Positions 1 through 64,000 of a stretch of DNA of 64,000 bases are shown one piece after another. The stretch comes from Bacteroidales bacterium (GTDB lineage: Bacteria > Bacteroidota > Bacteroidia > Bacteroidales > WCHB1-69): the NCBI GenBank assembly GCA_045534635.1, contig JAZSKB010000051.1, positions 4,663-68,662 of the forward strand. The letters run 5' to 3'. The stretch's first letter is position 1. Each line of letters begins with the position of its first letter. A program made the translations under genes and the position numbers. Below the pieces are notes generated by a model. It was not told where the DNA came from, searched no databases, and worked only from the letters and a program-made list of their open reading frames with translations.

Positions 1-1
1 A

Positions 2-1465
2 CGTTTAGGAGAATTGATGCAAATGCCTGAATATTTATGGGACGAAAAAACTGGTATTTATTTTTTCAATAGACCTTTTAGTAACACACAAGGAGCCTTA
101 AATATATTAGGTAATTGGGCTTCACGTTGCATTCCTCAAGATGTAACAAGTACAGACGATTATCGACCTTCTCAACCTAATCATATTGCTTGGAAACATG
201 TTGGAAATTGTCACGAAGATGCTTTATTGATAGTTGCTGCGGCACGAACAGCGTTGATTCCTTGTATTCATGTCGGCGATTTTTGTGATGACCACGTTTG
301 GGCAGCTATTCATGATGGAGGTGATGATATTTGGCATCATTTTGAATTTTTCCGTGGAGGTCTTTCTGCAAATCGTCCGTATTATTGGGGAATGACTAAT
401 TTACAACCTAATGGAAATTATGGTTGGAAAAGTTCTCTTGTTCAAGGATTTACGCCAGATGCTACATTAATCAATATGTCTTCTATTTATTCTGATGATA
501 CTCCTTCAATTCTCAATATAACCATTACGGACCCTGAAGGAAATCCTGTTGATGGTGTTAGAGTAAATTTATATTCGGCAAATACACAGTATGGAGAAAG
601 CAAACCTTATGTTCTGTCTGCTGGTTATTTATGGACAGATGCTAATGGAAAAATATCTGCCCAAGTAGGTTCTGGAAAAAAATATTATATGAAACTTTAT
701 CACCCAAAATTTGGAACATTCCCAACAACAAGTGGTCAAGTTTATATTTTAATAAAATCTTCTTTAAACAATGCTGCTGTTAATTCTGTTGCAGGAAAAT
801 CTTATGATATTTCGTTTTCTTTTCCAAAAAATGCATCTACTTCAAGACATAATATTTCCTCATTGCAAACCGAATATGTTTCTAACAAAAGCGTTGAACT
901 TACGCTCAATGCAAGCAATATTACCATAGGAGATAATCCTATTGATGGAGGTTCTTCTTTCTATGAAAGAACGAACAATCTTGCTGGTTTAAATATTTAT
1001 GCTGTTGACGAAACAAATATTAACGCTTTTAAATCTGGAACATTAAGTGGAAATGCCGAATATTGTTTTGGTTCTTTAGCAAAAGGTAGTTTTAAAGTTC
1101 CTGTACACAATTCTGGAACAACATATATTGTTGTATCAAACAACAATAATTATCTCAATTATATTGAAGTAGAATACGATGCACAAATGTCTGATAGTAC
1201 GTCATTTACAGAAATTACAGGAATTTCTACAAATTCTACACCTTTGCAAAATATGACAATTTTTCCTAATCCTGCACAATCAAAAATCACTATTTCAACA
1301 GAAAATATTGAAAATGAAGAGATTTTTATCTATGACATTACAGGCAAATTATTGAAAAAAAGTTATTTGACAAATGGTGATTGTTGCATTGATATTCAAC
1401 ATTTTGCGAAGGGAATGTATATTATCAAATGCGGTAATTTTATTCAAAAATTTGTAAAGCAATAA
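2..1465 (+). CDS. Secreted transglutaminase-like (Cys-His-Asp core) protein with a T9SS C-terminal sorting domain; the 5' end is probably outside the window
   Basis: The frame is open from base 2. GNCHEDA...DDHVWAAIHDGG resembles a transglutaminase-like cysteine protease core. The last ~80 aa (TIFPNPAQSKITIS...GMYIIKCG) fit the Bacteroidota T9SS CTD pattern. Confidence 0.6.
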   Translation, partial: RLGELMQMPEYLWDEKTGIYFFNRPFSNTQGALNILGNWASRCIPQDVTSTDDYRPSQPNHIAWKHVGNCHEDALLIVAAARTALIPCIHVGDFCDDHVWAAIHDGGDDIWHHFEFFRGGLSANRPYYWGMTNLQPNGNYGWKSSLVQGFTPDATLINMSSIYSDDTPSILNITITDPEGNPVDGVRVNLYSANTQYGESKPYVLSAGYLWTDANGKISAQVGSGKKYYMKLYHPKFGTFPTTSGQVYILIKSSLNNAAVNSVAGKSYDISFSFPKNASTSRHNISSLQTEYVSNKSVELTLNASNITIGDNPIDGGSSFYERTNNLAGLNIYAVDETNINAFKSGTLSGNAEYCFGSLAKGSFKVPVHNSGTTYIVVSNNNNYLNYIEVEYDAQMSDSTSFTEITGISTNSTPLQNMTIFPNPAQSKITISTENIENEEIFIYDITGKLLKKSYLTNGDCCIDIQHFAKGMYIIKCGNFIQKFVKQ

Positions 1466-1505
1466 ATTGTTAATAGTCAAATGTCTATAATTAAAAATTT
1501 TATGT

Positions 1506-1513
1506 TATCTTTG
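1506..1513 (+). promoter_or_regulatory. Bacteroidota sigma-A -7 box (TATCTTTG) upstream of thyA
   Basis: Exact TAnnTTTG match 29 nt upstream of the thyA ATG. Confidence 0.55.
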
Positions 1514-1541
1514 CAAAAAAAGTAATTATTACAATTTTGGT

Positions 1542-2333
1542 ATGAAACAATATCTCAATTTATTGGAATACATTCTTGACAATGGCGTTTATAAGGCAGA
1601 CCGAACAGGTACAGGCACTTATAGTGTCTTTGGTTACCAAACACGTTTCAATTTGCAAGAGGGTTTTCCATTATTGACTACCAAAAAATTACATTTAAAA
1701 TCCATAATTTACGAATTATTATGGTTTTTGCAAGGTAATACAAATATTGACTATTTACATCAAAATAAAGTTAGTATTTGGGACGAATGGGCAGACGAAA
1801 ATGGAGAATTGGGTCCCATTTATGGTCATCAATGGAGGAAATGGACATCTTGCGATGGTGCAATAGACCAAATCAGTCAAGCGATAGAAACAATCAAAAA
1901 CAATCCTGATTCAAGGAGAATAATCGTTTCCAGTTGGAATGTTGGAGATTTGCCATATATGCGTCTCCATCCTTGTCATGTTTTATTTCAATTTTATGTA
2001 TCTAATGGCGAACTTTCTTGTCAATTGTACCAACGCAGTGCTGACGCATTTTTAGGTGTTCCTTTCAATATAGCCTCTTATGCACTGCTTACTTTGATGA
2101 TAGCACAAGTTACAAATCTTAAAGCCAAAGATTTTGTTCATACTTTTGGAGATTTACATTTATATGCTAATCACATAGAACAAGCAAAATTGCAAATTAC
2201 GCGTCAACCATTTTCTTTGCCAAATATGACCCTAAATCCAAAAATAACAAATATTTTTGATTTTAAATACGAAGATTTTTCTTTATCAAATTATCAATCA
2301 CATCCGCACATTAAAGCGGAAGTTGCTATTTAG
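1542..2333 (+). CDS. thyA: Thymidylate synthase
   Basis: 263 aa with full-length ThyA hallmarks: DRTGTGT, IWDEWAD, RRIIVSAWN-like (RRIIVSSWN), PCH active-site Cys, and the [23 protein letters not shown] block. Confidence 0.97.
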
Positions 2334-2380
2334 AAACCTAATTTAATTTAAATATAGTAATAACTCAAAAACAACCGATT

Positions 2381-3241
2381 ATGTTAAAAAATGTTATTGT
2401 TGGTATAGATTTTTCAGAGTGTTCTTACAACGCTATGAAACACGGAATATCGTTAGCAGCAAACCTTAAAGCACCTCTTACATTGCTTTATGTTGTTTCT
2501 CCTGATGCAAAATTGGTAATAGATGCTACTCATAAAGACGATTCAGACATTCTTAATTTTGCAGAAGTAAAACTTAAAGAATGGGTTAATGAATGTAAAA
2601 CTTACTTGCCAGATATTGAGGTAACTTCTAAAATACGTATGGGCAAACCATCTAAAGAAATTAATGCAGAAGCTAAATTTCAAGGAAATGCTATTACCGT
2701 ATTAGGAACACATGGTTGTAGTGGCGTTAAAGAATTTTTTATAGGTAGTTCTGCTTTTAAAACAGTAAGTGGAGCTTCTAATCCTATTCTTACTATTCGT
2801 AATAATATTGATATTCATCGTGATTTAACAGATATTCTTGTAGTTATAGACGATACTCTCGAAACATTACAAAAACTAAAATATGCTGCTGTATTAGCAA
2901 AAAATTTTCAAGCAAAAATACACCTTCTTGGCTTATATACAGCAAAATATCCTGAAATTCGTAATGTTGTAAATGCTTATTTAGAAAGAGCCTCTATTTA
3001 TCTTACAGAGAAAAATGTTCGTTTTGAAACTAGCACTACTGAAGTTACACGTAAAATAGATACCGTATTGTTAGAAGCCAAAAAACGCAATGTCAATTTA
3101 ATTATTGTTATGAAAGAACTTGAATTGGCAGGAGAAAATGTGTTTATGATGGCTCCTTTCAGTGAAAGAATTGTTAATCGCTCGAACATTCCTATTTTGA
3201 CTGTTCCTGTTGATACAAACATTTATCCTAAAGAAATATAA
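2381..3241 (+). CDS. Universal stress protein family protein (two tandem Usp domains)
   Basis: 286 aa. Two repeats of the Usp-like pattern (VGIDFSE...LLYV..., G.HG.SG..EFFIGS, IPILTV). Confidence 0.75.
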   Translation: MLKNVIVGIDFSECSYNAMKHGISLAANLKAPLTLLYVVSPDAKLVIDATHKDDSDILNFAEVKLKEWVNECKTYLPDIEVTSKIRMGKPSKEINAEAKFQGNAITVLGTHGCSGVKEFFIGSSAFKTVSGASNPILTIRNNIDIHRDLTDILVVIDDTLETLQKLKYAAVLAKNFQAKIHLLGLYTAKYPEIRNVVNAYLERASIYLTEKNVRFETSTTEVTRKIDTVLLEAKKRNVNLIIVMKELELAGENVFMMAPFSERIVNRSNIPILTVPVDTNIYPKEI

Positions 3242-3251
3242 ATTTTGAAAC

Positions 3252-3284
3252 AAGGGTTGTCTGATTTACGCTTAGACAACCCTT
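3252..3284 (+). terminator. Rho-independent-type hairpin after the usp gene
   Basis: 11-bp perfect stem AAGGGTTGTCT/AGACAACCCTT followed by a T-rich tail. Confidence 0.6.
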
Positions 3285-3297
3285 TAATTTGTTGATT

Positions 3298-4296
3298 ATG
3301 AAAAAAATATTTTGTATTTATATAGCAATAGTTTCATTTTTTTCAGCATGTAATGGTTTAGGTTCCAACGAAGCAGGATTGTTATCCTCTTCTGGTCGTT
3401 CTAGTGAAATTATGGTTGTTTGTCCCAATTCTGATTGGAAAACTACTTTGGGAGATAGTTTACAAAGTGTTTTAATGCAACCTTTACCTCATCTTCCACA
3501 AGAAGAACCTTTTTTTACTTTGTCACACGTAACTGCAGAAAATTTTTCTGCAGCTTATCAAAAACAAAGAAATATTCTCTATTTTGATATTAATTCAAAA
3601 ATCAACGACCCTAAGGTAACGATAAGTTATAATGTATGGGCAGAACCTCAAATATTAATTCGTATTTCTTCCAATAGCATTGATAATGCTATATCATTGT
3701 TTTCTAATAATGCCGATAAAATTAAAAATCTTGTTCTTCAAAGTGAATTTAAACGATTTCATCGTGCTCACCTTTCTCGACAAGATTTCAAAATCTCTTC
3801 TATTTTAAAACAAAATTATAATCTTGATATGATTGTTCCTCAAGGTTATTTTTTTGCAGTAAAACGAAAAGATTTTCTTTGGCTTAGAAAAGAGACCAAA
3901 GATTGGGGTCAAAATGTAATGATATTTATTGAAAACTATACCGATACTTGTCAATTCAATAAAAATTATATTCTCAATTTACGTGATACTCTTTCCAAAA
4001 AATATGTTTTTGGCTCTGTTGAAAATTCGTATATGACAACAGAAAAAAATATTTTACCTGCCGAATGTTACTATATGTATAATAATCCGTATTATACAAT
4101 AAAAACAGAAGGGTTATGGAAAATGAATGGAGATTTTATGGGAGGTCCTTTTATCAGTTATACAATGCTTGACACAATTTTCAATCGTGTGGTAACAGTT
4201 GATGGTTTTTTGTATGCACCTTCTGATTCTAAACGAGATTTGTTACGACAAATTGAGACTATATTAAAATCAACGGTTTTCATTTCCAATGAATAG
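3298..4296 (+). CDS. Hypothetical lipoprotein (possibly DUF4837-like)
   Basis: ATG at 3298 gives MKKIFCIYIAIVSFFSAC, a lipobox signal peptide. The DUF assignment is recall only, with no catalytic motif recognised. Confidence 0.5.
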   Translation: MKKIFCIYIAIVSFFSACNGLGSNEAGLLSSSGRSSEIMVVCPNSDWKTTLGDSLQSVLMQPLPHLPQEEPFFTLSHVTAENFSAAYQKQRNILYFDINSKINDPKVTISYNVWAEPQILIRISSNSIDNAISLFSNNADKIKNLVLQSEFKRFHRAHLSRQDFKISSILKQNYNLDMIVPQGYFFAVKRKDFLWLRKETKDWGQNVMIFIENYTDTCQFNKNYILNLRDTLSKKYVFGSVENSYMTTEKNILPAECYYMYNNPYYTIKTEGLWKMNGDFMGGPFISYTMLDTIFNRVVTVDGFLYAPSDSKRDLLRQIETILKSTVFISNE

Positions 4297-5731
4297 ATTC
4301 TTTTTATTGAAATTCTTTTTTTTATGTATTTTGTTTTGGCAAAATACTTTATTTTCACAAGCCTACAATCCTCCTATACGTATGGAATTAACTTTATTAA
4401 AAGATTATCAATCCATAAAAATGAATGTTGTAGGAAAAAATGGTCTTGTTGTTGTTGCAGACAATGAAGATAAAAAATCTTGGACTTTAAGTCATTACGA
4501 TACAAATTTTTACAATATTATTTCTAAAAAAATTGATTTCAATACAACGGTTGCTCTTTACAAAGTTTTTGTTACAGAAACACTTTATTGTGCTGTTTTT
4601 CATTCTCAATATACAACAAGTCACAATACTTTTTTTCTTTCTTACGATATAGAACATCAAAAAATAAATGTCTATGCTGTCAATCTTCCTGAAAAAGAAT
4701 ATGTTGTTTTTCTTGGACAAATTGGAGATTTTATTGTTTTTTCAACTGTAAACAATAAACGAGAAATATTGTACTCTCTCGATTGTAAAACATCTTCTGT
4801 TTCAAAATTAAATTTCGGGACAAATGAAGGGTCTTATACTATCGAATTTTTACAAAAAGATACTTTTAACAATTGTTTACAAATAGGTGCTATTTGTTAC
4901 GAAAAAGGAATTGTAAACATTGCTTTGACATCTGTCAATGATTCAGGTACAATAGAAAATATCGTCAAAACAAATCTTGATGAAAAATATCTTATTTCTT
5001 CTTTGCAATATGTTGCAGTAGGTGATGATTATCAAATTATTACAGGAAGTTTCCGACTTAAAGGAATTATGAACAACAATCAAAATATAAGTAATGGTTT
5101 ATTTACCATTTCTATTGCTAACAATAATATTGAGAAAATACATTATCTTCCTTATTCAAATATTGAAAATCTCAATTCTTCACAAAGAAAGAGTATGCTA
5201 TCCAATAACACTTATAGTCATACTTATTCCATTTGTCAAAATGATAGTTTACATGTCCTTGTTACAGAATTTTATAATATTGAATTTAGTTCTACTTATT
5301 CCACATTAACGAGTTACGATTATGCATATCCTACTTATAGATACAATTTTGCTCTTATTTCTTTTATTAACAAAGAAGGTTATTTTTCCAACTTTTATAT
5401 CTTCAGTTTCAATGGATTAAGTTCAAAAGAAGTATTATATTTGCTTGCTGGACAAATGACAGAGGAAGGTTTGTTAATTTATTTTGCTTTTGAAGATAAT
5501 CTTTACTCTATTACTTACAATAAAGAAACCAATACACAACCAGTTCAAATAGAAAGCATATTACCGCTACATCGTTCAGATATAGTAAAATTCAATTATG
5601 CTGCCGATTGCTTACATTGGTACGACAACAAATACATTTATATTGGAAAACAAAAATTACTTAAACGAGGTGCTTCTAAAAAAACGGGGATTCGTACCGT
5701 TCTTTATGCTTCAAAATTAATTTATGATTAA
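4289..5731 (+). CDS. Hypothetical secreted protein
   Basis: 480 aa with N-terminal signal peptide FFFLCILFWQNTLFSQA. Its start overlaps the upstream stop codon, suggesting an operon with 3298..4296. Confidence 0.5.
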   Translation: MNRFFLLKFFFLCILFWQNTLFSQAYNPPIRMELTLLKDYQSIKMNVVGKNGLVVVADNEDKKSWTLSHYDTNFYNIISKKIDFNTTVALYKVFVTETLYCAVFHSQYTTSHNTFFLSYDIEHQKINVYAVNLPEKEYVVFLGQIGDFIVFSTVNNKREILYSLDCKTSSVSKLNFGTNEGSYTIEFLQKDTFNNCLQIGAICYEKGIVNIALTSVNDSGTIENIVKTNLDEKYLISSLQYVAVGDDYQIITGSFRLKGIMNNNQNISNGLFTISIANNNIEKIHYLPYSNIENLNSSQRKSMLSNNTYSHTYSICQNDSLHVLVTEFYNIEFSSTYSTLTSYDYAYPTYRYNFALISFINKEGYFSNFYIFSFNGLSSKEVLYLLAGQMTEEGLLIYFAFEDNLYSITYNKETNTQPVQIESILPLHRSDIVKFNYAADCLHWYDNKYIYIGKQKLLKRGASKKTGIRTVLYASKLIYD

Positions 5732-6651
5732 TCTAACATAAGAGACATAAAAGGCAATTGCAAAATTGTTTTGAATAACAGTTCAATATCTGAATGTTCT
5801 TTCCATTTGTGTTGTAATTTATCAGGCAGACAATCTTGAATTATTTCTGCATTGGTGACACGCCACATTCCCAAAAGTTCATAATTTTCTTTTTTCGTTG
5901 TTGGTTGAAATAAATACAAATTATCTATTTGATAATACAACATTATGTTGTTTAGTATCAATTCTTTATTTTTATGATTTGTTAATAACTCTTTTACGAT
6001 TAAGTCTCCATTTTGAAAAGAACAAAACGCCAAAGCACTTATTTGTTCATTAGTTTTTAGTGCAAAAATATTTCCTTTTGCTAAACGATAATCTTGAAAA
6101 ATTACTTTAAAATCGTCTATAGTTTTTTGTATGCAAAAATCTCTTTTTTGAGAATGTTCGTTATAAAATTGATATGCCAAAGCAATTTGATTATCTGTAA
6201 TTGGAAAAATTTTTTCCGATGCTTGACTATTTGTAAAAAAAACTTTATTTTTTTGATAACCAAATGCTTGTATATATCCTAATTGATTGTAAAAATTCAC
6301 CAACCATTTCTCTTGAGGAATAAGAACAGAAAACGCAATATTGTTTTGTTCATTAATAATAAATGATTTTTGTAATAAACTTTTCATCAATCCTTTTCCG
6401 CGAAATTCTGGCAAGGTAGCCGCTCCCGATATATATACAATATTGACCTTTTTACCAAAAAAAGTCATTGTATAAGGTAACATTTGAATAGCGGCAATTA
6501 CACGATTGTTGAAACGATATACTAAAGTATATTCTTTTTTGTATTTTTCACGAAAATACATATCTACAAAACATTCACTATCATCAGGAAAACAAATTTT
6601 CCATAGTTGTACCAAGTCATTAAAATCCGTATTTTGAGCAAAATCTATCAT
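5728..6651 (-). CDS. GNAT family N-acetyltransferase (Eis-like length)
   Basis: 307 aa. Acetyl-CoA pocket motif LPEFRGKGLMKSLL. ATGA stop/start overlap with the upstream gene. Confidence 0.7.
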   Translation of the reverse strand: MIDFAQNTDFNDLVQLWKICFPDDSECFVDMYFREKYKKEYTLVYRFNNRVIAAIQMLPYTMTFFGKKVNIVYISGAATLPEFRGKGLMKSLLQKSFIINEQNNIAFSVLIPQEKWLVNFYNQLGYIQAFGYQKNKVFFTNSQASEKIFPITDNQIALAYQFYNEHSQKRDFCIQKTIDDFKVIFQDYRLAKGNIFALKTNEQISALAFCSFQNGDLIVKELLTNHKNKELILNNIMLYYQIDNLYLFQPTTKKENYELLGMWRVTNAEIIQDCLPDKLQHKWKEHSDIELLFKTILQLPFMSLMLD

Positions 6652-7535
6652 TTCAAAATGGCATTGTATCTATGTAACATTTTATATGGTTGATAAGATA
6701 ATTTTGCTTTTCTTAAACCAGCCTCTCCCATATCTTCTTCTCTATTGATATAAACAATTTCATTTGGTAAAACACTCAAAAACAACTTGTTAATAATTGT
6801 ATATGCTCCTTTATAATTTGCAAGTGCTTTTTCTATATTTACATCAAAAGTAGAATTATTGATAAAACTTCCTAAAGTAAAAGCGATTACATTTCCTTCA
6901 ACACGCAAAACGCCTCCTATCATATCCAATTGTTCAAAATTAATTAGTGCTTTTTTTACAGCACAACTTTCTTGTTGCAATGAGCAATTTTCTTCGCCAC
7001 AATCATTTTCTTTTGACCACAATTCATGCATTGACAAACATTCTTTTATATCATTTTTTGTCATTGGATGAAATGTATAATTGTATGTCTTTTCAAATTG
7101 ATGAATGTGATTGCGTTTTGGTTGTAATTTCTTGCCAGACAACGAAATAAGATTTTCTTTCAAATACAAATATTCTGAACTATTTCTTTCATACGAAATT
7201 TCAAATTGATTAGGAAACATTTCTTCTAATTCTTTTTTCATAGAATCATTAAGGTTAACAAAAATCAATTGTTTTTTTTCTTGTTGAGTACTTTCTATCA
7301 ACTTTGATATTAATTTTTTTTTATCTCCATTTCCTATAGGAAAATTATAATAGATTTCATCAACCCCTCCACGAATTAAAAGCAATTGATTTTCAATAAT
7401 ATAATGCGGTAAAAAATGTTCTCCCCAAATAATGAAATTAACAAAATTGTGGGTACATATTTGTGACAATGAATTGAATAAAATAGGTTTTATTATTGAT
7501 TTATCTTCTATTGTTATCGGACGAAATTCCATCAT
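6648..7535 (-). CDS. DUF2156 domain protein (related to the C-terminal aminoacyl-transferase domain of MprF)
   Basis: 295 aa. The length and pattern are recalled as the standalone DUF2156 family. ATGA overlaps occur on both sides. Confidence 0.5.
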   Translation of the reverse strand: MMEFRPITIEDKSIIKPILFNSLSQICTHNFVNFIIWGEHFLPHYIIENQLLLIRGGVDEIYYNFPIGNGDKKKLISKLIESTQQEKKQLIFVNLNDSMKKELEEMFPNQFEISYERNSSEYLYLKENLISLSGKKLQPKRNHIHQFEKTYNYTFHPMTKNDIKECLSMHELWSKENDCGEENCSLQQESCAVKKALINFEQLDMIGGVLRVEGNVIAFTLGSFINNSTFDVNIEKALANYKGAYTIINKLFLSVLPNEIVYINREEDMGEAGLRKAKLSYQPYKMLHRYNAILK

Positions 7536-9049
7536 TTTTTACAATGTTCTTTTCTTAATAAATCGTTGATTGTCTTTACAGGAGAAAAAGTCGAAAGAGG
7601 TACGGAAACAAATATTGTCAACCAATTGGACATTGCTCCATTCCACAATCCCGGATTTTCTATTGCTTTGATATTTTTGCCTTCAAATGTTTTATTTGTA
7701 ACAAAAAAACGCTGATAATCAATATATTGATACAAATCAAAAGATTCTCCTTTATAATTTTTTGTTGCACAAACCAAATCTACAGGATTAAAAAATTGTG
7801 AACTTTCTAAAATATTTTTTTGTAATTGATTATCAAGATTAATTTCCGATGTTTCAACTATCTGTAAATTTTCTTCATTATTTTCTGTATTGTAAACCCA
7901 AAAAGGACCTCCTCCGGGTTCGCCTTCTTGTTTTACTACTCCACAAACACGTATCGGACGATTGAGTAATCGGTACAAATATTGTACTTTTTTTTCTTCG
8001 CTAAGTTGTTTGTAATAATCGGACAATTTTACAAAAAAACATTTTTGAAGAATATTTTCTGCTTTTTGAATATTTTCAGCTATTTTCGTTTGATTATCAA
8101 ATTGTTGTAAAACAGAAAAAATATCCTGTTGAAAATCTAACAACAAAGATGCTAAGATTTTTTTATATTTTATGGTATCTGCACGTAAATCGTCGGTAGT
8201 AACATTGTCAATATTTTTTATAAAAATAACATCTGCATCTATTTCATTAAGATTTTTTATCAAACTACCATGTCCTCCTGGACGAAAAACCAATCGATTG
8301 TTTTTATCTCTAAACAATTCATTGTTACAATCAAATGTCAAAGTATTTGTTGAAGAATGTTGAAAAGAATAAGTAACATCGAATTTTACATTAAACAAAA
8401 CTTCGTATTGATTGACAAAATTTGCTACATTTTGGCAAAATAAATCAGAGTGTTCTGGTGAAATCGTAAAATGAACACGAGCGACATTATTTTTATTTGT
8501 TGTATAAGCAACACTTTCTATCAAATGTTCTTCTATAGGAGTTCTTATTTCTTGATTATATTTATGAAAATGCAACAAACCTTTTGGCAAATGAAGATAA
8601 TTAAGACCTTTTTCAAACAAAAGATATTTAAAAATAGTTGTGTAATCTTTTTCTTGAATAAGTGTTTCTATTTGTAAACCATCTTGTTGCATTTTTTCTT
8701 TCAATTTGGGATAAAAAGCAAATGATGACAAATTTTCAACAACAACTTTTACCGATTCAGATTCAACATTTTCATTGATAAAAGTAACAATATCTTTAAA
8801 CATTCGAGTAGCCGCTCCCGAAGCAGGAACAAATTTTACAAGTTTTTTTTCTCCTACTTTCTTTTTATAATTGCCTAACATTGAATTAATTTTGTCTTCT
8901 TCAATAACATACAATCCATTGTTAGCAACAATTGGTGCGAACAATTCTACTTTTGATTTATCACAAGTTATTACGGACATTTGATTATTAATATCCGAAA
9001 TCGAAATACCTTGTTGAGAAATATCATTATAATCTTGTTCTGTAAACAC
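7532..9049 (-). CDS. DUF4301-like protein with a predicted UDP-sugar pyrophosphorylase-like nucleotidyltransferase fold
   Basis: 505 aa with an apparent GTG start. FVPASGAATRMFK and RPGGHGSL resemble UGPase-family glycine-rich and GHG motifs. Confidence 0.5.
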   Translation of the reverse strand: MFTEQDYNDISQQGISISDINNQMSVITCDKSKVELFAPIVANNGLYVIEEDKINSMLGNYKKKVGEKKLVKFVPASGAATRMFKDIVTFINENVESESVKVVVENLSSFAFYPKLKEKMQQDGLQIETLIQEKDYTTIFKYLLFEKGLNYLHLPKGLLHFHKYNQEIRTPIEEHLIESVAYTTNKNNVARVHFTISPEHSDLFCQNVANFVNQYEVLFNVKFDVTYSFQHSSTNTLTFDCNNELFRDKNNRLVFRPGGHGSLIKNLNEIDADVIFIKNIDNVTTDDLRADTIKYKKILASLLLDFQQDIFSVLQQFDNQTKIAENIQKAENILQKCFFVKLSDYYKQLSEEKKVQYLYRLLNRPIRVCGVVKQEGEPGGGPFWVYNTENNEENLQIVETSEINLDNQLQKNILESSQFFNPVDLVCATKNYKGESFDLYQYIDYQRFFVTNKTFEGKNIKAIENPGLWNGAMSNWLTIFVSVPLSTFSPVKTINDLLRKEHCKK

Positions 9050-9067
9050 AATCTAACATAGTTTTAT

Positions 9068-9095
9068 AAAAGGAGACAAGTTTTTGTCTCCTTTT
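9068..9095 (-). terminator. Hairpin terminator downstream of the 9118..9543 lipoprotein gene
   Basis: 10-bp stem AAAAGGAGAC/GTCTCCTTTT with A/T runs on both sides. Confidence 0.6.
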
Positions 9096-9117
9096 ATTAT
9101 TAAATACTTAATTTTAC

Positions 9118-9543
9118 TTACAAATTTGTCTTTTTGGTATATATTTTTTCTCCATTAGGAAAACCTTCAGATTCGTCAACAAGCAAAATCAATTTGTTAT
9201 TTTCTATTCTATATTTGTATGTACAATCTGCTACTTTTTCTCCATCATTTCTCTTTTGATTTGAAAAAGTTATTTTATTGTTTTTGCGTTCATAATTTCC
9301 TTCTATTATCCAACTGGTAAGGTTTTTATTACGCAACATATAAGTTTGTTTAAATTGTTGTTTGCTTCCTGAATCAAAGTAAAGAACTTCTTTACAAGAA
9401 TCTACTTCTAACCCTTTTGCTTCTTTAATATCTATTTCCCAAGAACCAAGAATAGACATTTTGTCGTATTTGTTACAACTCATTGAAAGCATTCCAACAA
9501 AAGTAAATGCTACTACGATAGATAAAATTTTTTTTGTTTTCAT
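9118..9543 (-). CDS. Hypothetical small lipoprotein
   Basis: 141 aa. MKTKKILSIVVAFTFVGMLSMSC is a lipobox signal peptide. Confidence 0.55.
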   Translation of the reverse strand: MKTKKILSIVVAFTFVGMLSMSCNKYDKMSILGSWEIDIKEAKGLEVDSCKEVLYFDSGSKQQFKQTYMLRNKNLTSWIIEGNYERKNNKITFSNQKRNDGEKVADCTYKYRIENNKLILLVDESEGFPNGEKIYTKKTNL

Positions 9544-9559
9544 ATTCTACAATTTTTAT

Positions 9560-10531
9560 TTAATAATATTTATTGACAAGGAGATAATTTTGTACATAAT
9601 CTTTTACACCTTCTTCCAAAGAGGTAAAAGGTTTTTTATATCCAGAATGAATAAGTTTATCCATTTCTGCTTGAGTAAAGTATTGATATTTATCTCTAAT
9701 ATCCAATGGCATATCTACAAATTCTATTTTAGGTTCTTTATTCATTGCCCAAAATGTTGCTTTGGCTAAATCTAAAAAAGAACGGGCTTTTCCTGTCCCT
9801 ACATTGTATAATCCAGATTCTGGACGCTCTTCCATTAAATACGTTATTACAGAAATCACATCTTTTACATAAACAAAATCTCGTGTTTGTTCTCCATCTT
9901 TTACGTCTAATCGATGTGATTTAAATAATTGAACTTTGCCTCTATTGTTGATTTGATGAAATGCGTGTAAAATAACCGATGACATTCGATTTTTATGGTA
10001 TTCATTTGGTCCATAAACATTAAAAAATTTCAACCCTGCCCAAAATGGTGGTTCTTCTTCTTGAGATAATGCCCATTTATCAAAATCATTTTTAGATTTT
10101 CCATAAAGATTGAGCGGTTGCAATTTTCCTACAATATGGTGATTATCGGTATAACCATATTCTCCATTCCCATAAGTAGCTGCTGAAGAGGCATATATAA
10201 GTGGAATCTGATACAAACAACAATTTTCCCATACTTGTTGAGTATAACATAAATTAAGTTCTTCCAACAATTCCCAATTTTGTTCTGTTGTATCTGTTCG
10301 TGCCCCTATATGTAATATAAAATCCACAGTTGCATTATTGGCATCTAACCATGAAAAAAATTCTGTACGACTAACTTTTTCTACAAATGGCTTATGTTCA
10401 ATATTGTGAAGTTTCTCCATTTTTGAGAAATCATCAACTGCTACTATATGTAGATAGCCCATTTCATGCAACTTTTGCAATAAACAACTACCAATAAAAC
10501 CTGCTGCTCCTGTTACAACAACATTATTCAT
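9560..10531 (-). CDS. hldD: ADP-L-glycero-D-manno-heptose 6-epimerase
   Basis: 323 aa. TGAAGFIGS Rossmann motif plus blocks shared with E. coli HldD: ASSAATYG, FNVYGPNE.HK, RDFVYVKDV, GTGKARSF, YQYFTQAEM. Confidence 0.88.
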   Translation of the reverse strand: MNNVVVTGAAGFIGSCLLQKLHEMGYLHIVAVDDFSKMEKLHNIEHKPFVEKVSRTEFFSWLDANNATVDFILHIGARTDTTEQNWELLEELNLCYTQQVWENCCLYQIPLIYASSAATYGNGEYGYTDNHHIVGKLQPLNLYGKSKNDFDKWALSQEEEPPFWAGLKFFNVYGPNEYHKNRMSSVILHAFHQINNRGKVQLFKSHRLDVKDGEQTRDFVYVKDVISVITYLMEERPESGLYNVGTGKARSFLDLAKATFWAMNKEPKIEFVDMPLDIRDKYQYFTQAEMDKLIHSGYKKPFTSLEEGVKDYVQNYLLVNKYY

Positions 10532-10556
10532 TTTTTTCTATTCTAAGAATATTTTG

Positions 10557-10564
10557 CAAAGATA
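10557..10564 (-). promoter_or_regulatory. -7 box (TATCTTTG on the minus strand) for hldD
   Basis: Exact TAnnTTTG match 26 nt upstream of the hldD ATG. Confidence 0.55.
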
Positions 10565-10675
10565 ACATTTTTTTAAATACAATGAAAAATTGATAATAAA
10601 TAAATAGACTCAAAAAGCAAAATAAAAAATATAAGAATGCTGTTTGTATTTTTGTATGAAAAAAAATTGTAATTT

Positions 10676-10693
10676 TGCATTTGTAAAAATGCA
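10676..10693. promoter_or_regulatory. Palindrome TGCATTT-N4-AAATGCA; candidate regulator or enhancer-binding site
   Basis: Perfect 7-bp inverted repeat ~100 nt upstream of the sigma-54-type motif at 10781. Confidence 0.25.
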
Positions 10694-10780
10694 TAAGAGT
10701 AAAAAATGTTGTAATTTTAATTCATTGACATGCAGTGTTTTGTAATTTTTTTTAAACAAAAGCTCATAAAATAGCATTTG

Positions 10781-10795
10781 TGGCACAAAAATTGC
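10781..10795 (+). promoter_or_regulatory. Sigma-54 (RpoN) -24/-12 promoter motif TGGCAC-N5-TTGC
   Basis: TGGCACAAAAATTGC with canonical GG-N10-GC spacing, 19 nt upstream of the ATG at 10814. Confidence 0.5.
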
Positions 10796-10813
10796 TTTAA
10801 TGAATATTAAAAA

Positions 10814-11236
10814 ATGAAAATAATGACACAGGATATAAAATTTAAAGTAAGAAAATTGCTCTGTTTATTAATAGGAAGTGTTTTTTTAATACTTACTACG
10901 AGCATGAACGAAGATACAGTATCAAGTATAAATAAATGTATTTCCGAAGCCGATGCCCAATGTTTGTCTTCGTTTTTAAATACAACCATTGAAATGAATG
11001 TATTGGGTAATAATGGATATTATGGGAAATCGCAGGCAGAAACAATCTTAATTTCTTTTTTTAAAGAAAATCCTCCTCGTGATTTTAGCGTTAAACAAGG
11101 AGGTTCAACATCGGCAAATACTAAATTTTCTATAGGAACATACAATACTTCAAAAGAATCTTTTAGAATATATTATGTTCTTAAAAAAGAAGGAAATATC
11201 GAAAAAATCACTAAATTAACAATAGAAAAACGATAA
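10814..11236 (+). CDS. DUF4783-like small secreted protein
   Basis: 140 aa with an N-terminal hydrophobic segment. The family is recalled as commonly adjacent to nadC in Bacteroidota. Confidence 0.5.
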   Translation: MKIMTQDIKFKVRKLLCLLIGSVFLILTTSMNEDTVSSINKCISEADAQCLSSFLNTTIEMNVLGNNGYYGKSQAETILISFFKENPPRDFSVKQGGSTSANTKFSIGTYNTSKESFRIYYVLKKEGNIEKITKLTIEKR

Positions 11237-11248
11237 TTTTAATAGAAT

Positions 11249-12085
11249 ATGCAAATAGAAGAGTTTATTACTTTAGCAATAAAAGAAGATATTGGCAATG
11301 GAGACCATTCCTCCCTTTTGTCAATACCCCAAGAAGCACAAGGTCAAGCATATCTTTTAGTAAAAGAAAATGGAGTACTTGCTGGTGTTGATATTGCCAA
11401 AAAAGTATTTAATCTCATTGATGAAAATTTAAATCTTAATATCTTAATTCCAGACGGAGCCAAAATCACAAAAGAAGATATCGTTTTTGAAGTATCTGGC
11501 AATAAACGTTCGATTCTTATGGCAGAACGTTTAGTGCTAAATATTATGCAAAGAATGAGTGGAATTGCTACAAAAACAGCATATTATTGTTCATTAATAG
11601 AAGGGACCTCTGCTAAATTGTTGGATACACGAAAAACAACCCCCAATATGCGTATGTTGGAAAAAATGGCAGTTAAAATAGGTGGAGGATATAATCATCG
11701 TTTTGGGTTATACGACATGATTATGTTGAAAGACAATCATATAGATTTTGCAGGAGGAATAGCAAATGCTATTGGTAAAGTTCATCAATATTTAAAGGAA
11801 AATCATTTAAATATAAAAGTAGAAATAGAAACACGTTCTTTAGCCGATGTCAAAGAGGTAATCAAACTCGGTGGAATAGATAGAATAATGTTTGATAATT
11901 TTTCACCAGAAGAAGTACGTCAAGCGGTAGTATTGGTAAATGGTAATTTTGAAACAGAAGCCTCTGGAAATATAACAGAAACCACTATCCGCGATTATGC
12001 CCAAACCGGTGTAGATTATATTTCAGTGGGAGCTTTGACACATTCGGTAAAAAGTTTGGACTTAAGTTTAAAAGCAAAATTATAA
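11249..12085 (+). CDS. nadC: Nicotinate-nucleotide pyrophosphorylase (carboxylating)
   Basis: 278 aa. Contains LLDTRKTTPNMR, GGGYNHRFGLYD, MLKDNH and MFDNF blocks typical of NadC. Confidence 0.93.
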   Translation: MQIEEFITLAIKEDIGNGDHSSLLSIPQEAQGQAYLLVKENGVLAGVDIAKKVFNLIDENLNLNILIPDGAKITKEDIVFEVSGNKRSILMAERLVLNIMQRMSGIATKTAYYCSLIEGTSAKLLDTRKTTPNMRMLEKMAVKIGGGYNHRFGLYDMIMLKDNHIDFAGGIANAIGKVHQYLKENHLNIKVEIETRSLADVKEVIKLGGIDRIMFDNFSPEEVRQAVVLVNGNFETEASGNITETTIRDYAQTGVDYISVGALTHSVKSLDLSLKAKL

Positions 12086-13077
12086 TGAACAATTCAATAA
12101 AAACAATAGGAATACTAACTTCAGGAGGCGATGCCCCCGGAATGAATGCCGCTATTAGAGCCGCTACTCGTGCTGCTATTAATAATAATATAAATGTAAT
12201 AGGAATTCGTCGAGGATATCAAGGATTGATAGATAATGATACAATTCCTTTAGATTCTTATAGTGTACGAGGAATCATTCAACGCGGAGGAACAATGCTT
12301 TTGTCTGCCCGTTGTCCTGAATTCAAAACTACAGAAGGATTAGACAAAGCTATGCAAAATTTAAAAGCAAATAACATTGATGCTTTAATAGTTATAGGAG
12401 GAGATGGTACTTTTAGAGGTGCTAACGATTTGATAAATCGTTTCAATTTCCCTATTGTCGGTATTCCTGGAACAATAGACAATGATATTTATGGTACAGA
12501 ATATACTATAGGCTACGATACTTGTTTGAATACTGTTGTAGATGCAGTGGATAAACTTCGAGATACTGGTAGTTCTCACAATACTATATTTTTTGTAGAA
12601 GTTATGGGCAACGAATCGGGATTTGTTGCTATGAATAGCGGTTTAGCATGTGGAGCAGAAATAATTATGGTACCAGAACAACAAAATCAAATGAAAAAAG
12701 TTCGTGATTTTTTGAAAGAACGAGCAAGACGAAATAAGTCAAGTCTTATAATGGTTGCAGAAGGAGTAGAAGGAGGAGCCATGTCCATTGCAAAATTGTT
12801 AGAAAAAGAATTTCCTCAATTTAGTATAAGAGTATCTGTTTTAGGTCATATTCAACGAGGAGGAAGCCCCAGTTCAAAAGATAGAATTTCCGCAAGTGAA
12901 TTAGGAGTAGCCGCCGTTCAAGCCTTACTTGCAGGTCAAACAGCAGTAATGGTAGGATATGAACACAATAAAATTCATTTAGAATTGCTTAGTAAAGCAG
13001 TAAAAATGCACAAACGTATTAATTCTAATTTAATAAGTGTTGCAGAAAGTATTGGAACATTTACCCCAATAGATTAA
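12085..13077 (+). CDS. pfkA: ATP-dependent 6-phosphofructokinase
   Basis: 330 aa. Contains GILTSGGDAPGMNAAIR, IGGDGTFRGA, GIPGTIDNDI and LGHIQRGGSP motifs. TAATG overlap with nadC. Confidence 0.95.
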   Translation: MNNSIKTIGILTSGGDAPGMNAAIRAATRAAINNNINVIGIRRGYQGLIDNDTIPLDSYSVRGIIQRGGTMLLSARCPEFKTTEGLDKAMQNLKANNIDALIVIGGDGTFRGANDLINRFNFPIVGIPGTIDNDIYGTEYTIGYDTCLNTVVDAVDKLRDTGSSHNTIFFVEVMGNESGFVAMNSGLACGAEIIMVPEQQNQMKKVRDFLKERARRNKSSLIMVAEGVEGGAMSIAKLLEKEFPQFSIRVSVLGHIQRGGSPSSKDRISASELGVAAVQALLAGQTAVMVGYEHNKIHLELLSKAVKMHKRINSNLISVAESIGTFTPID

Positions 13078-14981
13078 TCCATTTCTTTTTTTAATGTTAA
13101 AATAGATTGTATAATACTATCTACATCTATTTTACACAATTTATGTAATTGAGCAACAGTTCCTTGCTCAATAAACATATCGGGAATACCCATAATATGA
13201 AGACGATTGTTGTAATGATGTTGACTGATAAATTCAGCGACAGCACTTCCTAATCCTCCAATACGACATCCATTTTCAAGTGTTAAAATTGTTTTGTACT
13301 GTTTACAAACATCATGAAGCAAATGCTCATCTAATGGTTTCAAAAAACGCATATTGTACACAGCAATATTTATTCCATTGTCTTTTAATTTATTTGCAGC
13401 GACAATTGCATCGTTGGTAATGTGTCCAATGCTAAGAATAGCAATATCTTGCCCTTCTTGTAAACAAATACCTTTTCCAATAGGTATTTCGGTAAAAGGT
13501 TGATTTTTCCATTTTACATTGGCACCATTTCCACGTGGATAACGTATAGAAAAAGGTTTTGGCGTAATAGTTGCTGTGTACATCATATTACGAAGTTCAA
13601 GTTCATTGCAAGGAGCAGAAATAATCATATTGGGAATACAACGCAAATAAGCAAAATCAAAATTTCCATGATGTGTTGCACCATCTTCACCAACTAAACC
13701 CGCTCTATCAATACAGAAAATAACGTGAAGATTTTGTAAAGCAACATCATGAATAATTTGGTCGTATGCTCTTTGTAAAAAACTTGAATAAATATTACAA
13801 AATGGAATATATCCTTCTGTTGCCAATCCTGCAGAAAATGTTACAGCATGTTGTTCTGCAATACCAACATCAAAACAACGTTTGGGAAATACTTCCATCA
13901 TAATGTCCATAGAACAACCACTTGCCATAGCGGGAGTAATACCAACAATTTTTTTATTATCCTTAGCCAAATCCAATAAAGTATTACCAAATACTTTTTG
14001 ATATTTCTCAATAGTATCAGGAGAAATAGATGGCGTGATAATATTGCCTGTTTTAGCATCGAAAATGCCAGGAGCATGATACAAAGTTTGCTTTTCTTCT
14101 GCTTGTTTCAATCCTTTTCCTTTGACAGTAACACAATGAAGTAATTTTGCTCCCGAAATATTTTTCAATCGTTTAAGCATTCTTACCAAAAAAAGAATAT
14201 TGTGACCATCAATAGGACCAAAATAACGAAATCCCAAAGATTCAAACATATTACTATCCTGAAGTAAACTTCCTTTAATAGCAGTTTGTGTAGATTGAAT
14301 CATGTGAATAGCCTTGTTCCCATTTTTTTTCTTTCTATTGAGAAGATGCCATACTTTATCTTTAAGTTTATTGTATGTCAAAGAAGTGGTTAATGTTGCT
14401 AAATAATTGCTCATTCCACCAACATTTTTATCAATAGCCATACCATTGTCGTTGAGAATAACGAGAACATTGGCTTTAGAGATACCTGTTTGATTAAGCC
14501 CTTCAAATGCTTCTCCCCCAGTCATAGAACCATCACCAATAACAGCAATATGATTGCGAAGAAAATTTTCTTCAAGAGAAGAAGCGGTAGCCATTCCTAA
14601 AATAGCAGAAATAGAAGTAGAAGAATGTCCGACACCAAAAGCATCGTATGGACTTTCACTCATTTTAGGAAAACCACTAATACCTTTGTATTTACGATTT
14701 TGTTGAAAAGCTTCACGTCGACCAGTAAGTATTTTGTGAGCATAGGCTTGATGACCAACGTCCCATACCAATTTATCGTCAGGAGTATCAAAAACGTAAT
14801 GAATAGCAACAGCAAGTTCAATAGCCCCCAAACTCGAACCAAGATGTCCCGGATTAGTTGCTGTTTGTTCAATAATATATTGACGCAATTCGGCACACAA
14901 TGATTCCAATTGCTCTTCTTTAAGTTGTTTTAAATCTTTAGAAGAATTAATCGTTGATAACAATGGGTATTTCTGTTCCAC
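13074..14981 (-). CDS. dxs: 1-deoxy-D-xylulose-5-phosphate synthase
   Basis: 635 aa with a GTG start. Contains GHLGSSLG, WDVGHQAYAHKILTGRR, the GDGSMTGG TPP motif and DRAGLVGEDGATHHG. Confidence 0.95.
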   Translation of the reverse strand: MEQKYPLLSTINSSKDLKQLKEEQLESLCAELRQYIIEQTATNPGHLGSSLGAIELAVAIHYVFDTPDDKLVWDVGHQAYAHKILTGRREAFQQNRKYKGISGFPKMSESPYDAFGVGHSSTSISAILGMATASSLEENFLRNHIAVIGDGSMTGGEAFEGLNQTGISKANVLVILNDNGMAIDKNVGGMSNYLATLTTSLTYNKLKDKVWHLLNRKKKNGNKAIHMIQSTQTAIKGSLLQDSNMFESLGFRYFGPIDGHNILFLVRMLKRLKNISGAKLLHCVTVKGKGLKQAEEKQTLYHAPGIFDAKTGNIITPSISPDTIEKYQKVFGNTLLDLAKDNKKIVGITPAMASGCSMDIMMEVFPKRCFDVGIAEQHAVTFSAGLATEGYIPFCNIYSSFLQRAYDQIIHDVALQNLHVIFCIDRAGLVGEDGATHHGNFDFAYLRCIPNMIISAPCNELELRNMMYTATITPKPFSIRYPRGNGANVKWKNQPFTEIPIGKGICLQEGQDIAILSIGHITNDAIVAANKLKDNGINIAVYNMRFLKPLDEHLLHDVCKQYKTILTLENGCRIGGLGSAVAEFISQHHYNNRLHIMGIPDMFIEQGTVAQLHKLCKIDVDSIIQSILTLKKEMD

Positions 14982-15001
14982 AATAAAATTAAAATTTGCA
15001 A

Positions 15002-16111
15002 TTATTTATCATTGTCAGAAATTTCTCTTACTATAGGTATTGCTCGATGTTGATTATTAGGAAGATAGTATTCCAAAGGTTGTACAATACGGTCGAACAC
15101 AAAAAATTGACACAAATATACTTCATTTTTATTGTCATTGACAATAGCATAAAATTTATCTTTGTTGTAGGCATCAATAAATTCTAAATTGTAGTCATAA
15201 TTAGCAGTATCTAATATGGTATTGATGCGAAACATAGTTATTTTTGTTGTCTTATTGTGAATATCTGTAATAGAAATTTCTTTAAAAAGGTTCATAAAAA
15301 TAGAATCTTTTTCTGATTCTTGCAATTCCATATCTTGCATTTCGTAATTAAGATTTCTATAATCGGACAAATGGTCTAATAATTTAAGCGTATCATATTG
15401 AGGAAGTTTTTCACCATTTGCATTGTAAATGTTAAAATGTTTTCCCTTACCTTTTTCTATAAGCATACTTTGTTCAGGAAATTCATAATCAACAATTTTC
15501 ACAAGTTGAATTTGAGATAATTTTAGTTTTACAATATTATGAGTACGCCAAGAATCTTCAAAAGGAGAATATTTAGGACGAACAAAACCTCTAAATCCTG
15601 GTAGATAAACGACACATGGAATTTTTGCACCTTCTAAAATAGCGTAATTGCCTAAATTGTCCATAGTTTGTTGTCCGAGATAATATATTTTCGTGTTAGT
15701 ATATTCCCATAATCGCAAAGAACCTAATTTGATATAATAATCCTTGAAATAAATTTCAACTTTTACAGCACCTGAAGCCATTCGTTTATTGATATTGTCG
15801 CGTGCAGATTTCCCTACAGGAGCTTTCATTGTCAGATTAGCAATACAATTGAGGAGGTCATCAATATTGTTTTTCATCACTTCGTGTTTATGATTGACAA
15901 TCCAACCTTTGCCAGTTTTTTCTAACAAAACATTGTTTTCGTTACCATCGGCAATAAAAATTTTTTCAATAGCAGAAGTATCACTAACAGCAAAACTTTT
16001 TTCGTCGGAACTTATTGTACCAGAACGACGAGTTACTAAAAATAAAATAGCAACCAATATAAGCGTAAGACTAATAAATATAAGAATACTATTTTTTCTC
16101 TTTTTTGTCAT
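15002..16111 (-). CDS. DUF4340-like protein, typically encoded downstream of gldG
   Basis: 369 aa with an N-terminal TM anchor. Its position after gldF-gldG matches the conserved Bacteroidota arrangement. Confidence 0.55.
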   Translation of the reverse strand: MTKKRKNSILIFISLTLILVAILFLVTRRSGTISSDEKSFAVSDTSAIEKIFIADGNENNVLLEKTGKGWIVNHKHEVMKNNIDDLLNCIANLTMKAPVGKSARDNINKRMASGAVKVEIYFKDYYIKLGSLRLWEYTNTKIYYLGQQTMDNLGNYAILEGAKIPCVVYLPGFRGFVRPKYSPFEDSWRTHNIVKLKLSQIQLVKIVDYEFPEQSMLIEKGKGKHFNIYNANGEKLPQYDTLKLLDHLSDYRNLNYEMQDMELQESEKDSIFMNLFKEISITDIHNKTTKITMFRINTILDTANYDYNLEFIDAYNKDKFYAIVNDNKNEVYLCQFFVFDRIVQPLEYYLPNNQHRAIPIVREISDNDK

Positions 16112-16114
16112 GAT

Positions 16115-17881
16115 TTATCGTTTTGTTTTATATTTTACATTTCTAATAGTGATTACGGTAATGCCTAAACAAACAATAAAAATTAAAGGAACCAATAAAT
16201 TAAGACATTGCCAAAATATACGTTGTTTTAATATCCTGTTTTTATCTAACAATCTCATTTTGAAATCTTTGGAGCGAACTTGTAAAATAGATTCGTCATC
16301 ACAAAGATAATTGACAGCATTGAGTAAGAAATTTTTGTTTGCAAAAGCGGTGTTTGTATATCTATCAAAACCTAATGGAAAAACAAAATCATTGTTTCCA
16401 ATTTGATTTTTTATCATATCTCCATCTGCAACAAAAATCATTTTAGTAGGTTTACTTTTTTCTATTAATCCTAATTCTTGAATACGCTCTCCTTGCAAAT
16501 CAGTATAAAGAGAATGAAAAACTCCTTCTACCAATACACTCACAGGTAAATATTGTTTGTTAAATTGTCGTAAATCAGCACGTTTTTTGAGAACTTCAAG
16601 GCTAATAATAGCAGGCGTATTCATTACTTTAGTATTTTGAGAGGTTGTTAACAAAATCTGTTTTTTTACTTCTCTATTACCAGAACCAATAGTATCAATA
16701 GAACTGATAAATTCACTTTTTAACAAACTAAGATTTTTAACAATAGGATGATTAGCAAATGGCGTAATAATAGGAAAATAATAAAAAGGAATCAATTTAA
16801 ATTGATTTTGTCCAGCAACTTCTTCTCCACTGCTAACAGGAATTGCTAAAGCATTGAGGTCTTGCAACAAGTTGGTATTAAAACGAACACCATAACGGAA
16901 AAATAAATCATCAAGATTCAAATCTCTTGGAATACAAGGCATTTCTTGATGATTGTACATACTATCAATTTCTGCCATAACAGGGTCAACATACCAAAGT
17001 AAACGACCTCCACGCATCACAAATTGGTCTAAAAGGTATTTTTCATAATCGCCAAAAGGAATTGTTGGTTTAGCAATAATTAGCAAGTCATATTTGTTTC
17101 CCGTGATAGTGAAATCATTAGAAATACTATCTTTTATTTCAATATTAAAAATACTTGAAATTTTGTTGTCTAAAATAACAGAATCTACTTCATAAAATTG
17201 AGCAATAGCCAGTGCTGCTTTGAGCACTTCCCAATTTGTAAGTTCTCCATGTCCTTTCAAAAAAGCAACTTTTGCCTTTTGTTGATGAGTAATGCGACGG
17301 ATAGCGTTGCTAAGATTGTATTCTAATTTTTCAATAGAATATTTGACAATATCTTCTCTTTGAGTAAGTAAACCTTCATCAGCATCAACAAGTTGTACAG
17401 GAATTTCAAATCCTTGATAACTAACAAAAGCCCCTGGAACAATATATGTAGTACTTACTCCATCAGATTTCATCGATTGAATGGCTTGTGGTCGAAGCCC
17501 TTTCTGATAAAGTTCGCCATATATCGCATTGAGTTCTTGTTGAGTTTTGTTTTTTGCAGGGTCAATAAATTCATATTCAATATTATCTGTTACAATACGC
17601 ATTTCATCAAGAAGTTCGCGAGTTTTGTCTGACAATTCTGCAAAATCGGCAGGCAAATTGTTCCCTTCTAAATAAACTCTTACATAGATAACATCATTAA
17701 GATCTTTCAACATTTCTTTTGTAGAAGAAGAAAGTGTGAAACGTTTTTCTGCAGTAAGATCAAAACGATGAAACAAAAATGCAGAAATAATATTTATAGC
17801 GATAATAACAATTATCACCGACGAAAATTGAATTAAATTGTCTTTCTTTATATTATTAGAACTATTTTTCTTTATTTTCAT
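16115..17881 (-). CDS. gldG: Gliding-motility-associated ABC transporter accessory protein GldG
   Basis: 588 aa with N- and C-terminal TM helices. It lies immediately downstream of an ABC-2 permease (gldF). Confidence 0.75.
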   Translation of the reverse strand: MKIKKNSSNNIKKDNLIQFSSVIIVIIAINIISAFLFHRFDLTAEKRFTLSSSTKEMLKDLNDVIYVRVYLEGNNLPADFAELSDKTRELLDEMRIVTDNIEYEFIDPAKNKTQQELNAIYGELYQKGLRPQAIQSMKSDGVSTTYIVPGAFVSYQGFEIPVQLVDADEGLLTQREDIVKYSIEKLEYNLSNAIRRITHQQKAKVAFLKGHGELTNWEVLKAALAIAQFYEVDSVILDNKISSIFNIEIKDSISNDFTITGNKYDLLIIAKPTIPFGDYEKYLLDQFVMRGGRLLWYVDPVMAEIDSMYNHQEMPCIPRDLNLDDLFFRYGVRFNTNLLQDLNALAIPVSSGEEVAGQNQFKLIPFYYFPIITPFANHPIVKNLSLLKSEFISSIDTIGSGNREVKKQILLTTSQNTKVMNTPAIISLEVLKKRADLRQFNKQYLPVSVLVEGVFHSLYTDLQGERIQELGLIEKSKPTKMIFVADGDMIKNQIGNNDFVFPLGFDRYTNTAFANKNFLLNAVNYLCDDESILQVRSKDFKMRLLDKNRILKQRIFWQCLNLLVPLIFIVCLGITVITIRNVKYKTKR

Positions 17882-17899
17882 GACAAATAAATTTTAGAT

Positions 17900-18631
17900 T
17901 TACCATTTTCTACTTTGCAAACGAAGTTTAGAAAACATTAAAAATAAAACAATTACACTTAAAAAATAAATCACATCTCGCGTATCAATCACTCCTCGAC
18001 TGATAGATGCATAATGATGTTCTATTCCTAAAGTTTTAATGATAGAACCAATAGAACCAAACACATGAAATGAGTAAATGAAATCAAACCCAAGCCATGC
18101 AATAAAACAAAGTAATACTGCTAAAATAAATGAAACAATTTGACTATCTGTAAGCAATGAACAAAAAAGACCTATCGCTGCAAAAGTGGCACCCAAAAAA
18201 AACAATCCTAAATAAGAACCGCACATCGCTCCTAAATCTACATTACCTTGAGGATATCCTAAAATATAAATAGTTAACAGATAGATAAATGTTGGAAAAA
18301 TAGAAACAAAAACAAGTACCAAATTAGCAAGATATTTTGCTAAAATAATCTGCATATCACTCAATGGCATTGTAAGCAATAACTCTATTGTTCCAATACG
18401 TTTTTCTTCAGCAAAAGAACGCATAGTAATTGCAGGAACAAGTAATAAAAATACAATTGGAGCAAGAGAAAACAATGAACTTAAATCGGCAAAACCTCTA
18501 TCAAGAATATTGTACGACATTGGAAAAACCCACAAAAATAAGCCTGTAAGTGATAAAAATACACCCATTACTACGTAGCCTATCACCGAATGTAGAAATA
18601 CTCGAATTTCTTTAATAAATAAACTAAACAT
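17900..18631 (-). CDS. gldF: Gliding-motility-associated ABC transporter permease GldF
   Basis: 243 aa polytopic ABC-2 type permease, paired with gldG. Confidence 0.75.
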   Translation of the reverse strand: MFSLFIKEIRVFLHSVIGYVVMGVFLSLTGLFLWVFPMSYNILDRGFADLSSLFSLAPIVFLLLVPAITMRSFAEEKRIGTIELLLTMPLSDMQIILAKYLANLVLVFVSIFPTFIYLLTIYILGYPQGNVDLGAMCGSYLGLFFLGATFAAIGLFCSLLTDSQIVSFILAVLLCFIAWLGFDFIYSFHVFGSIGSIIKTLGIEHHYASISRGVIDTRDVIYFLSVIVLFLMFSKLRLQSRKW

Positions 18632-18671
18632 CTATTGTTTTTGATTTATTGATAATAAATGAAATAATCTG

Positions 18672-18679
18672 CAAAGATA
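18672..18679 (-). promoter_or_regulatory. -7 box (TATCTTTG, minus strand) for gldF
   Basis: Exact TAnnTTTG match ~40 nt upstream of the gldF ATG. Confidence 0.5.
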
Positions 18680-18756
18680 ACATTTTTTTGAATAACAACG
18701 AAATATTATCAATTATAATTTCAACTAAAAAAGTTATAATAAAACCACCCTAAACT

Positions 18757-18883
18757 CTATAATATTTATTCCAAAAAGTGTGATATTTTTGGCTTTGGTG
18801 GTTTGTAAACATGCAAGGAGATAGGCATTCAAGAAAAAATTTGCAAAACATTTTATAGTTTCTGTAAAAAATGTTATCTTTTT
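18757..18883 (+). repeat. Dispersed intergenic repeat, copy A (partner at 47492..47634)
   Basis: Long shared strings such as ATAGGC.TTCAAGAAAAAATT.GCAAAACATTTTA..GTTTCT.TAAAAAATG. The promoter box is decayed here (TATCTTTT). Confidence 0.7.
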
Positions 18884-18919
18884 AAAAAACAATTTTTTAC
18901 GATTATCTAACTTAGTTAT

Positions 18920-18954
18920 AAATAAAAACCCCCGCAAGTTATACTTGTGAGGGT
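18920..18954 (-). terminator. Rho-independent terminator of the mmd operon
   Basis: Minus-sense stem ACCCTCACAAG/CTTGCGGGGGT (one mismatch, one G-U pair) followed by TTTTTATTT. Confidence 0.65.
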
Positions 18955-18987
18955 TGATAAAGAACTTTATTTTAATTGTATTCACAT

Positions 18988-20547
18988 CTACAATGGTAAA
19001 TTATCATGTTTTTTTGCCGGATTTTCCAAACGTTTTGTTTTAATAGCCTGCAATGATTTAATTACTCGATAACGAGTATTTCTTGGTTCAATTACGTCAT
19101 CGATATAACCATATCTTGCAGCATTGTAAGGATTGCAGAATAGATTATTGTATTCTTCTTTTTTCGCCACAATAGTTTCAATTTGTTTTTGAGGGTCTGT
19201 TTCGGCTTTAATTTCTTTAGAATATAAAACTTCAACAGCACCATCTGCACCCATAACAGCGATTTCAGCAGTTGGCCAAGCGTAATTTACATCACTACGT
19301 AATTGTTTGCAACTCATAACAATATGAGAGCCACCATAAGATTTACGTAAAGTAACAGTTACTTTAGGAACAGTAGATTCTCCATAAGCATACAACAATT
19401 TTGCACCATGAGTAATTACACCACCATATTCTTGAGCAGTTCCTGGCAAGAAACCTGGAACGTCAACCAAAGTAACCAAAGGAATATTGAAAGCATCGCA
19501 AAAACGAACAAAACGAGCACCTTTACGAGACGCATTTATATCTAAAACTCCCGCCATGTGACTTGGTTGGTTTGCTACAATACCAACAGAGATTCCACCC
19601 ATACGAGCAAACCCTACGATAATATTTTTTGCGTACAATGGAGCAATTTCTAAAAATTCACCATTATCAACAATAGTGGTTATCACTTGTTTCATATCGT
19701 ATGGTTTATTTGGATTGTCAGGAATAATATCATTCAAGAAGTCGTCAACTCTTTCAATAGGGTCGGTACATTCTACTTCTGGAGCAGTTTCCATATTGTT
19801 AGAAGGCAAATATCCTATTAAACGACGAATCATAGCGATACCTTCTTCTTCGTTGTCAACAACCAATTGAGCAACACCAGATTTAGAACCATGAACGCTT
19901 GCCCCTCCTAATTCTTCTGTTGTTACATCTTCTCCCAAAACAGTTTTTACTACTTTAGGACCTGTTAAGAACATATAACTGGTATTTTTTACCATCATAA
20001 TAAAATCGGTAAGAGCTGGAGAATATACAGCACCACCAGCACAAGGACCGAAAATAGCAGATATTTGAGGAACAACACCAGAAGCCAAAATATTTCTTTG
20101 GAATATTTCGGAATAACCAGCAAGGCTATTTACACCTTCTTGAATACGAGCACCACCAGAATCATTGATACCAATAATAGGAGCACCCATTTTCATTGCT
20201 AAATCTTGTACTTTACAAATTTTTGCAGCGTGCATTTCTGATAAAGAACCACCAGAAACAGTAAAATCTTGTGCAAACACATATACCAATCTACCATCAA
20301 TGGTACCATAACCGGTAACGACACCGTCAGTAAGAGGATGGTCTTTGTCCATTCCAAAATTGGTACAACGATGTGTTACAAACATATCTAATTCTTCAAA
20401 ACTATCTTCATCTAACAACATTGCGATACGTTCGCGAGCGGTCATTTTACCTTGACTATGTTGTTTTTCTATTCTTTTTTCTCCTCCTGCGAGTCTTGCT
20501 TTTGCTCTAAGCTCCAACAATTCTCTCACTTTATCTTGCATTGCCAT
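18988..20547 (-). CDS. mmdA: Methylmalonyl-CoA decarboxylase alpha subunit (acyl-CoA carboxyltransferase)
   Basis: 519 aa with strong carboxyltransferase-family similarity along the full length. Operon context includes the Na+-pump beta subunit and a biotin carrier. Confidence 0.88.
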
Positions 20548-20596
20548 ATCTTAACTTTTTTCGTTTAAAATATTATTAAAGCATTTACTTTAAAAA

Positions 20597-21007
20597 TTAC
20601 TCTTTCGCTTTTTCACACAATTCTGTTAAAACACCACCTGTAGATTTAGGGTGTAAAAATGCGATATTCAAACCTTCAGCACCTTTTCTTGGTTGTTTGT
20701 CTATCAATCTAACATCTTTTGCACTAACTTCTTCTAAGGCATTTTGTACGCCATCTACAGCAAATGCTATATGATGAATACCTTCACCTCTCTTTTCTAT
20801 AAAAGATGCTATGGTACTATCTTCGCTTGTAGGTTCTAACAATTCTATTTTAGTTTGCCCAACCATAAAAAAAGCAGTTTTTACTTTTTGGTCAGCAACT
20901 TCTTCAATAGCATAACATTTTAAACCTAATACATTTTCGTAATAAGGTATAGAATCTTCTAAACTTTTTACTGCTATGCCAATATGTTCTATATGTGTTG
21001 GTTTCAT
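20597..21007 (-). CDS. mce: Methylmalonyl-CoA epimerase (VOC/glyoxalase fold)
   Basis: 136 aa. Contains HIGIAV, ELLEP and GIHHIAF motifs. Confidence 0.85.
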   Translation of the reverse strand: MKPTHIEHIGIAVKSLEDSIPYYENVLGLKCYAIEEVADQKVKTAFFMVGQTKIELLEPTSEDSTIASFIEKRGEGIHHIAFAVDGVQNALEEVSAKDVRLIDKQPRKGAEGLNIAFLHPKSTGGVLTELCEKAKE

Positions 21008-21024
21008 AATATTATAATTTTATG

Positions 21025-22179
21025 CTAATTTCCTAAAAATCCTAATAAAAGACCTGCTGCTACAGCACTACCAATAACACCTGCAACATTAGGAGCCATT
21101 GCGTGCATTAATAAATAATTAGATTTATCATAATGCATACCTACTTCTTGTGATACACGAGCAGCATCTGGAACAGCAGAAACTCCAGCATTACCAATCA
21201 AAGGATTTATTTTTTTACCTTCTTTCAAGAATAGATTCCAGAATTTTACAAACAAAACACCTGCCATTGTTGCAATAACAAATGAACCTGCTCCTAAACA
21301 GAAAATAAGAATAGATTTAGTTGTTAAGAATGTTGTTGCTTGAGTAGAAGCACCTACTGTTAATCCTAACAATATTGTAACAATATCAATAATTGCATTA
21401 CTTGCAGTATTTGCCAAACGTTTTGTAACTCCACATTCTTTCAACAAGTTACCAAAGAAAAGCATTCCCAACAAAGGAAGACCTGAAGGCACTAAAAATG
21501 TTGTTAACAACATTCCTGCGATAGGGAATAATATTTTTTCTGTTTGAGTACATGCTCTTGGTGTTGGCATTTTGATTAAACGTTCTTTTTTTGTGGTAAG
21601 CATTTTCATAATTGGCTGTTGAATTACTGGAACCAATGCCATATAAGAATATGCTGATACTGCAATTGCTCCCATTAAATCTGGAGCCAATTTGGAAGAT
21701 AAGAATATTGCGGTAGGACCATCAGCACCACCTATAATTCCAATTGCACCTGCTTCTGCGGGAGTAAACCCCAACAATGTTGCAATCATATAAGCACCAA
21801 AGATACCAAATTGAGCAGCTGCTCCAATAAGAACCAATTTAGGATTAGATATTAAAGCAGAAAAATCTGTCATAGCACCAATACCTAAAAATATTAATGG
21901 TGGATAAAATCCTTTTACCACTCCTATATAAAGATAACTCAATACAGAACCATCTTCATAAATTCCTATTTGATAACCTGGGGTAAATGGAATATTTCCA
22001 ATAAGAATACCAAAGCCTATTGGTACTAACAACATTGGTTCCCATTTTTTGTAAATACCCAAAAATAGGAATATCAAACCTACTACTATCATTATTATAT
22101 GTCCTGGTGTTGCATTTGCAAAACCTGTAAATGACAAAAACTGCTGAATATTTTCTACAATCGTTGAGGTAAAATTCAT
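21025..22179 (-). CDS. mmdB: Sodium-ion-translocating decarboxylase beta subunit
   Basis: 384 aa polytopic membrane protein with OadB/MmdB-type blocks (LLVPIGFG, GAAAQFGIF, IGGADGPT). Confidence 0.9.
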   Translation of the reverse strand: MNFTSTIVENIQQFLSFTGFANATPGHIIMIVVGLIFLFLGIYKKWEPMLLVPIGFGILIGNIPFTPGYQIGIYEDGSVLSYLYIGVVKGFYPPLIFLGIGAMTDFSALISNPKLVLIGAAAQFGIFGAYMIATLLGFTPAEAGAIGIIGGADGPTAIFLSSKLAPDLMGAIAVSAYSYMALVPVIQQPIMKMLTTKKERLIKMPTPRACTQTEKILFPIAGMLLTTFLVPSGLPLLGMLFFGNLLKECGVTKRLANTASNAIIDIVTILLGLTVGASTQATTFLTTKSILIFCLGAGSFVIATMAGVLFVKFWNLFLKEGKKINPLIGNAGVSAVPDAARVSQEVGMHYDKSNYLLMHAMAPNVAGVIGSAVAAGLLLGFLGN

Positions 22180-22183
22180 ATTC

Positions 22184-22618
22184 TTAACCGATTATAATTA
22201 ATACATCTCCTTCTTGAACACTATCACCTTTGCTAACTTTTATGGCTTTTACTACTCCATCGCGTTCAGCTTCAATAGTATTTTCCATTTTCATTGCTTC
22301 AAGCATTAATACTTTTTGACCTGATTTAATAGTATCTCCTACATTTACATTAATTTCAAGTATAACACCTGGTAGTGGTGATTTTAATGGTTTTTCATCA
22401 CCAGAAGCGGCAGGAGCGGGAGAACTTGCTGAAGCAGGAGTTGCTGCTGCTACAGTTGGTCGTGGACGAGCAATAGGAGCCGCTTGCATTACTGGTTGAT
22501 TTTCTACTTCTACTTTATAAACTACACCATTGACAGTTACCGATACATTTCCTTCACCAGCATCTTCTACTGATGTATTATAATCTGTTCCGTTAATTTT
22601 GAATTTATATTCTTTCAT
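22184..22618 (-). CDS. mmdC: Biotin carboxyl carrier subunit of the decarboxylase
   Basis: 144 aa. Ala/Pro-rich linker and the EAMKMEN biotinyl-lysine motif. Confidence 0.9.
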   Translation of the reverse strand: MKEYKFKINGTDYNTSVEDAGEGNVSVTVNGVVYKVEVENQPVMQAAPIARPRPTVAAATPASASSPAPAASGDEKPLKSPLPGVILEINVNVGDTIKSGQKVLMLEAMKMENTIEAERDGVVKAIKVSKGDSVQEGDVLIIIG

Positions 22619-22633
22619 TTCTTTAATATTTCT

Positions 22634-23614
22634 TTATTTTCTATTAGGTGATTTCTTCAAAACAAATGATTTGTTTGCCCAAGGACTTGTTTGGTTAAGA
22701 CCTCTTGACAAATTAAATCCCATTGGTTCTATTTCGTGCAAATCATTAAAATATAGATGTAAAGTCATTGCTACTGCAGCCATATCATTATCTGCTACGG
22801 TATTTTTGGTAGTAGATTCTTGAGTAATTTTTGTTGATTCTTCAGGTAATGTTTGTTTTTTAGTAAGTTGACGTTTAAAATATTTGCCTGTTAACATAAA
22901 TACTACTGCTACAAGAAGTAATAATGTAAATACAACAGACATAGATGTAAGTGTTATAATAAATCCATGAGGGTCTTTTTTGCCATATTTATCAGAACGA
23001 GATTCCATATCAACTTCTGCGTTCATCGCTTTAGGTGTAGGTTTGTTATAAATATGCCATTCTCTATCATTTTTTATATCTATCAACTTAGCAGGAGAAC
23101 CATCTTCTTTTGTAAATGATTCCATTCTTCCAAAAGACACACCTGGTTTTTGGTCTGCTATATTGTAAGAAACACTATCTATCAATTCAGCACCACTTTG
23201 GTCATATAATGCAAAATATCCACGTCCATCAATTGCTTCATCCATTGTAAAGTTTAGATGAAAAATACCACGTGTATCTTCATTTGATGCATATAACAAT
23301 ACAAATGTTTGGGGTGCTATATAAACACGATTATCATTTTTAGGAATACGATATTTTCTTGGATTTGATGGGTCATTTGTAACAAAACACCCTCCCAAAT
23401 TAACAGTAGAATAGCCTATGTTATAGATTTCTATCCAACCACATCTTTCACCAAATTCGTCAATACAATTACTGTCATTGAATACCAATACTTCATTGAT
23501 ACGAAGATTTTTAATCCCTTGGGCTTGCAATATACCAAGACTAAATGACATTGCTACGAATAAAACTATACTAACAATTCCTCTTCTCATATATGCTTTA
23601 CAATTACAAATCAA
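22634..23614 (-). CDS. Lamin-tail-domain protein fused to an OadG-like decarboxylase small subunit
   Basis: LRINEVL...LIDSVSY resembles an LTD. A TM helix is followed by the tail AAVAMTLHLY...SPWANK typical of Bacteroidales OadG-like subunits. The true start may be the MRRG codon at 23590. Confidence 0.6.
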   Translation of the reverse strand: MICNCKAYMRRGIVSIVLFVAMSFSLGILQAQGIKNLRINEVLVFNDSNCIDEFGERCGWIEIYNIGYSTVNLGGCFVTNDPSNPRKYRIPKNDNRVYIAPQTFVLLYASNEDTRGIFHLNFTMDEAIDGRGYFALYDQSGAELIDSVSYNIADQKPGVSFGRMESFTKEDGSPAKLIDIKNDREWHIYNKPTPKAMNAEVDMESRSDKYGKKDPHGFIITLTSMSVVFTLLLLVAVVFMLTGKYFKRQLTKKQTLPEESTKITQESTTKNTVADNDMAAVAMTLHLYFNDLHEIEPMGFNLSRGLNQTSPWANKSFVLKKSPNRK

Positions 23615-23652
23615 TTATTTACAAAAATATTACAAAAGATTTTTTAAGATTG

Positions 23653-23660
23653 CAAAGGTA
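23653..23660 (-). promoter_or_regulatory. -7 box (TACCTTTG, minus strand) for the mmd operon
   Basis: Exact TAnnTTTG match upstream of 23614. Confidence 0.5.
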
Positions 23661-23826
23661 TTCTTTTTTTTAATAAAAACCAAGTTTTACACAAAAAAAT
23701 CACAATTTATTTATCTTTCTCTTAGATAGTCTATTGTATTTTGTATTTTCATCAAATGAAAACCTATTTAAATTTCATTTTCAAAAAGAATGATATTAGA
23801 TAGGAATATTTATAGTAATTTTGTCA

Positions 23827-26325
23827 TTAAAATGGATATCCTATTCCAAAAACAATTGCTCTGTCGTTTCTAAAATCTTTATAAGATTTCCAATTAAAAT
23901 GTTGCCAAGATTGATTTCCAGCCAAGGCAGGATTGTGTATTTTGAGAGCATAATCCAAACGAAGGACAAAGAAAGACAAATCTAAACGAATTCCAATACC
24001 AGCATCTATAGCAATTTCTTTGTAAAAACGATTAAAAACAAATTCTCCATTTGGAAACTCTTTATTTGAACGCAATAACCATACATTACCAGCATCAACA
24101 AAAAGAGCAGCATTCAAAACTTTATAAATCTTAAAACGATATTCTAAATTGAGTTCTAATTTTATATCTCCAACATTTTCTATTACAAAAGTAGAAGCCG
24201 AAGTATCGATATATCCTCCTGGTCCAAGTGTTCGTAAACGCCATGCCCTCATAGAATTAGAACCTCCTAAATAAAAACTTTTTTCAAAAGGCAAAGACTG
24301 AGAGTTCAAAATAGGAATGCCAAGACCTGCCGCAGCATGAAAAACCATCATTTGTTTTTTTGTACGGAAAATATTATAAACAATATCTACATCAGCAGTA
24401 ATGCCACTTGCAAAAGGAATTTTCCATATTACGTATTGACCATATTCATTCAATTGTTTAGAAGTATGTTTTCCCAAAGCATTCATAATACCATAAAGAA
24501 TATTACCATACCAATCTATATTAGTTTTTAATACCATTTTGTTCGCATTTTGTAATATAAATTCATAATTGCTACCCAAAATAAAATGGTCTTTGTATTT
24601 TTCTAAAATACGTCTTGTAAAATGATAACGGGCAACCGCTTCCTCAAAATCGGGTGCTGGATACATTTTAATAATACTTAAATCTACAACGGAAATAGAA
24701 TGGTCTATCCGCCACGCTCTATTTTTGCCAACACGTCTTCCCAATTTATATGTAAAACCAATATTTGTCAAAAATCTATCATAATAATCTTGACGCATAT
24801 AGTTGGCAGTCAATTGGATAAGTGTTTTTATACGAAAAGATTTTGAAATATTTTGTTGTTTTATAGGAAAAAGAAATCGAGGAATTTCCAATCCGAGCGT
24901 TCCTCCTAATTCAAAATTACGAAAACGAAATCGGGAGCTATCATTTTGCAATTCGTGAGTATATTTTAAGGTAAAAGAAAGAATTTCTGCACCTTTGAAT
25001 ACATTTCTATTCATCAATGTTAAACTACCTCCAATACCAATTCTTGAACCTGTATTTTTCAATAAAGCATCAAAGCCCATTGTTCGTTTTTTTCCTCTAA
25101 TGAGTTGAATACGACAATCTAAAGAACCTGTATCCGACATATAATCCTTTTTGCTTTCAGGTGTTTCGGCATAAAGAATTTTAATAAAATCGAAATTACG
25201 CATATCGGAATAACGGTCGTAAGTCAATTGTGAACGTCTTGAAGAATAAAGCATTCCTTTTTTAAAACGAAGAGGATAAACTATACTTTTTGGTAAATAC
25301 GATTTTGTATGATTGTAATATATAGTATATTCATTTGTATCTATTTTACGAACAATTTCTCTATATTTTATAGTTTTAACATTGGAAATATCAGCCATAT
25401 TTGATACACCTTCAAATATGCTAATTGTATTTATTTTATATTTACGATGTTTGCCTACAACAATAGAACTATCTTCTAATTGGTATTTTGGATTGTCAAT
25501 TATTATCTGAACATTTAAAAGATGATTGCCAATATTGGTATCTATTTTGTAATGAATATAATTTTTATCAAAAAAATAGTAACCTCTATTTTGCATTGTT
25601 GTAACAATACGTTCTTGTTCTTGAGTAAAAATATCTACACTATAAATATCTCCACGATGAATATATCTACGTAAAGTATCTCTAAGCACTAAATTGTAAA
25701 TATTGCTATCGGGAATTTCATAATTTATGGCATTAATACGATAAGGTTCTCCCGCCTTAACATAATAATATACTTTTGCTTTTTTCCATTTGTATTTAAC
25801 TTCATTGGTTACAACAGAATTGAAATAACCATTGTTGAACATCATTAAACGAATTTGAGCCATAGAATAACTCAACATCGAAGTATCTAACAATACAGGC
25901 TCTTCACCAAAATTGGTTTGTATCCACAAATAAATATTTTGTTTTTTTTGTCGATAATAATCATTTGTAGCGGTATCTAAAATAACAGGATATTTTCCCA
26001 AGGTTGCTCGAAGTTTTTTTTGCAAAGAAGACAATTGGTCATTATCTATTTTTCTTTGCATTTGCTGATAAATACCAACACTCCATGGAAAAATTCCAAA
26101 AGTTTTTTTGTTGGTTTTCGGTCTAACGGCATATACCAAATCTGAAGCGACATCAATATTTTTGCCTTCCTGAACAATAACTTTATTTTTTTCCAATAAA
26201 TATTCACCATTGGCTAAATATTTTTCTGGTGAACATGAAAAAAAAGAATATGCAAGTACCGCAATAAACAATAGATATTGCCATTTAAATGTATTACAAC
26301 TTGAATATTCTATTTTTTTTGACAT
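23827..26325 (-). CDS. Omp85 superfamily (BamA/TamA-like) outer membrane protein
   Basis: 832 aa with a signal peptide. The C-terminal beta-barrel region ends in ...FGIGYPF, an aromatic terminal residue. Confidence 0.65.
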   Translation of the reverse strand: MSKKIEYSSCNTFKWQYLLFIAVLAYSFFSCSPEKYLANGEYLLEKNKVIVQEGKNIDVASDLVYAVRPKTNKKTFGIFPWSVGIYQQMQRKIDNDQLSSLQKKLRATLGKYPVILDTATNDYYRQKKQNIYLWIQTNFGEEPVLLDTSMLSYSMAQIRLMMFNNGYFNSVVTNEVKYKWKKAKVYYYVKAGEPYRINAINYEIPDSNIYNLVLRDTLRRYIHRGDIYSVDIFTQEQERIVTTMQNRGYYFFDKNYIHYKIDTNIGNHLLNVQIIIDNPKYQLEDSSIVVGKHRKYKINTISIFEGVSNMADISNVKTIKYREIVRKIDTNEYTIYYNHTKSYLPKSIVYPLRFKKGMLYSSRRSQLTYDRYSDMRNFDFIKILYAETPESKKDYMSDTGSLDCRIQLIRGKKRTMGFDALLKNTGSRIGIGGSLTLMNRNVFKGAEILSFTLKYTHELQNDSSRFRFRNFELGGTLGLEIPRFLFPIKQQNISKSFRIKTLIQLTANYMRQDYYDRFLTNIGFTYKLGRRVGKNRAWRIDHSISVVDLSIIKMYPAPDFEEAVARYHFTRRILEKYKDHFILGSNYEFILQNANKMVLKTNIDWYGNILYGIMNALGKHTSKQLNEYGQYVIWKIPFASGITADVDIVYNIFRTKKQMMVFHAAAGLGIPILNSQSLPFEKSFYLGGSNSMRAWRLRTLGPGGYIDTSASTFVIENVGDIKLELNLEYRFKIYKVLNAALFVDAGNVWLLRSNKEFPNGEFVFNRFYKEIAIDAGIGIRLDLSFFVLRLDYALKIHNPALAGNQSWQHFNWKSYKDFRNDRAIVFGIGYPF

Positions 26326-26984
26326 TAACGCATATCAATTATATCAACATTAGGATAAGTGGCAGAATCAAAACAAAATTCATTGTCTGCAATTTTTTGA
26401 TTGACAACAAATTTTTCTATAATATAATTATATTTTGTGCCATCTTTTTCGGAAATTACAGAACGTTTGATTTGACATTTTGTTTTATCAATAATCAAGC
26501 GGACCCTTGCAATAGAACTTGTTTTCAAAGGGATTAAATCAATAATTTGTACCAAAACACCTTTTTCTGTCTGTTCTCGAATAAACATAGAACGATAATT
26601 TTTTTCATAATCTTTTACCATTTTAATAGGGTTTAATTGTTCGGTATCGTTAGAATCGTAAGGAACAATGGTTACCTCTTGTTGTTCAGGTAGATATGTC
26701 CATACCGATTTTGTATTACAAAATATTTTTTGTGTTTCTGTATCAAGACAATAACTATCTCCTTTAATATGTATTTTTCCTTTTATTTCAGAAAGTATTT
26801 TTTCATTTTTTTCTGTTTGAAACACAAAATCAATACTTATCGTAGAATAGTTGGTCATTTTTTTCATCAAAGATTTTAAAATAGCAACGGCTTGTTCATC
26901 AACAAATTTATTAGTTTGAGATGATTGTGCAGCTATTGTTAACGACCCCAATGCCATTATTGCGAATAAAACTACTTTCTTCAT
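26325..26984 (-). CDS. LolA-like outer-membrane lipoprotein carrier family protein
   Basis: Likely start MKKVVLFAIMALGSLTIAAQS. Size and position next to ftsK match the common Bacteroidota ftsK-lolA arrangement. Confidence 0.6.
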   Translation of the reverse strand: MKKVVLFAIMALGSLTIAAQSSQTNKFVDEQAVAILKSLMKKMTNYSTISIDFVFQTEKNEKILSEIKGKIHIKGDSYCLDTETQKIFCNTKSVWTYLPEQQEVTIVPYDSNDTEQLNPIKMVKDYEKNYRSMFIREQTEKGVLVQIIDLIPLKTSSIARVRLIIDKTKCQIKRSVISEKDGTKYNYIIEKFVVNQKIADNEFCFDSATYPNVDIIDMR

Positions 26985-27031
26985 ATCAAAATTCCTCCTT
27001 TGTTTATTATACGACAAAATCATTCCAAAGT

Positions 27032-29788
27032 TTAATTTCCATTCTTAATTTTTAATTGTTCTTCCAAATCTTGAATATTTATAATACGAACTTCGCGAAC
27101 TTTACTACCGATAGAAGGACCTACAATACCTTCTCTTTCAAGTTGGTCCATTATTCTTCCTGCTCTATTGTAACCTATTTTAAATTTACGTTGCAAGAAA
27201 GATGTTGAACCTTGTTGTTTTTCTACAACTTCACGAGCGGCATCATCGAACAAGGGGTCAAATTCGCCATCATCTGCCTGTTGTATAGTGGTTTCCGAAG
27301 CATCATCTGCCACTTCTGGCAATAAAAAGGCATCGGTATAACCATGTTGTTCTCCGATAAAAGCACATATTTTTTCTACTTCCGGAGTGTCAACAAGTGC
27401 ACATTGTACACGAGTAATATTACTACCTGTAGATATTAACATATCGCCTCGACCTATTAAATTGTTGGCACCAGTAGCATCTAAAATTGTTCGTGAGTCT
27501 ATTTTTGAAGATACCTTAAAAGCAATTCTCGCTGGGAAATTTGCTTTGATAATACCTGTAATAATATTTACAGAAGGACGTTGTGTTGCAATAATCAAAT
27601 GAATGCCTATTGCTCTTGCCAATTGTGCCAAACGGGCAATTGGTTGTTCTACTTCTCTTCCTGCTGTCATAATACAATCGGCAAATTCATCAAATACCAA
27701 TACAATATATGGAAGAAAACGATGTCCATTTTCTGGATTAAGACATCTTTTTTTGAATTTTTCGTTGTATTCTATAATATTTCTACATTCGGCACTTTTC
27801 AACAATTCGTACCGCATATCCATTTCGTTGCACAATGAATTTAATGTTTTTACTACTTTTTTAGTGTCGGTAATAATTGCTTCGGCAGAATCGGGTAATT
27901 TTGCTAAATAATGTCTTTCTATTCGTGCATACAATGTTAGTTCTACCTTTTTGGGGTCAACTAAAACAAATTTCAATTCGGCAGGATGTTTTTTGTACAA
28001 CAAAGATGTTAATACGGCGTTTAAACCTACCGATTTCCCTTGTCCGGTGGCTCCTGCCATTAAAACGTGAGGCATTTTTGCCAAATCGAAAACAAATACT
28101 TCATCGGAAATGGTTTTGCCTATTGCTATTGGCAATGCCATTTTTTCACTATTTTGAAATTTTTCTGATAAAATACATGTTTTCATTGGAACTATTTGAG
28201 GTGTTGTATTGGGAACTTCTATACCTATTGTTCCTTTGCCCGGTATTGGTGCAATAATTCTTATTCCTAATGCTGAAAGGCTCAAAGCAATATCATCTTC
28301 CAAATTTTTAATTTTAGAAATACGAATGCCCGGAGCAGGAACAATTTCATACAATGTAATGGTTGGTCCTTCTATTGCACTTATACTGGATATTTGTATT
28401 TTGTATGTTTCTAATGTATCTTTGATACGTTGTTTGTTTTTTGCTATTTCTGCAATTTTTTCTTCTTTTGTGCGAGTTACATTTGCATAATCTTCCAAAA
28501 AATCTGAACTTGGAAATTGAAAATTAGGCAATTCTGCACGAGGGTCGAATGGTCCAAATCTTGCACACAAGTCTTCGGCTGTCGTTAATTCTTCTCTTGT
28601 ATATTCTATTGGTTCTAATGATTCTTTATCAACATTTTGTTCTTCTTCTGTTTCTTCTGTTGGAATATCTACCACTTCATTGAACATTATTTGTTCATCA
28701 GTTGTTTCTTGAGATAAAATTTCTTCTTCTGTATCATCCAAAAGCACATCTTGACCGCCAAAAGTATCATTTTCAGGATATTCTTCTAAAATATTTTCTT
28801 TAGGCAATTCTACTGTTGTTACAGAAAATGTTAAACGTTCATCAATGGATATTTCTTCATTATTAATATCCTCTTTTTCTTTTAAAGAGGCTATATTCTC
28901 TTCTTTTAAAGATGGTTCTTCCGTTTTTTCTTCTTCTAAATTTATTTGTTTTTTCTTTTTTCTAAACAATTTTGTCCAAATACTCGGTTGTGACAATTGA
29001 GGTTTTTCTATTGTTTCTTCTGGTAAAGTTAAATCAGATGTTGTTTTATTTGTTTGTTCTGGTATTTCTTCGTCAATATCTTCGCATGTTGATTTTTTAT
29101 TTTTTATCAACAATTGCCAACCTCCTAATATTATCAAAATTGCTGAAGCATAAAATAATAGAAGTAAAATTACTCCAATAAAACCTATTTTTTGTTCTAA
29201 ATATAAAAATACATCTTGACATATTTCTCCACTACTCCATTCCGCAATATTGATAGTTGCCGAAAACAACGAAACCCAAATAATAATTGCAATTGTTATT
29301 ACTGTCGTTTTAAACAAAGGCAATATTGATACTTTAAACATCAATCGTACTGCATATAAGAAAAATAATAACAATACTCCAAATGCGGCTATCCCAAACC
29401 ATTTTTTTATAAATAAAAATGAAAAATACATACCCAAAACACCCAACATGTTTTTTACTCTTCCGTCTGCATTGATTTGGAAAAGATTGGTATTGAACAA
29501 ACTATCATCTGCATCGTGGGTGCCTAAAAAAGAAATAAAAGATAATAAAAGAAAAAAAGTAAATATTAACAAAAATAAACCATTCAACACCTTAAATGTG
29601 TCGGATTTCACAAATGCTAAAAAACTTGAACCCTTACTTGTAGATTTTTGTCCTTTGGAGGTGCTTTTTTGGGAAGAACGTTTATTTTTTACTTTCTTTT
29701 TCTTTTCGCCTTTCTCCAACTTTACAGCGGTTTTAGCAACTTGTTTCGACTGATTTACATTTACTTGAAACCTTTCTTTATTCGACAT
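27032..29788 (-). CDS. ftsK: DNA translocase FtsK/SpoIIIE
   Basis: 918 aa with N-terminal TM helices and an acidic linker. Walker A is GATGQGKS, the motor domain is present, and there is a C-terminal winged-helix gamma domain (LQRKFKIGYNRAGRIMDQLE). Confidence 0.93.
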   Translation of the reverse strand: MSNKERFQVNVNQSKQVAKTAVKLEKGEKKKKVKNKRSSQKSTSKGQKSTSKGSSFLAFVKSDTFKVLNGLFLLIFTFFLLLSFISFLGTHDADDSLFNTNLFQINADGRVKNMLGVLGMYFSFLFIKKWFGIAAFGVLLLFFLYAVRLMFKVSILPLFKTTVITIAIIIWVSLFSATINIAEWSSGEICQDVFLYLEQKIGFIGVILLLLFYASAILIILGGWQLLIKNKKSTCEDIDEEIPEQTNKTTSDLTLPEETIEKPQLSQPSIWTKLFRKKKKQINLEEEKTEEPSLKEENIASLKEKEDINNEEISIDERLTFSVTTVELPKENILEEYPENDTFGGQDVLLDDTEEEILSQETTDEQIMFNEVVDIPTEETEEEQNVDKESLEPIEYTREELTTAEDLCARFGPFDPRAELPNFQFPSSDFLEDYANVTRTKEEKIAEIAKNKQRIKDTLETYKIQISSISAIEGPTITLYEIVPAPGIRISKIKNLEDDIALSLSALGIRIIAPIPGKGTIGIEVPNTTPQIVPMKTCILSEKFQNSEKMALPIAIGKTISDEVFVFDLAKMPHVLMAGATGQGKSVGLNAVLTSLLYKKHPAELKFVLVDPKKVELTLYARIERHYLAKLPDSAEAIITDTKKVVKTLNSLCNEMDMRYELLKSAECRNIIEYNEKFKKRCLNPENGHRFLPYIVLVFDEFADCIMTAGREVEQPIARLAQLARAIGIHLIIATQRPSVNIITGIIKANFPARIAFKVSSKIDSRTILDATGANNLIGRGDMLISTGSNITRVQCALVDTPEVEKICAFIGEQHGYTDAFLLPEVADDASETTIQQADDGEFDPLFDDAAREVVEKQQGSTSFLQRKFKIGYNRAGRIMDQLEREGIVGPSIGSKVREVRIINIQDLEEQLKIKNGN

Positions 29789-29867
29789 GTGTAATCAACT
29801 CAAAAATAAATAAAACATTTATTATCAAATAATTATATATTTGTATCTATACAAAATACTCATTTTA

Positions 29868-29875
29868 CAAAGATA
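29868..29875 (-). promoter_or_regulatory. -7 box (TATCTTTG, minus strand) for ftsK
   Basis: Exact TAnnTTTG match ~80 nt upstream of the ftsK ATG. Confidence 0.45.
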
Positions 29876-30081
29876 ATTATTTGATATAATGAGATAATTC
29901 GCTCTAATTATAAATTGTAAACAACGGGGTGTTAATTAATAATGGATAAATACAAAGAGACAAGATACAAAATATTGTTTGTTGATGAGAGCAGATAGGA
30001 AAGATTTTCCAAGATAGACAATCCATTGGAAAAATTGTCAAAAGTATAGAAGAAAGTAGGTTTCGTATTAATTTTTTTTTG

Positions 30082-30089
30082 TATCTTTG
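30082..30089 (+). promoter_or_regulatory. -7 box (TATCTTTG) driving leader repeat copy 1 and gene 30210..31064
   Basis: Exact TAnnTTTG match directly 5' of the conserved leader. Confidence 0.5.
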
Positions 30090-30096
30090 CAAAATG

Positions 30097-30185
30097 AAAC
30101 AACCTTTTTGTTGTGGTTTAGATGGTTCTAAATGCAACCTCAGCTGTCAAAACTGCGGTAAAAGGTAAAGAAGTAAAAATTAGAG
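30097..30185 (+). repeat. Leader repeat R1, copy 1
   Basis: AAACAACCTTTTTGTTGTGGTTTAGATGG...CTCAGCTGTCAAAACTGCGGTAAAAGGTAAAGAAGTAAAAATTAGAG. It ends 25 nt before the ATG at 30210. Copies are at 36259 and 37967. Confidence 0.8.
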
Positions 30186-30209
30186 AGTACCAAAATACCA
30201 CAACCATTC

Positions 30210-31064
30210 ATGAAAGAACTATTTTTTTACATACGATTTGTCTTGTTGCTAATCCTCCCTTGTTTTTCCGCCAAAGCACAAACAGAACGCCACCCGCTTT
30301 GTGACAGTCTGTATAAACATTCGGGAACCTTCTCCGCCGACTCCTCCGTCTACAGTATGCGGATTGGCGACCGAACAATAGACTTCCCTTTATCGTTCAA
30401 AACATGGTGGGGACGAGCATATAGTGCTGAAACCACTTTCGTTGAAAATGGCACCATCTACATCTTCCGTGAGTACTCTTTTAATATTAATTTGGAGACA
30501 CCATGTATTTGCACATCTTTCTATTACATCATCCCTCACAAACATGCAGACCATCCTTCCCACCTGCAAAAAATGTTTTACCGCTGGGAAGACAGTACTT
30601 CATATTTCACCGAATCGGTCAATTACATCTATGAAGCGGGTGTAACGCTTGCACATAACAACTTAAGGGACATGCCACGACACTGGTACCCAATCAAAAA
30701 ATACGACGGAAAGTATTATCTCAGCATAGATTACCCCTATATGACCGAACTGTGCGACAGTGTTGAGGTATTTCACGGAATGGAACTATCCGTTTTACCC
30801 ATCCGGAATGTGTCGAAACAGGGCAACAATTACCATTATGAACTCTGTAACCTGTACGACAACAACAAGTGGTATCGTGTCACACTCTCTCCCTACCAGA
30901 ACAACAAAATGCTGTGGGTTCGCACCGTGGAAAATCCGGATGGAAAAATCAAAAAAGAATTAATGACGACGGAAAAACATGTCCAGCACTTCGACCTGAT
31001 AGAATGGGAATCCAGTGATCATATACCGAATGGACTTGAACACTATGACAAAATTGATTTTTAA
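30210..31064 (+). CDS. Hypothetical secreted protein (island cassette)
   Basis: 284 aa with signal peptide FVLLLILPCFSAKAQ. No domain recognised. GC-richer than the backbone. Confidence 0.55.
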   Translation: MKELFFYIRFVLLLILPCFSAKAQTERHPLCDSLYKHSGTFSADSSVYSMRIGDRTIDFPLSFKTWWGRAYSAETTFVENGTIYIFREYSFNINLETPCICTSFYYIIPHKHADHPSHLQKMFYRWEDSTSYFTESVNYIYEAGVTLAHNNLRDMPRHWYPIKKYDGKYYLSIDYPYMTELCDSVEVFHGMELSVLPIRNVSKQGNNYHYELCNLYDNNKWYRVTLSPYQNNKMLWVRTVENPDGKIKKELMTTEKHVQHFDLIEWESSDHIPNGLEHYDKIDF

Positions 31065-31101
31065 CAGATACATCTCCATAATAACCATTGTGAACTATAT
31101 T

Positions 31102-31132
31102 CTTTCATTATGTAAAAATAACATAATGAAAG
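31102..31132. terminator. Bidirectional hairpin between convergent island genes
   Basis: 11-bp perfect stem CTTTCATTATG/CATAATGAAAG. Confidence 0.55.
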
Positions 31133-31207
31133 TAATTGTTTTTGTCTTATCATTGCATATTGTTTATAAAAACATCTTTGACAAATCTTTTCACAATGGT
31201 GGTGTTG

Positions 31208-32128
31208 CTATCTATTGCGAATCTCTTCTTTGATATTTTTGTCACCGTATTTTTTTGCCTTTTTCAAATAAATCTCCTCTTTTTTCTTGTCACCTATACG
31301 ATTATACGCCTCTGCAATATTGAGTAACACCAACGCATCTCGTGGATTCGCTTCTTCTGCTCTTAACAACCACATCAAAGCGGAGTCTTCCTGCCCCATG
31401 ATATGATAGGTAGCCGCCATTATATTGAGACTAAAGACATCCTGCGGATATAGTCGCAACATACTTTGTGCAATGCTACGTATATAGCATATCTTCAAAG
31501 TATCTTGTATGGTCAGAGTATCAGAATTTGACAACGCATTATATAGTGTCTTCTCATAATCAAAAATTGAATATATCAGTATAGTGTCTATAGATTCAGT
31601 GATATTTGGATACTCCCATGCATTATTGTTTTTTTCAGCATGTTCAAGGGTTGACAGTATCTCATCTGTATAAGATTGCCATCGTCCGCTTTGGCTTAAT
31701 AGGTATATTTTCCCGAAACGCATGTCTAAACGGTCAGGATACCGTAGTATACCCTCTGAAATAATTAAAAGAGCGGAATCTGTCAAGAGGGAATCGTAAT
31801 ATTCCACACCATACATATATCCGGCAACATTCCCTATGCTGTCAGTCAAGGTGAACACTCCGGACACATCTATTCCTTCCGGAAGTTCTGTGGAAAGAAT
31901 AGGACCTTTTGAAACATGTGCCTTATTCACCCAATAATTGTATTCTGCAATGTAACGTTCTGCACTTTGGTCGTTACCGTAACGAATTTCGGACAATGTC
32001 TGCTCAATTGTAGCACTATCATTTTCACGCAAAGCTTTATAAAAGTTGTCATATACATTCTGAGCATCCGCGATTTCGCATGAAAAAGCATATAGCACTA
32101 CAACTACACTGATTATCAATTTTTTCAT
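31208..32128 (-). CDS. Hypothetical secreted TPR-like protein (island cassette)
   Basis: The start is taken at MKKLIISVVVVLYAFSC (32128), which lies downstream of the shared promoter. The C-terminal part looks like TPR helices (NIAEAYNRIGDKKKEEIYLKKA). Confidence 0.55.
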   Translation of the reverse strand: MKKLIISVVVVLYAFSCEIADAQNVYDNFYKALRENDSATIEQTLSEIRYGNDQSAERYIAEYNYWVNKAHVSKGPILSTELPEGIDVSGVFTLTDSIGNVAGYMYGVEYYDSLLTDSALLIISEGILRYPDRLDMRFGKIYLLSQSGRWQSYTDEILSTLEHAEKNNNAWEYPNITESIDTILIYSIFDYEKTLYNALSNSDTLTIQDTLKICYIRSIAQSMLRLYPQDVFSLNIMAATYHIMGQEDSALMWLLRAEEANPRDALVLLNIAEAYNRIGDKKKEEIYLKKAKKYGDKNIKEEIRNR

Positions 32129-32190
32129 AAATAAAAACATTAAAAATTTTGTAATTGCAAAAGTAATCAAAATTTTAAATACTGCCGATA
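32129..32190. repeat. Repeat R2, partial copy (promoter arm only) with minus-strand -7 box at 32158..32165
   Basis: CATAAATAAAAACATTAAAAATTTTGTAATTGCAAAAGTAATCAAAATTTTAAAT is nearly identical to 32974..33030. The minus strand carries TACTTTTG. Confidence 0.75.
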
Positions 32191-32199
32191 TATGCAAAA

Positions 32200-32973
32200 T
32201 CAAGGCAATTCATCCAGTTCAATGCTGACAACCGCGGTTTTTCCGCTGGACGAACCCACATATTTATAGACCAGATTACGGTTGGTGGCTTTAATGGTAC
32301 TAGTCAGACTTTGTGTTGTCACACCATTGACGACTAAATTCTCAATAATCCCTTTCTTCATTTCCGACAGATTATTATTCAAATTGTCAATATCAATAAC
32401 CGACTCATCGCATTCATATATGTAAACGAAACTTTTTTTATCCAACTGCACATCCTTAATCGTCAAGCCCCTGACCACTTCCATAGGAATTTGCATTTTC
32501 ACGTTGTCATAGACGGATTTCAGCAGCATTTCCGGATCGGCATCAGCTCCGGGCATGTTTGCTTTAAGCTCTTCAACAGTGAAGTATATACTGAAGTTCC
32601 TTTCTTTCCCGTCAATAAAAATCAACAGCAGATCCGCATTGGCCCTTATAACTGCTTCAAAAAGCTTTTTAAACGACTCGTTCTGATTATTGGCAAAACC
32701 TAAAAGTACATTGCTGCGCAAGGCGGCCTCATTTGAACGAAAGGAATCAAGATTCATCTGTCCTGCAACAACACCATAGGTTATTACAACCGTGTTATGC
32801 GAATAATCCATATTCTCAATCGACGTATACTCGTCCACCTGAATAGGGCATTCTTTCGCTACTTCTTTGATAATATTTTTAAGTTCCTTTTTGTTTTTTT
32901 GAACATTGCTGCCACATAAGACGTATGATAGCATCAAAGGCAACACAAGTATACTGATTATCAGTTTTTTCAT
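32200..32973 (-). CDS. Hypothetical lipoprotein (island cassette)
   Basis: 257 aa. MKKLIISILVLPLMLSYVLCG shares its first 7 codons with the gene at 31208..32128. Confidence 0.55.
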   Translation of the reverse strand: MKKLIISILVLPLMLSYVLCGSNVQKNKKELKNIIKEVAKECPIQVDEYTSIENMDYSHNTVVITYGVVAGQMNLDSFRSNEAALRSNVLLGFANNQNESFKKLFEAVIRANADLLLIFIDGKERNFSIYFTVEELKANMPGADADPEMLLKSVYDNVKMQIPMEVVRGLTIKDVQLDKKSFVYIYECDESVIDIDNLNNNLSEMKKGIIENLVVNGVTTQSLTSTIKATNRNLVYKYVGSSSGKTAVVSIELDELP

Positions 32974-33205
32974 AAATCAAAACATTGAAAATTTTGTAAT
33001 TGCAAAAGTAATCAAAATTTTAATTCTTAATAACTTTTCCTGTGAAAATTTTCCTTTGTTGCTTTATATCCGCAGTGGAATATATTCCGATTGGTTCGTC
33101 TCACAAGGACTGCTTTTTCAATTGCGGGAGGCAATATTCCGTGCATCTTTCCGTTATATAAAAATAACATTGGGAAACATCCATGCATAAAACAGGTTCA
33201 GTGCT
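32974..33205. repeat. Repeat R2, full copy a: divergent intergenic module (minus-strand -7 box at 33003..33010)
   Basis: Shares long identical strings with 35336..35630: GCAAAAGTAATCAAAATTTTAATT, TTCCTTTGTTGCTT, CCGATTGGTTCG.CTCACAAGGACT, CAATATTCCGTGCATCTTTCCGTTAT. Confidence 0.8.
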
Positions 33206-34201
33206 ATGAATATCAGAGACATCTTTGGTTTCCGCGAGCACCGGCACACGACGGAAAGATTGCGGCACGTGGCCTTCGGGCATGCCGCCACCGCCTGTGG
33301 TGCGATGGTGACGCTGGCTGCTTTCTATACATTATGGATACTGATCATGCATTGTACGATGGAGGACGATCCGCATCATCTCTTTGTCAAACAGATGAAG
33401 AGCGGCAACGTGGTCATAAAACGGCTCAACGCCTACCGCGACAGCTGCGGTGTTTTCCCGGAAGGTCTTGAAAGTATCGGCTTCCGTAAATTACACGGGG
33501 ATAACTTCTTCGGCGTCCAGAACCCCTTCTCTGTATATTATCACATTTTTGAGTATATCCGGCTGGACGACACCTCCTTCTATCTTGGATATGAGGATTG
33601 GTCTGGCGGAAGAGAACAATACTTGTCGTCCGAAGAACGGTGGCGGATGGTCATATATGGATGTGATGAGCATTCAGAAAGACTTCCTGACTACTATGAA
33701 GGTCGGGATGTTACTTCCGTCTATCTGCACGAATATGAAATAGCGGATCATCAGGACACCATACGGAAACTGCTGGAAACGCTTATAGATAACCGTAACG
33801 ATGCCGGACAGCAGTTCCTGCTGACGTTTTTCCACAGTTATGATACGGCATACAGCCATTTCTCCGAGGATTTCACATATAGGGAGGATACCGTTTATCG
33901 CATACGCCACAACAGCGTTTTACAAACATTTGACCTTTCGAAGCCTTATGCCTATCTGGACATGTTCAGCGATATTGACGGCTACCTTCTGATAAACGGG
34001 CATATCTGCTTTTTTTCTGATAGGTCATGGTATCCCATCGCTCGCCGAAGGCTGCATCAGACTGGCAGGGGACGGGTATTCACCGATCCTGTCAATTTAA
34101 AACCGAGCGTTGGCAACGACCAGTGCTGGTTTCTTGACATGGAGTTCCACTACTACGGTGGTAAAGCATCGCTACAGGGGACATGTATTCTTACATGGTA
34201 A
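33206..34201 (+). CDS. Hypothetical membrane-anchored protein (island cassette, most GC-rich segment)
   Basis: 331 aa with one N-terminal hydrophobic helix (MVTLAAFYTLWILIM). No domain recognised. Confidence 0.5.
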   Translation: MNIRDIFGFREHRHTTERLRHVAFGHAATACGAMVTLAAFYTLWILIMHCTMEDDPHHLFVKQMKSGNVVIKRLNAYRDSCGVFPEGLESIGFRKLHGDNFFGVQNPFSVYYHIFEYIRLDDTSFYLGYEDWSGGREQYLSSEERWRMVIYGCDEHSERLPDYYEGRDVTSVYLHEYEIADHQDTIRKLLETLIDNRNDAGQQFLLTFFHSYDTAYSHFSEDFTYREDTVYRIRHNSVLQTFDLSKPYAYLDMFSDIDGYLLINGHICFFSDRSWYPIARRRLHQTGRGRVFTDPVNLKPSVGNDQCWFLDMEFHYYGGKASLQGTCILTW

Positions 34202-34212
34202 AAAAATGCACG

Positions 34213-34410
34213 TCACCACGGCTGATGCTGTTGGAGAAAGATTTCCTTCACGCCATGTCTGGGGACCCCAATAAAATTCGGAAAAAAAACTCCCTTCATG
34301 GCGGATGATGTATGATTTCCCGTCCTGATGCACCCTTCAACTATGATAATCTTCTCCATTGGAGAGTTAAAATATTTTTTAAGAATTGATTGTATCTTTC
34401 TTTCAAGCAT
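34213..34410 (-). pseudogene. Possible N-terminal fragment of an AAA-type ATPase gene
   Basis: 65-aa ORF. MLERKIQSILKKYFNSPMEKIIIVEG.IRTG resembles the N-terminus (up to the P-loop position) of Bacteroidales AAA/DUF4143-type ATPases, but the P-loop is destroyed. Confidence 0.25.
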
Positions 34411-34459
34411 GGTCCGTCACATTTTCTATCCGATAAAAATACAACCTTTTCCGATTTTT

Positions 34460-35335
34460 TCATCCCTGACAGGCTTCGCAGAAACTGCTGGCGTTTTTGC
34501 GTAAATAAGCAACCAGCAACGCATCAATATTCTCTTCTTTATCTAAACGGGAAAATTTATCAACCAGATGAGACATTTTATTAAACATCGGATCCGATTC
34601 CTTCTCCTCCGTCCATTCGGTACAGCAGAAACGTTCGTTCTCCTCCGTCATAATTGTTTGCAACGCCTCCGCATGTTTCACAGCACCAATTTCACGATAG
34701 GCACGAATAAGAAGGTATTCTCCGTCAAAAGACTTCTTCCAACCTTCTCCTTCACAGACAATATTGTAGAAAATATCGATATAATAAAGGTAATAACATA
34801 TATCTTGCACGTGTTTATGTTCATCAGATAAATTTTTATCATAATGGAAATCGCTGCACCAATCTATAAGCTCCTCATCATAAAGGCTGTCAAACAGTTC
34901 GCGGGTCATACGGGGAAAGCGAGCAAGTTCGGCAGTTTTTTCAAACTGTTTCAAAATACTTGTTCTACGATAAAGATATATAGCTAACAACAGACAAGGA
35001 ATACTTCCGAAAAGCAGGGTTATCTTCAAAATGTCGAAACTACTGTATTTCTGCCAAATTTCCTCCAAACCCATTATAATGAATAGAAAAAATATTAATG
35101 GAATTAATGAAAAAAACAGCATAAGTGGAATATAGACCCACAGATTTAAACGCTCCCTCCGCCCTGTGGAACCAGTTGTGACTTCACAATAAGCGTAATG
35201 ACGTTTCGCACCGCAGTAGGGACAGGTACGCACAAACACCTCACCCTCTTTCTCTCGAATCTCATCCACCGTCTCATAACGGCCTTTGATAGGGATATGC
35301 TCTCCACACTTGCCGCAATTTACATAGTATTTCAT
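34460..35335 (-). CDS. Zinc-ribbon / two-TM protein with a DUF4375 (DMP19)-like C-terminal domain (island cassette)
   Basis: 291 aa. CGKCG...CPYCG zinc ribbon and two hydrophobic helices. The C-terminal helical domain tentatively resembles the DMP19/immunity-type fold. Confidence 0.5.
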   Translation of the reverse strand: MKYYVNCGKCGEHIPIKGRYETVDEIREKEGEVFVRTCPYCGAKRHYAYCEVTTGSTGRRERLNLWVYIPLMLFFSLIPLIFFLFIIMGLEEIWQKYSSFDILKITLLFGSIPCLLLAIYLYRRTSILKQFEKTAELARFPRMTRELFDSLYDEELIDWCSDFHYDKNLSDEHKHVQDICYYLYYIDIFYNIVCEGEGWKKSFDGEYLLIRAYREIGAVKHAEALQTIMTEENERFCCTEWTEEKESDPMFNKMSHLVDKFSRLDKEENIDALLVAYLRKNASSFCEACQG

Positions 35336-35630
35336 AACTTTATTTTTTAAATGGCAAAAGTAATCAAAATTTTAATTTTTTATAACTTTTCCTATGAAAT
35401 TTTTCCTTTGTTGCTTTTAATCTGTAGATGGGATATATTACCGATTGGTTCGCCTCACAAGGACTATTTTTTCAATAAAATAAACTTGCATTACGTTTTC
35501 TTCACTCATTCCACCTGCGTTTTTTCGGTTGCGGAACGCAATATTCCGTGCATCTTTCCGTTATGTAAGAAATAACATTTGGGAATATCCATAAAAAAAA
35601 CAGTATTAACAGTTTAAAGCAGATTCTATT
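35336..35630. repeat. Repeat R2, full copy b, with an internal ~55-nt insertion (minus-strand -7 box at 35355..35362)
   Basis: Same module as 32974..33205, plus extra sequence ATAAAATAAACTTGCATTACG...GGTTGCGGAACG between the two conserved arms. Confidence 0.8.
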
Positions 35631-36203
35631 ATGAAACAAATTATTCTACTCGTTGTCATTTTAATAATAGTCATTGCCATTCTGTTGCTGAAATTCAAAT
35701 TCCATTACCCTGATGTAACGAAAGATGCTTTTGTTGAAAAAAACAAATCAATGGAAAAAAGAGTGATTTTGATTGAAGAAATGAGTGAAGAACAATTGAA
35801 TGATGCCATTCATGAATTTATTGGCATGTACAAGGATAATATAGATATTTCTACTTTGGAAGAACCGCTTGTTACACGCTACGAAAAAGGATTTCTTCTC
35901 ACCTTTTCTGCAAACGTTGACTATGATTTGTTTTGCTTTTGGGTGAATTATCTTGTTTATTCCGATAAGGAACAGAAAGAAAGATATTCAGTTTACGGAT
36001 GGTATCCTTTCGGTGAAGTGGAACGTCAGAAAGAAACCATAAATTTCAGCGGTAAAACCATTATGCTTTACATTCCCAAAGAGGATGACGAATTTGATAA
36101 TGTGTATATAATTACACCTGACAATCAATATTATAAGAATGAGTTTGCTGGAACGACGAAGGCAATCTCCCCTCGTAAGGAACAATACCGCCTAAAACCT
36201 TAA
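35631..36203 (+). CDS. Hypothetical membrane-anchored protein (island cassette)
   Basis: 190 aa with N-terminal TM helix IILLVVILIIVIAILLL. Confidence 0.5.
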   Translation: MKQIILLVVILIIVIAILLLKFKFHYPDVTKDAFVEKNKSMEKRVILIEEMSEEQLNDAIHEFIGMYKDNIDISTLEEPLVTRYEKGFLLTFSANVDYDLFCFWVNYLVYSDKEQKERYSVYGWYPFGEVERQKETINFSGKTIMLYIPKEDDEFDNVYIITPDNQYYKNEFAGTTKAISPRKEQYRLKP

Positions 36204-36258
36204 TACCTCCGCATTCAAAAAGTGCAGTGATTCCCTTATTTTATACTGAATTTACGAT

Positions 36259-36347
36259 AAAACAACTCTTTTGTTGCGGTTTAGATAGTTTTATGTAACC
36301 TCGATTGTCAAAAACTGCGATGAAAGGAAAAAAATCGAAAATTAGAG
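36259..36347 (+). repeat. Leader repeat R1, copy 2
   Basis: AAACAACTCTTTTGTTGCGGTTTAGATAG...CTCGATTGTCAAAAACTGCGATGAAAGGAAAAAAATCGAAAATTAGAG. It ends 19 nt before the ATG at 36366. Confidence 0.75.
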
Positions 36348-36365
36348 GTTCCCAAAAATAAAATT

Positions 36366-36908
36366 ATGGCAAGAATAATAAAAATAACAAGGAGTTCATC
36401 TACAGGTTGGTGGGCATGGACAGCAGGAGATTGCTCTGGTTGGGCAAACTCAAAAAGAGAAGCAAGGCGACAAGCTAGAGAAGCTCTATCATCAGGAAAT
36501 TGTGATTGTGAAATAACTCCCCCAAACGGAGGTATTATCGTTAATAATAATTCATCAAATGAAGGAAATAGTACAATTTATTTCCCAGATACGAATGGAA
36601 AAATGAAGGAGTATCCTTTAGATGAAATAAATGAAAATACTGCTATGTGGTTGTTAGGTAGTTGTAATTATATAGAAGAAGACTCAACACCAGAAGAACG
36701 AGTTATTGCTCTTTTAAAAGTTTGGGATATTTATCAAGGAGATATAGTTTTATCTGATATTTTGGTAAATCATAATTTACAAGCAGAGGAATTTTATATT
36801 TTAGCCTCAAAAGAATGGAATTATATATTTATTAATATAGATAACGATGAAAACATTTCATGGACTTTTTCTGATACAGATCCTGATCCTGATTTTGGTA
36901 ACGAATAA
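36366..36908 (+). CDS. Hypothetical protein (island cassette)
   Basis: 180 aa, with no signal peptide and an acidic C-terminus. No domain recognised. Confidence 0.45.
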   Translation: MARIIKITRSSSTGWWAWTAGDCSGWANSKREARRQAREALSSGNCDCEITPPNGGIIVNNNSSNEGNSTIYFPDTNGKMKEYPLDEINENTAMWLLGSCNYIEEDSTPEERVIALLKVWDIYQGDIVLSDILVNHNLQAEEFYILASKEWNYIFINIDNDENISWTFSDTDPDPDFGNE

Positions 36909-37485
36909 TATATATGGGCAAACACCTTTCGGAACGGAAAAGGTAAAAAATGTTGACAATCTGTTTGTAGATTGTTCCGAAGTTACCAATATCAGTTGGA
37001 TGGAATACCTGTATTTCTTAAAGATCGAATACGGAGAAAATTCTCCGCAATATAAAGCTGCTGTTCCTGATACAACTTTGACCGGCTATTCTTTCAAACA
37101 TCCGACATACCGTAACTATCCTGTTGTGGGCATTACTTACGACCAAGCGTTAGCTTATGCCCGATGGCGAACCAAAGCTGCGAACATAATTTTGGAGCAA
37201 TCCAGCAAAAAATATCGTTATGAATATCTATTAGCTTCTGAAGAGGTTCTCCAACAAGCATTTTCACAACAAAAGAGCAAGTTGGGTCAATTGTCGGCAC
37301 TGCAAGCCGTAACATCAAAAAAAATGGTACATATTGATGACAATGCCAAAGAAATCACTTCCGACAAAACCATTGTTATCGGTGCTCAAGGAGAGCAATT
37401 GACATTTGAACCCTATCAAAAACCAGACGCTGCAACAAGTTTCCGTTGTATGGCAAGAGTTGTCAAATGTGTAAAAACGAAATAA
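36847..37485 (+). CDS. Short FGE-sulfatase/SUMF1-fold protein with signal peptide (island cassette)
   Basis: 212 aa. Contains EVTNISWMEY, YPVVGITYDQALAYARWR and a C-terminal SFRCMARV, typical of the formylglycine-generating-enzyme fold. Its 5' 62 nt overlap the preceding ORF. Confidence 0.55.
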   Translation: MKTFHGLFLIQILILILVTNNIYGQTPFGTEKVKNVDNLFVDCSEVTNISWMEYLYFLKIEYGENSPQYKAAVPDTTLTGYSFKHPTYRNYPVVGITYDQALAYARWRTKAANIILEQSSKKYRYEYLLASEEVLQQAFSQQKSKLGQLSALQAVTSKKMVHIDDNAKEITSDKTIVIGAQGEQLTFEPYQKPDAATSFRCMARVVKCVKTK

Positions 37486-37487
37486 GT

Positions 37488-37514
37488 AAGGGAGAAAAGA
37501 CAATCTCCCTTTTA
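37488..37514 (+). terminator. Hairpin terminator after the FGE-fold gene
   Basis: 8-bp stem AAGGGAGA/TCTCCCTT followed by TTTATAATT. Confidence 0.55.
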
Positions 37515-37920
37515 TAATTGATATTCAAAATGGTGATGAAGAAAGCCGCGAAAAGAATAAGATAAAGACACAACGCCCTCACCGAAAAGCATTCAACAGA
37601 CTAGGCATTATTAACTATTGTACCCGACACGTAGGGAGAATTAACTGTGAGCGATTATTATTTTTATCTATCTTCCGATAATGATGATTGGGGAATTGTA
37701 TTCTCAATTAGTGAATTAACCGAGTGGAAAATGATGAGGAAATAAATGAACAAGAACATCTTTAACACCAAAATCAACGACCAGAACACTTACTTTGGAA
37801 ACTTGCCCGATAGTACATGCTAGAAAAGAAATAATTTGCCTATGACACGTTTTGACATAGATGTGTTTTAATTTTGCAGCACAAAATGCAAAAAACTGAT
37901 TATCATAATTATTTTTTATG

Positions 37921-37928
37921 TATATTTG
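37921..37928 (+). promoter_or_regulatory. -7 box (TATATTTG) in front of leader repeat copy 3
   Basis: Exact TAnnTTTG match ~40 nt upstream of the conserved leader core. Confidence 0.45.
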
Positions 37929-37966
37929 CAGATTGAAAATATTGCAGTTTCAGTTTTAAAGGGAAT

Positions 37967-38013
37967 CTCAGCTGTCAAAAACTGCGGTAAAAGGAAAAAA
38001 GTAAAAATTAGAG
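37967..38013 (+). repeat. Leader repeat R1, copy 3 (3' core only, no downstream gene)
   Basis: CTCAGCTGTCAAAAACTGCGGTAAAAGGAAAAAAGTAAAAATTAGAG. It runs straight into a hairpin instead of a start codon. Confidence 0.75.
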
Positions 38014-38029
38014 ATAACCTCTAATTTTT
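38003..38029. terminator. Bidirectional hairpin at the right island boundary
   Basis: Stem AAAAATTAGAG/CTCTAATTTTT with loop ATAAC. Its left arm is the end of leader copy 3. Confidence 0.55.
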
Positions 38030-38412
38030 ATACCTTTGCTTCTAAAAAAAGTATCAATGGTTTTGCCACTTTTTTAAAAGAATTACATGGAATATCATAT
38101 TTCATACCATAAAAACCTTTATGTCCATATTTTGCAACCATTAAAGACATTCCTGTTTTAATTCCAGATAGATAGGTAACCTTTTCAATTTCATTATAAA
38201 AGATTCTTTTTCTTCGATGAAATATTCGCGTCAGAAAAAAAACTTCATAATATTCATCATAAAAATAAAAAATACGAAAAATGAATATAAAATATTAAAC
38301 CTATATAAATACTCAATGGTAGGTAGAATTTATTTATACATAAAACAAATAATGGTAGTACCAATTGTAATGTAATTACATTTCCCCAGTCAATACCAAC
38401 TTTTATTTTCAT
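38028..38412 (-). pseudogene. Possible frameshifted small membrane protein gene (two TM helices plus a bacterial-PH-like tail)
   Basis: The ATG at 38412 opens ~50 codons (MKIKVGIDWGNV...). The +1 frame continues ...YNEIEKVTYLSGIKTGMSLMVAKYGHKGFYGMKYD... to a stop at 38028. The junction lies in T-runs. Confidence 0.3.
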
Positions 38413-38493
38413 TTTTTAGTAATTTTTTACTATACAAAATTTTAAATCAAAGAAAGGAATTTTGAGAAGAAAGAGAATTTTTTGAGATATAAA

Positions 38494-39069
38494 TTAAACC
38501 AATCCAGCAAATCCCATAAAAGCCAACGCTAAAATACCTGCGGTGATAAGAGCAATAGGCATTCCTTGCATATTTTTTGGAGGCTCACACATTTCTATAT
38601 GTTCTCTACATCCAGCAAAAAGAATTAAAGCAAGAGCAAAACCTACGGCGGTGAAAAACGCATACAAGAGAGCACCTCCAAGATTGTAATTTTGTTGAAT
38701 AACCATAATAGATACACCTAAAACAGCACAATTGGTTGTAATTAGTGGTAAAAATATTCCTAATGCTTGATACAACGAAGGACTAATTTTTTTAAGTACA
38801 ATCTCTAACATTTGTACTAATGCAGCAATGATAAGAATATAACAAATAGTCTGTAAAAATACCAAATCAAGAGGAACAAGGATATATTGATAAACTAAAA
38901 AAGTTGCTAATGTTGCCATTGTAGTAACAAAAATTACAGCGGCCCCCATACCAGCAGATGTCGCTATTTTATTGGAAACACCCAAAAAAGGACAAATTCC
39001 TAAAAATTGAGAAAATACAATATTATTTACAAATACTGTCGAAATGATAATAAAAATTAAAGCGGTCAT
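38494..39069 (-). CDS. rnfA: Rnf electron transport complex subunit A
   Basis: 191 aa polytopic protein with RnfA/NqrE-type sequence (NNIVFSQFLGICPFLGVS). Confidence 0.92.
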   Translation of the reverse strand: MTALIFIIISTVFVNNIVFSQFLGICPFLGVSNKIATSAGMGAAVIFVTTMATLATFLVYQYILVPLDLVFLQTICYILIIAALVQMLEIVLKKISPSLYQALGIFLPLITTNCAVLGVSIMVIQQNYNLGGALLYAFFTAVGFALALILFAGCREHIEMCEPPKNMQGMPIALITAGILALAFMGFAGLV

Positions 39070-39081
39070 AATGTATTAATT

Positions 39082-39672
39082 TTAAGCGTTTTTTCTATTT
39101 TTAAATGAATTAACAATGGCTAATAATAATCCTAAAGCAAGAAAAGCTCCCGGTGCTAACACAAAAACAAGAATACCATCTGCAGGAGAAAATTTCATTC
39201 CTAAAAAGGATAAATTGCCTAAAAATTCGCGAACAATACCCAACAATGTTAAAGATAAAGTAAAACCTAACCCCATACCCAATCCGTCAATAGCAGAATT
39301 GAAAATAGTATTTTTTGAAGCAAATGCTTCTGCTCTACCTAAAACAATACAATTAACAACAATTAAAGGAATAAATAATCCTAATTGTACATGTAAATCA
39401 GGAAGATATGCTTGCATTAATAAGTCAACAACTGTTACAAAGGAAGCGATGATAACAATAAAAGAAGGTATTCGTACCGTATCAGGAATAAGACTTTTGA
39501 GACAAGCGATAACAATATTCGATAAAATAAGTACAAATGTAGTTGCTAAACCCATACCCAGTCCATTGAATGCAGAAGTTGTTACGCCCAAAGTAGGACA
39601 CATTCCTAACAAAAGTACAAATGTTGGATTTTCTTTTAATATTCCATTAGTAAATATTTTCCATTTATTCAT
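39082..39672 (-). CDS. rnfE: Rnf electron transport complex subunit E
   Basis: 196 aa with RnfE/NqrD-type sequence ([18 protein letters not shown]). Confidence 0.92.
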
Positions 39673-40303
39673 TGTTTTCTCCTCCTATCATTGATTTAAT
39701 AGTATTATATGCTTTGTTTACTGCATCGCAATAAGCACGAGAACTAATAGTTGCTGCTGTAATTGCGTCAATGTTACCACCATCGTTTTTAACTTTCAAG
39801 ACAAAATTATTAGGATTTTTTCCTTCAAATTGTTGATAAAATTTTTTATCTGCTATTTTTGAACCTAAACCGGGAGTTTCCGAATGAGAAAGAACAGCAA
39901 TTTGGTAAATATCGCCATTAGGTAAAAAACCAACCATTAAATCGAAACGACCTGCATAACCTTTATTGGTAAATGTTTCTACAGCAAATCCTACTAATTT
40001 TTCGTTTTTATACGCTTTGTGAATGGTAATAGAGTCGGCTTTTAACTCTTTTTTCAAAATATCATCATTAAGCGTTTTTTTATTGTCATTAGAAATAGGT
40101 GCAATTATTTTTTCTGTTTCCAATCGTGTATAATCTGGCAAAACTTGCTTTATTGCATTTTCTTTTTTTGCTTCTTTCGATTGTTCAATAGATTTTTTTG
40201 TAGATTTATATACTATGCCTAAAACACTTGCAGAAATGGCGGCAATTAACAATAAACATAATACAATGTTTTTAAAATTTGATGCTATTTTTTTTTGTGC
40301 CAT
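39665..40303 (-). CDS. rnfG: Rnf electron transport complex subunit G
   Basis: 212 aa with an N-terminal TM helix and FMN-attachment motif [12 protein letters not shown]. Confidence 0.88.
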
Positions 40304-40317
40304 ATTTTGATGTATTT

Positions 40318-41340
40318 TTATTGTTTAACGGTTAATTTTTCTCCAAAACGTTTTGGTTTCAACCATTTATTAATCAAAGGAGTAAATCCATTCATAATAA
40401 GAATAGCGAAAGACATTCCTTCTGGATATGCTCCCCAAACCTTAATCAGAACGGTAATGATACCAATACAAACACCATAAAGTAACATTCCTTTTTTTGT
40501 CATAGGAGAAGTTACCATATCGGTAGCCATAAAAATAGCACCTAACAAAACACCTCCTGAAAGTAAATGAAACATAGGAAAGGCTGTATGCATTTCTGGA
40601 GAAATACATGATTCTGGGAAGAAATAATATATAAATTCTGTAAAAATAACAATAGTTCCTAAAATAGAAACAGGAATATGCCAAGAAATTATTCGTCGAG
40701 ATAATAAAATAATACCTCCTATAATCAAAGCAATAGCAGAAGTTTCACCAAGAGAACCTCCCATATTGCCTAAAAACATATCAAGATTATTTGGAAGATT
40801 GTTCATAATTTGATTAAAAGGTTCTCCATTTTTCAAGCCTTCTTTGACAATTGCTAATGGAGTAGGTCCTGTTACAGCATCTACACCTGAAAAATCCAAT
40901 ATACTTACCTTAGGCCAAGTAGTCATTTGTACAGGAAAAGAAATAAGCAAAAATATACGAGCAACAATAGCAGGATTAAAAATATTTTTGCCTAAACCTC
41001 CAAATGCCATTTTGCCAATACCGATAGCAACTAATGCTCCTATAACAATAATCCACCAAGGAAGATTAGAAGGAACATTAAATGCCAATAATAAACCTGT
41101 AATAACGGCAGAACCATCTGTAATTGTTGTTTCTCCTTTTATTAAAAATTTTTGAATCAACCACTCAATCAAAAGACATGAGATAACAGAAATGAGGGTT
41201 ACTTTCAATGCTCCCAATCCAAAGAAATATATTGATGCTAAAAAAGCGGGCATCAATGCAATAACTACTGTCCACATTATTTTCCTCGATGAATCTTGAG
41301 TGTGAATGTGAGGAGACCCTGATATTTGTAACATATTCAT
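40318..41340 (-). CDS. rnfD: Rnf electron transport complex subunit D
   Basis: 340 aa polytopic protein with GAIFMATDMVTSP, the RnfD/NqrB FMN site. Confidence 0.92.
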   Translation of the reverse strand: MNMLQISGSPHIHTQDSSRKIMWTVVIALMPAFLASIYFFGLGALKVTLISVISCLLIEWLIQKFLIKGETTITDGSAVITGLLLAFNVPSNLPWWIIVIGALVAIGIGKMAFGGLGKNIFNPAIVARIFLLISFPVQMTTWPKVSILDFSGVDAVTGPTPLAIVKEGLKNGEPFNQIMNNLPNNLDMFLGNMGGSLGETSAIALIIGGIILLSRRIISWHIPVSILGTIVIFTEFIYYFFPESCISPEMHTAFPMFHLLSGGVLLGAIFMATDMVTSPMTKKGMLLYGVCIGIITVLIKVWGAYPEGMSFAILIMNGFTPLINKWLKPKRFGEKLTVKQ

Positions 41341-41367
41341 AAAATATTTATTTTCTTTTGTAAATAA

Positions 41368-42699
41368 TTAATTTTGAGATATTCTTGCTCTTATCATAGC
41401 TCCTGTTTTATTTTTTCCCAATCGCATATAATCCAAAAGAGGACGAGCAGATGGACAAGTAAATTGACAAGAACCACATTCGATACAAGACATAATTTGT
41501 TCACTTTCACATTCTTCAAAACGACCTTGTTTTGATAATACCGAAAGCAAATAAGGTTCTAAACCCATTGGGCAAACATTGACACAACGTCCGCAACGAA
41601 TACAATTACTTGGTTGTAAGCGTTTTGCTTCTGCTGTTGTTATTTGCAATAAACTAGAAAAGCCTTTAGCGGTAAAAGCGTTAAGATTAATGATTGTTTT
41701 TCCCATCATAGGACCTCCACTAACAAGTTTTCCTGTATTTTCTGCTAAACCTCCATTGGCTTCTATTATATTGGAAATAGGGGTTCCTAAACGAACACGA
41801 TAGTTTTTCGGTGTTACAGATTTTCCAGAATAAGTCATATAATTGGAAATAAGGGGTTTATTTTTTTGAACGGCTTCGTAAACGGCTAATGCTGTACATG
41901 CATTATCAACAACACAACCAACATCTATAGGCAATTTTCCTGCAGGAACTTCTCTATTGGCTATCGCTTTTATTAATTGTTTTTCTGCTCCTTGTGGATA
42001 TTTTGTTTTTAAAGTAACTATATGAACTCCATTGTATTTTTTTGCAATAGTAGTCATATTGGCAATAGCCTCGCTTTTATTTTGTTCTATTCCTATATAA
42101 ACATCATTTAAATGCAATGCTTTACGTAAAATACAAGCTCCAATAATAAGTTCTTCTCCGCGTTCTATCATTATTCTATTATCTACAGAGATATATGGTT
42201 CACATTCTGCTGCGTTGATAATACAATATTGTGCTTTTTTGCCATCGGGAATCATTAATTTGACATGCGTTGGAAAACATGCTCCGCCTAATCCTACAAT
42301 TCCACATTCTTTTATTTTATTGATAATTTCAGTACTTTCCATTTTGATGTCTGAAATTATATCGGGACTTCTATCAATAGATTCTTCCCAAATATCATCT
42401 TCTACATCAATAAAAATTGCTTGTTTTTTAAACCCTGCAAAATCAGATACAGTTTCTATTTTTGATACTACTCCAGAGCAAGAGGCATGTAAATTAGCAG
42501 AAACAAAAGATTCTCCCTTGGCTATCATTTGACCAACTTTTACATTTTCTCCTTTGGCAACAATTATTGTAGCAGGGGCTCCTAAATGTTGGGAAGCATA
42601 CAAAACTACTTGTTTGGGATTTGGGAAATCCTCAAGCGTTGATTTGTGAGCAAATTTATTTTCTTCGGGATGAATCCCTCCTTTACTAAAGGTTTTCAC
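41368..42699 (-). CDS. rnfC: Rnf electron transport complex subunit C
   Basis: Start is placed at the GTG giving VKTFSKGGIHPEENK, a typical RnfC N-terminus. Two CxxCxxCxxxCP ferredoxin motifs lie near the C-terminus. The longer ORF-track start lies in AT-rich promoter DNA. Confidence 0.88.
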   Translation of the reverse strand: MKTFSKGGIHPEENKFAHKSTLEDFPNPKQVVLYASQHLGAPATIIVAKGENVKVGQMIAKGESFVSANLHASCSGVVSKIETVSDFAGFKKQAIFIDVEDDIWEESIDRSPDIISDIKMESTEIINKIKECGIVGLGGACFPTHVKLMIPDGKKAQYCIINAAECEPYISVDNRIMIERGEELIIGACILRKALHLNDVYIGIEQNKSEAIANMTTIAKKYNGVHIVTLKTKYPQGAEKQLIKAIANREVPAGKLPIDVGCVVDNACTALAVYEAVQKNKPLISNYMTYSGKSVTPKNYRVRLGTPISNIIEANGGLAENTGKLVSGGPMMGKTIINLNAFTAKGFSSLLQITTAEAKRLQPSNCIRCGRCVNVCPMGLEPYLLSVLSKQGRFEECESEQIMSCIECGSCQFTCPSARPLLDYMRLGKNKTGAMIRARISQN

Positions 42700-42965
42700 G
42701 TGTCTGTGTTTTAGTTGATACTCATTTTTCGATTTGCAAATATACAAAAAAAAATTAATTTCTTTTAAAAAAAAAAAATTTTTATACAAGATAAAAAAAA
42801 GCATTTTATTCTTTGATGTAAACCACTTATTCGATAAAAATAAATCTAATTACTGACAAAAAATCATACAAAATTTTGACATCATTTAGAAGTTTTTAAA
42901 CGCTTCTTTTGGAAAAATCACAGAATCGCTATCTTGAAAAAAAGATTATTTTTTTATTATAAAAA

Positions 42966-43029
42966 ACGTAACAAAAAAAAAATCAATACTTTATGATTTT
43001 GTATAAAAAAAAGTTGTATCTTTGCAACG
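42966..43029 (+). repeat. Promoter segment, copy 1 (contains the -7 box TATCTTTG at 43017..43024), upstream of rhuM-like gene
   Basis: ACGTAA..AATCAATA.TTTATG.TTTTGT...AAAAAGTTGTA..TTTGC..CG is shared with 44082..44136. Confidence 0.7.
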
Positions 43030-43088
43030 TTTGTGAAATATAATTTTACAAGTGATTTTGAATTTGAAAAGTTGGATTAAAATACTTG

Positions 43089-44078
43089 ATGGAAGAGAAT
43101 AAGATTATTATCTATCAAACGGAGGACGGACAGACACAGATTGATGTCCGAATGGAGAATGAGACCGTGTGGCTGACGCAGGCTCAGATGGCAGAATTGT
43201 TTCAGACAGACCGCACATCAATCGTTCGTCACATCAATAACATTTATAAGGTGGAAGAACTTGACAGAGAATCAACCTGTGCAAAAATTGCACAAGTTCA
43301 AATTGAGGGCAAAAGAACGGTAAAACGAAGTGTTCCATATTTCAATTTGGACATGATTATTTCTGTGGGTTATCGTGTTAATTCCAAACGAGGTGTTAAG
43401 TTTCGTCAGTGGGCAAACCGTATTTTGAAAGATTACCTCGTCAAAGGCTATGCCGTACACGATCGCATCCGCAAGGAGCAGATTGGCGAGTTGCGGCAAC
43501 TGGTTGGGATGCTTGGACGTACGATGCAAAGCCAGTCGTTGCTATCCAATGACGAAACGAATGCTTTGTTTGAGGTAGTCACCGATTATACCTACGCCCT
43601 CGACACGCTCGACAACTATGACTACGAGCGACTGACCATTGACAAGACCACCAAAGAAGAGCCTTTCCACGCCACATACGAGAATGCGATGAAAGAGATT
43701 CGCTTGTTGCGTGAAAAGTTTGGTGGCTCGGTACTCTTTGGTAACGAGAAGGACGACTCGTTCAAAAGCTCGATTGGACAGATTTACCAGACTTTCGGAG
43801 GCGAGGAACTCTACCCGAGTGTGGAGGAAAAAGCCGCAATGTTGCTGTATTTGGTAACCAAAAACCACTCGTTCAGCGACGGCAACAAACGCATTGCAGC
43901 GACGCTTTTCCTGTGGTTCCTCAACAATAACCGCATCCTCTATCGCCAAGATGGTTCCAAACGCATTGCCGACAACACCCTCGTCGCTCTAACCCTGATG
44001 ATTGCCGAGAGCAAAACGGAGGAGAAAGATGTGATGGTGAAGGTGGTAGTGAATTTGATTAACCAGGAAAATCAATAA
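43089..44078 (+). CDS. RhuM-family protein with a C-terminal Fic/Doc domain
   Basis: N-terminus IIIYQTEDGQTQIDVRMENETVWLTQAQMAELF...ISVGYRVNS is typical of RhuM. The C-terminal motif HSFSDGNKRIAA matches the Doc-type HxFxDxNKR core. Confidence 0.8.
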   Translation: MEENKIIIYQTEDGQTQIDVRMENETVWLTQAQMAELFQTDRTSIVRHINNIYKVEELDRESTCAKIAQVQIEGKRTVKRSVPYFNLDMIISVGYRVNSKRGVKFRQWANRILKDYLVKGYAVHDRIRKEQIGELRQLVGMLGRTMQSQSLLSNDETNALFEVVTDYTYALDTLDNYDYERLTIDKTTKEEPFHATYENAMKEIRLLREKFGGSVLFGNEKDDSFKSSIGQIYQTFGGEELYPSVEEKAAMLLYLVTKNHSFSDGNKRIAATLFLWFLNNNRILYRQDGSKRIADNTLVALTLMIAESKTEEKDVMVKVVVNLINQENQ

Positions 44079-44081
44079 ACA

Positions 44082-44136
44082 CGTAAAAATCAATATTTAT
44101 GGTTTTGTGCTTAAAAAGTTGTAATTTTGCGGCGGA
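44082..44136 (+). repeat. Promoter segment, copy 2 (contains the -7 box TAATTTTG at 44123..44130), upstream of mcrB-like gene
   Basis: Direct repeat of 42966..43029, starting 4 nt after the rhuM stop codon. Confidence 0.7.
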
Positions 44137-44226
44137 GTTTTCTTGTTGAGATTCATTTGAAAGATTTGATAGAGAATGAATTGATATTTGCAAATTCATA
44201 TTTATTTGAACAATTAATAGTATATT

Positions 44227-46068
44227 ATGGACAACATTCGTTATTGGACCTTTAAACACAAACCGGGAGAAAAAGCTAATGAGGATAAGTGCAAGGAACT
44301 TATTTTACAAGCTGTTCGAAACAATTATGTTTTTATGCAATATGAGTATGGCTTTGAAGACACACGAAAGGTAACACAAAATTGGAATAGAGTGCGAAAA
44401 GTATCAGAAGGTGACGTTATTTTTCTCAGAGGTGATAAAAACATATATGCCTATGGTTATGCCATACGACCTCGGTTGGAAGCTGATATAAAATTAAAAA
44501 TGCAAGACATTATTGACAATAAAGATCATGGGAAATATAACTCTTCCGATTTTTGCGGAATAATACATTTTGAAGACTCTGATGTTTTCTATGAGAACTT
44601 AGATGGCGAAGAAAATTGGGGGCAAAGGATTGATGTGGATTCTTGGCGATTGTATTATGAGAATGGAATACCTGCGCAATCGCAAGATTTATACCAACAA
44701 GGAGAAAATGAATATGGCGTATTGAAAGAATTAAAACCAGAAAAAGGTAAGGAAATAATTAATGAACTTTATAATTATTTAGGAATGAAAGGAGATGTAT
44801 TATCATTGTTAAAAACAAATCACAATCTCATTCTCACCGGTGCTCCGGGAACAGGGAAAACCTATTTGGCAAAACAGGTTGCGAGACTATTGCTTTTTGG
44901 AAAAACAAATGAAAATGAACTTAATGATGTTGAACGAAAACAATTCAACGAACAATATGGTTTCGTCCAATTTCACCCGAGTTATGACTATACTGACTTT
45001 GTAGAGGGCTTAAGGCCTATGCAAGATGAAACTGGTAATGTTGGGTTTGAACGCAAAGACGGCGTTTTTAAGGCTTTTTGCAAAAAAGCTGTATCATTGC
45101 CAAAAAATGACACCATAGACAATTTCAACGAAACGTGGGATAAGTTGGTTGCCACATTAAATGAAAACAATTACATTGATGTTCCATTTTTAAGCAATAA
45201 GAGTAAAAGTTTCAGAGTAGAACTTAATGAGTATGGAACAGGATTGGCAAACCGAACTTATCCAAATGACATATACGAGCAAGGTGGATGGATTTCAGGA
45301 CAGTCCAAGTTTTTCAGCAAAGACCAATTGTATAACATATATAGGGGACTGCCCGGTGTGCCTTCAGGCGGACACGATAATTATCGACGTGCAATTGTCG
45401 AAGAAATGAAAAAAAGTTTGGGATTGAAGCCTTATAAAGAAGGTAATTCTGTGGAGAAATCTGATAAAAACTTTGTCTTCATCATCGACGAAATCAACCG
45501 TGGTGAAATCTCCAAGATTTTTGGAGAATTGTTCTTTTCTATAGATCCAGGATACCGTGGAAAAGAAAAGGGAAAAATAAAAACTCAATATCAAAATCTT
45601 ATTGAGCAAGGGGATGTATTTTATGATGGTTTTTATGTCCCCGAAAACGTCTATATCATTGGTACCATGAACGACATCGACCGCAGCGTGGAGAGCATGG
45701 ACTTTGCTTTCCGCCGGAGATTTGCGTTCAAGGAAATCAAAGCTATAGACAGAGTTGAAATGCTCTATGACAGCAATAATGGAATTGAAAACTACGCAGA
45801 CGAGGCAAAAGAACGAATGAGCCGGCTCAACGAGGAGATTGAAAGAATTGAAGGTCTTTCTACCGCTTATCACATTGGTCCCGCTTATTTTCTTAAATTG
45901 AAAAACTACGATGGCAGCTTCCAAGATTTATGGGACAACCATTTGGAAGGACTTTTGAAGGAATATATGCGTGGAATGCAAGGTGTTGAAGATAAGATAA
46001 AAACTCTGAAAGAGGCTTATAATAACCCCAAAGCAACAAATACAGGTGATGCGGATGAAAATCTATGA
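44227..46068 (+). CDS. mcrB: McrB-family AAA+ GTPase restriction subunit with an N-terminal PUA/EVE-like reader domain
   Basis: 613 aa. Walker A is LTGAPGTGKT, Walker B is FVFIIDEINRG, and the McrB signature is IIGTMNDIDRS plus FAFRRRF. The N-terminal ~190 aa (IRYWTFKHKPG...) look like a PUA-fold modified-base reader. Confidence 0.85.
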   Translation: MDNIRYWTFKHKPGEKANEDKCKELILQAVRNNYVFMQYEYGFEDTRKVTQNWNRVRKVSEGDVIFLRGDKNIYAYGYAIRPRLEADIKLKMQDIIDNKDHGKYNSSDFCGIIHFEDSDVFYENLDGEENWGQRIDVDSWRLYYENGIPAQSQDLYQQGENEYGVLKELKPEKGKEIINELYNYLGMKGDVLSLLKTNHNLILTGAPGTGKTYLAKQVARLLLFGKTNENELNDVERKQFNEQYGFVQFHPSYDYTDFVEGLRPMQDETGNVGFERKDGVFKAFCKKAVSLPKNDTIDNFNETWDKLVATLNENNYIDVPFLSNKSKSFRVELNEYGTGLANRTYPNDIYEQGGWISGQSKFFSKDQLYNIYRGLPGVPSGGHDNYRRAIVEEMKKSLGLKPYKEGNSVEKSDKNFVFIIDEINRGEISKIFGELFFSIDPGYRGKEKGKIKTQYQNLIEQGDVFYDGFYVPENVYIIGTMNDIDRSVESMDFAFRRRFAFKEIKAIDRVEMLYDSNNGIENYADEAKERMSRLNEEIERIEGLSTAYHIGPAYFLKLKNYDGSFQDLWDNHLEGLLKEYMRGMQGVEDKIKTLKEAYNNPKATNTGDADENL

Positions 46069-47389
46069 CAATACTACTCGTAAATTGTCGGAAGAGGAAA
46101 TCTCATCGGCAAAACCAGACCTTGAGCGAATTGCCAATATAAAAATTGGCGAACTATCCTTGGAAGACAATCCTAACCTTTTGGTCTTTCCAAGGGATTT
46201 GCACCGTTATGGCGATGAAATCAGTGAGAACTGTATAATCTCTATGCGTGATGATGATATCTCCACGGGAAACATTATGGGTTTTGTGGGAGTGAACGAC
46301 ACACAATTGGATATCAAATCGCGTTTTGCCAAAGTGGACGAGGATGACTATTTCCTTCATTATATGCTCCAGAAAGTTTTTTCTATCAACCTGTTCGATA
46401 TAAAACACACAACCCGACAAGAGGACATTTTCGATTTTCTTCTATATCTGTTTCCTCACTTCTTGAAGAAGGCACTTGCACAGGGACTGTTCAAAAAATA
46501 CAGAAGATTTGAATACAACGATGCCAACATTCGGGGACCGATAGACGTAAATCGGCATATCCACGAAAATATTCCTTTCCGAGGAACTGTCGCCTATTCC
46601 ACACGCGAGCACAGCTATGACAACGAAGTTACGCAGCTGGTCCGCCACACCATAGAATACATCCGCACCAAAGAGCACGGGGCCATCATTTTGAACAATG
46701 ACCCAGAAACTAGAAGTTGCATCACGCAAATCACTCTTGCAACGCAATCGTACAATGTGCGGGAACGTATGAAAGTCATCAACCCAAACCTGCGTCCCAT
46801 ATGCCATCCCTACTTTTCGGCATACACCGACATCCAAAGCCTTTGCCTTCGAATCCTCCGCCACGAATCTCTCAAATACGGACAGGAAAAAGACAAAGTT
46901 TATGGCGTTTTGTTCGATGGGGCTTGGCTGTGGGAGGAGTATTTGAATACGATTTTGAAAAAATGTGGTTTCAAACATCCTGAAAACAAAAAACAAAAAG
47001 GTGGTTTTCGGATGTTTAAAAATGAGTTGGACGATGATGCAATCAGCAAAAATAGTCGTCGTTTATATCCCGACTTTTGGAAAAATGACTTCATTCTCGA
47101 TGCCAAATACAAGCGCCTAAACAATGGTGTTGCACGCGAAGATTTGTATCAGGTAGTTTCGTATATGTATAGTACGAAGTCTAATAATGGAGGTTTTGTA
47201 TATCCGTCTGAAACAAAGCAAGATACAATCAATTATCATTTAGCTGGCTACGGTGGCATTATGCACATCATTGGTTTACATGTTAGCCATGGTGTCTCTG
47301 ATTTTAAAGAATATGTCAAAAGAATGAAAGAGTCTGAAAGTCGGCTTATTGCGACGGCGAGCGACTTGAAAACGAAAAAAACGCTGTAG
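46049..47389 (+). CDS. mcrC: McrC-family restriction endonuclease subunit
   Basis: ~446 aa, overlapping the mcrB stop. PD-(D/E)xK-type motif YPDFWKNDFILDAKYK lies near the C-terminus. Confidence 0.8.
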   Translation: MRMKIYDNTTRKLSEEEISSAKPDLERIANIKIGELSLEDNPNLLVFPRDLHRYGDEISENCIISMRDDDISTGNIMGFVGVNDTQLDIKSRFAKVDEDDYFLHYMLQKVFSINLFDIKHTTRQEDIFDFLLYLFPHFLKKALAQGLFKKYRRFEYNDANIRGPIDVNRHIHENIPFRGTVAYSTREHSYDNEVTQLVRHTIEYIRTKEHGAIILNNDPETRSCITQITLATQSYNVRERMKVINPNLRPICHPYFSAYTDIQSLCLRILRHESLKYGQEKDKVYGVLFDGAWLWEEYLNTILKKCGFKHPENKKQKGGFRMFKNELDDDAISKNSRRLYPDFWKNDFILDAKYKRLNNGVAREDLYQVVSYMYSTKSNNGGFVYPSETKQDTINYHLAGYGGIMHIIGLHVSHGVSDFKEYVKRMKESESRLIATASDLKTKKTL

Positions 47390-47491
47390 ATAGTTTTTCC
47401 CTGCCAAAAATTTAGTTTAAAGAAATATAAAATAACCCTTTCAAATTAGGAGTAGTAACAATTCAATTTGTGAAGTTACAAAAAACAAAAC

Positions 47492-47634
47492 CTATAATAT
47501 TTTATTCCCAAATATCTGGAAGAAAAGGTATAAATTTTGGTTTTTGTGTAGGAATAAACATGCTAAAAGGATAGGCTTTCAAGAAAAAATTAGCAAAACA
47601 TTTTACGGTTTCTATAAAAAATGCTACTTTTGCA
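47492..47634 (+). repeat. Dispersed intergenic repeat, copy B (contains the intact -7 box TACTTTTG at 47625..47632)
   Basis: Partner of 18757..18883. Here it provides the promoter of the 47657 gene. Confidence 0.7.
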
Positions 47635-47656
47635 AAATTATATAAAAGGAATACTC

Positions 47657-48412
47657 ATGAGTAAGTACAATATCTTTTTATGGACAATGGTTGGTATCGC
47701 TATTCTTGTTTTTTTTGCACTCTACTTTATAAAAGCAGGATACGGTAAATTCAATAGTAAAAAATGGGGACCATCAATCAACAATAAACTTGCATGGGTG
47801 TTAATGGAAGCACCTATTTGTTTATTATTTATTGCATTTTGGCTTTTTAGTGATAAAACTTTTGAAATTACACCTTTGTTCTTTTTCATTATGTTTGAAA
47901 TACATTATGTTCAAAGGGCTTTTGTTTTTCCTTTTTTAATGCGAGGTTGTAGCAAAATGTCTATAATAGTAATGTTAATGGGTATTACTTTTAATATTGC
48001 CAATGCTATTATGCAAGGATATTGGATTTTTTATCTTTCCGATAAATATACATTGCATTGGCTTACAACACCTCAATTTATAATAGGAACAATAGTATTT
48101 TTTATCGGCTGGATTATTAATATAGACTCCGACAGAAGAATACGAAATTTACGCCAACCGGGAGATTCTAACCATTATTTGCCTCACGGAGGAATGTATA
48201 ATTATGTTACCTCCGCAAATTATTTTGGAGAACTTGTCGAATGGTTAGGCTTTGCTATTGCCACATGGTCGTTTGCTGGATTAGTATTTTTTATTTGGAC
48301 ATTTGCTAATTTGGTACCACGTTCCAATGCAATATATCATCATTATCAAAAAGAATTTTCACAAGATATGCAAGGAAAAAATCTTCGTAGAGTATTCCCA
48401 TTTATCTATTAA
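47657..48412 (+). CDS. 3-oxo-5-alpha-steroid 4-dehydrogenase (steroid 5-alpha-reductase) family membrane protein
   Basis: Start is moved to MSKYNIFLW because the upstream ATG lies inside the -7 box. The protein is polytopic with the C-terminal block YVTSANYFGELVEWLGFAI typical of the SRD5A family. Confidence 0.75.
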   Translation: MSKYNIFLWTMVGIAILVFFALYFIKAGYGKFNSKKWGPSINNKLAWVLMEAPICLLFIAFWLFSDKTFEITPLFFFIMFEIHYVQRAFVFPFLMRGCSKMSIIVMLMGITFNIANAIMQGYWIFYLSDKYTLHWLTTPQFIIGTIVFFIGWIINIDSDRRIRNLRQPGDSNHYLPHGGMYNYVTSANYFGELVEWLGFAIATWSFAGLVFFIWTFANLVPRSNAIYHHYQKEFSQDMQGKNLRRVFPFIY

Positions 48413-48425
48413 ACAATAAAATATC

Positions 48426-49655
48426 ATGTCAGTGTCAAAAATATTTACAGAATGTCAAATTGGACCAATAACATTAAGAAATAGAACGATTCGTTCAGCT
48501 GCTTTTGAAAATATGTGTTATGGGAATAAACCTTCTCAAGATTTATTCGATTATCATACCGCCGTTGCACGAGGAGGTGTTGGAATGACAACAATTGCTT
48601 ATGCGGCAGTAAATAAGAGTGGTCTTTCGTTTGATGGTCAATTGTGGATGCGAGAAGAAATTATTCCAGAACTCAAAAAATTAACAGATGCAATTCATGC
48701 AGAAGGAGCAAAAGCTTCTATTCAACTTGGACATTGTGGAAATATGACACATCGTGCAACTTGTGGACAAATGCCTGTAGGAGCCTCTGGAGGTTTCAAT
48801 CTTTATTCTCCTACATTTGTTCGTAAACTTAAAATTTCTGAAATAAAATCTTTAGTTAAAGACTTTGGTCATGCTGTGGATTTATGCAAAAAAGCTGGTT
48901 TCGATTGTGTTGAAATTCATGCAGGACATGGCTATCTTATTTCTCAATTTATTTCTCCATATACCAATCATCGTAAAGATGAATATGGTGGTAGCCTTGA
49001 CAATAGAATGCGTTTTATGCGAGAAGTGATTTCTGAAGTGATGGAACATGCAAAAAATGATATTGCTGTTGTTGTAAAAACAAATATGTACGATGGCTTC
49101 AAAAGTGGAATGCAAATTCCTGAATGTATTACTGTTGCTAAAGAACTCGAAAAACTTGGCGTTCACGCTCTTGTGCTTTCTGCTGGCTTTGTAAGTAGAG
49201 CACCTATGGATGTAATGCGTGGAGCAATGCCAATAAAAACATTGGCTTACTATATGGATATGAAGAAATTTTGGTGGCTAAAACTTGGTCTTCATATTGG
49301 AGGACGTATAATTATTCCTCCGGTACCTTTCAAAGAAGCCTATTTTCTTGAAACAGCAAAAAAATTCCGTCAAGAATTAAATATTCCTTTAATATACGTT
49401 GGTGGACTTATTTCTAAAAATAAAATGGAAGAAGTTCTTGATGAAGGTTTTGTTGCCCTTCAAATGGCTCGTGCATTAATTAACGATACCGATTTTATTA
49501 ATAAATTGAAATCTGGTGAATGCGAAAAAAGTGAATGTAAACATTCTAATTATTGCATAGGTAGAATGTATTCTTTAGAAATGAAATGTCATCATTGTGT
49601 AAATAATTTACCTACAAAATTAAAAAAAGAAATCAATAAAGCAGAAAGAAAATAA
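48426..49655 (+). CDS. NADH:flavin oxidoreductase (Old Yellow Enzyme family) with a Cys-rich C-terminal tail
   Basis: 409 aa. Contains LRNRTIRSA, QLGHCG and HAGHGYLISQFISPYTNHRKDEYGGSLDNRMRF. The tail is CEKSECKHSNYCIGR...CHHC. Confidence 0.85.
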   Translation: MSVSKIFTECQIGPITLRNRTIRSAAFENMCYGNKPSQDLFDYHTAVARGGVGMTTIAYAAVNKSGLSFDGQLWMREEIIPELKKLTDAIHAEGAKASIQLGHCGNMTHRATCGQMPVGASGGFNLYSPTFVRKLKISEIKSLVKDFGHAVDLCKKAGFDCVEIHAGHGYLISQFISPYTNHRKDEYGGSLDNRMRFMREVISEVMEHAKNDIAVVVKTNMYDGFKSGMQIPECITVAKELEKLGVHALVLSAGFVSRAPMDVMRGAMPIKTLAYYMDMKKFWWLKLGLHIGGRIIIPPVPFKEAYFLETAKKFRQELNIPLIYVGGLISKNKMEEVLDEGFVALQMARALINDTDFINKLKSGECEKSECKHSNYCIGRMYSLEMKCHHCVNNLPTKLKKEINKAERK

Positions 49656-49657
49656 TT

Positions 49658-50044
49658 ATGAGTTTAGAAATCGAAGGAAAAATTATTCAAATACTTCCAA
49701 AACAAAGTGGAACAAGTAAAAATGGTAATTGGATAAAACAAGAATGTATCATCGAAACTATGGAACAATTTCCCAAAAAGGTCTGTATTACTTTATGGGG
49801 TGAAAAATTTAGCAACTTTGAACAACTTTATCCAATAAATACAACCATTAAAGCAAATATAAATATAGAATCAAGGGAGTATATGGGGCGTTGGTACACC
49901 GATGTTCGTGCTTGGAGTGTAAGCCCTATCAACAACAATACAGCACCCCAACAACAAATCCCAACTTCGCAAATTGCCGACAACAATGAAACTGGTTGGA
50001 CAGTTTCCGATGATACTTTTGAAGATGACCCTCTTCCTTTTTAA
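49658..50044 (+). CDS. DUF3127-like OB-fold protein
   Basis: 128 aa. MSLEIEGKIIQILPKQSGTSKNGNWIKQE matches the recalled DUF3127 N-terminus. Confidence 0.6.
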   Translation: MSLEIEGKIIQILPKQSGTSKNGNWIKQECIIETMEQFPKKVCITLWGEKFSNFEQLYPINTTIKANINIESREYMGRWYTDVRAWSVSPINNNTAPQQQIPTSQIADNNETGWTVSDDTFEDDPLPF

Positions 50045-50135
50045 AAAATATTTTTGATTTAAACTTGCTGTTTATCAGCAATTTATCGTTGATAAATAAA
50101 ATAAAATTTGCAAAAATAGTACTTTTTTGCTCTTT

Positions 50136-50150
50136 TGGCACGCTTTTTGC
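50136..50150 (+). promoter_or_regulatory. Sigma-54 -24/-12 promoter (TGGCACGCTTTTTGC) for paralog 1
   Basis: Canonical GG-N10-GC spacing, 40 nt upstream of the ATG at 50190. Confidence 0.6.
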
Positions 50151-50189
50151 TATCATTTTTAGTGAAGATAATTTTAAATAAATAATGTT

Positions 50190-50930
50190 ATGAAAAAAAT
50201 TGTATTTTTCTTGTCAATGATATTTGCATTATCGACTTTATTTTCTTCGTGTACAGTGTATCATCCTCAATCCGTTGATATTCCTCTTATTCGACACCAA
50301 AATGATTTACAAGTAGAAGGGGCTATTTCTATTTCTCCTTATCCTTATTCATCACCTACATTAAACGCTACTGCAACTTATAGTTTTAATAAATGGGGAG
50401 CAGTTCAAGCACATATAAATACTGATGGTTATACAGAACTTTATTTACAAACGGCTTTTGGTAGTTATCTCCCTATAAAACAACATTACGTAATAGAAGG
50501 TTATGCAGGTTATGGATTATGGGGTAGTAGAAAATCTGAAGCTTATGAATTATGGGATAGTAATGAACCTGAACCTTCTGGAATATATCATTGTCCTTTT
50601 TTACAATTTAACACTGGCTGGGTTGGACTTGCAAAAGAACATATTGATGTTGGTTTTGGGTTAAAAACAGGTTGTTTGATTAGCAAATATAGAGAAATAT
50701 CATCTAGTAGCTATACTTTAGAAGGAAATATTTATCAATCCATAGAGTTTAATGATTTTATAAATTATGCTCCATTGATAGAACCACAAGTTTTTATTCG
50801 ATTTGGAGGAAAAAAATTAAAAGGTTCATTACGAGTTAGTTATTGTACATTTTTGGGCATGGAGAATTTTGTTTATTTTCCTGCAAATATTAGCATAGGA
50901 ATTTCCTACAAATTTGAATTTAAAAGATAA
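50190..50930 (+). CDS. Lipoprotein paralog 1 (predicted beta-rich outer-membrane protein)
   Basis: 246 aa. Lipobox LFSSC. It shares framework blocks with the two downstream paralogs. Confidence 0.65.
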   Translation: MKKIVFFLSMIFALSTLFSSCTVYHPQSVDIPLIRHQNDLQVEGAISISPYPYSSPTLNATATYSFNKWGAVQAHINTDGYTELYLQTAFGSYLPIKQHYVIEGYAGYGLWGSRKSEAYELWDSNEPEPSGIYHCPFLQFNTGWVGLAKEHIDVGFGLKTGCLISKYREISSSSYTLEGNIYQSIEFNDFINYAPLIEPQVFIRFGGKKLKGSLRVSYCTFLGMENFVYFPANISIGISYKFEFKR

Positions 50931-50952
50931 TTTTTTTCATTAAAAGTACTTT

Positions 50953-50967
50953 TGGCACGCTTTTTGC
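50953..50967 (+). promoter_or_regulatory. Sigma-54 -24/-12 promoter (TGGCACGCTTTTTGC) for paralog 2
   Basis: Identical motif, 40 nt upstream of the ATG at 51007. Confidence 0.6.
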
Positions 50968-51006
50968 TATCATTTTTAGTGAAGATAATTTTAAATAAAT
51001 AATGTT

Positions 51007-51702
51007 ATGAAAAAGATTGTATTTTTTTTGTCAATGCTATTTGCATTATCGGCTTTATTTTCTTCGTGTACAGTGTATCACTCACAAGCCGTAGATATTC
51101 CACTTATTCGACATCAAAATGATTTACAAATAGAAGGAGCGATTTCTTCTACTTATATAGGAGCTCCAGCAATAAATACTACTGCAACTTATAGTTTTAA
51201 TAAATGGGGAGCAGTTCAAGGACATATCAATTGGAATGGTTACATGGATTTTTATTTACAAACAGCGTTTGGTAGTTATCTCCCGATAAAACAACATTAC
51301 GTAATAGAAGGATATGTAGGGTATGGATTATGGATAAGTCCAGAAGAATATGGAATATATCATAATCCTTTCTTACAATTTAATACTGGTTGGGTTGGTC
51401 TTGCAAAAGAACATATTGATGTTGGATTTGGATTAAAAACTAGTTGTTTGATTAACTTTTTTTCCACAACTACTAACAATATATTTTTTAAAGACCCCAC
51501 TTCACCGTTTGAAATACAAACTACTTTTAGAGAATTTTCACCATTGATAGAACCACAAGTTTTTATTCGTATTGGTAATAAAAAATTAAAAGGCTCATTA
51601 CGAATAGGTTGCTGTGCAGTTTTATTAGGGACAGCAGCAATTGATTATGTTCCTGTAAACGTTAGTATCGGTATTTCTTACAAATTTGAATTTAAAAGAT
51701 AA
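51007..51702 (+). CDS. Lipoprotein paralog 2
   Basis: 231 aa with the same signal peptide/lipobox and framework. Confidence 0.65.
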   Translation: MKKIVFFLSMLFALSALFSSCTVYHSQAVDIPLIRHQNDLQIEGAISSTYIGAPAINTTATYSFNKWGAVQGHINWNGYMDFYLQTAFGSYLPIKQHYVIEGYVGYGLWISPEEYGIYHNPFLQFNTGWVGLAKEHIDVGFGLKTSCLINFFSTTTNNIFFKDPTSPFEIQTTFREFSPLIEPQVFIRIGNKKLKGSLRIGCCAVLLGTAAIDYVPVNVSIGISYKFEFKR

Positions 51703-51724
51703 TTTTTTTTATTAAAAGTACTTT

Positions 51725-51740
51725 TAGCACGCTTTTTTGC
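51725..51740 (+). promoter_or_regulatory. Degenerate sigma-54-like motif (TAGCACGCTTTTTTGC) before paralog 3
   Basis: GG is changed to AG, and one extra T makes the spacing N11 instead of N10. Confidence 0.35.
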
Positions 51741-51779
51741 TATTATTTTTAGTGAAGATAATTTTAAATAAATAATGTC

Positions 51780-52499
51780 ATGAAAAAGATTGTATTTTTT
51801 TTGTCAATGGTATTTACATTATCGGCGTTATTTTCTTCGTGTGTAATGTATCATCCTCAATCTGTTGATATTCCTCTTATTCGACACCAAAATGATTTAC
51901 AAGTAGAAGGGGCTATTTCTTCTACTTTGTTCGGGTCTCCTGCAATAAATGCTACTGCGACATATAGTTTCAATAAATGGGGAGCAGTTCAAGCACATAT
52001 AAATACTGATGGTTATACAGAATTTTATTTACAAACGGCTTTTGGTAGTTATCTCCCTATAAAACAGCATTATGTAATAGAAGGATATACTGGTTATGGA
52101 TTTGGATTTAGTAAGACTACTACTTCTCTTTTTGGTAAAGATATAACTATATCTGGAATATATCATTGCCCTTTTTTACAATTTAACACTGGTTGGGTTG
52201 GTCTTGCAAAAGAACATATTGATGTTGGTTTTGGACTAAAAACTGGTTGTTTTATTACCAGCTTTTCAAAAATTCAAACTAATATCAAAGGTAATGAAAC
52301 ATCTCCTGAAACACAAGTTAGTACTTTTAAAGAAATTGTTCCATTGATAGAACCACAGATTTTTATTCGATTTGGAGGAAAAAAATTAAAAGGTTCGTTA
52401 CGAGTTGGTTATTGTACATTTTTTAATATGGGAAATTTTGATTATTCCCCTATAAATGTAAGTTTAGGAATGACCTACAAATTTGAATTTAAAAGATAA
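51780..52499 (+). CDS. Lipoprotein paralog 3
   Basis: 239 aa with the same signal peptide/lipobox and framework. Confidence 0.65.
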   Translation: MKKIVFFLSMVFTLSALFSSCVMYHPQSVDIPLIRHQNDLQVEGAISSTLFGSPAINATATYSFNKWGAVQAHINTDGYTEFYLQTAFGSYLPIKQHYVIEGYTGYGFGFSKTTTSLFGKDITISGIYHCPFLQFNTGWVGLAKEHIDVGFGLKTGCFITSFSKIQTNIKGNETSPETQVSTFKEIVPLIEPQIFIRFGGKKLKGSLRVGYCTFFNMGNFDYSPINVSLGMTYKFEFKR

Positions 52500-52568
52500 T
52501 TTTTTTCATTGAAAATAAATTTTTTTTGCAAATACAAATATAATGCTTTTATTATTAAAAAAAAATGA

Positions 52569-52576
52569 TACCTTTG
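52569..52576 (+). promoter_or_regulatory. -7 box (TACCTTTG) for the HlyD/ABC operon
   Basis: Exact TAnnTTTG match 20 nt upstream of the ATG at 52596. Confidence 0.5.
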
Positions 52577-52595
52577 CGAAATAAGATTTCTAAGT

Positions 52596-53489
52596 ATGAG
52601 GAAGTATTTATTTTATACAATAGTTTTTACAATATCCTTTTTGGTTATTGCATGTTCAGGTCGTCGAAATAAAGCAGATGCTTTTGGAAGTTTTGAAGCA
52701 GAAGAATTGATTCTTTCAGCACAAATGGAAGGTCAAATATTAGATTTTGACACAAAACAAGGTTCCGCAGTTAAAGCAGGACAATATCTGGGCTCTATAG
52801 ATAGTACAAATCTTGTTTTTCAAAAGCAACAAGTTCAAAACCAAATAAATACTTTTTCAAAACAATATAGTATTTTGCCAAAAAAATTTATAAATCTCAA
52901 CGATAGTTTAATAAAAATAGAAAATCAAATATGGACTATCAACGATAATATCAATTGGGATTCTAAAACAAAAGAAAAATTAGCCAAATTGCAAAAGCAA
53001 AAAAATGATATTATTGAGGCAATTGCGAAATGGAAAGATGATAATTCTTCATTACAAGGATTGGCAAATCAAGCCGAACAATTGTATTTTCAACTTCGTC
53101 AGATGAATTTTGCTATTTCTAAATGTCGTATTATCAGCCCAATAAGTGGTATTGTACTTACACAATACGTAAAAACATACGAATTGATAGGCAAAGGATA
53201 TCCTATTGCTAAAATTGCCAATTTGAAAAATATGACACTAAAAGTTTTTGTAAGCGAAAGACAATTGGCAAATATCAAATTAGGTCAAGAATGCACAGTA
53301 AGAATTGACAAAAATAAAACTGAAAAAGCATACAAAGGTAAAGTTCTTTGGATATCCGATGAATCGGAATTTACACCAAAAATGATACAAACCAAAGAAG
53401 AACGCGTTAATTTGGTTTATGCCGTAAAAATTAACGTAAACAACGATGGCGATATAAAAATTGGTATGCCCGGAGAAGTGGTATTTTAA
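52596..53489 (+). CDS. HlyD-family periplasmic adaptor (membrane fusion) protein
   Basis: 297 aa with a lipobox (VIAC), a coiled-coil middle and a C-terminal barrel ending IKIGMPGEVVF. Confidence 0.75.
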   Translation: MRKYLFYTIVFTISFLVIACSGRRNKADAFGSFEAEELILSAQMEGQILDFDTKQGSAVKAGQYLGSIDSTNLVFQKQQVQNQINTFSKQYSILPKKFINLNDSLIKIENQIWTINDNINWDSKTKEKLAKLQKQKNDIIEAIAKWKDDNSSLQGLANQAEQLYFQLRQMNFAISKCRIISPISGIVLTQYVKTYELIGKGYPIAKIANLKNMTLKVFVSERQLANIKLGQECTVRIDKNKTEKAYKGKVLWISDESEFTPKMIQTKEERVNLVYAVKINVNNDGDIKIGMPGEVVF

Positions 53490-53501
53490 GTTTTCTTTTT
53501 T

Positions 53502-54404
53502 ATGAATGCTATCACTATCAACAATATAAGTAAATCTTTTGGAAAAATAAAAGCATTAGATAATATATCTTTGTCGGTAGAAGATGGTGAATTGTTTGGA
53601 TTGATAGGTCCTGACGGAGCAGGAAAATCTACACTTTTCAATGTTTTAGTTACTCTACTCAATCCAGAAAAAGGACAAGCAAATATCGCAGGTTACGATT
53701 TATTAAAAGATTATAAAAAAATTCGACAAATTATTGGTTATCTTCCTGGACAATTTTCTTTATACGGAGATTTGAGTTGTTTAGAAAATCTTGAATTTTT
53801 TGCTACTCTTTACGGGGAAAATCTTGAAGAAAATTATGAGTTGATTCGTCCTATTTGGGAACAATTACTTCCATTTAAAAATCGTCGTGCTTCTGCTCTT
53901 TCTGGAGGGATGAAACAAAAACTTGCTCTTTGTTGTGCTCTTATTCATAAACCAAAATTGCTTTTCTTAGACGAACCTACAACAGGTGTTGACCCCGTAA
54001 GTAGAAAAGAATTATGGGAAATTCTTAAAAAACTCAAAGATTTTAATATTACCGTTTTTGTATCTACATCTTATATGGACGAAGCAACTCTTTGCAATAG
54101 AATTGCATTGATACAAAATGGTAAAATACTTTCTTGTAATCGTCCCGACAAAATACAATCGAATTTTAAAGGTTACTTATTTTCCTTACAAACTAATCAC
54201 ATTTACAATTTGTTACAATATCTTGCTGATTATAAAGTTAATGATATTTATGCATCAGGGCAATTTGTTAATGTGGTATTAAACGAAAAACAAGAAGCAG
54301 AAAATTTATTGAACTTTATTAAAAAAAGTAATATCGAAATTAAAAATTATAATTTTATTCACCCTACAGTGGAAGATTGTTTTATTCAATTGATGAAAGC
54401 ATAA
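53502..54404 (+). CDS. ABC transporter ATP-binding protein
   Basis: 300 aa. Walker A is GPDGAGKST, the signature is LSGGMKQKL and Walker B is LLFLDEPT. Confidence 0.9.
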   Translation: MNAITINNISKSFGKIKALDNISLSVEDGELFGLIGPDGAGKSTLFNVLVTLLNPEKGQANIAGYDLLKDYKKIRQIIGYLPGQFSLYGDLSCLENLEFFATLYGENLEENYELIRPIWEQLLPFKNRRASALSGGMKQKLALCCALIHKPKLLFLDEPTTGVDPVSRKELWEILKKLKDFNITVFVSTSYMDEATLCNRIALIQNGKILSCNRPDKIQSNFKGYLFSLQTNHIYNLLQYLADYKVNDIYASGQFVNVVLNEKQEAENLLNFIKKSNIEIKNYNFIHPTVEDCFIQLMKA

Positions 54405-54976
54405 TGAACGATTATCAAAATTTATTAAGACAGTATGTCGATTTTCCTGCAGAAGGAGTTATTTTTCAAGATATTAACCCAATATTTTCCAATTGGAAAT
54501 CATTACAAAATTGTGCGACTGATTTAGAAATAGCCTGTGCAGAAATGATGCCTTTTTGCTCTAAAATATTGGCAATAGAAGCACGTGGATTTATTTTAGG
54601 AAGTATTCTTGCTGATAGACTAAAAACAGGATTTGTTCCTATAAGAAAAAAAGGAAAATTACCTCCTTATGCCTCTATATTAGAAAGTTCTTACAATTCT
54701 GAATATAGTTCCAACACTTTAACCATGGACACCAGTTTGATAGAATACAACGATAAAATTATTATCTTCGATGATGTTTTAGCAACAGGAGGTACTGCTT
54801 TGGCTGTTTCCAATTTATTGAAACACGAAATTGAAAACAATCGATTTGCCCCTTTCGATAAACATAATATTTGTTTCGCTTTTTTATTAGAAATAGAAGG
54901 ATTGAAAGGAAAAAAACATCTTTGTGAAGAGTTGAATATCAATAAAGACAATGTTTTTTCTCTTATAAAAGTATAA
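54404..54976 (+). CDS. apt: Adenine phosphoribosyltransferase
   Basis: The start is at the TAATG overlap with the ABC gene (MNDYQNLL...). FQDINPIF and the PRPP motif IIIFDDVLATGGTA are present. Confidence 0.8.
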   Translation: MNDYQNLLRQYVDFPAEGVIFQDINPIFSNWKSLQNCATDLEIACAEMMPFCSKILAIEARGFILGSILADRLKTGFVPIRKKGKLPPYASILESSYNSEYSSNTLTMDTSLIEYNDKIIIFDDVLATGGTALAVSNLLKHEIENNRFAPFDKHNICFAFLLEIEGLKGKKHLCEELNINKDNVFSLIKV

Positions 54977-55026
54977 TCTATTTAATATTTTTACAATAAT
55001 AGAAAAATATTTAACAGAACAAAAAA

Positions 55027-55055
55027 ATAGAGTAAAACTAAAAGTTTTACTCTAT
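55027..55055. terminator. Bidirectional hairpin between apt and the convergent lipoprotein gene
   Basis: 12-bp stem ATAGAGTAAAAC/GTTTTACTCTAT flanked by A- and T-runs. Confidence 0.65.
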
Positions 55056-55075
55056 TTTTCGTTTTTATTTATTTT

Positions 55076-55561
55076 TTATTTTCCCATCGCACCAAGAATT
55101 GTTGCTAATCCACTTGCTATTGAACTTGCAGAAGTAGAATTCAAAGAAGATGCATTTTTTCCTGCAGATAATATCGTATTTAAATCTAATCCTATAGCTG
55201 AAGAAATTACTTTATCTACCGTAGAACTTGTTATTAAATTTGATGAACCAGATATTGAACCAGCAGCAAAATTTTTATAAAATGTAGCATCTTTCATATT
55301 CCCTTTTATTACAGAAGCGTTTGTTGCCAAACTTATAACATTTATCCATGTATTAGCATCACTTAAATTTACTTTGTTCCCTGCTGTTTTGTACGATTTA
55401 TACAAATTTGAAAGAGCTGTTCCAAAACCAGCTCCTGACGTATATGCTGGACTTGTTGGGGTTATTCCGTTAGTTGTTGTTCCTACTACTTGTTTTAATG
55501 AACTACATGAAGCACAAATGATTGCTACAAACATAATTGAAATAATTGACTTAGTTCTCAT
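55076..55561 (-). CDS. Hypothetical Ser/Thr/Ala-rich lipoprotein
   Basis: 161 aa with lipobox IICASC. Confidence 0.5.
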   Translation of the reverse strand: MRTKSIISIMFVAIICASCSSLKQVVGTTTNGITPTSPAYTSGAGFGTALSNLYKSYKTAGNKVNLSDANTWINVISLATNASVIKGNMKDATFYKNFAAGSISGSSNLITSSTVDKVISSAIGLDLNTILSAGKNASSLNSTSASSIASGLATILGAMGK

Positions 55562-55762
55562 ACTTATTACTTTTTTACTACTTTTTTTATTTTTACTTTT
55601 ATTAGATTTTATAAACGATGTTTTATCTCAATTATTGTTTTAAACTATTTTTTTTTATGAAAAGTGCAGTTACATAGATTTAACAAACAAAATCACAAAA
55701 AAAACATAAGCATGTTTACAACCCACAAAAACCAAAAATATCACACTTTTTATAATAAAATA

Positions 55763-56155
55763 TTACATAGTTTGGTGGGTATTGGAATAATAACATTTTT
55801 TGAAATAATGATATTTTCCATATTTTTTAATGACCAATGTATTTCTATTTAAAATAAAAAAAATTCTATCAGAAAAATAACAATCTTTATCTTGACAAGT
55901 TAGTATTAGGAACTGATTCCTTTGTTTGTAAACCCTTTTCTTTTTAAGTAATCGTATGCCTCCTACATCTGAACTTTCTCTATTTACAATGAATGTTCCA
56001 TTTTGAAAAAATGTTATTGTTTCTTTTAATTTCAGTTTTGTGTCTTTAAAACGATAATAATGATAATATTCTACTGTTTCATATTTTGTAAAATATACTT
56101 TAAAAGAACATGATGATAATAATAAAACAAACAGAAGAATACACAACGAATTCAT
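55763..56155 (-). CDS. Hypothetical small lipoprotein
   Basis: 130 aa with lipobox LLLSSC. Confidence 0.45.
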   Translation of the reverse strand: MNSLCILLFVLLLSSCSFKVYFTKYETVEYYHYYRFKDTKLKLKETITFFQNGTFIVNRESSDVGGIRLLKKKRVYKQRNQFLILTCQDKDCYFSDRIFFILNRNTLVIKKYGKYHYFKKCYYSNTHQTM

Positions 56156-56297
56156 TATAAGAATATTTTTATTGAGTTCTCTGTTTCCTGTTTTCTTTCT
56201 CCATTTTACAAAAATAGCATTTTTACATAAAACAATATTTCTTATAGCATTAACATTGTAGATTATAACATCAACTTATAAAGTTATAAAAAAATGT

Positions 56298-56305
56298 TAT
56301 CTTTG
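56298..56305 (+). promoter_or_regulatory. -7 box (TATCTTTG) for mntP
   Basis: Exact TAnnTTTG match 50 nt upstream of the ATG at 56356. Confidence 0.5.
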
Positions 56306-56355
56306 CAAAAAATATAAAAAATCGTTTTTTATAAAAAGATACAGATTTTTACCTT

Positions 56356-56919
56356 ATGGGAATAATATTTATTGTATTGTTAGCGATTGGTTTAGCAATG
56401 GATTGTTTTGCAATATCTATTGCTTGTGGAGCAAGTAAGCAAACGTTCAAAGCTCATCAAGGTGTTGTTATGGCATTGACATTTGGGTTATTTCAAGGAA
56501 TTATGCCATTAATTGGCTGGTTGTGTGGCTTTTATTTTACAGAAAGAATAATTCCTATTGCTCATTGGATAGCATTTATTATTCTATTTATTATAGGAAT
56601 AAAAATGATTGTTGATGGTTTGAAAACGACAACAGATAATAGTCATAATACCTTTTTTTCTTTAAAAACAACCATTATTCTTGCAATTTCAACAAGTATA
56701 GATGCATTAGCTATAGGATTAATATTTATAGGAAGCGAAGATAAATTGAAAATAGGAATTTTAATTATAGGCATAGTAAGTTTTTTATTTTCAATAATTG
56801 GATTGTATATAGGAAAATATTTAAAAAGATATCTAAAAATTAAAGTAGAAATTTTAGGAGGCTTAATACTAATAGTAATAGGCACAAAAATATTAATAGA
56901 ACATTTATTTTTTACATAA
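56356..56919 (+). CDS. mntP: Manganese efflux pump MntP
   Basis: 187 aa with a duplicated DUF204-type repeat (AMDCFAISIA... and STSIDALAIG). Confidence 0.8.
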   Translation: MGIIFIVLLAIGLAMDCFAISIACGASKQTFKAHQGVVMALTFGLFQGIMPLIGWLCGFYFTERIIPIAHWIAFIILFIIGIKMIVDGLKTTTDNSHNTFFSLKTTIILAISTSIDALAIGLIFIGSEDKLKIGILIIGIVSFLFSIIGLYIGKYLKRYLKIKVEILGGLILIVIGTKILIEHLFFT

Positions 56920-56930
56920 AAATATCAACA

Positions 56931-58451
56931 ATGGCAAATAATGAAGAGTTATTTAAAAAAATAGTTGCTCATGCCAAAGAATATGGCTTTATTTTTCCAT
57001 CAAGTGAAATATACGATGGATTGAGTGCGGTGTACGATTATGGACATTTGGGAGTAGAATTGAAAAACAATATAAAACAATATTGGTGGAAATCTATGGT
57101 GCAAATGCACGAAAATATTGTAGGCATAGATAGTTCAATATTTATGCACCCAACAGTATGGAAAGCCTCTGGTCACGTAGATGCATTCAACGACCCAATG
57201 ATAGACAACAAAGATTCTAAAAAAAGATATAGAGCCGATGTACTTATTGAAGATTATGTAGCAAAAATAGAAGAAAAAATCAAAAAAGAAGTTGAAAAAG
57301 CGTCAAAACGATTTGAAAACTTCGATGAAAATATGTTTAGAAGTACTAATGCTCGAGTAAAAGAATACCAATCCAAAATTGATGATATAAATACACGTTT
57401 TGCAACGGCAATGAGCGAAAATAATTTGCCTGCAGTAAAATCATTAATAGAAGAATTGGGAATTGCTTGTCCAATTTCAGGAACAAAAAATTGGACAGAT
57501 GTCCGTCAATTCAATTTAATGTTTGCAACACAAATGGGTTCAACCACAGAAGGAACAGATGTTGTTTATCTTCGACCAGAAACCGCCCAAGGAATTTTTG
57601 TGAATTTTCTCAATGTACAAAAAACAGGACGAATGAAAATACCATTTGGTATAGCCCAAATAGGAAAAGCCTTTCGTAATGAAATTATTGCAAGACAATT
57701 TATTTTCCGTATGCGAGAATTTGAACAAATGGAAATGCAATTTTTTGTTCGTCCGGGAGAAGAATTAAAATGGTTTGCTTATTGGAAAGAAGAACGTATG
57801 AAATGGCACCAATCTATTGGTATAGAGGAAAAAAAATATCGTTATCATGACCACGAAAAATTAGCACATTATGCCAATGCTGCCACAGATATAGAATTTG
57901 AATTTCCTTTTGGATTTAAAGAATTAGAAGGTATTCATTCTCGTACCGATTTTGATTTATGTGCTCATCAAAAATATTCTAATAGAAAATTGCAATATTT
58001 TGATACAGAACTCAATGAAAGTTATGTTCCTTATGTTGTTGAAACCTCTGTTGGTTTGGACAGAACATTTTTGGCAATTCTTAGCAATGCGTACAAAGAA
58101 GAACAATTGGAAGATGGTTCTACACGTACCGTTCTCAATATACCACCATTTTTAGCACCATATAAAGTGGCAGTATTGCCATTGGTAAAAAAAGATGGTA
58201 TGCCAGAAAAGGCTCGAGAAATTTTGGCTACATTGCAAGAAAATTACAATTGTCAATACGATGAAAAAGATGCTATCGGAAGAAGGTATCGTCGTCAAGA
58301 TGCTATTGGTACTCCATTTTGCGTAACTGTTGACAATCAAACAATAGAAAACAATATGGTAACAATTAGAAATAGAACAACAATGTTGCAAGAACATGTT
58401 GCCATTGATAATTTAGAAAATAGAATTGCTGACCTATTAAAAAATAGATAA
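56931..58451 (+). CDS. glyQS: Glycine--tRNA ligase (dimeric class II type)
   Basis: 506 aa. Contains FIFPSSEIYDGL, YLRPETAQGIF, QIGKAFRNEI.PR-like and VVETSVGLDR blocks. Confidence 0.93.
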   Translation: MANNEELFKKIVAHAKEYGFIFPSSEIYDGLSAVYDYGHLGVELKNNIKQYWWKSMVQMHENIVGIDSSIFMHPTVWKASGHVDAFNDPMIDNKDSKKRYRADVLIEDYVAKIEEKIKKEVEKASKRFENFDENMFRSTNARVKEYQSKIDDINTRFATAMSENNLPAVKSLIEELGIACPISGTKNWTDVRQFNLMFATQMGSTTEGTDVVYLRPETAQGIFVNFLNVQKTGRMKIPFGIAQIGKAFRNEIIARQFIFRMREFEQMEMQFFVRPGEELKWFAYWKEERMKWHQSIGIEEKKYRYHDHEKLAHYANAATDIEFEFPFGFKELEGIHSRTDFDLCAHQKYSNRKLQYFDTELNESYVPYVVETSVGLDRTFLAILSNAYKEEQLEDGSTRTVLNIPPFLAPYKVAVLPLVKKDGMPEKAREILATLQENYNCQYDEKDAIGRRYRRQDAIGTPFCVTVDNQTIENNMVTIRNRTTMLQEHVAIDNLENRIADLLKNR

Positions 58452-58453
58452 TT

Positions 58454-58963
58454 ATGGTTATTGATAATTTAAATATGATAGTTGCAATTGGTAATAATTA
58501 TGAAATTGGTTGCCAAAACGAACTTTTGTGTCATTTGCCCAATGACCTAAAACATTTTAAAAATGTAACAAGTGGTCATACGGTAATTATGGGAGAAAAT
58601 ACTTATCTTTCTTTACCTCACAAACCACTTGCAGGTAGAAAAAATATTGTATTGACACTCAATACTATGCAAATATATGCCGCTTGTCACATGGCTTATT
58701 CTATCGAACAGGCTTTGGCATTGTCACAAAACGATGAAAAAGTATTTATTATGGGAGGTGCTTCCATTTATAAACAATTTTTGCCAATGGTTTCAACGCT
58801 TTATTTGACAAAAATTCATGCAGATTTTCCCAACGCAGATGCTTTTTTTCCTAAATTAGATTTTTCTGAATGGCAATTACAAGAAAATATCGAAAATAAA
58901 GCCGATGAAAAACATCTTTATGATTACTCATTTTGTATTTATAAAAGAATTAATAAACAATAA
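58454..58963 (+). CDS. folA: Dihydrofolate reductase
   Basis: 169 aa. Contains MIVAIGNNYEIG, LPNDLKHFKNVTSGHTVIMG, RKNIVLT and IMGGASIYKQF. Confidence 0.9.
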   Translation: MVIDNLNMIVAIGNNYEIGCQNELLCHLPNDLKHFKNVTSGHTVIMGENTYLSLPHKPLAGRKNIVLTLNTMQIYAACHMAYSIEQALALSQNDEKVFIMGGASIYKQFLPMVSTLYLTKIHADFPNADAFFPKLDFSEWQLQENIENKADEKHLYDYSFCIYKRINKQ

Positions 58964-58975
58964 AATATTAAGACA

Positions 58976-59533
58976 ATGAAACAATTTTATGTAATAGGAT
59001 TTTTAATGCTCATGGTATGCAATTTTGCATTGGCACAAAAAACACAACATACTTCATTCCCAGAAATGCCAATAGATGAAAATACAAAATTGGTAACCTA
59101 TCGTAAAGTAGTTCAACAAACAGGAAATTCAGAAGTTTTATACGAAAGAGCCTTAAAATGGGCAAATACTTATTATTCTAATCCAACAATAGTTATCACC
59201 AAAGCCGACAAAAACAATAAAGTAATAGAATGTGTCTCCAATATAAAAATATCTTCTTTGGCAAAAGATGGTAAAACATGGACAGCCGCAGGTTTTGTAT
59301 ATTATACATTATCTATTGAAGCCAAAGACAATAGATACAGATATACAATTACCGATATTCACAAACGAGAATCTGCACGTTTTCCTATAGAAAAATGGCT
59401 TGATAATTCTCGCCCAGAATGGTCTGCTGTTCGTTACGACCATTTACATCAAATAGATGAGGCTGTTCGTAAATTGATGGAAGATTTGGAAAAAGGTATG
59501 GAACCTGAAAAAGTTATCATTGATGAATGGTAA
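58976..59533 (+). CDS. DUF4468-like secreted protein
   Basis: 185 aa with a signal peptide. VTYRKVVQQTG.SEVLYERALKWANTYY fits the recalled DUF4468 pattern. Confidence 0.55.
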   Translation: MKQFYVIGFLMLMVCNFALAQKTQHTSFPEMPIDENTKLVTYRKVVQQTGNSEVLYERALKWANTYYSNPTIVITKADKNNKVIECVSNIKISSLAKDGKTWTAAGFVYYTLSIEAKDNRYRYTITDIHKRESARFPIEKWLDNSRPEWSAVRYDHLHQIDEAVRKLMEDLEKGMEPEKVIIDEW

Positions 59534-59807
59534 TACACAATATCAACAAGAATATCAACTACAAGAAAATGTGTTAGATAATCATTCTTACACATTGTGG
59601 TTAATCAATGATAATTACAATACATTTGAATATGTAATAGATGCTTTGATAAATTTATGTGGGCATAATTACGAACAAGCAATGCAATGTGCTTGGATAA
59701 CACATACCAAAGGAAAATGTGATGTTTATTATGCTTTGCTTGATGAGATAAAAATTATAGCAGAAAAAATGTTAGACAAAGGGCTTACCGTAAAAATAAC
59801 ACGATAA
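59523..59807 (+). CDS. clpS: ATP-dependent Clp protease adaptor ClpS
   Basis: ~94 aa. YTLWLINDNYNTFEYVIDALINLCGHNYEQAMQCAWITHTKGKC fits the ClpS core. Confidence 0.85.
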   Translation: MNGNTQYQQEYQLQENVLDNHSYTLWLINDNYNTFEYVIDALINLCGHNYEQAMQCAWITHTKGKCDVYYALLDEIKIIAEKMLDKGLTVKITR

Positions 59808-61708
59808 TGGATATTCATGCTATTTTAAAACGGTATTGGGATTACGACCTATTTCGTCCCAAACAAGAAGATATTATCTTATCCGTTTTAAATGGCAATG
59901 ATACATTGGCATTGCTTCCTACCGGTGGCGGAAAATCTATTTGTTTTCAAGTGCCAGCATTGGCAAAAAATGGTATTTGTATTGTGGTAACACCACTTAT
60001 CGCTTTAATGAAAGACCAAGTGGAAAACTTACAAATCCGTGGTATCAATGCTGCTGCAATTTATACTGGTTTGCCCAATCGAGAAATTGAAAAAATATTG
60101 CGACAATGTGAACAAGGAGAATATAAATTTCTCTATTTATCGCCAGAACGACTAAAAAACAAATTGCTTATTAATAGTGTTCTTAAAATGAATGTCAATT
60201 TTTTGGTTGTCGATGAGGCTCATTGTATTTCTCAATGGGGATACGATTTTCGACCACCATATTTAGAGATAGCCCAATTTAGAAAAAATTTACCTCCTCA
60301 AACACCTGTTTTAGCACTTACGGCAACAGCTACCCCCGATGTTGTAAAAGACATTCAACAAAAACTTGATTTTAAAAAAGAAAATGTAATACAAAAAAGT
60401 TTTTTACGAGAAAATCTTATTTATGTTGTTCTCGAAACCGAAAACAAAGAAAAAAGACTTTTGCAAATTGTGCGAAATTTACAAGGAACTGGCATCATTT
60501 ATGTTAGAAATAGAAAAAAAACTATGGAAATAGCCCATTTTTTAATAGAAAATGGAATAACTGCCGATTTTTATCATGCTGGATTAGAAGTAAGTGTTAG
60601 AGAAAAAAAACAAAACGATTGGAAAAATGATAAAATACGTATCATCGTTTCTACCAATGCTTTTGGTATGGGTATTGACAAACCTGATGTTCGTTTTGTA
60701 ATTCATTTGGATATTCCTGATACTTTGGAGGCTTATTTTCAAGAAGCTGGCAGAGGTGGTCGTGATGAAAAACGTGCATACGCAATAACATTATACAATA
60801 ATACCGATATTATCAACCTGAAAAAGAATTTTGAATCTTCATTTCCTCAAGAAAAGGATATTTTAGCAATTTATCAACATTTATGTAATTTTTATCATCT
60901 TCCTATTAATGAAGGAAAAGGATTATCTTTCGATTTTGATAGTACGCTTTTTGCAAATACTTATCAGTTATCGCCATTGTTAATTTATCATTCTTTAACA
61001 TTTTTAGAACGTATGGAATGGATTTTGTTGACAGATTCCATCAAAAACACTTCCAAAGTCAATATTGCTGTTGATAGTGAAGAATTATATCAAATAAGAA
61101 AGAATTATCCAAAATACAGCAATTTTATAGAAACATTGTTACGTTCTTATCAAGGATTGTTTTCTGTTTTGTCGCCTATCAATGAAGATGAAATTGCACA
61201 GCGAACTAATCTTGATAAACAAGAGGTTATTTTGCGATTGCAAGAATTGAATAAATTAGGTATTATCATTTACGAACAACAAACAAAATATCCGAAAATA
61301 CACTTTCTCGAATCTCGAATTGACCCAAAATTTGCGAAAATATCAAAAGAAGTATATATCCATCGCAAAAAAGTAGCCAACAAACAATTAGAGGCTGTTA
61401 TTAGTTATATCAAATCAGAACAAAAATGTCGTAGTAAAATACTTTTAAAATATTTTGGAGAAAATAGTACTATCGATTGTGGTTATTGCGATGTGTGTAT
61501 AGCACGAAAAAGAGCAAACAAAATGGACGCTTTTATGACAAAAATAATTGAGGATATAACAAATATTTTAAATGAAAAAACATTATCAATAGAAGAATTG
61601 AAAGAATTGTTACCATATAAAGAAAATGATATTATTGTTGCAATTCGATTTTTACTTGGGAAAGAAATTATTTATCAAGATGTAGAAAAAAAATTTTTCA
61701 AAAAATAA
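59807..61708 (+). CDS. recQ: RecQ-family ATP-dependent DNA helicase
   Basis: 633 aa. Contains FRPKQEDII, PTGGGKS, DEAHCISQWGYDFRP, TATAT, and a zinc cluster (CRSKILLKYFGE...CGYCDVC). TAATG overlap with clpS. Confidence 0.88.
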   Translation: MDIHAILKRYWDYDLFRPKQEDIILSVLNGNDTLALLPTGGGKSICFQVPALAKNGICIVVTPLIALMKDQVENLQIRGINAAAIYTGLPNREIEKILRQCEQGEYKFLYLSPERLKNKLLINSVLKMNVNFLVVDEAHCISQWGYDFRPPYLEIAQFRKNLPPQTPVLALTATATPDVVKDIQQKLDFKKENVIQKSFLRENLIYVVLETENKEKRLLQIVRNLQGTGIIYVRNRKKTMEIAHFLIENGITADFYHAGLEVSVREKKQNDWKNDKIRIIVSTNAFGMGIDKPDVRFVIHLDIPDTLEAYFQEAGRGGRDEKRAYAITLYNNTDIINLKKNFESSFPQEKDILAIYQHLCNFYHLPINEGKGLSFDFDSTLFANTYQLSPLLIYHSLTFLERMEWILLTDSIKNTSKVNIAVDSEELYQIRKNYPKYSNFIETLLRSYQGLFSVLSPINEDEIAQRTNLDKQEVILRLQELNKLGIIIYEQQTKYPKIHFLESRIDPKFAKISKEVYIHRKKVANKQLEAVISYIKSEQKCRSKILLKYFGENSTIDCGYCDVCIARKRANKMDAFMTKIIEDITNILNEKTLSIEELKELLPYKENDIIVAIRFLLGKEIIYQDVEKKFFKK

Positions 61709-61729
61709 TTTTTTTTAAAGAAAATATGT

Positions 61730-61737
61730 TACCTTTG
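61730..61737 (+). promoter_or_regulatory. -7 box (TACCTTTG) for tRNA-Thr
   Basis: Exact TAnnTTTG match ending 7 nt before tRNA position 1. Confidence 0.6.
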
Positions 61738-61744
61738 CATACCT

Positions 61745-61817
<73 letters not shown>

Positions 61818-61895
61818 CAAAGTAAAAAATAAGTCTATCAGAGACTTATGCAGTATAGTTAGTAAAAATATTTTTCTTAATTTAATTGTATAACC

Positions 61896-62951
61896 ATGGA
61901 CATTAATAAAAAAAATGTACTATTGTTAATATTTATAGTACTTTGTGGGATAAATTATGCCCAAACAAATCAAAATGTGATTGTGAAAGTAGCAAATAAT
62001 TCAAAAACGGCATCTTTATACAATCAAGGTGTTAATTTGTTTATAACCGGAAAAAAGACAGAAGCACTTGCAAAATTTGATGCTTGCATTGATAAAGATA
62101 AATCTTTTTATAAATCATTTTTAGCAAAAGGATATTTATTGTTATTGGATGCTCACTATCAAGAATCGTTAGATTATTTTTACACATATAAAAAAAATAG
62201 TAAAGACAAAGCAATTGTTAATGAATGTATTGCAGAAGCACATTATGGTTTAGAAGATTATATGTCTGCAATTGCTTCAATAGATGAGGCTATCAAAGAA
62301 GAGCCTAACAATATTCGTTTACTTAGAAAAAAGGTAACTTTTTTAATTTCTACAACACGTTACAACGAAGCAATACAAAATTTAAATACTGCTATTGCAA
62401 AAAATACTTCTCAAAATGATATTTTGCTTGAAGAACGTGCTGCTGTAAAAATACTAATCAAAGATTTCAATGGTGCTATTGCAGATTATAATACGCTTAT
62501 CAAAAAAAATCCAAATCAAGCAGCCTATTATACTAATCGTGGTATCGCAAATGAACATCTTAAAAATAACAAAGAAGCCATCGCCGATTTTGACAATGCT
62601 ATTGCCCTTGATTCCAACAACTTAGAGAATTACAATCATCGTGCGGTGGTATATATTGATGAAGAAAAATACGATGATGCGAAAAAAGATTTAAATTATG
62701 TTATCAGCAAAGAACCTAAAAACGCTATTGCATATAATAATCTTGGCATTGTTTATTTTAAAGAAAATCGTATTGTTGAAGCGATAGATTTTTACGACAA
62801 AGCGATTCAATACAAAAATGATTATGGACAAGCCTATTACAATAGAGGAATTTCTAAAAATTATATAGATAAAGAATCCGCAAAAGAAGATTTAAATAAA
62901 GCCATTTCTTATGGTGTAATAGAAGCAGCAAGATTTTTACATACATTTTAA
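61896..62951 (+). CDS. Tetratricopeptide-repeat protein with signal peptide
   Basis: 351 aa with multiple TPR units (e.g. AYYTNRGIANEHLKNNKEAIADFDNAIALD). Confidence 0.8.
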   Translation: MDINKKNVLLLIFIVLCGINYAQTNQNVIVKVANNSKTASLYNQGVNLFITGKKTEALAKFDACIDKDKSFYKSFLAKGYLLLLDAHYQESLDYFYTYKKNSKDKAIVNECIAEAHYGLEDYMSAIASIDEAIKEEPNNIRLLRKKVTFLISTTRYNEAIQNLNTAIAKNTSQNDILLEERAAVKILIKDFNGAIADYNTLIKKNPNQAAYYTNRGIANEHLKNNKEAIADFDNAIALDSNNLENYNHRAVVYIDEEKYDDAKKDLNYVISKEPKNAIAYNNLGIVYFKENRIVEAIDFYDKAIQYKNDYGQAYYNRGISKNYIDKESAKEDLNKAISYGVIEAARFLHTF

Positions 62952-62961
62952 ATTTAAAAAG

Positions 62962-64000
62962 ATGAAAAGCATGTCAAATAAAAATAAAAGTATTCAAAAT
63001 TTGTGCAAAAATATTATAATTTTTGCAATATTGTGTTGTAGTAGTATTTTAAATGCTCAAACTATTTCTTTGGAAGATTATCCCAAATCTGTAAAAAAAT
63101 TAATAAAAAAAGGAGATAAAATATTAACGGCTCATTCTCCTCATCATCGTGAATATTACATTGCTTTCGATTTGTATGCTCAAGCATATAGTAAAGCTCC
63201 TTCTTCTATTGCTGTTCAATATCGATATGCTATTTGTAATTTAAAATTAAAAGATAATACCCATTTTATTGAAAGTTTAGACATTTTAAACAATATTGTT
63301 AAAAACTATCCAGAAATAAGTACCGATATATGGTATCATTTAGGTATTGCATATAGAGAAAAATGGTTACTTGATAGTAAAAGAAATTTGTATTCTGTTC
63401 AAAAAAATGCATTAGATTCTGCAATAATTTATTTCAAAAAACAAATTACAACTAATGCAAATGCTGTTTATTCTCAAAAAGCACAACGGGCTATTGAAGA
63501 ATGTGAATATGCACTTGCTTCATTGAAAATATTTAACAATAATTTTATTCAACCTTTTGACAAACTTAATTCTGAATACGATGATTTTAATCCTCAATAT
63601 AGAATTGAAGATAGTGTTTGGATATTTTCTACATTACGACCAAAAAATGCTTCTATAAAATATGGGTTAGGAAGTTCTTACGGATATAGTGTTTCTGATT
63701 CTACAATAACTTCTATCAACAATTTTGAGGTTGCTCTAATTACATCTATTCACCCTAATGGTGATGGTTTTTTAACTTGTTTCGACGGAAATATCTACGA
63801 ATACAACAAAAATATTAAAGGCAGAACACGTATTGAAAAACCTATTAATGTTATCAATAGTAAACAATTCAATGAAATTAATGCTACTTACGCAGATGAC
63901 GGTAATACCATTTATTTTTCAACCAATTGTCCTGATGGTTATTACAGTAATAATGACAAATCTACCAATAACAATAATTACAATATTTACAAAATTACGC
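62962..64000 (+). CDS. Secreted TPR / TolB-like (PD40) repeat protein, 3'-truncated by the window end (likely OmpA-family type)
   Basis: Hand translation from the ATG at 62962 is open to base 64000. A signal peptide (IIIFAILCCSSILNAQ) and TPR-like helices are followed by segments such as DDGNTIYFSTN typical of PD40 repeats. It is absent from the ORF track because no stop lies in the window. Confidence 0.55.
   Translation, partial: MKSMSNKNKSIQNLCKNIIIFAILCCSSILNAQTISLEDYPKSVKKLIKKGDKILTAHSPHHREYYIAFDLYAQAYSKAPSSIAVQYRYAICNLKLKDNTHFIESLDILNNIVKNYPEISTDIWYHLGIAYREKWLLDSKRNLYSVQKNALDSAIIYFKKQITTNANAVYSQKAQRAIEECEYALASLKIFNNNFIQPFDKLNSEYDDFNPQYRIEDSVWIFSTLRPKNASIKYGLGSSYGYSVSDSTITSINNFEVALITSIHPNGDGFLTCFDGNIYEYNKNIKGRTRIEKPINVINSKQFNEINATYADDGNTIYFSTNCPDGYYSNNDKSTNNNNYNIYKIT

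Follow-up and report, generated by a model that had tools for sequence, protein, structure and literature searches.

A strain-variable tandem array of predicted lipid-anchored outer-membrane barrels, probably sigma-54-driven, in Bacteroidales

The Opa proteins of Neisseria are small outer-membrane beta-barrels encoded by several paralogous genes. Their framework is conserved and their variation lies in the surface loops only, with recombination among paralogues or alleles as the source of new variants. The tandem lipoprotein genes described herein, which lie in a 64,000-nucleotide stretch of DNA from a Bacteroidales bacterium (the window), resemble the Opa system in these respects. However, a sequence relationship to Opa is not detectable, and the likeness of fold is that of a generic barrel only. 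Opa proteins have 8 strands, whereas the array proteins are predicted to have 10 plus an N-terminal lipid anchor. In addition, Opa copies are dispersed rather than arranged in tandem, and their coding-repeat phase switch has no equivalent in the array, which unlike Opa appears from its upstream sequences to be under sigma-54 promoter control.

Other barrels share parts of this architecture. The omptins OmpT and Pla, and also OpcA, have 10 strands that are long and protrude past the membrane, as in the structural model of copy 1 of the array. These proteins give the best query TM-scores (~0.50) among the listed matches, at 7-9% identity, but they are single-copy and lack a lipid anchor, whereas the array proteins are multicopy and lipid-anchored. 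OpcA and NspA, the small-barrel relatives in the comparison with Opa, are both among the listed structural neighbors of copy 1. The transmembrane domain of OmpA is the top listed Foldseek match by E-value, and the related profile PF13505 (OMP_b-brl) shows a weak relationship, matching 8 of 94 relatives of the array proteins at E <= 0.01 (best 3e-07). Nevertheless, that fold has 8 strands rather than 10, the window copies reach no Pfam threshold, and the array family has an invariant N-terminal motif of its own that follows the lipidated Cys.

Genes for components of the cell exterior that are controlled by sigma-54 include pilin and flagellar genes, and in Borrelia an RpoN-RpoS pathway controls surface lipoproteins. 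The canonical -24/-12 architecture of such promoters also occurs in the array, with the distinction that here a putative promoter is repeated before members of a tandem barrel array in Bacteroidales. That sigma-54 governs envelope and surface components has been advanced as a general thesis (PMC3162934).

An earlier note on this DNA, made from the sequence alone, concluded that the array could not be assigned to a described system. This was overstated, given that multicopy barrels with hypervariable recombining loops and sigma-54 control of cell-exterior genes are both known kinds. Here, the known recombining variable-loop multigene type is represented by a family with lipidated members that is probably driven by sigma-54. 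Our findings overturn nothing in current understanding.

A tandem lipoprotein array and its protein family

Three consecutive open reading frames make up the array:

50190-50930, + strand: copy 1, 246 aa, loop set A (family HMM match 3e-79)
50190-50252, + strand: signal peptide and lipobox of copy 1 (Cys21 codon at 50250-50252)
51007-51702, + strand: copy 2, 231 aa, loop set B
51780-52499, + strand: copy 3, 239 aa, loop set C

Alignment of the three window copies gives pairwise identities of 70-71% and agrees with the array proposed in the earlier note, in which a common signal peptide and framework blocks are interrupted by discrete patches of variable length; both the substitutions and the indels fall in such patches. 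The NCBI-derived protein P0005 is identical to copy 2 aside from its called start, and an exact look-up of P0004 matched no contig. A search for sequence beyond the end of the window with its last gene led only to short contigs, encoding a TPR protein or an OmpA-domain protein.

A profile search places the copies in a Bacteroidales family of 1,299 clusters at 50% identity, in which the lipobox Cys, a Y-x-P-Q-x-V-D-I-P-L-I motif and, commonly, an aromatic C-terminus are conserved. Database names for family members are “hypothetical protein” only. Consistent with the suggestion that no described family claims this protein, the three window copies match no Pfam or NCBIfam family above threshold, and a sequence profile search of the PDB returned chance matches only, with none below E = 0.05. 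DUF4131, DUF5530 and LA_3334 were rejected as identities for the copies because their Pfam/NCBIfam scores are far under the thresholds. A scan of JGI metagenomes with two poorly chosen patterns (MKKIVFF and YH[PS]Q[SA]VDI) recovered distant rumen relatives only and no close alleles. Genes downstream of distant homologues encode an alpha/beta hydrolase, a peptidase U32, RadA or a giant GH94 protein. The idea that one of these is an operon partner was dropped because they resemble housekeeping genes and do not occur at the locus in the window.

The N-terminus conforms to a lipoprotein signal (MKKIVFFLSM.F.LS.LFSS-C), and Cys21 is invariant in 94 family members. In Bacteroidota, surface lipoproteins carry an acidic export signal in the residues just after this Cys. 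Such a signal is absent in the window copies, wherein residues +2 to +5 are TVYH or VMYH and no Asp or Glu occurs before +10. The lipid anchor is therefore predicted to be on the periplasmic side. The window copies end in YKFEFKR, an aromatic pattern followed by two basic residues, and in most relatives the C-terminal residues are ...NYRF, ...F or ...L.

An AlphaFold model of copy 1 (pLDDT 91.2, pTM 0.83) has ten strands, and all 50 of the Foldseek matches listed from the PDB are outer-membrane barrels (OmpA transmembrane domain, Pla/OmpT, OpcA and NspA). From this model, copy 1 is confidently predicted to be a 10-stranded outer-membrane beta-barrel. Charged residues E103, K159, E198 and R204 are conserved and lie within strands, a set similar to the internal salt-bridge network of OmpA.

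Loop variation and recombination among strains

Four predicted turns of 3-5 residues (66-69, 97-99, 147-151 and 207-209) lie on one side of the model and five loops on the other. The membrane orientation and the limits of the hairpin loop are taken from the predicted secondary structure, with the membrane boundary of the S7-S8 hairpin placed by counting ~12 residues from the periplasmic turns. The outward-facing loops of copy 1 are as follows:

50334-50357, + strand: predicted loop L1 (residues 49-56, between strands 39-48 and 57-65); variable patch 1, with a 2-residue indel
50424-50435, + strand: predicted loop L2 (residues 79-82, between strands 70-78 and 83-96); short and semi-variable, TDGY or WNGY
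50529-50579, + strand: predicted loop L3 (residues 114-130, between strands 100-113 and 131-146); variable patch 2, pLDDT 65-73
50679-50771, + strand: predicted S7-S8 hairpin tip (residues ~164-194, strands 152-177 and 180-206); variable patch 3
50844-50882, + strand: predicted loop L5 (residues 219-231, between strands 210-218 and 232-243); variable patch 4

Variation is strongly concentrated in these elements, with 67 of 75 columns (89%) variable in the predicted outward loops compared to 31 of 153 (20%) in membrane or periplasmic positions (Fisher p = 2e-24). Almost all columns of the S7-S8 hairpin tip are variable, and the length of loop L3 differs by up to 13 residues among the window copies. 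In copy 1, this loop contains an internal 33-nt tandem duplication (50510-50577, period 33, 2.1 copies). The model thus places the variable patches where the earlier note had expected them, on the extracellular loops of a beta-barrel.

Within the window, the copies have a mosaic relationship. It had been proposed that copies 1 and 3 group together against copy 2, and this holds for most of the framework (dS of 0.24 for copies 1 and 3 compared to 0.44 and 0.55 for the other two pairs), but in the signal-peptide region it is copies 2 and 3 that group together. Site patterns also cluster along the gene (runs test p = 0.009). Recombination, as first suspected from this mosaic, is far clearer between strains than inside the window. 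The family gene is single-copy at all 42 loci from GTDB genomes, a set of distant genomes that does not contain the window's own species. In contrast, the number of copies on related metagenome contigs ranges from one to three: two or more at the syntenic loci L001, L003, L057 and L058 and one at L004. The copies fall into the loop-set types AAAA, BBBB, CCCC, DDDD and EEEE and the recombinants ACEC and AACC, with the E-type unit represented by L003 copy 2 and by L004. Each of the two recombinants is assembled from blocks that match different parental alleles at 100% identity, and the breakpoints lie in the framework. The gene has been amplified in a low-GC lineage, divergence of its outward loops has produced five or more loop sets (A-E), and homologous recombination in the framework, by unequal crossing-over or gene conversion, reassorts the loop sets and alters copy number.

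Slipped-strand phase variation was also considered, with a T8 tract in the signal-peptide codons and the T-run of the promoter as candidate sites, and was rejected because no frameshifted or length-variable copies were found. No short-unit repeats were found in the array, and a T5-to-T6 change in the promoter spacer before copy 3 is stably inherited, being identical in L058.

One alternative is that these genes are the product of ordinary tandem duplication, with unconstrained loops that drift, such that variation and recombination alike would be without adaptive value. Any tandem repeat is expected to change copy number, and loops are generally the least constrained parts of outer-membrane barrels. 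Moreover, a patch-by-patch comparison of dN/dS, a check proposed when the patches were first described, separates the loops (0.7-1.5, from alignments that are unreliable at such divergence) from the framework (0.17-0.30), with no loop significantly above 1. Loop values near 1 do not prove positive selection. However, the low framework values, together with reading frames that are intact in all 11 copies seen, count against drift alone, and amplification is confined to the low-GC lineage. That five or more distinct loop sets persist across only a few samples, along with whole-loop recombinants, likewise speaks against this explanation. Furthermore, because loop dS exceeds framework dS, the sequences suggest that the loop alleles are old and have been maintained on a homogenized framework. 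We therefore consider drift without adaptive value to be unlikely, although of the alternatives it is the one that survives best.

Putative sigma-54 promoters

Each copy is preceded by an intergenic motif, on the strand of the gene and a short distance 5′ of the start codon:

50136-50150, + strand: putative sigma-54-type promoter of copy 1, a perfect TGGCACGCTTTTTGC, with a predicted transcription start near 50161-50163
50953-50967, + strand: putative sigma-54-type promoter of copy 2, a perfect TGGCACGCTTTTTGC, its 5′ edge overlapped by TACTTTTG
51725-51740, + strand: decayed putative promoter of copy 3, TAGCACGCTTTTTTGC, with AG in place of the -24 GG and a spacer lengthened by one T

The perfect TGGCAC-N5-TTGC motif reported before copies 1 and 2 was located at both positions. 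In its extended form (TGGCACG-N4-TTGCW), the motif is TTGGCACGCTTTTTGCT at 50135-50151 and 50952-50968, which agrees with the consensus at each of the 12 core positions (TGGCACG and TTGCW) and spaces its GG and GC doublets by exactly 10 nt. The last base of the motif is separated from the ATG by 39 nt in all units, both in the window and in L001, L003, L004 and L057. The decay that had been described before copy 3 is equally evident: the GG-to-AG change and the 1-nt longer spacer leave this motif lacking both the GG and the required spacing. An identical decayed motif precedes the last copy in L058, and the copy-3-type allele in L057 has an intact motif.

Perfect matches to TGGCAC-N5-TTGC number 3 in the window, compared to 0.06 expected. 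Because those before copies 1 and 2 belong to one duplicated unit, they represent a single independent event; the third match, at 10781-10795, is independent. The core before copy 1 is shared by L001, L003, L004 and L057. In its 29-nt form, CTTTTGGCACGCTTTTTGCTATCATTTTT, the core shows 0 substitutions when the E-type unit (L003 copy 2 and L004) is compared to the other units, a single diverged comparison in which there are ~8 differences in the 27 nt downstream of the core and the framework pS is 0.34-0.44. A second sigma-54-type site precedes DUF4783-nadC-pfkA, where TGGCAT-N5-TTGT is kept in orthologous loci whose flanks have diverged.

The 64-kb window and 850 kb of fetched loci were searched for rpoN, an RpoN-box peptide and genes for enhancer-binding proteins, and none was found; the window contains no GAFTGA or Walker-A activator signatures. 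It has been reported that rpoN is near-universal in diderm bacteria with LPS (PMC3162934), and sigma-54 regulons have been predicted in Bacteroidia (PMC12316311). A regulatory RNA in the leader was rejected as a candidate, since Rfam matched only one tRNA across the window.

A competing interpretation is that the ordinary Bacteroidetes sigma-A holoenzyme transcribes these genes, with the sigma-54 match being fortuitous or vestigial in the duplicated unit. A sigma-A -7 box, TACTTTTG (50946-50953; TAnnTTTG at -60), overlaps the -24 element of copy 2, and in L001 copy 2 another exact TAnnTTTG box, TATTTTTG, overlaps this element likewise. Boxes of this type serve 13 of 29 other genes in the window. 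In addition, the sigma-54 motif is absent from homologues of <=45% identity, some of which have TAnnTTTG promoters; in L002, L008, L010, L034 and L040 these are located at -34 to -41. However, no TAnnTTTG occurs within 110 nt upstream of the copy 1 ATG (the nearest is at -141), where the sequence reads CTCTTTTG, nor before the E-type unit in L003 and L004 (CACTTTTG), and the sigma-54 core is intact at all of these sites. Transcription by sigma-A also leaves unexplained the match at all 12 core consensus positions, the core without substitution where its flanks diverge, and the conservation elsewhere in the lineage of an independent second sigma-54-type site. For these reasons we judge the sigma-A interpretation improbable, and somewhat more so than drift of the loops.

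Overlapping inverted repeats (I1, I3 and I4) are present upstream of copy 1 at 50065-50095 on the + strand, and positions 50065-50081 form a terminator-like hairpin. The pattern TGTTTAT-N2-GCAATT-N-AT-N2-TTGA-N-AA from this region is kept in the diverged locus L004. From their sequence, these partly conserved repeats may represent either a terminator for the DUF3127 gene upstream or a candidate binding site for a sigma-54 activator. No terminator-like site was found between the copies, so copy 3 may be transcribed by read-through from copy 2.

Proposed function and significance

The explanation we favor, with moderate confidence, is that the locus is a strain-variable tandem array of lipid-anchored 10-stranded barrels with recombining loops that is probably driven by sigma-54. 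After processing by signal peptidase II, the lipid attached at Cys21 would hold the N-terminus at the inner leaflet of the outer membrane. Insertion of the barrel would place its four short conserved turns in the periplasm, and its five loops, one of them a long protruding hairpin, would point outward. Each unit would carry its own putative sigma-54 -24/-12 promoter, from which it would follow that expression is off by default and that an enhancer-binding ATPase switches the genes on upon a signal. Copy 3, having lost this element, would be expressed by read-through only, if at all. The variation of the loops would most likely reflect agents that recognize the surface, such as phages, host factors or competitors.

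A more elaborate possibility, which we regard as very doubtful, is that the array is a programmed device for surface variation, wherein a sigma-54 activator gates the barrel genes on a host or phage cue and the promoter-dead last copy serves as a silent donor by gene conversion. If true, a lipidated barrel family would here form the basis of a Bacteroidales counterpart of the pilE/pilS or msp2-type systems. Least probable by far is a soluble lipoprotein, periplasmic or at the surface, whose patches are not membrane-protein loops: the lipoprotein signal peptide, the lack of a terminal aromatic residue in the window copies and the absence of Pfam outer-membrane matches to them would suit such a protein, but the confident 10-strand model, the outer-membrane barrels listed as structural neighbors, the ...NYRF or ...F termini of relatives, the PF13505 matches among those relatives and the missing acidic surface-export signal all oppose it.

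Under the favored explanation of a sigma-54-driven, recombining barrel array, the putative promoters, if functional, would add to the small number of concrete sigma-54 targets that have been proposed in Bacteroidales, and would link sigma-54 to the cell surface in this order as has been argued for other phyla. The analysis also defines a sizeable family of Bacteroidales outer-membrane proteins, nameless in databases, that is characterized by a confidently predicted fold, lipid anchoring and a motif that is invariant at the N-terminus. Finally, the low-GC lineage illustrates a route to a variable surface family, which passes through gene amplification, diversification of the loops (partly by internal duplication) and their cassette-like reassortment.

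A tandem array encoding a predicted outer-membrane barrel family

Three lipoprotein genes lie in tandem, sharing the signal peptide MKKIVFFLSM.F.LS.LFSSC and long framework blocks while diverging in a few discrete patches that include insertions and deletions. This arrangement, proposed in the earlier note, is borne out by the open reading frames and by an alignment in which the copies are 70-71% identical.

50190-50930, + strand: copy 1, 246 aa
51007-51702, + strand: copy 2, 231 aa
51780-52499, + strand: copy 3, 239 aa

No copy has a significant match in Pfam or NCBIfam. Searching 5.8 billion proteins by word index returned nine clusters only; an exhaustive profile search returned 1,299 clusters at 50% identity (E ≤ 0.001), nearly all 220-250 aa long, including 110 at E ≤ 1e-30. 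Members carry a lipoprotein signal peptide, an invariant Cys followed shortly by Y-x-P-Q-x-V-D-I-P-L-I, and mostly a C-terminus of the type ...NYRF. Among 94 aligned members, eight match PF13505 (OMP_b-brl) weakly and none matches another Pfam family, and source records name members only “hypothetical protein.” Public calls begin several members (protein records P0002-P0005 and the called genes of homologue locus L001) at an internal Met10. This start removes the charged n-region of the signal peptide, thereby hiding the lipoprotein nature in those records.

An AlphaFold2 model of copy 1, with the family alignment as input (mean pLDDT 91.2, pTM 0.83), has ten strands:

S1-S5: residues 39-48, 57-65, 70-78, 83-96, 100-113
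S6-S10: residues 131-146, 152-177, 180-206, 210-218, 232-243

All 50 PDB matches listed by Foldseek are outer-membrane barrels, among them the OmpA TM domain, Pla/OmpT, OpcA, NspA, and KdgM, with TM-scores of at most ~0.5 and identities of 7-12%; a PDB sequence-profile search gave nothing meaningful. Based on the model, we conclude that the protein is probably a lipid-anchored 10-stranded outer-membrane barrel, and that the family is an undescribed one inside the general OMP barrel superfamily. In surface lipoproteins of Bacteroidota, an acidic signal behind the Cys marks surface export. Copies 1-3 lack this signal after their Cys, and thus the anchor should stay in the inner leaflet, with the N-terminus in the periplasm. 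Given this orientation, the short turns at residues 66-69, 97-99, 147-151, and 207-209 of the copy 1 model face the periplasm, and the connections behind strands 1, 3, 5, 7, and 9 face outward.

Variation and reassortment of the loops

The suggestion that the variable patches occupy exposed barrel loops agrees with the AlphaFold2 model, in which they match exactly the predicted outward connections (copy 1 residues; the S7-S8 hairpin boundary was placed by counting ~12 residues from the periplasmic turns).

49-56: outward patch
79-82: outward patch, minor
114-130: outward patch
~164-194: outward patch, tip of the long S7-S8 hairpin
219-231: outward patch

Across copies 1-3, 67 of 75 outward loop columns are variable, compared to 31 of the 153 columns assigned to the membrane or the periplasm (Fisher p = 2e-24). 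Nei-Gojobori dN/dS is 0.17-0.30 in the framework and 0.7-1.5 in the loops, where dS is also higher. This shows that the barrel framework is under purifying selection; the loops are either unconstrained or under diversifying selection, two states that the dN/dS data do not separate. Differences in loop length are due partly to internal duplication, as loop 3 of copy 1 contains a 33-nt tandem duplication (50510-50577; 2.1 copies, 80% match) with the units YGLWGSRKSEA and YELWDSNEPEP.

Among GTDB representatives of species other than the window's own, 42 genome loci carry a homologue, each in single copy and at identities of at most 40%. All are Bacteroidales MAGs, mostly from rumen (GC 35-63%), and their neighbouring genes are unlike those of the window. 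In rumen loci L007-L047, the family gene recurrently adjoins a giant GH94 protein of ~2,560 aa resembling cyclic beta-1,2-glucan synthase (e.g., L028, 2350-14272); an alpha/beta hydrolase, peptidase U32, and radA come next. The close relatives were found in metagenome assemblies of ~30% GC that retain the synteny of the window (Steroid_dh, Oxidored_FMN, DUF3127, array, HlyD-like, ABC ATPase, Pribosyltran).

L001: two copies; copy 1 has an A-type body with a C-type signal-peptide region; copy 2 is C(1-90) + A(91-300) + C(316-450) + E(451-630) + C(631-end)
L003: two copies
L057: at least two copies
L058: at least two copies; the last is A to ~450 and C from there on
L004: one copy

Classification of the four main loops yielded five parental sets (AAAA, BBBB, CCCC, DDDD, and EEEE) and two recombinant sets (ACEC and AACC). 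The recombinant DNA consists of blocks 100% identical to differing parents, with breakpoints in the framework. Site patterns are also clustered among the window copies, significantly but more weakly than in the strain comparison (p = 0.009). Together, the differing copy counts, these mosaics, and this clustering show that homologous recombination changes copy number and reassorts loops, and the recombination between copies suspected in the earlier note therefore stands.

A sigma-54-type element upstream of the genes

The sigma-54 motif previously described as perfect at copies 1 and 2 and decayed at copy 3 was found in those states.

50136-50150: 15-mer TGGCACGCTTTTTGC before copy 1, 39 nt to the ATG
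50953-50967: 15-mer TGGCACGCTTTTTGC before copy 2, 39 nt to the ATG
51725-51740: TAGCACGCTTTTTTGC before copy 3, GG changed to AG, one extra T
10781-10795, + strand: a further perfect match, 18 nt before a DUF4783 gene
10814-13077: region downstream of that match, with the DUF4783 gene, then nadC and pfkA

The motif agrees with the sigma-54 consensus at all twelve strongly conserved positions (TGGCACG, TTGCW), and the window holds three perfect matches to TGGCAC-N5-TTGC where shuffles give an expectation of 0.06. The two array matches represent a single independent event, because both belong to one duplicated unit. Orthologous DUF4783 loci of other species (L059-L062; 52-56% protein identity, GC 35-38%) keep TTTGGCATAAATTTTGT upstream, at varying distances from the ATG and amid unrelated flanks. 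Such retention points to a sigma-54-type promoter conserved for the DUF4783-nadC-pfkA operon and lends independent support to the sigma-54 reading.

The organism uses normal Bacteroidetes promoters: of the 29 window genes with upstream gaps, 13 have an exact -7 box (TAnnTTTG, mostly TAYCTTTG) no more than 110 nt upstream, which fits a Bacteroidota origin of the window. One such box precedes the HlyD-like gene downstream of the array (52569-52576, at -27 before 52596). In the spacers before window copy 2 and L001 copy 2, an exact box overlaps the -24 element (TACTTTTG or TATTTTTG), and a sigma-A or dual promoter may operate there. However, copy 1 and the E-type unit (L003 copy 2 and L004) have a perfect sigma-54 element with no -7 box nearby. 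When the E-type unit is compared with the other units, framework pS is 0.34-0.44, the bases directly upstream of the core differ (ACAC vs. GCTC), as do ~8 of 27 bases downstream, and the 29-nt core CTTTTGGCACGCTTTTTGCTATCATTTTT has no substitutions. In this single diverged comparison, an unchanged core amid diverged flanks and framework argues for constraint on the sigma-54 element itself.

The decayed copy 3 element is inherited, being identical in L058, and L057 has a copy-3-type allele with an intact element. Because no terminator-like site was found between copies in the array, transcription of copy 3 by read-through from the upstream copy is possible. Overlapping inverted repeats at 50065-50095, between the DUF3127 gene and copy 1, are partly kept in the diverged single-copy L004 (~50-80) and could form a terminator or a candidate activator binding site.

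Homologues at 45% identity or less lack the sigma-54 motif, and some have TAnnTTTG at ~-40. Sigma-54 control would thus be a lineage-specific acquisition accompanying amplification. In a rumen Bacteroidales MAG (L047, ~5956, + strand), the gene for a CobW-like GTPase has a perfect TTGGCACACAATTTGCT 35 nt upstream, possibly a sigma-54 promoter in a distant relative. Neither the window nor 850 kb of fetched loci encodes an RpoN-box or GAFTGA-type protein. The literature provides a favourable prior, as sigma-54 regulons have been predicted in Bacteroidia (PMC12316311).

Relation to known systems

The closest functional analogue is the Neisseria Opa multigene family, in which the barrels are small, the loops hypervariable, and the alleles mosaic. 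The window family is not homologous to Opa, differs from it in strand number, carries a lipid anchor, and is arranged in tandem, and the array contains no phase-variation repeat of the Opa kind. The nearest solved structures, the 10-stranded Pla/OmpT and OpcA, resemble the window protein in generic fold only. Control of exterior genes by sigma-54 promoters is a familiar theme, and each ingredient of the array system is familiar on its own. The sources searched document no case in Bacteroidales that combines a lipidated barrel with a putative sigma-54 promoter for each copy and loops reassorted like cassettes. Given familiar ingredients in an undescribed family and combination, we rate the array a variation on known themes.

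In this array, variation is restricted to the loops of a constrained framework, and a perfect -24/-12 motif is conserved. If the barrel adopts the modeled topology, these loops would face outward. Sigma-54 dependence, which is probable, would make expression activator-gated and tightly switched. The loop variation may reflect selection by agents that recognise the cell surface.
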